Source of the DNA: Candidatus Thorarchaeota archaeon
Lineage (GTDB): Archaea > Asgardarchaeota > Thorarchaeia > Thorarchaeales > Thorarchaeaceae
Direction of reading: 5' to 3'
NCBI GenBank assembly: GCA_048882485.1
Contig: JBHLRP010000063.1
Span: 1 to 17,961, forward strand
Length of the DNA stretch: 17,961 nucleotides
Shown: piece after piece, positions 1-17,961 of the stretch
How positions within the stretch are numbered: the stretch's first letter is position 1
Layout of the letters: every line of letters begins with the position of its first letter
Program-made: the position numbers and the translations under genes
The notes under the pieces: model-generated
The model's database searches: none
Told to the model about the DNA's origin: nothing
The model's input: the letters and a program-made list of their open reading frames with translations, nothing else

Positions 1-23
1 AAATGAACTATAGCGAGTCCGAT

Positions 24-137
24 TCACATCATTTCAACATGTTCAGGATGTTTGTCTCGCATATGGCGCTCCCAGTCGTCAGGACTGTAGAATACTGCCG
101 TGCAGTGTTTGCATTTGTAGTCCTTCTTGTCTTTCAT
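24..137 (-). CDS. Stand-alone C2H2 zinc-finger micro-protein (37 aa), not in ORF track
   Basis: Manual translation from ATG at 137 to TGA at 26-24: MKDKKDYKCKHCTAVFYSPDDWERHMRDKHPEHVEMM. It fits Y-x-C-x2-C-x3-F-x5-W-x2-H-x4-H. A TATA-like TTATAAAA lies about 28-35 nt upstream on the minus strand. Confidence 0.85.
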   Translation of the reverse strand: MKDKKDYKCKHCTAVFYSPDDWERHMRDKHPEHVEMM

Positions 138-164
138 GAGAATCAGTTAACTATGGTTAATGAA

Positions 165-172
165 TTTTATAA
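165..172 (-). promoter_or_regulatory. Putative TATA box for the zinc-finger micro-gene (likely leaderless transcript)
   Basis: Minus strand TTATAAAA at archaeal TATA spacing from ATG 137. Confidence 0.55.
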
Positions 173-194
173 GTCTGTCTATCATTCCATTGGC

Positions 195-1316
195 TCAGTG
201 AAACAAAGATTCCCCCATTCTATCAATTGCTTCTACGATTCTATCTTCAGGTTGAAGGACTGTCATCCTGAAGAACTTCTCATATCGCATGTTGAAGACG
301 TCCCCAGGTGCTACTACGATGTTCTTCTTTGACAGAAGGTCCATAGTGAACTCACGACCAGTCATGTCCACCTCAATTTTCGGAAACACATAGAACGTCC
401 CGTCAGGTCGGTAGAATGAAACTGGCAAGCGCTCAAGCTCTTTGCATGCAATTGAAAGACGCTCTCCAACCAACTTCGAGTAAGAGTTGGCTTCATCAAC
501 GCAATCGAGTGCGGCCATTCCAGCATATTGGATAAACTCAGGTATTGATATGACACTCTGTCTTTGTCTTTTCACCATATTTGATGCATTTGGCACATCT
601 GTCACAACATATCCAAGTCGATATCCTGTCATCCCGAACTCCTTGGAGAATGAGCCAACATAGGTCTGCTTACACTCAGGAAACTCCAGAATACTTGTGA
701 ATTCAGTGCCGTAATTGAGCGTGGAATAGACCTCATCGCTCAACACATAGATGTCATTGTCTGAGGCAACTTCAGCGATCTGTCTCATGGTATTTCGATT
801 AAGGGTCTTCCCGACTGGATTGTTCGGTGTTATCGTTATGATCATCTTTGTCTTGTTACTGATAGCCTCTACTAGTTTGTCGATATCAGGATCCCAATGT
901 GTTTCAAGGTCTGTGAAAAGGAGGACTGGATGTGCGCCAACATCACGAACTGAGAAGAGGTATGGAGGGTATACAGGCGCTATCACAATGACTTCATCAC
1001 CTGAACCTACCAAATGATCTATGCACAGATTGATCGCCTGTCGTGCACCAACCGTGATGATCACATTGTCCTCGCTCAAATCACGATTGAATCTTCCGCC
1101 AACAACTGATGCAATCTTTTCTCTGAATTCTGGAATACCCGCTGAATCGGTATACTTGGTCTTGTTGTTGTTGAGTGCCTCGATGGTGGCATCAATCACC
1201 CTCTTGGGAGGACCAAAGTCAGGGTCCCCAATTGCAAGATGGATAAGATCCTTGCCTTCCCTCTCTAGTTTCCGCGCAGTTTGGAATATCTCGAACAGCG
1301 TTCTGTCTTCTGTCAT
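195..1316 (-). CDS. Class I/II PLP-dependent aminotransferase (aspartate/aromatic aminotransferase-like)
   Basis: Motifs LAIGDPDF, KYTDSAGIPEFRE, PNNPVG, VLSDEVY, and GSFSKEFGMTGYRLGY containing the PLP lysine. Confidence 0.95.
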   Translation of the reverse strand: MTEDRTLFEIFQTARKLEREGKDLIHLAIGDPDFGPPKRVIDATIEALNNNKTKYTDSAGIPEFREKIASVVGGRFNRDLSEDNVIITVGARQAINLCIDHLVGSGDEVIVIAPVYPPYLFSVRDVGAHPVLLFTDLETHWDPDIDKLVEAISNKTKMIITITPNNPVGKTLNRNTMRQIAEVASDNDIYVLSDEVYSTLNYGTEFTSILEFPECKQTYVGSFSKEFGMTGYRLGYVVTDVPNASNMVKRQRQSVISIPEFIQYAGMAALDCVDEANSYSKLVGERLSIACKELERLPVSFYRPDGTFYVFPKIEVDMTGREFTMDLLSKKNIVVAPGDVFNMRYEKFFRMTVLQPEDRIVEAIDRMGESLFH

Positions 1317-1525
1317 TTCGGCACATCCTTCGCACTTGAGAACATAGCCCCAAGATATTCACATTTGAAGTGCTGTAAAGCTGGATTGTCTCTGCAAATA
1401 TGTTTCCATCCAAATAGGAATCATTGCTTCCGAAGAGAGAATAGGAGAGCCTCACCATGCCCGCCAGCTATCACATCAAGTCTATATACAAGCCATGCTG
1501 TCATTCCGACGTGTGAGTTGATTCA

Positions 1526-2653
1526 ATGATAGACCAGGAAACCTGGGAGCGTACTGTGCTTCAGAAACTTGAATTGCCAAATGGAGTTCTGGCGTCCAGC
1601 CGAATTATGCGGGCTGCAACTTGGATGGGACAGGCAGAAAGAGATGGAGAATGCGGTGACACAATCCTTGAAACGTACGGAAAGATTAGGGCAGGTATCA
1701 TCGTAACTGGGTTTCAATATGTCATGAATGAAGGACAGTCTATTCGGCGTATGATTTCGAATAGCAAGCCCGAAGATGTTGAAGGTCTAAAGCGCCTGGC
1801 CGCGGTGATTCACTCTACAGGGGCTCTAGCAGCAGCTCAATTGGTCCATTGTGGAAGCAGAAGCTGGCCCAAACTGACTGGTAATGATGTGGTATTTGGG
1901 CCCAGCGATATGGAGGTCCCTCAGCAGAAGGGAGAGGCTGTTCAGGTAAAGGCGATGACAGTAGACCACGTTGAAGGAACCACTCAGGCCTATGCAGATG
2001 CGGCGGCGCGTGCAGTTGATGCAGGATTTGATCTTATTGAACTCCACGGAGCCCATCATTATGGACTATGGCAATTCTTTGACCCAACATACAATAAACG
2101 TCCTGTGAATGACCCATATACAGGATCGACAATTGAAGGACGTTCAAAAGCAATGGTCGATGCTGTACACGCTGTCAGAGAGATGGTGGATGTTCCAATC
2201 CAAGTCAAGGTGGATTCAAGCTCAGAGTCCGTCAAACCAGGAGAAGTAGGTGAGCTAACAAAGAAGCTCGCTGAGGCAGGGGCATATTGTGTGATATTCA
2301 GCGGCCCCAATTCAATGCAAGACCCAAAGGATTCAGGAGAGGCGTATTTCTTGGATAATGCAATGGAGATCCGTTCGATTGCAAAAGGTAGTGGTCTTCT
2401 ATTCGGACTGGTAGGTGGGATAAGGTCTCCAGAAACCGTCGTTAGATTACTGTCAGGAAATGGAAAGCCCTTAGATGCTTTTGATGTGATTCAGCTTAGT
2501 CGCCCGTTGATTAGTGAACCAGCGCTATTGGAACGTTGGACTGAAGAAGCAAAGAGTGGAAAACAGGAGCCGGCTCGGTGTATATCCTGCAACAGTTGTT
2601 TCCGAGCAGGATTCAGGGACAAGGTGAGGTGTGTTGAATTCGAAGATCAATAG
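1526..2653 (+). CDS. NADH:flavin oxidoreductase, Old Yellow Enzyme-like TIM barrel with C-terminal Fe-S motif
   Basis: AQLVHCG, AARAVDAGFDLIELHGAHHY (HxxHxY), VGGIRS, LSRPLISEP, and C-terminal CISCNSC...C. Confidence 0.9.
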   Translation: MIDQETWERTVLQKLELPNGVLASSRIMRAATWMGQAERDGECGDTILETYGKIRAGIIVTGFQYVMNEGQSIRRMISNSKPEDVEGLKRLAAVIHSTGALAAAQLVHCGSRSWPKLTGNDVVFGPSDMEVPQQKGEAVQVKAMTVDHVEGTTQAYADAAARAVDAGFDLIELHGAHHYGLWQFFDPTYNKRPVNDPYTGSTIEGRSKAMVDAVHAVREMVDVPIQVKVDSSSESVKPGEVGELTKKLAEAGAYCVIFSGPNSMQDPKDSGEAYFLDNAMEIRSIAKGSGLLFGLVGGIRSPETVVRLLSGNGKPLDAFDVIQLSRPLISEPALLERWTEEAKSGKQEPARCISCNSCFRAGFRDKVRCVEFEDQ

Positions 2654-2800
2654 CGTCGAACGATGACAACTCCTTGCCGTCTTATGCCGTGGCAGAGGAC
2701 AGGCATCTATGATTGGACCCATTATCCGGATATCGACATTTACTAACGCTTAATACCAATGGGTCTGCATAATCTCTGCAATGATTAAGGAGGACCAAAA

Positions 2801-2962
2801 ATGGAAAAAGGTCATGACCAACACATGTGTGTATTCTCTCGACATAACGATGTTGCGCAAATCATAGAACGCGTCAAGGGTGCGAAGTTCATGTGTCAGA
2901 ACTGTGGCAGAGTTGCTAACAAGAAAGAGTATCTCTGCAAACCCATAGCAGTCGAAATATAG
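2801..2962 (+). CDS. Small Cys-rich putative metal-binding protein (53 aa), not in ORF track
   Basis: AAGGAGG RBS at 2787-2793, ATG 2801, TAG 2960-2962. Translation MEKGHDQHMCVFSRHNDVAQIIERVKGAKFMCQNCGRVANKKEYLCKPIAVEI (HxC...FxCxxCGRxA...LCxP). Confidence 0.85.
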   Translation: MEKGHDQHMCVFSRHNDVAQIIERVKGAKFMCQNCGRVANKKEYLCKPIAVEI

Positions 2963-3043
2963 ATGCTACAGCAATTTCTATACACGTGCAGCTGCGTTAC
3001 TCAAGAGTCGTTGCCATGATTCAAAGCAATTTGAAAGGAGAAT

Positions 3044-3076
3044 GAGGTGCCCCGACGTCTTCTGTCGGGGTATCTC
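3044..3076. terminator. GC-rich hairpin between convergent genes, possible terminator or 3' stability element
   Basis: GAGGTGCCCCGAC-(GTCTTCT)-GTCGGGGTATCTC, a 13-bp stem with two G-U pairs on the + strand; no strong U-tract. Confidence 0.4.
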
Positions 3077-3179
3077 TCCACATTTTGCCATAGTCATTGC
3101 CAGTGATAAACAATCTGCGCCAGAATGACCTTGCTATTTGTCTTCTAGCATCGTCTGGCATGTACCTAGGAGAAACGAG

Positions 3180-3368
3180 CTAGGTGATGTTCCGCTTCTG
3201 TTCCGCATCCTGCTCTTCACAATCGTCTGGTGATCTTTCTGTTTTGTCAACGATTCCTAGCATCTTGCGCCATGCCTTCTTGCCAGCCTCATCAAGGTCT
3301 TCTGTGACTGCCTGCATAATGGCTACCACTTTGAAAGCGGTTTCCTGCTCCTTCTCTTCTTTGCTCAA
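3180..3368 (-). CDS. Small hypothetical protein (62 aa)
   Basis: Starts 15 nt after the DUF1801 stop on the same strand; charged, helical composition; TTG start; no recognisable family. Confidence 0.45.
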   Translation of the reverse strand: MSKEEKEQETAFKVVAIMQAVTEDLDEAGKKAWRKMLGIVDKTERSPDDCEEQDAEQKRNIT

Positions 3369-3382
3369 CGATATCAGTTAGA

Positions 3383-3790
3383 TTATCTGTCAATCCGTTT
3401 AAGGGATTTCTTGATTATCTTCTTGAGCACGCTTTTGTCCACATCTGCGAGTTTGTTGATGTAAAGGCATGATTTTCCGATTTTGTGCTTGCCCAGCATG
3501 TCGAGTAAATCCTTGTACTCTTCGAAACCAGACATGATATAGACTGTAAGACTCTTTTTTCTGGGAGAGAATCCTGTCAGGGGCATATCGCCCTCACGAC
3601 CGCTTTCGTATTTGTAATGATGTGACCCAAACCCAATGATGGACGGCCCCCACATTATGGGCTCTTCATTTGCTATTTTCTTCAACATCTCTAGAAGCTC
3701 AAAGCCGTCTTCTCTTCTCTGAGGATGCTCAACAGCTTTCAAGAAGTCTTCAACGCTTGCATCCGTGGGTCTTGTCTTGGCTTCACTCAT
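3383..3790 (-). CDS. DUF1801 (YdhG-like) domain protein
   Basis: KTRPTDASVEDFL, MWGPSIIGFGSHHYKYESGREGD, GFSPRK, LGKHKIGKSCLYINKLADVD are family hallmarks. Confidence 0.92.
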   Translation of the reverse strand: MSEAKTRPTDASVEDFLKAVEHPQRREDGFELLEMLKKIANEEPIMWGPSIIGFGSHHYKYESGREGDMPLTGFSPRKKSLTVYIMSGFEEYKDLLDMLGKHKIGKSCLYINKLADVDKSVLKKIIKKSLKRIDR

Positions 3791-3858
3791 AATTATAGTT
3801 AAGTTGTAGAGTAATAAAATGGTTTCTCTTGCTGCGAAAGGGGTTACTAGCGATTCAA

Positions 3859-4392
3859 TTATCTCTGAAGTGCTGCGGCTACAGGCAAATCAATCTGCAG
3901 AACTGAACCCTCATAGTGCTGAATCCGAGCGCCTGCGCGTTCGGCAATTGTGATAATCGCGACGTTGTTTGATAGGACGTGCGCCCTCAGGTGCTTAATC
4001 CCGTTTTCGTCTGCAAGCTCTGCAAGTGCCTGCAATAGCTGAGTTCCAAGTCCTCTGTTCTGGAATTCATCAATGACCGTCACTGCCGCTTCTGCAACAT
4101 CCGGCTCGCCCTCACATCGGACATACCTAGCGATGCCAATTCCGACCATGGGGTCTTGACTGGTGTCGAATGCACAGATGGCCAGATGATGATCCTGGTC
4201 TATCTTCTTGAGTTCCTTGAGTTGAGCATCAGGTAGCTTGCACAAGCTGGTCATAAATCTGAGGTAGAATGAACTATCTGAGATCTTCTTCAGTCCTTCA
4301 CGTACTTCATCAATGTCGTCAGGCTCGTACATCCTAATGAGTACGGGTGTTCCATCCTTTAGTTGCGATTCACGACGAAATTCGATTTTCAA
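3859..4392 (-). CDS. GNAT N-acetyltransferase (stand-alone, resembling the GNAT domain of acyl-CoA synthetase/Pat)
   Basis: LKDGTPVLIR, SFYLRF, GIARYVR, AEAAVTVIDEFQNRGLGTQLL (acetyl-CoA motif A), VLSNN. Confidence 0.9.
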   Translation of the reverse strand: MKIEFRRESQLKDGTPVLIRMYEPDDIDEVREGLKKISDSSFYLRFMTSLCKLPDAQLKELKKIDQDHHLAICAFDTSQDPMVGIGIARYVRCEGEPDVAEAAVTVIDEFQNRGLGTQLLQALAELADENGIKHLRAHVLSNNVAIITIAERAGARIQHYEGSVLQIDLPVAAALQR

Positions 4393-4449
4393 TACTTGCT
4401 CGGTCTAGAATACTCACCACCTCGCTATATATCATATCGACCGACATCG

Positions 4450-5538
4450 CTAGCTAGAATTTTGAAAATCCACGCCAAGTCCAGGGCGAACGGGACGGAG
4501 GATTGTTCCTTGGTCTTCTACTAGTCCCTGTATAGGATCATCCGCCAGCTCCTGTGTGCCTATTTCATGGGGATGGTTGAAGTTAGAACCTGAGAGGACA
4601 AGATGGACTGCAGCAGACACTCCAATCTGAGTCTCCCATGGACTGATCACAACGCATTCAATCCCATGCTCCTCAGCTAGTGATGCGATTTGATTTGCCC
4701 TGTAAATCCCGCCGTGTTTTATAAGTTTGAGACCGAAGAAGTCCACCGATTCGTGTCCAATAAGTGATTCTGCGTCTTTGATTGTGTATAGCGATTCATC
4801 CGCCATGATGGGTGTGCCACTTTCTTGTCGAATTTGGCTAAGACCATCATAGTCGTCTGCAGCTACGGGCTGTTCGAGGTATTCTAAGTCGATGTTCTCA
4901 GTTCTACGTAGTACCTTTAACGCTGTTTCAACTGAATATCCTGTGTTGGCGTCTGCACGAATTCCAACGGAATCTCCTACAACATCTCTCACTAGCTTCA
5001 GGGTTTCAATGTCTTGGGCTGGCTCGATTCCAACTTTGATCTTGATAGCCTTGGCCCCCTGCTCCACTTCCTGCAAAGCCATTTTCGCAATCTCAGCAGG
5101 ATTTCCAATCCCTAGCACCTTTGCCAAATCCACATGGTCACGGGAAAGACCGCCGAGAATCTGATAGATGGGAACGCCCCTTAGCTTTCCTGCGAGATCA
5201 TGAAGAGCAATGTCAACTCCGGCTCGCGCTGTGCCTCCCGCCAGAGGATATTCATCCAGATTCTCATTGAGAAGGTCAAAATCAAACGGATTCTTCCCAA
5301 TCATGCTAGGCCCTAAGTACTGATCGATGACGCGTTTGATATGATTGAAGTCATCGTCAGCCGTAAAGGGGAGGGGACAGGCCTCACCAATGCCTGTAAT
5401 TCCATTGTCAGCAGTGATCCAAACCATTACGTGATGGCGAGTGGTGGGTTCGCTTCCATAGGTGGTAACGAATTCACCAGCGAGATGCGTCCGTACTAAT
5501 CGCGTTCTAAATGATGCAATGGATACCATCTTCATCAC
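4450..5538 (-). CDS. Enolase-superfamily enzyme, muconate-lactonising/dipeptide (L-Ala-D/L-Glu) epimerase-like
   Basis: GIGEA, KIKVG (KxK), RADAN, LEQP, IMADES metal ligands, LKLIKHGG, RPGLGV. Confidence 0.9.
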   Translation of the reverse strand: MMKMVSIASFRTRLVRTHLAGEFVTTYGSEPTTRHHVMVWITADNGITGIGEACPLPFTADDDFNHIKRVIDQYLGPSMIGKNPFDFDLLNENLDEYPLAGGTARAGVDIALHDLAGKLRGVPIYQILGGLSRDHVDLAKVLGIGNPAEIAKMALQEVEQGAKAIKIKVGIEPAQDIETLKLVRDVVGDSVGIRADANTGYSVETALKVLRRTENIDLEYLEQPVAADDYDGLSQIRQESGTPIMADESLYTIKDAESLIGHESVDFFGLKLIKHGGIYRANQIASLAEEHGIECVVISPWETQIGVSAAVHLVLSGSNFNHPHEIGTQELADDPIQGLVEDQGTILRPVRPGLGVDFQNSS

Positions 5539-5716
5539 AAGAGTTCTTTTTTCATCGGGTCTGGCAACACGAGTAGATTAATCTGCTTGGACAAGTCCTC
5601 GCTATGTAACACATCATCCTAAGTAGGACTTTATACGCATCCTCCAATAGAGTCCTTTGGTAATTGAACACAGTAGATTGATAACCATCCTGCTGATGTA
5701 CCTAAGGTGATGCCAC

Positions 5717-5920
5717 ATGCAATTCGCACAACCTGAGTATATGGACACATTCTTCCAGTACATATTCGGCTTCTTTGACCAGCTATTCGCGACACCCCTG
5801 CAGCCTTATATTCAATGGGGACCAGGAGACTGGTTCTTCGTAATCTATACCCTATTTTGGATAGTTGTGGTGGCAGTAGTCCGGAGACGCGGCGGTCATA
5901 GAAGCACGTATCAAGTCTAG
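5717..5920 (+). CDS. Small single-pass membrane protein (67 aa)
   Basis: AGGTGA RBS upstream; hydrophobic stretch WFFVIYTLFWIVVVAVV followed by RRR. Confidence 0.65.
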   Translation: MQFAQPEYMDTFFQYIFGFFDQLFATPLQPYIQWGPGDWFFVIYTLFWIVVVAVVRRRGGHRSTYQV

Positions 5921-6064
5921 CAAGATTGTTTTAATCGAGGGCGGAGGGCCGGCTAGCAGGCTCTCATCGTACGACAAATCGTGATTGGAAACTAGGTTAA
6001 AGCATCGCATTTTTCTGCTAATACGAGGGATTTGGATAGTATAAGAAGCAGGTTGGCAATTCAC

Positions 6065-6643
6065 ATGCACAAACTCCTCCTAGAAATCCCAACTCTCCTA
6101 GAATCCGAAACCTTGATTGTCAGGAAATTTGAAAGAAGCGACGGAAAAGCCCTCCTAGCCTTGTTGGAACGCAACAGCAACAGAGAGTTTCTCAGAGAGG
6201 CTGCTAACGAAGTAGATGACATCAAGACACTAGATGATGCAGAAATCGATGTCAGAGAACATGCAGCTGAATGGGAATCCCGAAAGAGGTTTGTAATGGG
6301 AATTTGGCTAAAGGCTACAGGTGAATATGTAGGACAGATTTGGATTGAACCAAAGAACTGGGAAGTACCATCATTCGAACTCGGCTACTACATTGATCAG
6401 GGCTATGCCCGCAAAGGGATAGCAACTGAAGCAGCCAGACGGGCATTGAGATTCCTATTCCAAGACTTGAAGGCTCACAAAGTGATAATCATAACTCGCG
6501 ATACAAATGAGAGGAGTTGGAAACTGGCAGAAAGATTGGGATTCAAGAGGGAGGGACATCATCGAGAGTGCAATATAGGGGATGGAAAGCGTTGGGGTCT
6601 TTTCTACTATGGAATGTTGAAATCTGAGTTCAAGAGTGCTTAA
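6065..6643 (+). CDS. RimJ/RimL-type GNAT N-acetyltransferase
   Basis: FELGYYIDQGYARKGIATEAA, TNERSWKLAERLGFKREG. ATG 6065 (MHKLLLEIP) preferred over TTG 6032. Confidence 0.92.
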   Translation: MHKLLLEIPTLLESETLIVRKFERSDGKALLALLERNSNREFLREAANEVDDIKTLDDAEIDVREHAAEWESRKRFVMGIWLKATGEYVGQIWIEPKNWEVPSFELGYYIDQGYARKGIATEAARRALRFLFQDLKAHKVIIITRDTNERSWKLAERLGFKREGHHRECNIGDGKRWGLFYYGMLKSEFKSA

Positions 6644-6668
6644 GTGATAGGCTGGAGAGGGCTGATAT

Positions 6669-7304
6669 ATGGACGATGAAATTCGTGAAGAACTCACTCG
6701 CCTTGTAATGGAGATGGGGCAAGACCTTGAGAATCCAGAGAGCTGGATGAAGCTCGGCTGGAAACTATATGACGAGTCACGCCTCGAAGATGCAACGCAA
6801 GCCTATGAAGTAGCCTTAGAACTCAATCCGTCCTATGCAGATGCATGGCGCGAGTTAGGAGCCACGCTATTCATCCTGGGTCACAATGAGGAGGCCGAGT
6901 CTGCGATGACTACTGGACTGAAACTCGACTCAAATGATGCAGACGCATGGTACAATCTAGGATGCCTCTATAATGCAAATGAGCGAAAAGAAAAAGCGGA
7001 GAAGGCTTTTAGGACTGCACTCGAGTATCAACCAGAGGGCTCGGACATATGGTGCAATCTGGGTATCTTATTGGCGTCAATTGGCCGTACTGATGAAGCC
7101 GAAACAGCTCTCAAGAAGGCTGTCGAGATTAGACCTGAGCATTTAGTGGCTTGGCTCAATCTTGTCAAACTACTCTATGCTGAAGATCGAGAGGAGGAAG
7201 CCGAGAATGCATATGACGCAGCGGTTTCTCATGTCCCTGGATTTGAGAACTTCGTGGAGTCGTTGCAGGATTTTGTAGACGATAAGCTCGACGAGGCGAG
7301 TTGA
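6669..7304 (+). CDS. Tetratricopeptide-repeat protein
   Basis: About five 34-aa repeats (SWMKLG, AWRELG, AWYNLG, IWCNLG, AWLNLV) with A...A...AL.L.P pattern. Confidence 0.92.
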   Translation: MDDEIREELTRLVMEMGQDLENPESWMKLGWKLYDESRLEDATQAYEVALELNPSYADAWRELGATLFILGHNEEAESAMTTGLKLDSNDADAWYNLGCLYNANERKEKAEKAFRTALEYQPEGSDIWCNLGILLASIGRTDEAETALKKAVEIRPEHLVAWLNLVKLLYAEDREEEAENAYDAAVSHVPGFENFVESLQDFVDDKLDEAS

Positions 7305-7876
7305 GATTGAGCTTCGAGAACTCCTTTGAAACGCCAGTACAGAAGATAGAACTTAAGCAACTCCCTCGAGAAGGACTGATAATTGACATTGGTGGCGGTG
7401 GAGAGGGCTTGGTTTCCCGAATTGAAACCTCTAGGGTCTGCGCGGTGGACATCAATTTGAATAAAATTAGAGAGGCCATGATCTATGGTCAGGTTTCACA
7501 GTGGATACTCTCTGACGCAAGGATGCTGCCAGTACAGGATGAGGGGTTCAACGTGGCTACTCTTTGGTTCTCTCTCGGATATATTCAAGATTGGGATTCA
7601 AAGAAACAAGTATTAGCTGAAGTAGCCAGAGTGATGAAACAATCTGGGCATATCTCAATCATTGGTGCGAGAATCACATGTTCTGACTCAAGATTCGTCA
7701 TAAGAGCACTTTTTCATTTTCCCGATGGGTCGATTTCCAAGATGAGCTATGGTATGGTTGGCACGCAGAGGCAGGATGCAGAAGTTGTTGTCAATTTGAT
7801 TCAAGAAACGGGCTTCAGCAATATCACATGCGAAGACAATGGACATTGGTTTCGTGTTGATGCACAGAAACAATAG
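7301..7876 (+). CDS. Class I SAM-dependent methyltransferase
   Basis: IIDIGGGGEG motif I, AVDIN, SDARMLP, EVARVMKQSG; 4-nt overlap with TPR stop suggests translational coupling. Confidence 0.88.
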   Translation: MRLSFENSFETPVQKIELKQLPREGLIIDIGGGGEGLVSRIETSRVCAVDINLNKIREAMIYGQVSQWILSDARMLPVQDEGFNVATLWFSLGYIQDWDSKKQVLAEVARVMKQSGHISIIGARITCSDSRFVIRALFHFPDGSISKMSYGMVGTQRQDAEVVVNLIQETGFSNITCEDNGHWFRVDAQKQ

Positions 7877-7955
7877 CTGGAGCTGACTGCGTTCCAAAAG
7901 CTTAAAGTGGAAACCGTTTTTCTGAGCGGTCAACTCAGAAGCCAGGTGGAGAAGA

Positions 7956-8474
7956 ATGAGCCTAGCAGTATGGTGGAGAAGAGGCAGCAAACCAGGACTT
8001 ATCTTGATTTTTCTTGGAATTGCTGGACTAGTTCAAATTCCAATTCTGTGGCATGCACAGACTTACATCATTGTGCTAAGTGCTGAACTCCAGCTTCTTG
8101 TTGCTATCGGGGCCATGGCGGTACTGGGTGGTGCATTCATCCTCATGGCAGAGGCAATGTATAGATGGGCTCATATTGTTTCAAGGAAGAAGAAGCGTCG
8201 CCGTCAGAGAGAGAAGAATGACATCATAACACGACTATCTAGATTCGCCAGATCTTCGACGGATATGCCGGCATTTGTTGGAGTTGCGCTATTGACCTGC
8301 ATGTTCTTCATGTTCTACTTCATCCCATTCGCAATCGCTGACGGAACCAATCTCCCCTCGTTCTTAGCGACCATCGCGTTCTTCGACTCACTCTATATTT
8401 ACCCATTAGCAGTAAATGCGGCTGCGGTTCTGGCGGCGCTCGTTGCCAGCTACCTGAACCACAAAATAAAGTAG
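7956..8474 (+). CDS. Hypothetical membrane protein (about 4 TM) with highly basic loop
   Basis: Four hydrophobic segments, with SRKKKRRRQRE between TM2 and TM3. Confidence 0.8.
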   Translation: MSLAVWWRRGSKPGLILIFLGIAGLVQIPILWHAQTYIIVLSAELQLLVAIGAMAVLGGAFILMAEAMYRWAHIVSRKKKRRRQREKNDIITRLSRFARSSTDMPAFVGVALLTCMFFMFYFIPFAIADGTNLPSFLATIAFFDSLYIYPLAVNAAAVLAALVASYLNHKIK

Positions 8475-8547
8475 ATTCAATATTCCGGTCAATCTAGACC
8501 TGAATTCTTAAGTTTCGTCAGCATTAGATGTAGCTAGGTGAAGCGCC

Positions 8548-9015
8548 ATGGTTGATGTCGGAGACACAGCACCGGATTTCACATTACTAGAGGCACCTGG
8601 AAGGAGTGTCACATTGAGTGAAGAGTTGAAGAAAGGCCCATTGGTCTTGCTATTCTATCCAGGTGATTTCACATCAGTTTGCACAGAGGAAATGTGTTTC
8701 TTCAGAGACACACTTGCAGACTACAACGACTTAGGTGCGAATGTTCTTGGAATATCTGTTGATGGTATTTTCAGTCATGCAGCATTCAAGGAAAAGAACG
8801 CAATACAGTTCTCATTGCTTTCAGATTGGGAGAAGACAGTAATCCATGCCTACGATGTGGTCCATCCGGACCTTGCAGGTATGAAAGAAGTTGCCAAGAG
8901 AGCTGTGTTTGTGGTCGGTGTGGATGGTAAAGTCAGCTATAAGTGGGTAGGAGCGAGTCTCGGCGATCTTCCGCCCTTTGATGAGGTGAGAGCAGCAGTT
9001 AAGGACCTAACTTAA
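8548..9015 (+). CDS. Peroxiredoxin (BCP/PrxQ/AhpE-like)
   Basis: VGDTAPDFTL, FYPGDFTSVCTEEMC (PxxxTxxC with CxxxxC), LGISVD, LLSD, KRAVFVV; AGGTGA RBS. Confidence 0.93.
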   Translation: MVDVGDTAPDFTLLEAPGRSVTLSEELKKGPLVLLFYPGDFTSVCTEEMCFFRDTLADYNDLGANVLGISVDGIFSHAAFKEKNAIQFSLLSDWEKTVIHAYDVVHPDLAGMKEVAKRAVFVVGVDGKVSYKWVGASLGDLPPFDEVRAAVKDLT

Positions 9016-9195
9016 TCCAAATCGTAAATACAGACCAACAAGTAGCAGGACCACAAAGATGGTCAGTTCGACTAGAACTCTCTGATGAGTCACAGATATC
9101 TGCAAGGTTTCAAGGTTCACAAGCGTGTAAAACAAGAAAGCATGTGCAACGAACGATACCACTATCATGACGTTACTTATTGTGATTGGGTCCAT
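9007..9195 (-). CDS. Small two-TM membrane protein (about 62 aa)
   Basis: ATG 9195 (MDPITISNV...) preceded by G-rich GGGATAGGG; two hydrophobic helices; stop overlaps peroxiredoxin 3' end. Confidence 0.55.
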   Translation of the reverse strand: MDPITISNVMIVVSFVAHAFLFYTLVNLETLQISVTHQRVLVELTIFVVLLLVGLYLRFGLS

Positions 9196-9271
9196 CCCTA
9201 TCCCTTGTAGACTGCTCAAGATGAATAACTATTAATCAGTAATGGCAGAGGAAATGTCTGACGTCGCTAGC

Positions 9272-9278
9272 TTTATAT
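9272..9278 (+). promoter_or_regulatory. TATA box for tRNA-Phe
   Basis: TTTATAT 33-39 nt upstream of the mature 5' end. Confidence 0.65.
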
Positions 9279-9310
9279 CGCGAATCCAAAAGCCATGAAA
9301 TCGCTAACGT

Positions 9311-9387
9311 GCCGCGGTAGATCAGCCAGGGAGATCGCACGGCTGAAGACCGTGTTGTCCGCGGTTCAAATCCGCGCCGCGGCACCA
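9311..9387 (+). tRNA. tRNA-Phe(GAA), intronless, CCA encoded
   Basis: Acceptor GCCGCGG/CCGCGGC, D stem GATC/GATC, anticodon stem CACGG/CCGTG with loop CT-GAA-GA (anticodon 9345-9347), T arm CGCGG-TTCAAAT-CCGCG, ACCA end. Confidence 0.97.
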
Positions 9388-9495
9388 TTCATTCTAAATG
9401 TCTTTCCAGAGTACAGTTGTCTTCTTTATGGGCTTGAAAGAAGGCGCAACATCAACACTAATTCGATTGTTTAATCATGCTCAACAGGTGTAGAA

Positions 9496-9951
9496 ATGCG
9501 CAGGCTCAATCCAAAGAAACTCCATGTTCGCTATAATTCACCAACTTCAGAAGAAGACCCAATTCATCCAAGATGCTATACATTAACACATTCAGATCGA
9601 ACTGGCGATCTCTTTCTCACAGTTGGACCAGAATATGATAAGAAGCAAATTCGAGGACTTTATACACGCCTCATGCGAGATGAAGTCGTTGCTGAGTGGA
9701 GGGATGGCGAAGAAGTGTCAGAACTTCATGTTCATTGCGAAGTAGGTAGAGGACTTGGTTCAGCTAAGATGAGAGAGAACATCTTTCGCAGAGAACTCGA
9801 TTTGGTTCTAGAAGCATTCTGTTATGGTAATCGTCAGTTTTTCGAAAAACATCCCATTCTCGATTCTGCAAGAATTCTGGTGCATTTTCATGCACGGAAG
9901 AAGGTAAACGATGAAGTGGAAGATTGGGGTAGGCTAGAGAATTATTCTTGA
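9496..9951 (+). CDS. Staygreen (SGR) family protein, Mg-dechelatase homologue
   Basis: LNPKKLHV, PRCYTLTHSDRTGDLFLTVG, RDEVVAEW, LHVHC, IFRRELDLVLEAFCYG, VHFHA, EDWG. Confidence 0.92.
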   Translation: MRRLNPKKLHVRYNSPTSEEDPIHPRCYTLTHSDRTGDLFLTVGPEYDKKQIRGLYTRLMRDEVVAEWRDGEEVSELHVHCEVGRGLGSAKMRENIFRRELDLVLEAFCYGNRQFFEKHPILDSARILVHFHARKKVNDEVEDWGRLENYS

Positions 9952-9969
9952 CAGTAAATGAGTTAGGGT

Positions 9970-9995
9970 GTTCAAATCCACGCCGCGGCACCATT
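9970..9995 (+). repeat. Direct-repeat copy of tRNA-Phe 3' end (att-like, from G53 through CCA plus TT)
   Basis: GTTCAAATCCACGCCGCGGCACCATT vs GTTCAAATCCGCGCCGCGGCACCATT (9364-9389): 25/26 identical. Confidence 0.93.
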
Positions 9996-10061
9996 TCTTT
10001 TACTCAGACATTTCAAACCCCTCTGATTTCGGCCGCTGTCTTGATTTCAAATAGCATTATG

Positions 10062-11012
10062 TCATGAAAGAAGCGGCATGACTTCTTCACAAAACAGGTT
10101 CATGTCCTCAGGTGCTGTGGCTGGTGCAAATGTCAGAGTGAAGAATCCAAATCCCATCTCAACATAATTCTGAAGTTGCTTAGCTATTTCATTTGGGGTA
10201 CCTATCTTGAAAATCTCCATATCTGCACTAGTCAATCCCAAACCACTTCCTCTTGAGGCCTCAACGGTCTTTCTTATCTTGAACTGGACTTCTTCATTGT
10301 CAGCGCCGAGGAAAAGAATGAAGCCAATCCCCTTTCTTATCTCATCATAGTCCCGACCTACAGACTTGCAGTGGTCCCTCAATGCTTGCAGCTTGCTTTT
10401 GACAACCTCCAAGCTACACCATGGGTGGAAGTGACTGATATCAGCATGCTTTGCTGCTATCTTGAGGGTGACCTTCTCCCCTCCACCTCCAACCAGTATC
10501 GGGATATGCTTCTGCACAGGCGGGGGCGAATTCTGCACATCTCTATACTGGTATAGTTTTCCTTTGTAGTTGGATTTCTCATTGGTAAACATACCCCTGC
10601 AGATTTCAACTGTTTCCTCAAGTCCCCTCATGCGTTCTGTGACAGATGGGAATCTACTGAAGTACGCTTTGAATTCTTGTTCGTGCCATCCTGCGCCTAG
10701 GCCAAGAATCAGCCTTCCATTTGAGATGATATCAATAGTGGTAGCCATCCTTCCTAGGAGAGTCGGCTCTCGATAGCCATAGCAGCTTACCAAAGGAGCC
10801 AGTTTGATTCTCTCAGTCACCCCAGCCAAGCCCGCTAGCGTTGTCCAGCATTCCAAGGGGGGTCCTCTTCCAGTTCCAGGGTCCATAAAATGGTCAGGAA
10901 TAGAGAAGAAATCAAGTCCACAATCTTCAGCTGCTTGACACATCTGTTTCATAGTTTCAAAGTCGCGACTCTCTCCAGATTCATTTATGCCAAACCAAAT
11001 CTCATCAGGCAT
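10062..11012 (-). CDS. LLM-class (probably F420-dependent) oxidoreductase
   Basis: PDHF, LECWTTLAGLAGVTERIKL, DIISNGRLILGLGAGWHEQEF, IPILVGGGGEKVTLKIAAKHAD. ATG 11012 (MPDEIWFG) preferred over 11048. Confidence 0.93.
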   Translation of the reverse strand: MPDEIWFGINESGESRDFETMKQMCQAAEDCGLDFFSIPDHFMDPGTGRGPPLECWTTLAGLAGVTERIKLAPLVSCYGYREPTLLGRMATTIDIISNGRLILGLGAGWHEQEFKAYFSRFPSVTERMRGLEETVEICRGMFTNEKSNYKGKLYQYRDVQNSPPPVQKHIPILVGGGGEKVTLKIAAKHADISHFHPWCSLEVVKSKLQALRDHCKSVGRDYDEIRKGIGFILFLGADNEEVQFKIRKTVEASRGSGLGLTSADMEIFKIGTPNEIAKQLQNYVEMGFGFFTLTFAPATAPEDMNLFCEEVMPLLS

Positions 11013-11206
11013 GTAATCCCAACTTTTGCGAATAATGGCGAACATCAATTAATAAGATGAGGAATCAGATTTACCTTCTGGTACTACTTCGAGAGATGTC
11101 GAGGAGTGTATGGATCCGCACCATAGCACCACTCTCTGACTTCTGAATAGAGAAGACTCAATAGATGTTCAAGTTGACCTTCACAACCAATCTGGAGTTG
11201 GTTACC

Positions 11207-11551
11207 ATGCGTATAGTAAGGGAATCTGAAGCCCTCATACTGGAAACCGTTAAGGGAAGACACGGAGTGATTCTCATAGTTGGCCAAAACGTCATGATGA
11301 TGAAACTCACCGTCGAGCCAGGAATACCGACTCCGCCACATTCTCATCATCATGAGCAAATGGGCCATCTACTGGAAGGGAAGGGCATTCTGTACATTAG
11401 CAACGAGTCCAGAGAGATTGAAGCAGGCACATCATTCTGGATACCTCCAAATGCCCCTCACAACTTTGATGCAACGGGAAATAGACCTGCAGTTCTTATC
11501 GAGGCTTTCAGTCCTCCTCGAGAAGACTATTTGAGTCGTGTCGAAGACTAG
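11207..11551 (+). CDS. Cupin-domain protein
   Basis: PPHSHHHEQMG, IPPNAPH, EAFSPPREDY; ATG 11207 follows GGAG. Confidence 0.92.
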   Translation: MRIVRESEALILETVKGRHGVILIVGQNVMMMKLTVEPGIPTPPHSHHHEQMGHLLEGKGILYISNESREIEAGTSFWIPPNAPHNFDATGNRPAVLIEAFSPPREDYLSRVED

Positions 11552-11714
11552 TACGATTGAATTGACTGCTTGAGAAGCCGGCAATCTACGCCTGAGGATT
11601 TGCCAAGATGCTCATGGAACAATGAACCTTGGATTCAGCCAAAAAGTAGTTATTGAAATCTGCAGAATGTAAATGTTGACGCTAGAATACCTCGGATCTC
11701 ATCTATGATGGAAC

Positions 11715-12149
11715 GTGGCTGCATTGAAGTGGTCTGATTTCGCAAAGTATGCTCTTGTAGGCATGCTTGTTGCTGGTCTTCTTCTTTCAGTTCCATACAG
11801 ACGTGTTGAACAGCGAACTAATTCCTATGAAGTTGCACCACAATCTTGGCACAATGTGTCGTTGGTGTTCGGGGGCCCGATGATCACCTTTGTCACTGTT
11901 GAACTGAATAGGACATCTGAGATTCGCTTCATGTATCCCGATGGCGTGTGGCCAAAGAATGTGCTACTGGCAACATTTACAGGGACCAATGCCATGTATA
12001 ACTACCGCGGCGCTCATTATACAGTTGCTATTGAAGTGGACGCAATTGGCCCGGTTTGGATCAGAGTGTGCTATGTCTATGCTGAAGAAACAGAGGGCAC
12101 CCTCTTCGACAATCCAATTGGATGGCTGAATCCATTCATTTTTCCTTGA
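11715..12149 (+). CDS. Hypothetical membrane-anchored or secreted beta-rich protein
   Basis: N-terminal hydrophobic helix (YALVGMLVAGLLLSV) followed by beta-strand-like sequence; GTG start. Confidence 0.7.
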   Translation: MAALKWSDFAKYALVGMLVAGLLLSVPYRRVEQRTNSYEVAPQSWHNVSLVFGGPMITFVTVELNRTSEIRFMYPDGVWPKNVLLATFTGTNAMYNYRGAHYTVAIEVDAIGPVWIRVCYVYAEETEGTLFDNPIGWLNPFIFP

Positions 12150-12208
12150 CGACACGCCCAGTTGAGGCCTTTGAATTCAATCTCATCAATTCCTGCCCCT
12201 AAATGAAT

Positions 12209-12508
12209 CTACGACTTTTTGCGATTCCTTTTCTTAGCGGTGATTTTGAGGACCACTCCGGCAGAGGTAGGATCAGGACAGCGAACGAACTCTGTGGTGA
12301 CCCCATCCTTGTTAATCACTTTCTCGTAAGGAGTGCCCTTGTAGCTCCACGTAAGTCGACTGTCACACATCAGTACTCGCATCATTGTGTTTGCACTGTC
12401 CAGGAGCCACGGGCATATCTTACCTGCGTCTTCCACATACTTGAACTTCTGGCCCACAGGGTGTGTCCTACATCCACTCTTGAATATCTCAAGTTTGGTT
12501 TCTCTCAT
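12209..12508 (-). CDS. TIGR04076-like small Cys protein
   Basis: GCRTHPVGQKF, KICPW, VRCPDP...VVLKI pattern recalled for this family; ATG 12508 preferred. Confidence 0.7.
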   Translation of the reverse strand: MRETKLEIFKSGCRTHPVGQKFKYVEDAGKICPWLLDSANTMMRVLMCDSRLTWSYKGTPYEKVINKDGVTTEFVRCPDPTSAGVVLKITAKKRNRKKS

Positions 12509-12667
12509 CGAGGAACGACCTCTTCTTTGATGATAAAAGCCCTTCAAAAGCGGTTTCTATTAACTCAGGATTTTCCACTCTAGAAAGGACCATATGCGGA
12601 AAAAGCCAAGGCTTGGCCAGGAGATTTGTAGGTGTCAGAAACTGTATGGGGTATATTTCCGCTAGCA

Positions 12668-12850
12668 ATGGATGAGAGCGACCTCATGATGTTGCTCCTG
12701 TCACTGATCATACTCATTGTGCTTCTCGTGCTGATATTCATCACCTTTCCATTTGAATTGGCGCTACTCATGTCTGCTGGAATCGGACTTGCATTTGTCT
12801 ATGCAGTACATGAAACAAGAAAGCTGGCTAGAGTGAATGCCGAAGAATGA
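12668..12850 (+). CDS. Small two-TM membrane protein
   Basis: MDESDLMMLLLSLIILIVLLVLIFITFPFELALLMSAGIGLAFVYAV followed by a basic tail. Confidence 0.7.
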   Translation: MDESDLMMLLLSLIILIVLLVLIFITFPFELALLMSAGIGLAFVYAVHETRKLARVNAEE

Positions 12851-12880
12851 GAGAAAAAGAGAGAGGGGGCTGATGCCCCC
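12851..12880 (-). terminator. Hairpin plus pyrimidine tract terminating the PadR operon
   Basis: GGGGGC-TGAT-GCCCCC (12865-12880) just past stop 12888, followed on the minus strand by TCTCTCTTTTTCTC. Confidence 0.6.
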
Positions 12881-12887
12881 ATATTGT

Positions 12888-14003
12888 TTAGTAAGAACCT
12901 TGATATCCATCCGAATAGACTCGGCGTTTCTCGTATTCTTCTTCATAGCGGCGATAGAGGCGCCTGCGTCTGCCAAAGGGCCGCTGCCTCTTACCATGGT
13001 CGCCCTGCCACCATAGACCCCTGCCACTCTGAAGATGCATTGGAACCTTCGTCAGGTTGACAATGACCTTCCAAGTGTTGGTCACGACTATGATGAATAT
13101 GATGAAGATCCATATCCAGTCGAATGGTACGAAGGGAATCCCGTTGTCTATGAAGAAGGTCTCCAGGTCAATTAGACCCCAGGTCATTCCATCAATACTG
13201 CCATAGAGGTAGTCTGTAGGCCAGCCGACGTTGATAAGACCCATTGCCAACAGGATCGAGGCTATTCCCAGCACTGCTTCGAAGATCAGATTGAGGTTGT
13301 TCTCGCCAGCCACCAGAAACATGCCACCCTTGACAGCACCCAAGAATAACAGCGCTACTACGGGTCCCACGAAAGGAACGAATGCAGGAGTGTAGAGAGC
13401 TTGGATTGTTGGGTGGAGTAGGACTATTCCGAAAATAATCCCAAAGAACACATCACCTGCTGCATCAGACCTTGACTTGGGCTTGAAGCCCTCACTGCCT
13501 ATGCCGAGGAAGCCCTCGAGTGCTGTCCTTTCAGTCGGCAACTTGTTTCTATCAGCCAGGGAGATTCCACCGATTATCAACATGACAAAAATCACGTTGA
13601 CCACTATCATGATTGGCAGTGACGCGGGGAAGTTCTCTATCTCAGAGATGACTCCTAGGGGAACAAGTAGAGCATTGCCTACTACGTAGGATCCGACAAT
13701 GAATGCGGCTCCAACTCCAATCAGGACAAGTAGCATTCTCATCACAGGCTGGGCATATTCAGCAGGAACAGGTCCAACCTTCTTGCCGCTATCCGCATAC
13801 TCGCTCGCCACGGTCTTGGGCTCACCCATCCGCTCAATCGCCATGAGGGTTGAGCCTGGGGTCATGATCCCACTCCCTATAGACTCAGCAGACTCAATGA
13901 GGTGAGTGCGAATCTCGCGGAGAACATCCTCACTACCAATGGGCAAATATACCTTGACACGCTCAAGATACTCATCAATGAGCTTCATTGGATCCTTGGT
14001 CAT
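12888..14003 (-). CDS. HAAS-like signalling domain multi-pass membrane protein (PadR partner)
   Basis: N-terminal IDEYLERVKVYLP...DVLREIRTHLIE...AIERMGEPKTVASEY, then about 6 TM segments; overlaps PadR stop (ATGA). Confidence 0.85.
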   Translation of the reverse strand: MTKDPMKLIDEYLERVKVYLPIGSEDVLREIRTHLIESAESIGSGIMTPGSTLMAIERMGEPKTVASEYADSGKKVGPVPAEYAQPVMRMLLVLIGVGAAFIVGSYVVGNALLVPLGVISEIENFPASLPIMIVVNVIFVMLIIGGISLADRNKLPTERTALEGFLGIGSEGFKPKSRSDAAGDVFFGIIFGIVLLHPTIQALYTPAFVPFVGPVVALLFLGAVKGGMFLVAGENNLNLIFEAVLGIASILLAMGLINVGWPTDYLYGSIDGMTWGLIDLETFFIDNGIPFVPFDWIWIFIIFIIVVTNTWKVIVNLTKVPMHLQSGRGLWWQGDHGKRQRPFGRRRRLYRRYEEEYEKRRVYSDGYQGSY

Positions 14004-14359
14004 TGTGTTTCGACCCCCGTTGTGATGTCTCTCATCTCATGCGAGAGGACATTCCAGGTCTGCGCCATCATCTGAAGAGCTGTGCGTCCTTCATCTGTCA
14101 AACCGTAATATTTCTTGGGCTTTGTTGGATCTTCATAGTCCCACTCAGACACCAACAAGCCACGTTTCTCCATCCGTCTCAGCAGAGGATAGACAGTACC
14201 TTGTTCGAGCTGCAAGAAGGAGACCTTCTGCTCCAATCTCTTCACAAGCTCGTAACCATAAGCGGGCTCATCATCGAGAAGAGCCAGTATCGCGAGAGTG
14301 ACTGCGCCGCGCTTCACTTCTTTAGCCCACCTGTCCATTTCTTGGTCTGCTTTTGACAT
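14000..14359 (-). CDS. PadR-family transcriptional regulator
   Basis: ILALLDDEPAYGYELVKRL, GTVYPLLRRMEKRGLL, PKKYYGLTDEGR; ATG 14359 preferred. Confidence 0.95.
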   Translation of the reverse strand: MSKADQEMDRWAKEVKRGAVTLAILALLDDEPAYGYELVKRLEQKVSFLQLEQGTVYPLLRRMEKRGLLVSEWDYEDPTKPKKYYGLTDEGRTALQMMAQTWNVLSHEMRDITTGVETQ

Positions 14360-14370
14360 CAGTTTCACCA

Positions 14371-14454
14371 GAGTTGTATTGCTTTGTATTGTGCATCATT
14401 GTGCATCACACTATACTGTGTATAATATAGTGCTATGCAATATTTACTTATAAA
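14371..14454 (-). promoter_or_regulatory. PadR promoter with palindromic operator and phased repeats
   Basis: Minus-strand TTTATAA at 14448-14454; CACTATA-N10-TATAGTG at 14409-14432; ATTGTGCATC x2 at 14388-14407; TTGTATTG x2 at 10-bp spacing. Confidence 0.6.
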
Positions 14455-14498
14455 TGTTACTAGGTAGGCAAGAGAATTTGAGAATGCAAAAGGAAATG

Positions 14499-15629
14499 TC
14501 AGGTGTCCTCATTCGGAGTTTCATCTTCAGCAATACGCTTTTTGGACCGCTGGCGCAACGCAGAGAGTCGAGATCTCAGCATCAACATGAATGGGACCTT
14601 CATTTCGGACTCTTCACTTATCTCTCCATCTTCTTCTTCCAGGGGTTCAATTGCAGGAACGTACTGAAGCAGAACCAATCCGATGACAAATGTGGCGGGA
14701 AATGGTATGACTAATAAATTCTGCAAAAATACAATTGCGAACAGCATATAGATGACGGATGGTATCTGCATGGAGAACCCTGTGATATAGGCCGTCCTCT
14801 TGCTTCCTCTACCTAGCACATATCTCACTACTGTCCATACGAAAAGCAAGTTTGCAAGAGAGACTGCAATGGAAATGCCGTATGTTGCCCAAGCAAATGG
14901 ATCTTGGATAGTGACCGCGAAGGTGCTGTATGGAACTCCTATGTATCTCGAGTAATCGAACAGTAAGAGAAAGCCCGCAAATGTAAAGGGTGAATATATA
15001 GTAGAGAAAGAAGGGCCAGCTTGGCTCAGGACCATAGCAGGAAGAACGAGTGTACAAAGGAGTAGAAAAAGGCTTACACTCTTTGGTGAGAGAATCACGT
15101 CCTTCAAGCTTCTACGCATTTCATCCGTATTCCTCGTTGGAACAGAGTCGCAGTGCCATGCAACGGACGGCAGCAGAATCAAACCAATGAAGAGTAGACT
15201 GCAGTAGCCAACTGAAACTGGTGAATTCGTAGCAATATCGAACACATGCGCTGACCCAACGGAAAAGAATTGTATGAACAAGTAGATTGGATAGGCAAGA
15301 AGAACAAGTCCAGAGAACAGCGCAGAGAAACGAGGAAATGATTCACTGTCATGTATGTCTAGCCTCAGCTTGAAACCAAAGGCAAGTAGACCCAGCAAAA
15401 GGTTTAGTGGATACTGAAGCAGGTACCACCGGAATAGAGTGCGATATTCCTCCCCTGTGTATGTTTGGAGAAAGTAGCTATCGTTGGAGGCGGTAATACT
15501 CGTTCCTGTCGAATCATTGCTGAAATAGAGAGATAGGGGGATAAGCAAAATGATTAACAACCGCAGGCCATTCCAGAATATCGACTTGAGAATCCTCTTC
15601 AATGCATCGCCTGATTTTAGCATCTCCAA
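14499..15629 (-). CDS. Hypothetical polytopic membrane protein
   Basis: 376-aa ORF with about 8-9 hydrophobic segments and an acidic-then-basic C-terminal tail; G-rich RBS-like AAGGGGGA upstream. Confidence 0.85.
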   Translation of the reverse strand: MEMLKSGDALKRILKSIFWNGLRLLIILLIPLSLYFSNDSTGTSITASNDSYFLQTYTGEEYRTLFRWYLLQYPLNLLLGLLAFGFKLRLDIHDSESFPRFSALFSGLVLLAYPIYLFIQFFSVGSAHVFDIATNSPVSVGYCSLLFIGLILLPSVAWHCDSVPTRNTDEMRRSLKDVILSPKSVSLFLLLCTLVLPAMVLSQAGPSFSTIYSPFTFAGFLLLFDYSRYIGVPYSTFAVTIQDPFAWATYGISIAVSLANLLFVWTVVRYVLGRGSKRTAYITGFSMQIPSVIYMLFAIVFLQNLLVIPFPATFVIGLVLLQYVPAIEPLEEEDGEISEESEMKVPFMLMLRSRLSALRQRSKKRIAEDETPNEDT

Positions 15630-16020
15630 ATCCCCCTTGTGAATTACATGTTTAAAATCACTTCTTCAGGTCCTCCAAACGCCTGCATTGGCCGAATAGA
15701 TATTGATAAGTGAGACGCCTCGTTGTCAGGCGAAGAATCAAGGTCATCATTGAGATGCCGGACCGACTGAATCCATGAAGCGGTTCTCAAAGCCGTCATA
15801 AATCGATCAGTGAGTTCGATTCTCGCCGCGACAGATTTGTTGGTGATGTGATTCTGTATGCAGTCGTTGGCTTCTGCAGTCAGACATGCATAGATGGATG
15901 CTGGACTCATGAACCACAGCATCATGACCTTCCTCTTGGGTGCCCTGAAACTACAATGACTCTACCCTAAAACCCGCATTTGATGAAATAAAGCTTTGCT
16001 CAGTAAGTGAATGGTTGAGT

Positions 16021-16045
16021 AATACTTGCAAAAACCGCAAGTATT
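16021..16045. repeat. Perfect 9-bp inverted repeat upstream of dut
   Basis: AATACTTGC-AAAAACC-GCAAGTATT. Confidence 0.6.
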
Positions 16046-16095
16046 TGTGAGAGAACGAACGAAAGCATAGTAACCAAATCCAAGGTGCCAGAGAT

Positions 16096-16542
16096 ATGGG
16101 AAACGATCCAGTCATTGTTGCGGTTAAACTTCACCATCCTGATGCAAAGGTACCAAGGCTGGCGAATCAGGGAGATGTAGCATTCGATTTGTACTCAGTC
16201 GAAGATGTGACATTGAAACCGGGGGAGTGGCATGCAGTGGCCACCGGAATCTCCCTCGAGATAGCTCCCGGCTATGAGGGGCAAGTGAGGCCGAGAAGTG
16301 GCTTGGCACTGAAACATGGTGTGACAGTTCTCAATGCACCAGGCACCATAGACAGTGGCTACCGTGGTGAAGTTAAGTCAATCATGATTAATCACGGGAA
16401 AGAGCCCTTCAAGATAACCAAGGGAATGAGGATCTCTCAACTGGCTATTCGTGCTGTTCCCAAGGCTCTCTTTGAGGCTGTCGATGACCTTGAAGAGTCT
16501 GAACGGGGAGAGGGGGGCTTCGGTAGCACGGGAATGAAATGA
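16096..16542 (+). CDS. dut: dUTP diphosphatase (trimeric dUTPase)
   Basis: All five motifs: AFDL, RPRSGLA, GTIDSGYRGE, RISQL, RGEGGFGSTG. Confidence 0.97.
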   Translation: MGNDPVIVAVKLHHPDAKVPRLANQGDVAFDLYSVEDVTLKPGEWHAVATGISLEIAPGYEGQVRPRSGLALKHGVTVLNAPGTIDSGYRGEVKSIMINHGKEPFKITKGMRISQLAIRAVPKALFEAVDDLEESERGEGGFGSTGMK

Positions 16543-16558
16543 GCGTCTTGTCGCAATG

Positions 16559-16566
16559 TTTTTAAT
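16559..16566 (+). promoter_or_regulatory. TATA-like box for tRNA-Val
   Basis: TTTTTAAT 30-37 nt upstream of the mature 5' end. Confidence 0.55.
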
Positions 16567-16620
16567 CGACATCATTGGTCATGACGAACCTGAATGGGCC
16601 GGTGGTCTAGCCCGGCTATG

Positions 16621-16652
16621 AACAAATCGGAATCATTCCGATAGGTTGGAAA
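16621..16652 (+). other. tRNA intron 1, 32 nt, non-canonical D-arm position (23/24; 24/25 gives the same product)
   Basis: Removal restores the D stem. Relaxed BHB: central GCTA(16615-18)/TGGA(16647-50) pairs 3 of 4, bulges TG|A and AA|A, inner pairs AC/GT, then hairpin ATCGGAA-TCA-TTCCGAT. Confidence 0.8.
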
Positions 16653-16666
16653 ATACCGCATTGACA

Positions 16667-16696
16667 TGCGAGCCTGACTCCCACGCACGCTCAAAC
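16667..16696 (+). other. tRNA intron 2, 30 nt, canonical 37/38 position
   Basis: Strict BHB: central helix TTGA(16661-64)/TCAA(16691-94), bulges CA|T and AC|G, inner helix GCG/CGC, outer helix is the anticodon stem. The junction is independently matched by the intronless copy at 17645. Confidence 0.93.
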
Positions 16697-16747
16697 GTGC
16701 GGTGGTCACGTGTTCAAATCACGTCCGGCCCACCATCTTTTGCCAAT

Positions 16748-17599
16748 CTAGTCCAAGATTCGAGTCAGTGTCGACGTTCCGCCGCCCCAACTAATAGGAT
16801 AGGTACGAATAATTAATGGAACGCCATTCTCGTACGATACATCTGCATCCCAACCTGGAGCGCCAGTACAACCTATAGAAATCCATCCGAATAGTAAGTA
16901 ATCACCATAGGATTTTGAGAACCAAGGATCCTGAACTCTTGAACCGAACCCACCACGAGGACTATCGTAAAATAGTCTGTCAATGTAGTTCCAATCGCCT
17001 ATGGGTAGAAGTGCGTGTGAAAACAGGCTTTTAGCATCATTTTCAATATCTGGACTAATACTACTACCATTCTCATAGACGGCACTGGCTTTCACATGAT
17101 TCACCAGAGATTCGCAAAATGCCCTACTGTCACAGTACAACGGAATTTCAGGAAGGCTCTCAATAGTAAAGACGATAATCGAGTTGTTCAACTCCAACAG
17201 ATAGTAGTCGAGGAATTCGCCCCCATAATATTCAGACGTGGATTCAACACTATATGAAAACTGATCGCCTTCTTCAATGCCCCAGTAGAGATTACCCGAA
17301 TAGCTAACTGCATGGAATACCATCGCTAGAGATACAAGATTGACTACAAGAATTGCAGCTACAATTTGTTTCCACCGTGTGCCAAGATGACTTTCCAATG
17401 CCATTCTTGCGTTGATGCGGTTTCTGAAAAGCAGGATAATTGCAGCTGATAGAATAACAAGCGGAGAGAGAATAACGGAGAGCGAGAACATCCATAGAGT
17501 TCCAGCGGTATAAAGAAGGATTGGACTGATTAGAATCCCAGATATTATGAATATGCATGCATAGTATGCTCTTGCTGCATGTTCGGATCTATTATTCAC
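16748..17599 (-). CDS. Hypothetical protein, 3 N-terminal TM helices plus probable extracellular domain
   Basis: 283-aa ORF with GTG start; three hydrophobic helices, then WGIEEGDQFSY...LPEIP...LLPIGDW...GVP. Confidence 0.85.
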   Translation of the reverse strand: MNNRSEHAARAYYACIFIISGILISPILLYTAGTLWMFSLSVILSPLVILSAAIILLFRNRINARMALESHLGTRWKQIVAAILVVNLVSLAMVFHAVSYSGNLYWGIEEGDQFSYSVESTSEYYGGEFLDYYLLELNNSIIVFTIESLPEIPLYCDSRAFCESLVNHVKASAVYENGSSISPDIENDAKSLFSHALLPIGDWNYIDRLFYDSPRGGFGSRVQDPWFSKSYGDYLLFGWISIGCTGAPGWDADVSYENGVPLIIRTYPISWGGGTSTLTRILD

Positions 17600-17644
17600 A
17601 CTCTTTCGTAAGGTAATTAATTCACTTTACCTTTTTTGGAATTG

Positions 17645-17693
17645 ATTGACAGTGCGGTGGTCACGTGTTCAAATCACGTCCGGCCCACCATCT
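17645..17693 (+). repeat. Intronless copy of tRNA-Val 3' half (A31 to CCA plus TCT), att-like
   Basis: ATTGACA|GTGCGGTGGTCACGTGTTCAAATCACGTCCGGCCCACCATCT equals 16660-16666 joined directly to 16697-16738; 49/49 identical to the spliced sequence plus trailer. Confidence 0.96.
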
Positions 17694-17761
17694 ACTTCTG
17701 TGTGAATTGCCAACAGCTGACCATGAGCAAATTCTGCTCGATTGTAAAATCATATGGGCAG

Positions 17762-17961
17762 CTAAGGCCAATTGCATCCATCAGAATTATCATTGTCTGC
17801 TATCGTTACTGTTGCACCACTCATAGTATCTTCAATATTGATTCCGAAGTGATTTCCGTATATTGTATTTGATGTGATGATGATTCTGTATGACACCTCA
17901 GCTTTGATAGCATCTCCGTCGTTGTTTGTGATAGTATTGTTATGTATCACTGCATTTGTTA
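17762..17961 (-). CDS. C-terminal part of a right-handed parallel beta-helix (NosD/CASH-like) repeat protein, starting beyond the window
   Basis: Frame is open to the window edge: TNAVIHNNTITNNDGDAIKAEVSYRIIITSNTIYGNHFGINIE with the I.NN.I..N...GI.I repeat pattern. Confidence 0.7.
   Translation of the reverse strand, partial: TNAVIHNNTITNNDGDAIKAEVSYRIIITSNTIYGNHFGINIEDTMSGATVTIADNDNSDGCNWP

Follow-up and report, generated by a model that had tools for sequence, protein, structure and literature searches.

Organization of the two tRNA loci

The window, by which we mean the whole 17,961-nucleotide stretch of Candidatus Thorarchaeota DNA that was analyzed, contains a tRNA-Phe(GAA) and a tRNA-Val(GAC) gene (Table 1). 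Both tRNAs are intact and each is followed by one ORF and then by a direct copy of its own 3' end, with repeat spacings of 606 bp (Phe) and 955 bp (Val), which confirms the architecture described in the original prediction. A cmscan search of the window with E values up to 1 returned tRNA only and no other Rfam family. The tRNA-Val(GAC) was missed by both ARAGORN and Rfam.

Table 1. Features of the tRNA-Phe and tRNA-Val loci in the window.
Feature	Position	Strand	Basis or content
tRNA-Phe(GAA), encoded CCA	9311-9387	+	ARAGORN; Rfam RF00005, 61.4 bits
Phe cassette 1 (582 bp)	9388-9969	+	Single gene 9496-9951 (+)
Distal tRNA-Phe 3' end copy (G + T loop to CCA)	9970-9993	+	23/24 nt identical
Tentative second Phe cassette	9994-11131	+	Luciferase-like monooxygenase gene 10062-11048 (-)
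tRNA-Val(GAC), two introns, TCT trailer	16596-16738	+	Manual reading and relatives; anchors Val array
tRNA-Val(GAC) D-arm intron	~16622-16653	+	Manual reading against relatives
tRNA-Val(GAC) canonical 37/38 intron	~16667-16696	+	Manual reading against relatives
tRNA-Val(GAC) CCA	16733-16735	+	Gene end 16735, then TCT trailer
Val cassette 1	16739-17644	-	Single gene 16748-17599 (-), 283 aa
Distal tRNA-Val 3' copy, intron-less	17645-17693	+	ATTGACA and exact 42 nt 17652-17693 (position 38 to CCA, plus TCT)
Val cassette 2, start	17694-17961	-	Continues past window into contig C40 (1-842), via 77-mer contig links

The tRNA-Phe gene is the anchor, an attB-like site, of the Phe array. The sole ORF of the Phe interval occupies all of it and encodes a Staygreen-family protein of 151 aa (Pfam PF12638, 1e-45). 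When extended to 33 nt, the Phe repeat displayed 88% identity, and weaker similarity continued as far as position 10002. The T-arm of the distal copy resembled the GTGTG/CACAC T-arm of tRNA-Phe in G002, G014 and L002, as would be expected if the copy is the displaced original 3' end. The intergenic gap after the luciferase-like monooxygenase gene that comes next (Pfam PF00296, 2e-50) contains a degenerate copy of the Phe 3' end (11109-11131, 15/23 nt) with a pyrimidine-rich trailer. This copy came from a scan allowing up to eight mismatches, at which threshold the control gave about one match per strand; therefore, the evidence for a second Phe cassette is weak and its assignment is tentative.

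The exact Val repeat of 42 nt (16697-16738 and 17652-17693) starts at the first base past the 37/38 intron, and if the intron is disregarded identity reaches 7 nt further. The intron-less distal copy matches the form of the tRNA-Val gene in relatives of the same genus: the anticodon-loop intron was absent from G005, G010, G001, G002, G007 and G012, and present in G013. The only ORF of the Val interval again occupies it entirely. Its product, a protein without a match in Pfam or NCBIfam, has N-terminal hydrophobic stretches, which on inspection of the translation look like transmembrane segments, and a C-terminal domain of about 180 aa. Val cassette 2 likewise has one minus-strand gene, for a beta-helix/NosD-like protein of about 304 aa (Pfam PF13229/PF05048). 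A third tRNA-Val 3' copy (C40:843-887) comes next and native flank follows it, with C40:843-2387 being 93.9% identical to the DNA directly 3' of tRNA-Val in G005.

Copies of tRNA 3' ends across the genome

The genome contains at least 40 orphan tRNA 3' copies behind about 12 tRNAs. All of them are on the strand of their tRNA, and none was found on the opposite strand or in reversed-sequence controls. With 31 tRNA 3' cores and up to three mismatches, 66 genome matches were obtained versus none with the reversed cores. For 35 strictly defined tRNAs, 15 same-strand copies were located downstream within 12 kb, with none on the opposite strand and none in the control. Exactly one ORF (at least 60 aa) was present in 11 of these 15 spacers, and the median spacing was 617 bp; some larger multi-gene spacers measured 2-5 kb and held up to eight ORFs. 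The longest array, that of Gly(CCC), comprises 14 copies (two on contig C103 and 12 on C82), all on the plus strand, while eight matches at up to seven mismatches represent the anchor tRNA and seven copies of the Ala array. In both arrays nearly every intergenic gap contains one copy. Many of the copies are perfect or near-perfect direct repeats of 23-49 nt, and many carry five or six mismatches; the copies degrade with age.

Both units of the window are thus real and belong to a genome-wide and family-wide system. Its hosts are a family of Thor-/Hermodarchaeota-like Asgard archaea, in which many tRNA genes head arrays of compact cassettes with mostly one gene, each cassette being led by a copy of the 3' end of its tRNA. 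As had been anticipated, downstream copies are common across the genome, spacers peak at one gene and tandem arrays occur, reaching 14 copies.

An assembly artefact was considered as a source of the repeats and rejected: they are shorter than the 77-mer overlap used by the assembler and lie inside contigs, and the same architecture was present in independently assembled relatives.

Variation among relatives

Precise empty sites were found in close relatives at both window loci. At the Phe locus, G002 has no cassette 1, and the flank seen here after 9993 directly adjoins its tRNA-Phe. Val cassette 1 is missing at the same site in G005, G002 and G004, while G010 carries a homologue there, and the first cassettes of the Val array differ in G013 and G007. 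The alternative haplotype represented by contig C142 contains a paralogue of the Val cassette 1 gene (63% identical) and an extra 2.2-kb cassette in the Val array.

Phe cassette 1 was also detected in G005, G001, L001 and L002. This Phe-Staygreen unit is old. Its protein is 87-91% identical among the genomes that share it, and L001 has lost half of the distal copy; this unit, at the least, may therefore have become static.

Two assembly bubbles displayed cassettes swapped exactly at the copies. In contig C132, alternative cassettes lie between the Ala copies at 5806 and 11123, and similarity stops and restarts at the copy edges. Cassettes of the Gly array (encoding a nitronate monooxygenase (NMO), VIT1, a GNAT, PEMT, a methyltransferase and others) were also present in G002, G011, G014, G015, G009, G060, G192, G020 and G197. 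Their order varied across genomes and genera and their orientation remained constant. A recognizable copy was located at many of the permuted Gly junctions, and none at up to six mismatches at others. The comparison of orthologous loci proposed in the original prediction thus gave both empty sites and swapped or permuted cargo at the two window loci. The findings that would have spoken against it did not appear either: cargo is variable, other tRNAs show the pattern, and no large integrase-bearing islands with the same genes were seen at the loci examined in relatives.

Cassette cargo and search for recombinases

The cargo consists of ordinary accessory enzymes. Besides Staygreen, the cassettes encode two GNATs, nitronate monooxygenase, VIT1, PEMT/ICMT, beta-helix proteins, luciferase-like oxidoreductases, a solute-binding protein, a beta-lactamase-fold hydrolase, an amidohydrolase and a methyltransferase. 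They include promoter-side DNA, and their genes lie on either strand. Among about 25 annotated cassette ORFs we found no integrase or integrase fragment, no replication gene and no virion gene. Likewise, nine ORFs annotated from four of the 13 independent metagenome contigs were cargo only.

The profiles PF00589, PF16795, PF00239, PF00078 and PF01867 gave no significant match in the 90.5%-complete bin, and integrase, serine recombinase, reverse transcriptase and Cas1 were found neither in the genome nor in the annotated cassettes or annotated metagenome arrays. PF00589, used to seek an IntI-type integrase, had no genome match even at E values up to 10, and a profile built from the integrases of relatives matched only zinc ribbons in this genome. 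An SSV-type partitioned integrase was not detected, since PF16795 was unmatched and the ORFs adjoining the copies are cargo, none of which crosses a copy. The window had originally been read as containing no integrase or remnant, and the genome profile searches agree with that.

Tyrosine recombinases of any kind were present in 11 of the 31 family genomes and absent from 20. Ten integrase loci of relatives were inspected over the stored flank of about 8 kb, which in several cases was cut short on one side by the contig end; neither a tRNA nor a tRNA copy occurred there. A stand-alone tyrosine recombinase co-occurring with the pattern, as originally envisaged, was not found in the 31 family genomes or at the ten integrase loci. 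No viral contig carried the Val or Gly att sequence, and the assembly contained no circular contigs.

Copy boundaries and proposed mode of insertion

Of 36 copies, representing seven tRNA species, 30 lose identity to the tRNA 0-4 nt ahead of the T loop, while in the Val and Tyr copies identity extends to the anticodon loop. This comparison bears out the left boundaries that had been assigned to the two window repeats. Where neighbours differ, the stem/acceptor part of a copy travels together with the downstream cassette (cassettes c1 and c6), as judged from few informative junctions, and cassette c8 departs from the clean rule. No conserved second half-site was found in the DNA just 5' of the copies, where T-stem complementarity was near random expectation, so that a classical tyrosine recombinase would be left with half a core site at internal positions. 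Folding palindromes of the attC type were not found either: the repeated site is the tRNA segment from the T loop or anticodon loop to CCA, which in the T-loop class contains no hairpin.

We consider it most likely that the arrays arose in successive rounds of conservative site-specific recombination, directed at the T loop or anticodon loop and carried out by an enzyme acting in trans. A small DNA unit, presumably a circular intermediate, would bear a tRNA-like 3' segment that begins at the T loop or anticodon loop and includes CCA and a few trailer bases. Conservative recombination between this unit and the intact tRNA gene would follow, the crossover lying inside the T or anticodon loop. 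The incoming segment would become the new 3' end of the tRNA and the old 3' end would be displaced downstream, behind the cassette; repeated insertion events would build the array. Cassettes could later be lost, replaced or reinserted whole at the same sites with constant orientation. Since neither the arrays nor the genome bin encode a recombinase, the enzyme is placed in trans.

Alternatively, the tRNA-derived repeats and the conserved tRNA 3' ends might serve as portable homology for RadA-type general recombination, with no dedicated recombinase, and cassettes would be looped out, exchanged between strains and reinserted. The negative recombinase search and the 20 of 31 family genomes lacking a tyrosine recombinase agree with such a process, as do the missing second half-site, the many perfect or near-perfect 23-49-nt copies in direct orientation, and the description of bacterial additive tRNA islands in genomes without identifiable mobile elements (PMC7771536). 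However, it leaves unexplained why copies stop at the T loop in seven tRNA species and at the anticodon loop in two others, which are the classical crossover sublocations of tyrosine integrases (PMC8371274), and how a new gene would first acquire a tRNA-like head. A repeat of 23 nt is also a short substrate, and many copies carry five or six mismatches. The stem/acceptor part staying with the downstream cassette suggests that crossover takes place at a fixed position, the 5' edge of the copy. We therefore infer site-specific recombination and regard a purely homology-driven origin as rather unlikely.

The units could also be remnants of conventional kilobase-scale integrative elements with their own integrase, stacked in tandem and trimmed by deletions to one gene. 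Tandem integration and post-integration loss of the integrase gene are documented in archaea (PMC8371274), partial tRNAs and degenerated elements are strewn in Prochlorococcus islands (bioRxiv 10.1101/2020.12.28.424599), and the 2-5 kb spacers with up to eight ORFs and the degradation of copies with age would fit. Nevertheless, this explanation is disfavoured and seems improbable. Neither the cassette ORFs nor the nine metagenome ORFs included an integrase fragment, replication gene or virion gene, and spacers most often enclose one intact gene with little room to spare. Other genera contain the same one-gene units with identical boundaries in rearranged order, which independent deletions would not give. 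Moreover, the integrases of relatives do not adjoin tRNAs or copies, and the Val and Gly att sequences were on no viral contig.

Cassettes might also derive from RNA by reverse transcription with a tRNA as primer or template, which would account for the CCA within copies and for the distal Val copy without anticodon-loop intron. This origin is disfavoured as very improbable, since CCA is encoded in the recognized tRNA genes of this genome and hence uninformative, six same-genus genomes with an intron-less tRNA-Val identify the copy as the pre-intron DNA form, no reverse transcriptase was found in the genome, and the cassettes contain promoter-side DNA and genes on either strand.

Comparison with known systems

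The original reading is partly supported: the pattern it described stands, and its core, minimal gene circles moved in trans by a dedicated recombinase, is hypothetical. The system also has more precedent than had been assumed: additive tRNA islands with the same tell-tale repeats have been described in bacteria (PMC7771536). These islands, together with the tycheposon islands, are the nearest ones. In the streamlined marine bacteria Ca. Actinomarinales, additive flexible genomic islands are located at tRNA genes, and their definition of a fixed location, small added cassettes and partial-tRNA repeats describes the present arrays as well (PMC7771536). As in those islands, close strains differ and cassettes are shared between genera (at about 75% identity, a figure for the bacteria), and the Actinomarinales hosts are likewise without identifiable mobile elements (PMC7771536). 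In contrast, the host here is an Asgard archaeon, with one gene per repeat, arrays of up to 14 copies, about a dozen tRNAs and permuted order, whereas the Actinomarinales case was described as an island comparison without such regular arrays (PMC7771536).

Prochlorococcus tycheposons integrate at tRNAs, leave partial tRNAs and push older elements deeper (bioRxiv 10.1101/2020.12.28.424599). The scatter of partial tRNAs through islands and the adaptive gene cargo are shared with the present arrays, but tycheposons carry a tyrosine recombinase and a replication module and their islands contain fragmented integrases, whereas neither an integrase nor a fragment of one was found in the arrays or genome here.

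Many archaeal integrons consist of attC clusters without an integrase (Ghaly et al., bioRxiv 10.1101/2022.02.06.479319). Like integrons, the tRNA arrays hold mainly single-gene accessory cassettes, including GNAT acetyltransferases, with one site per cassette, kept orientation, and content and order that vary between relatives. Unlike in integrons, a tRNA 3' end replaces the folded attC as the site, a tRNA gene replaces the attI beside intI as the dock, genes lie on either strand, apparently with their own upstream region, and there is no IntI.

Streptococcal CIMEs (cis-mobilisable elements) are integrase-less att-flanked units that accumulate at a single attB, and the recombinase that moves them is believed to come from another element. 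They resemble the cassettes, as does tandem accretion generally, in being non-autonomous att-bounded units; however, they are kilobases long, visibly derived from conjugative elements and few per site, and their helper integrase is known.

The direct repeat of the tRNA 3' end distally and the intact tRNA proximally are traits of integrative elements. Archaeal tRNA-integrated elements target the 3' part of the tRNA gene and cross over in its anticodon loop or T loop; they can integrate in tandem, and some have no integrase gene (PMC8371274). The known ones are multi-gene viruses or plasmids, unlike the cassettes, and the SSV-type 'suicidal' integrases split their gene across att, whereas PF16795 was unmatched here.

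The arrays show shuffling of accessory genes in archaea that have not been cultured and whose lineage is near the origin of eukaryotes, with single genes as the shuffled unit at many tRNA sites and no integrase found. The tRNA genes act as integron-like gene-collecting sites for accessory genes, mostly one per unit. It is conceivable, and we propose it tentatively, that this Asgard family possesses a platform equivalent in function to the integron and built on another principle, in which the tRNA 3' end would be both dock and cassette site, one-gene units would be cut out, swapped and put back by a trans-acting recombinase of an unrecognized family, and tRNA introns at the T loop and anticodon loop would evolve to protect the docks. 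If a dedicated enzyme exists, it would represent a new system of site-specific recombination whose sites are very short and portable, and a second, independent invention of integron logic. If there is no enzyme, the conserved tRNA tails would be universal homology handles in gene exchange. Either way, the arrays read out recent gene flow in Asgard populations.

tRNA introns

The tRNA-Phe genes of L001 and G011 contain a T-loop intron, and an intron of the present tRNA-Val lies just 5' of the repeat. Introns at these crossover points would fit pressure on att sites. Protection of integration sites by archaeal tRNA introns is an old idea, for which the arrays offer a concrete setting. It has also been proposed that an attP can act as a vector for tRNA introns (PMC8371274). 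The intron-rich tRNAs of these genomes are overlooked by tRNA finders, and annotation pipelines may call orphan copies pseudo-tRNAs.

Phe and Val units in the window

Both tRNA units in the window agreed in all particulars with the original prediction of an intact tRNA gene, exactly one ORF and a direct copy of the tRNA 3' end, with spacings of 606 bp (Phe) and 955 bp (Val). The predicted repeat starts at the T loop (Phe) and the anticodon loop (Val) were borne out by the limits of identity. The end of tRNA-Phe, from the last T-stem base through CCA, was repeated at 9970-9993 with 23 of 24 bases identical, and a weaker likeness to the tRNA-Phe tail continued from there to 10002. The tRNA-Val contains two introns, one in the D-arm (about 16622-16653) and one at the canonical position 37/38 (about 16667-16696), and was therefore missed by ARAGORN and Rfam. 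Its exact 42-nt repeat (16697-16738 and 17652-17693) began immediately 3' of the anticodon-loop intron and ended 3 nt beyond CCA. The protein encoded by Val cassette 1 looks membrane-anchored, judging by its amino acid sequence.

Features of the Phe and Val units and tRNAs trailed by orphan 3'-end copies in the genome (C-numbers, contigs; C63, the window)
Feature	Location	Strand	Evidence or number of copies
tRNA-Phe(GAA), CCA encoded	9311-9387	+	ARAGORN and Rfam; the sole tRNA found in the window by either program
Staygreen-family protein, full-length, sole ORF of the Phe interval	9496-9951	+	PF12638, 1e-45
tRNA-Val(GAC)	16596-16735	+	Manual reading and comparison with relatives
Val cassette 1 ORF, 283 aa, sole ORF of the interval	16748-17599	-	Translation and family searches; no family match
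Phe copies	Window (C63)		Array of orphan copies
Val copies	Window (C63), extending onto C40/C142		Array of orphan copies
Gly copies	C40		4 orphan copies
Ala copies	C71; C132		Anchor tRNA and 7 copies (at most 7 mismatches) on C71; 3 further copies on C132
Gly(CCC) copies	C103-C82		14 copies
His copy			1 orphan copy
Leu(GAG) copies			2 orphan copies
Arg copy			1 orphan copy
Tyr copies			2 orphan copies
Asp copy			1 orphan copy

The cassettes at the Phe and Val loci are insertions. At the Phe locus, the relative G002 displayed an empty site, the flank found beyond the distal copy in the window adjoining tRNA-Phe directly. The T-arm of the distal copy resembled that of tRNA-Phe in genomes without the cassette, as expected if the copy is the displaced original end. 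Other genes were inserted between tRNA-Phe and Staygreen in G014 and G009, and a different neighbour was found in G011. The Staygreen unit was common to G005, G001 and two named MAGs with a protein identity of 87-91%, and in one of these MAGs the distal copy was half deleted. By these sequence comparisons, the Phe-Staygreen unit is old.

The second Val cassette contained one gene, encoding a beta-helix protein, and extended from 17694 into contig C40, where it ended at another, third copy of the tRNA-Val tail (C40:843-887). Beginning with this copy, the DNA was 93.9% identical to the sequence directly after tRNA-Val in the closest relative, G005. No Val copies were present downstream of tRNA-Val in G002 and in the single-contig genome G004. 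The first Val cassette was different in G013 and G007, while G010 contained a homologue of cassette 1.

Short tandem words (TTGTATTG twice and CATCATTGTGCATCA-like repeats) occur in the A+T-rich gap at 14368-14499. This gap separates two divergent genes without annotation and is possibly a promoter region shared by them.

Copies of tRNA 3' ends across the genome

The genome bin to which the window belongs (G000) comprises 3.96 Mb in 157 contigs with 46% G+C, and is 90.5% complete and 5.8% contaminated. Hermodarchaeota and Thorarchaeota MAGs were its nearest named records, which places it among the Asgard archaea. A search with 31 distinct tRNA 3' cores of 23 nt, allowing at most 3 mismatches, gave 66 genome matches, while the reversed cores gave none. 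The repeats are shorter than the 77-nt overlap of the assembler and are located within contigs, and the same architecture was found in independent assemblies of relatives and in other metagenomes. The copies are therefore neither chance matches nor assembly artefacts.

About a dozen tRNAs were trailed by such copies. Among 35 strictly defined tRNAs, 15 same-strand copies were detected within 12 kb downstream, with none on the opposite strand and none in the reversed control; likewise, all 12 copies by strand on C82 were on the plus strand. The spacers of the strict set had a median of 617 bp and contained just a single ORF (60 aa or longer) in 11 of 15 cases, and the Gly and Ala arrays displayed one copy in almost each intergenic gap. 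Cassette genes were present on both strands, those antisense to the tRNA being commoner (18 versus 11). Shared 77-mers joined C71 to C63, C63 to either C40 or C142, C40 to C20 and C20 to C68, and C103 to C82 and C82 to C106. The window thus lies in an array-dense chromosomal stretch with Ala, Phe, Val, Gly and Leu in this order.

The sole intact tRNA-Gly(CCC) found (C103:1175-1281, minus strand) has the opposite orientation to the 14-copy array (C103:4876, 5481 and C82, plus strand). It is located 3.6 kb from the first array copy, and no intact anchor was found at the expected place. Inversion between sites, loss of the anchor or a misjoin are possible causes.

Many exact 77-nt direct repeats spaced by exactly 177 nt were observed inside genes on 13 contigs (C2, for example at 6350/6527, C5, C9, C15, C16, C19, C23, C25, C33, C35, C40, C68 and C99). 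The shared contig ends are likewise 77 nt long. These repeats look like local assembly artefacts, that is, duplicated 100-nt blocks, rather than biology.

Position of the crossover and exchange of cassettes

In seven tRNA species, 30 of 36 copies lost identity with the parent tRNA 0-4 nt before the T loop. Identity in the Val and Tyr copies was about 25 nt longer and reached the anticodon loop, and the 3' edge of identity was 0-6 nt past CCA. When cassettes c1 and c6 of the Gly(CCC) array had different upstream neighbours in two genomes, each kept the stem/acceptor part of its preceding copy; c8 did not cleanly follow this rule. These alignments fit a crossover located at the copy's 5' edge, by which each cassette would carry its own tRNA-like head.

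Two assembly bubbles, C132 and C142, represent alternative haplotypes. C132 and the Ala array had in common the cassette ahead of copy 5806 as well as the sequence starting at copy 11123, the cassettes between them were different, and similarity broke off and restarted at copy edges. C142 contained a variant of Val cassette 2 and an additional 2.2-kb cassette. Cassettes of the Gly(CCC) array were found again in nine further genomes from two genera, with 70-94% identity, variable order and constant orientation. The nitronate monooxygenase cassette was located ahead of VIT1 in G014, G009 and G060 and behind it in G000, G011, G192 and G020, and c3 preceded c1 in G002. A recognisable copy was present at many of the Gly(CCC) cassette junctions and none (at most 6 mismatches) at others. 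The Gly core was also detected in 13 metagenome contigs, among them several further one-gene arrays. Luciferase-like and beta-helix cargo paralogues shared only 24-30% identity between arrays, giving no sign of recent transfer from one tRNA site to another.

Cargo of the cassettes

The cassettes of G000 encoded Staygreen, two GNAT acetyltransferases, nitronate monooxygenase, an ATC-hydrolase-like protein, VIT1, a PEMT/ICMT methyltransferase, a SAM methyltransferase, beta-helix surface proteins, luciferase-like oxidoreductases, a family-5 solute-binding protein, a beta-lactamase-fold hydrolase, an amidohydrolase and several unknowns. The metagenome arrays additionally encoded an acyltransferase, an aldo/keto reductase, an S41 peptidase and a PD-(D/E)XK nuclease beside an SMC-like ATPase. 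Integrase, replication and virion genes were all absent from the annotated cargo of both. Two unannotated genes neighbouring the Gly array, encoding 493 aa and 236 aa, had no match in Pfam, NCBIfam and PDB sequence searches.

The environmental cassettes L091:1155-2180 and L088:3403-5859, encoding a PD-(D/E)XK nuclease or SMC/AAA ATPase, look like defence-type cargo. A homologue of Staygreen (Mg-dechelatase family) is present here in an Asgard archaeon, and homologues occur widely among Thor-, Hermod- and Heimdall-type MAGs and Anaerolineales. The unannotated cargo family of the Val unit (210-290 aa) is multi-copy and patchy; 32 of the 61 genomes searched in the family contained it, at most six copies being present in any one genome. 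Besides the ORF of Val cassette 1, its members in G000 include C142:936-1796, C40:11517-12074 and C59:5793-6419, one paralogue being placed in the Gly array of C40. The flanks of distant homologues from other genera mostly lacked copies.

Search for a recombinase

No integrase or remnant had been seen in the window, and profile searches of the window, the cassettes and the G000 bin confirmed this. In the bin, PF00589 (tyrosine recombinases) had no match even at E 10, and SSV-type integrases, reverse transcriptase and Cas1 had none either. The sole serine recombinase match was insignificant (E 0.19, 13 bits, under the cut-off). A profile of relatives' integrases matched only zinc ribbons among all stop-to-stop ORFs of G000. 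Tyrosine recombinases were present in only 11 of 31 family genomes, and ten relatives' integrases had no tRNA or copy within the stored flanks. Scans of viral contigs for the att sequences of Val and Gly gave no matches. Mobile elements are often missing from bins, so a recombinase might be encoded by a virus or plasmid outside the bin.

The 20 family genomes (f1) without a tyrosine recombinase match included several that are 97-99% complete. An Xer-type chromosome resolvase is thus not recognisable in any of these 20 genomes.

Origin of the arrays and relation to known systems

The original prediction of a system of one-gene cassettes docked at tRNA 3' ends was supported wherever tested, by copies across the genome, by empty sites and by swapped or permuted cassettes. 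The arrays probably originated by serial conservative recombination of headed one-gene units at tRNA attB sites, followed by unit-by-unit exchange. The crossover would fall within either the T loop or the anticodon loop of the attB site, the incoming DNA would be a one-gene unit with a tRNA-like head, and cassettes would later be exchanged one unit at a time. We infer that circles and an enzyme acting in trans were involved.

Ordinary homologous recombination between the short repeats, the main alternative, accounts for the lack of both an enzyme and a second half-site, but leaves unexplained both the loop-defined boundaries and the first acquisition of a tRNA-like head by a gene; we consider it rather unlikely. 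Decay of conventional elements is disfavoured more strongly, because mobile-element genes are absent from the cargo, the spacing equals one gene and identical units are found again in other orders. An origin by retro-copying is not needed and is very improbable, CCA being genome-encoded in G000. The 'spliced' Val copy, which could be read as a retro-copy, has the same form as the intron-less tRNA-Val gene of six relatives.

Among described systems, the arrays come closest to the additive flexible genomic islands of Ca. Actinomarinales, in which tRNAs are targeted by small cassettes recognisable by direct repeats of partial tRNAs, in genomes with no identifiable mobile elements (PMC7771536), and then to the tycheposon islands of Prochlorococcus. 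Unlike the arrays of G000, tycheposons carry integrases. Integrons have their logic in common with the arrays but not their parts; archaeal integrons, for which Asgard genomes are enriched, are for the most part devoid of the integrase (bioRxiv 10.1101/2022.02.06.479319). No description of one-gene tRNA-tail arrays was found in the consulted papers on Asgard mobile elements or by text searches. The arrays of G000 are tRNA-anchored additive islands, sharpened in Asgard archaea to integron-like one-gene arrays.

Scope within the phylum and tRNA introns

Phylum-wide counts of motif or Gly-core matches did not distinguish arrays from ordinary tRNA sets, and identical 3'-end pairs in other Asgard families were complete isoacceptor tRNA genes rather than fragments. 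The arrays are therefore demonstrated for the family of G000 only. A loosened generic T-loop-to-CCA motif gave mostly noise and was replaced by array-specific scans. Long-intron tRNAs called by ARAGORN on C1, C19 and C29 (300-1000-nt 'introns') were false, having neither CCA nor a second copy, and a 'tRNA-Gly' called on C63 with long introns was the Val 5' part fused to the distal copy.

The anticodon-loop intron of tRNA-Val abuts the repeat on its 5' side in the window and is absent from six genomes of the same genus. The tRNA-Phe of a Hermodarchaeota MAG (L001, 3780-3900) and of G011 (L096, about 900-970) contains an intron of about 29 nt within the T loop (TTCA|intron|AAATC), exactly at the start point of the cassette copies. 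These T-loop and anticodon-loop positions fit introns that disrupt att sites or arrive through them.

Follow-up and report, generated by a model that had tools for sequence, protein, structure and literature searches.

The window analyzed here is the complete contig C63 (17,961 nt) of a 3.96-Mb MAG of Candidatus Thorarchaeota archaeon (G000; 90.5% complete, contamination 5.8%). Near its right end, a dUTPase gene (16096-16542, plus strand; Pfam PF00692) forms a conserved left flank, which precedes tRNA-Val(GAC) in the relatives as well. The tRNA-Val(GAC) gene itself (16596-16735, plus strand) is divided into three exons. Exon 1 (16596-16620) is followed by a 32-nt intron at D-arm position 23/24 (intron 1, 16621-16652), designated type A, and exon 2 (16653-16666) ends with the att core TTGACA (tRNA positions 32-37). 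A second intron of 30 nt (intron 2, 16667-16696) lies at the canonical position 37/38, and exon 3 (16697-16735) encodes the CCA end and leads into a pyrimidine-rich trailer. Removal of 16621-16652 and 16667-16696 results in a normal 78-nt tRNA with a restored cloverleaf. Intron 2 is enclosed by a strict BHB motif, in which TTGA (positions 32-35) pairs with TCAA near the intron end and the bulges are CA/T and AC/G; both introns are presumably spliced. An Rfam scan of the region 15900-17961 gave zero matches. The variants of intron 2 contain an internal CTGAC or TTGAC (16674-16680 in the window), an echo of the anticodon-loop core.

Behind this gene, a spliced-form 3′ half of tRNA-Val(GAC) was found at 17645-17690 (plus strand; tRNA positions 31/32-76), which closes a unit of 955 bp as an attR-type scar. 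The sequence-only reading, from which this study started, had described ATTGACA joined to GTGCGG and onwards to CCA exactly at the 37/38 junction, and the copy was indeed a 100% match to the spliced tRNA. It is also identical in 46 of 46 positions to the intron-free gene of the sister species G005. The probability of a chance 7-mer match, given before as 1 in 16,000, was recomputed with the local base composition to be about 1 in 10,000; a chance junction can be dismissed, since the identical junction recurs in about 20 other copies. As to the start of the copy, TTGACA was confirmed while the leading A at 17645 may belong to the cassette: most copies begin at TTGACA (position 32), and the preceding letter is G, C, T or A. 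Two further arguments of the earlier reading turned out to be weaker than stated. The shared TCT behind CCA, taken as a mild sign of DNA origin, says little: almost every trailer is rich in pyrimidines, and TCT was counted behind 12 of 106 Val(GAC) genes and fragments. Perfect identity, taken as a sign of recent events, sets a loose bound only, as 0 changes in 46 positions would permit a divergence as high as about 6%, and exon 3 does not vary in most of the genus. A second tRNA-Val(GAC) gene, which had been considered as the source of the copy, was not found in the 90.5% complete genome. One ARAGORN match on C14 with this assignment was spurious and represents another tRNA, mis-spliced.

The cargo of the 955-bp unit (cassette 1) is a 283-aa protein with N-terminal hydrophobic segments (16748-17599, minus strand), which belongs to no Pfam or PHROG family. 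Its close homologues, as far as they were checked in context, are all located in tRNA-Val(GAC) arrays of Thorarchaeia. The remaining part of the window (17691-17961, minus strand; open frame 17762-17959) is the start of cassette 2, a unit of about 1.08 kb encoding a beta-helix protein. The contig end overlaps both C40 and C142 by 77 nt, forming a strain bubble. On the C40 path, the gene is followed by the 955-bp unit, the spliced copy, the 1.08-kb unit, a second spliced copy with one mismatch (C40:843-887) and the conserved flank. The C142 path continues with a shorter copy (C142:877-913) and a paralogue of cassette 1 (70% identical), which ends in ATTGACA with no tRNA half behind it. The copy at 17645-17690 is one of three such fragments, and the array is longer than had been seen from the window alone and varies between strains. 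All cassette boundaries observed are tRNA fragments.

In the closest species by rpoB, G005 (95%) and G002 (92%), the gene has no intron 2 and the site is empty of a cassette. In both species, the gene leads into the flank found behind the last copy of this genome; of the 120 nt behind the CCA of G005, 117 are identical to those behind this copy. Since its flank is that of the empty site in G005, the last copy sits where the intron-free ancestral gene ended. Exact look-ups of two proteins of the downstream flank gave zero matches.

Fragments of this kind were located behind the tRNA-Val(GAC) gene at about 60 loci of Thorarchaeia, with a spacing of mostly 0.4-4 kb. The size distribution is bimodal, with one class of 20-30 nt that begins at the T-loop and one of 38-46 nt that begins in the anticodon loop. 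None extends beyond position 31/32; the maximum is 46 nt, and the fragments cluster at 45-46 nt. This hard 5′ limit matches the anticodon-loop border at which IntSSV1 cleaves (PMC8371274), which counts for integration in the anticodon loop. The 37/38 intron is retained in fragments at four loci (G001, G011, G030 and partly L226), and an intron in the V-loop is retained in five fragments. The latter, 30 nt in length, is found in L038, L065, L072, L073 and L079, and among the working genes sampled only in that of G082 (L089), suggesting an allele that was formerly more common than now.

The direct repeat of the tRNA 3′ end, its 5′ edge in the anticodon loop and the empty site in relatives are features of an att scar. 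By behaviour, the copy is an anticodon-loop att scar; the integrase expected of one was not found. Tyrosine integrases (PF00589, PF16795) were found neither in the cassette nor in G000 (90.5% complete), a search of G000 for a resolvase (PF00239) was negative, and an integron IntI integrase is likewise not indicated, the genome having no PF00589 match. An enzyme for the integration step was thus not found in this genome. PF00589 is present in 29 of 86 genomes of the family, and none of the 20 PF00589 loci inspected lies beside a Val(GAC) site. G000 is without any PF00589 match although att-like scars are abundant in it.

Intron 2 is an allele in circulation. Of the 43 genes tallied, 23 have it and 20 do not. 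It is identical in 30 of 30 positions in G080, a member of another genus (rpoB identity 75%), and is absent in G005, G002 and the conspecific contig L259. G000 and G015 (rpoB 86%) have both introns in common, with 30 of 32 (intron 1, type A) and 29 of 30 (intron 2) identical positions, and in both the two introns jointly flank the att core. In the sister of each, G005 and G001 respectively, the D-arm intron is a different one and intron 2 is missing. This other D-arm intron, type B, occurs in the sister species and in the conspecific strain.

The comparison with L259, a contig from another study, delimits the left part of the exchanged tract. Only 1 of 2,130 upstream bases differs from the window, followed by 9 of 68 at 16524-16591 (Fisher P = 1.5e-13), so that the differences start 72 nt upstream of the gene. 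The L259 allele has intron 1 of type B, no intron 2, and an altered anticodon stem and T arm. Its upstream variants were found as a minority in another sample dominated by the window allele (depth 16 vs. 118). At four positions each, G005 agrees with the window strain and with L259. Because a crossover in the anticodon loop cannot alter a D-arm intron or upstream bases, these differences point to an exchange of the whole allele by homologous recombination. A whole-allele intron polymorphism is therefore present within one species. The locus had been proposed to be a snapshot of tRNA intron gain; this is right in so far as the intron is polymorphic within the species, and wrong if taken to mean that it was freshly invented here, as the same 30 nt are found in another genus.

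Within L259:2203-2308, a compensatory change in the anticodon stem is shared with G001. The 3′ end of this gene is identical to that of the tRNA-Val(TAC) of G000, suggesting a conversion between isoacceptors. Tandem pairs of tRNA-Val(GAC)-like genes were also observed (L062:854-1143 in G070 and L053:393-652 in G066), in which the upstream gene is rich in introns and the downstream gene is without the 37/38 intron.

Cassette and intron are not linked. Homologues of cassette 1 stand behind intron-free genes (G010 and G092) as well as behind intron-bearing ones (G000, G099 and L265); between G092 and L265 the cassette DNA is 83% identical while the intron state differs. Conversely, the 37/38 intron was found at empty sites in G021 and G102, and near-identical introns precede different first cassettes in G000, G015 and G013. 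The cassettes without intron in G010 and G092 fit an order in which the cassette came first. So does the arrangement of intron-bearing gene, cassette and spliced copy, which recurs independently at other loci. This order, with an intron gained after integration that split the core and locked the cassette in, was one of three models proposed before, and it fits best as far as the order is concerned; the gain of a new intron at this place was not borne out, and the locking was found to be leaky, because intron-bearing halves were displaced at four loci and copies of the T-loop class stand behind intron-bearing genes. Of 25 copies that show the junction, 21 have the spliced form, compared to 20 of 43 genes that lack the intron (Fisher P = 0.004; 0.015 when counted per genome; related genomes are not independent). 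In the array of G011, the intron-bearing copy is proximal and the spliced copies are distal. The intron probably lowers, and does not abolish, later integration in the anticodon loop. A conspecific intermediate with cassette and without intron was not found.

The explanation that we favor, with a little more confidence than doubt, is that the cassettes integrated into an intron-free allele and that the gene was then replaced by the two-intron allele through homologous recombination. Small cassettes lacking an integrase would enter the intron-free tRNA-Val(GAC) gene by crossover at the left edge of the anticodon loop, mediated by a recombinase that would act in trans. Each cassette would supply a replacement 3′ half with its trailer and push the resident half downstream, so that the copy at 17645-17690 would be the displaced 3′ half of the intron-free allele. 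Later, a two-intron allele that circulates among Thorarchaeia would have taken the place of the working gene, through homologous recombination or gene conversion with anchor points upstream and in exon 3. What came in may have been just the gene or a larger block that included cassettes, and a double-strand break made by a tRNA-targeting HNH nuclease is a candidate trigger. Site-specific integration by a trans-acting recombinase and the order of events are what we infer from the repeats, their 5′ limit, the empty site and the exchange tract. Several points speak against this explanation: no tyrosine recombinase or resolvase was found in G000, no conspecific intermediate turned up, the window has no diagnostic letter between gene and copy that would argue against a crossover 3′ of a resident intron, four loci have intron-bearing copies, and in G098 the gene, and not the copy, has the T-stem letters of the clade.

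The case of G098 fits better to a junction derived from a donor. Here the intron was already resident, the att of the cassette had been made in an intron-free donor, and the crossover took place within the 39 identical bases 3′ of the intron, so that the junction records the allele of the donor and not the past of the lineage. Crossovers 3′ of the intron are common, as seen from the copies of the T-loop class, the homologue of cassette 1 on C142 ends in TTGACA even without a tRNA half after it, and in G098 the gene has the T-stem haplotype of the clade while the spliced copy has another. In the window, no diagnostic letter distinguishes gene and copy. This possibility is considered unlikely, as it has to occur twice in this genome and as the spliced copy of L265 has the private T-arm letters of its host, leaving about 9 nt for the crossover; moreover, the intron is missing from the two sister species and from a conspecific strain, so the lineage had an intron-free past in any case. 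Alternatively, the second model of the sequence-only reading has the intron delivered by the cassette, whose att would carry an intron-bearing 3′ half and cross over site-specifically at TTGACA. An intron vector of this type has a published precedent (Sugahara et al., 2012; PMC3293823). In G003, G080 and G090, the 37/38 intron is found in the gene but not in the adjacent copy, which has a V-loop intron instead, as if whole 3′ halves had been swapped, and in G011, G035 and G086 an element encoding a multi-HTH HNH-motif protein brings a full replacement tRNA-Val with its own 37/38 intron. The strict co-occurrence expected from delivery fails in both directions, however, with cassettes lacking the intron (G010, G092) and introns lacking a cassette (G021, G102), and nearly the same intron is followed by differing first cassettes in G000, G015 and G013. 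In addition, the change is not confined to the att side, since intron 1, which lies 5′ of the core, and upstream bases changed too, and neither the intron nor a tRNA 3′ half was found in the viral contigs searched. Delivery by the cassette is accordingly judged to be rather improbable for this locus.

Reverse transcription of the spliced tRNA and insertion of the product, the third model, would explain that the copy is spliced and extends to the CCA end. The CCA is encoded in the gene, however, and the copies are not dispersed: all of them belong to the array that follows the gene, their 5′ boundary is at the anticodon loop, some retain introns, and the last one sits on the flank of the empty site. 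No reverse transcriptase (RVT_1) was found in G000, and a survey of Asgard intron gains saw no cDNA signature (bioRxiv 10.64898/2026.10.13.758758). This origin is regarded as highly improbable, and the copy is supported to be a DNA-derived, att-type fragment that preserves an older intron-free allele. A chimeric assembly, in which the gene of an intron-bearing strain was joined to the cassette of an intron-free strain, had also been considered. The population is heterogeneous, with the bubble after the contig end, other alleles in the same samples and the contamination of 5.8%. Nevertheless, a second MAG (GCA_048882085.1, 99.7% identical) spans the dUTPase gene and both introns into the cassette, and in unitigs (k = 31) from two samples the cassette is accompanied by the spliced junction with 100% identity. 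The read depth of gene and cassette is similar in both samples (35 vs. 25 and 95 vs. 101), and the contig overlaps of 77 nt exceed the repeat of 42-49 nt. Finally, the layout of intron-bearing gene, cassette and spliced copy recurs in G015, G013, G098, L265 and L287, on single contigs of other species, and an artifact of this kind is highly improbable. Reads with intronless joints (16621 to 17645) are most readily attributed to other Thorarchaeia whose genes have no introns at all, and they were not used as evidence.

For the exchange of alleles that we favor, a candidate nuclease was identified in relatives. This protein is 845-977 aa long, contains several HTH domains and, at the C-terminus, two CxxC-H-CxxCH motifs of the HNH type, and is encoded in antisense directly behind tRNA-Val(GAC) at loci of five relatives; it is absent from the window. 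At three of these five loci, a stub of the host gene is followed by a complete replacement tRNA-Val(GAC), which has a 37/38 intron of its own. By analogy with SegB of phage T4 (PMC2330249), this protein could start a non-reciprocal conversion of the allele. The host 5′ stub and the divergent full replacement gene are located at L041:1-170 (G011), L050:841-1057 (G035) and in L066 (G086). A distant paralogue is encoded in G000 itself (C26:183-1604), adjoining an intron-containing tRNA. LAGLIDADG matches in G000 are long frames on other contigs, with none at the tRNA-Val(GAC) locus. A 357-aa gene inserted upstream of the tRNA in G015 and G016 was considered as a nuclease and turned out to encode a FAD-binding protein.

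The closest precedent is the tRNA-Thr(GGU) locus of Caldiarchaeum subterraneum (Sugahara et al., 2012; PMC3293823). Both loci show an intron polymorphism at one tRNA gene in a population, a displaced fragment that keeps the older intron state, and an insertion between gene and fragment. The C. subterraneum locus has a 5′ fragment, a non-canonical intron at 24/25 and a putative recombinase gene in the insert, and is known from a few fosmids. The tRNA-Val(GAC) locus, by contrast, has 3′ halves and a canonical 37/38 intron that splits the crossover core, no recombinase was found, and tandem arrays occur in dozens of genomes, with evidence of whole-allele exchange instead of att delivery. The attL/attR duplications of tyrosine integrases (SSV1 and pNOB8-type elements; PMC8371274) share the direct repeat of the 3′ end, the 5′ limit at the 7-nt loop, the anticodon-loop and T-loop classes, the tandem reuse of the site and the occurrence of remnants without integrase. 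The units described here differ from those elements in being only 0.4-4 kb long, mostly with one gene, in that no integrase was found in units or genome, and in that an intron distinguishes the gene from the repeat. Thaumarchaeal elements are already known to integrate into tRNA genes that contain introns (PMC6563490), and they resemble the present case in their targets.

That introns protect tRNA genes against integration was proposed by Randau and Soll (2008), as cited in PMC4390854 and PMC3293823. In that form it is a hypothesis rather than a described system. The locus agrees with it in that the intron splits the crossover region of the anticodon loop and the displaced halves are mostly intron-free; the agreement is partial, given the four intron-bearing copies and the continued insertion of the T-loop class. 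For the replacement of the allele, the phage T4 nuclease SegB, according to the account in PMC2330249, offers a model in the nuclease-initiated, non-reciprocal transfer of a tRNA region with its flanks; unlike there, the window contains no nuclease, and the HNH-motif protein behind the tRNA in relatives is the candidate. Recent lineage-specific gains of BHB introns in Asgard archaea were reported by Goswami et al. (bioRxiv 10.64898/2026.10.13.758758), who call the arrival of tRNA introns an open question. That survey concentrated on other families, recognized mobile elements through hallmark proteins and found no general route of arrival; cassettes without integrase combined with allele exchange would probably escape such a test.

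More tentatively, the cassette arrays might be a time-ordered fossil record of tRNA alleles, and Asgard introns might have spread as horizontally exchanged resistance alleles. By disrupting the anticodon-loop site that cassette recombinases or tRNA-cutting HNH nucleases target, the introns would sweep through strains and genera; we regard this as a possible reading and would not rely on it. If true, it would supply the route of arrival left open by the 2026 survey (bioRxiv 10.64898/2026.10.13.758758) and a first population-scale test of the protection hypothesis. At this locus, one species has alleles with and without the intron, two genera share an identical intron, sites are found both empty and occupied, and the displaced copies keep a record of earlier alleles, so that the arrival of an intron can be followed in progress. 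Furthermore, it separates three ideas that are usually merged, which are delivery by the att site, exchange of the whole allele and protection against integration. As a feature, the scar is of an ordinary kind; what the locus contributes is its replication across genomes and the alleles segregating within one species.

Similar fragments were found in G000 behind other tRNAs, including those for Phe, Lys, Leu and Tyr. The tRNA-Phe gene (9311-9387) is followed by a unit of 606 bp with a Staygreen-family gene (9496-9951) and by a 3′ copy of the T-loop class (9968-9995), whose trailer resembles that of the empty tRNA-Phe of G002. The tRNA-Phe of G005 has a T-loop intron, which is missing in that of G000. 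Further arrays of 3′ fragments are located at C82/C103, C71/C132, C20:21221 and C26:18974, and include tRNA-Lys with five copies, tRNA-Leu(GAG) and a copy of tRNA-Tyr of the anticodon class. In one array of G000, the tRNA has a T-arm intron and the copies start at GAA, the last bases of this intron. Among the tRNA-Val(GAC) loci, a unit of 392-394 nt recurs at L060, L061 and L035 (G093, G098 and G020), where it follows both intron-free and intron-bearing 3′ halves and is closed by a spliced copy in each case.
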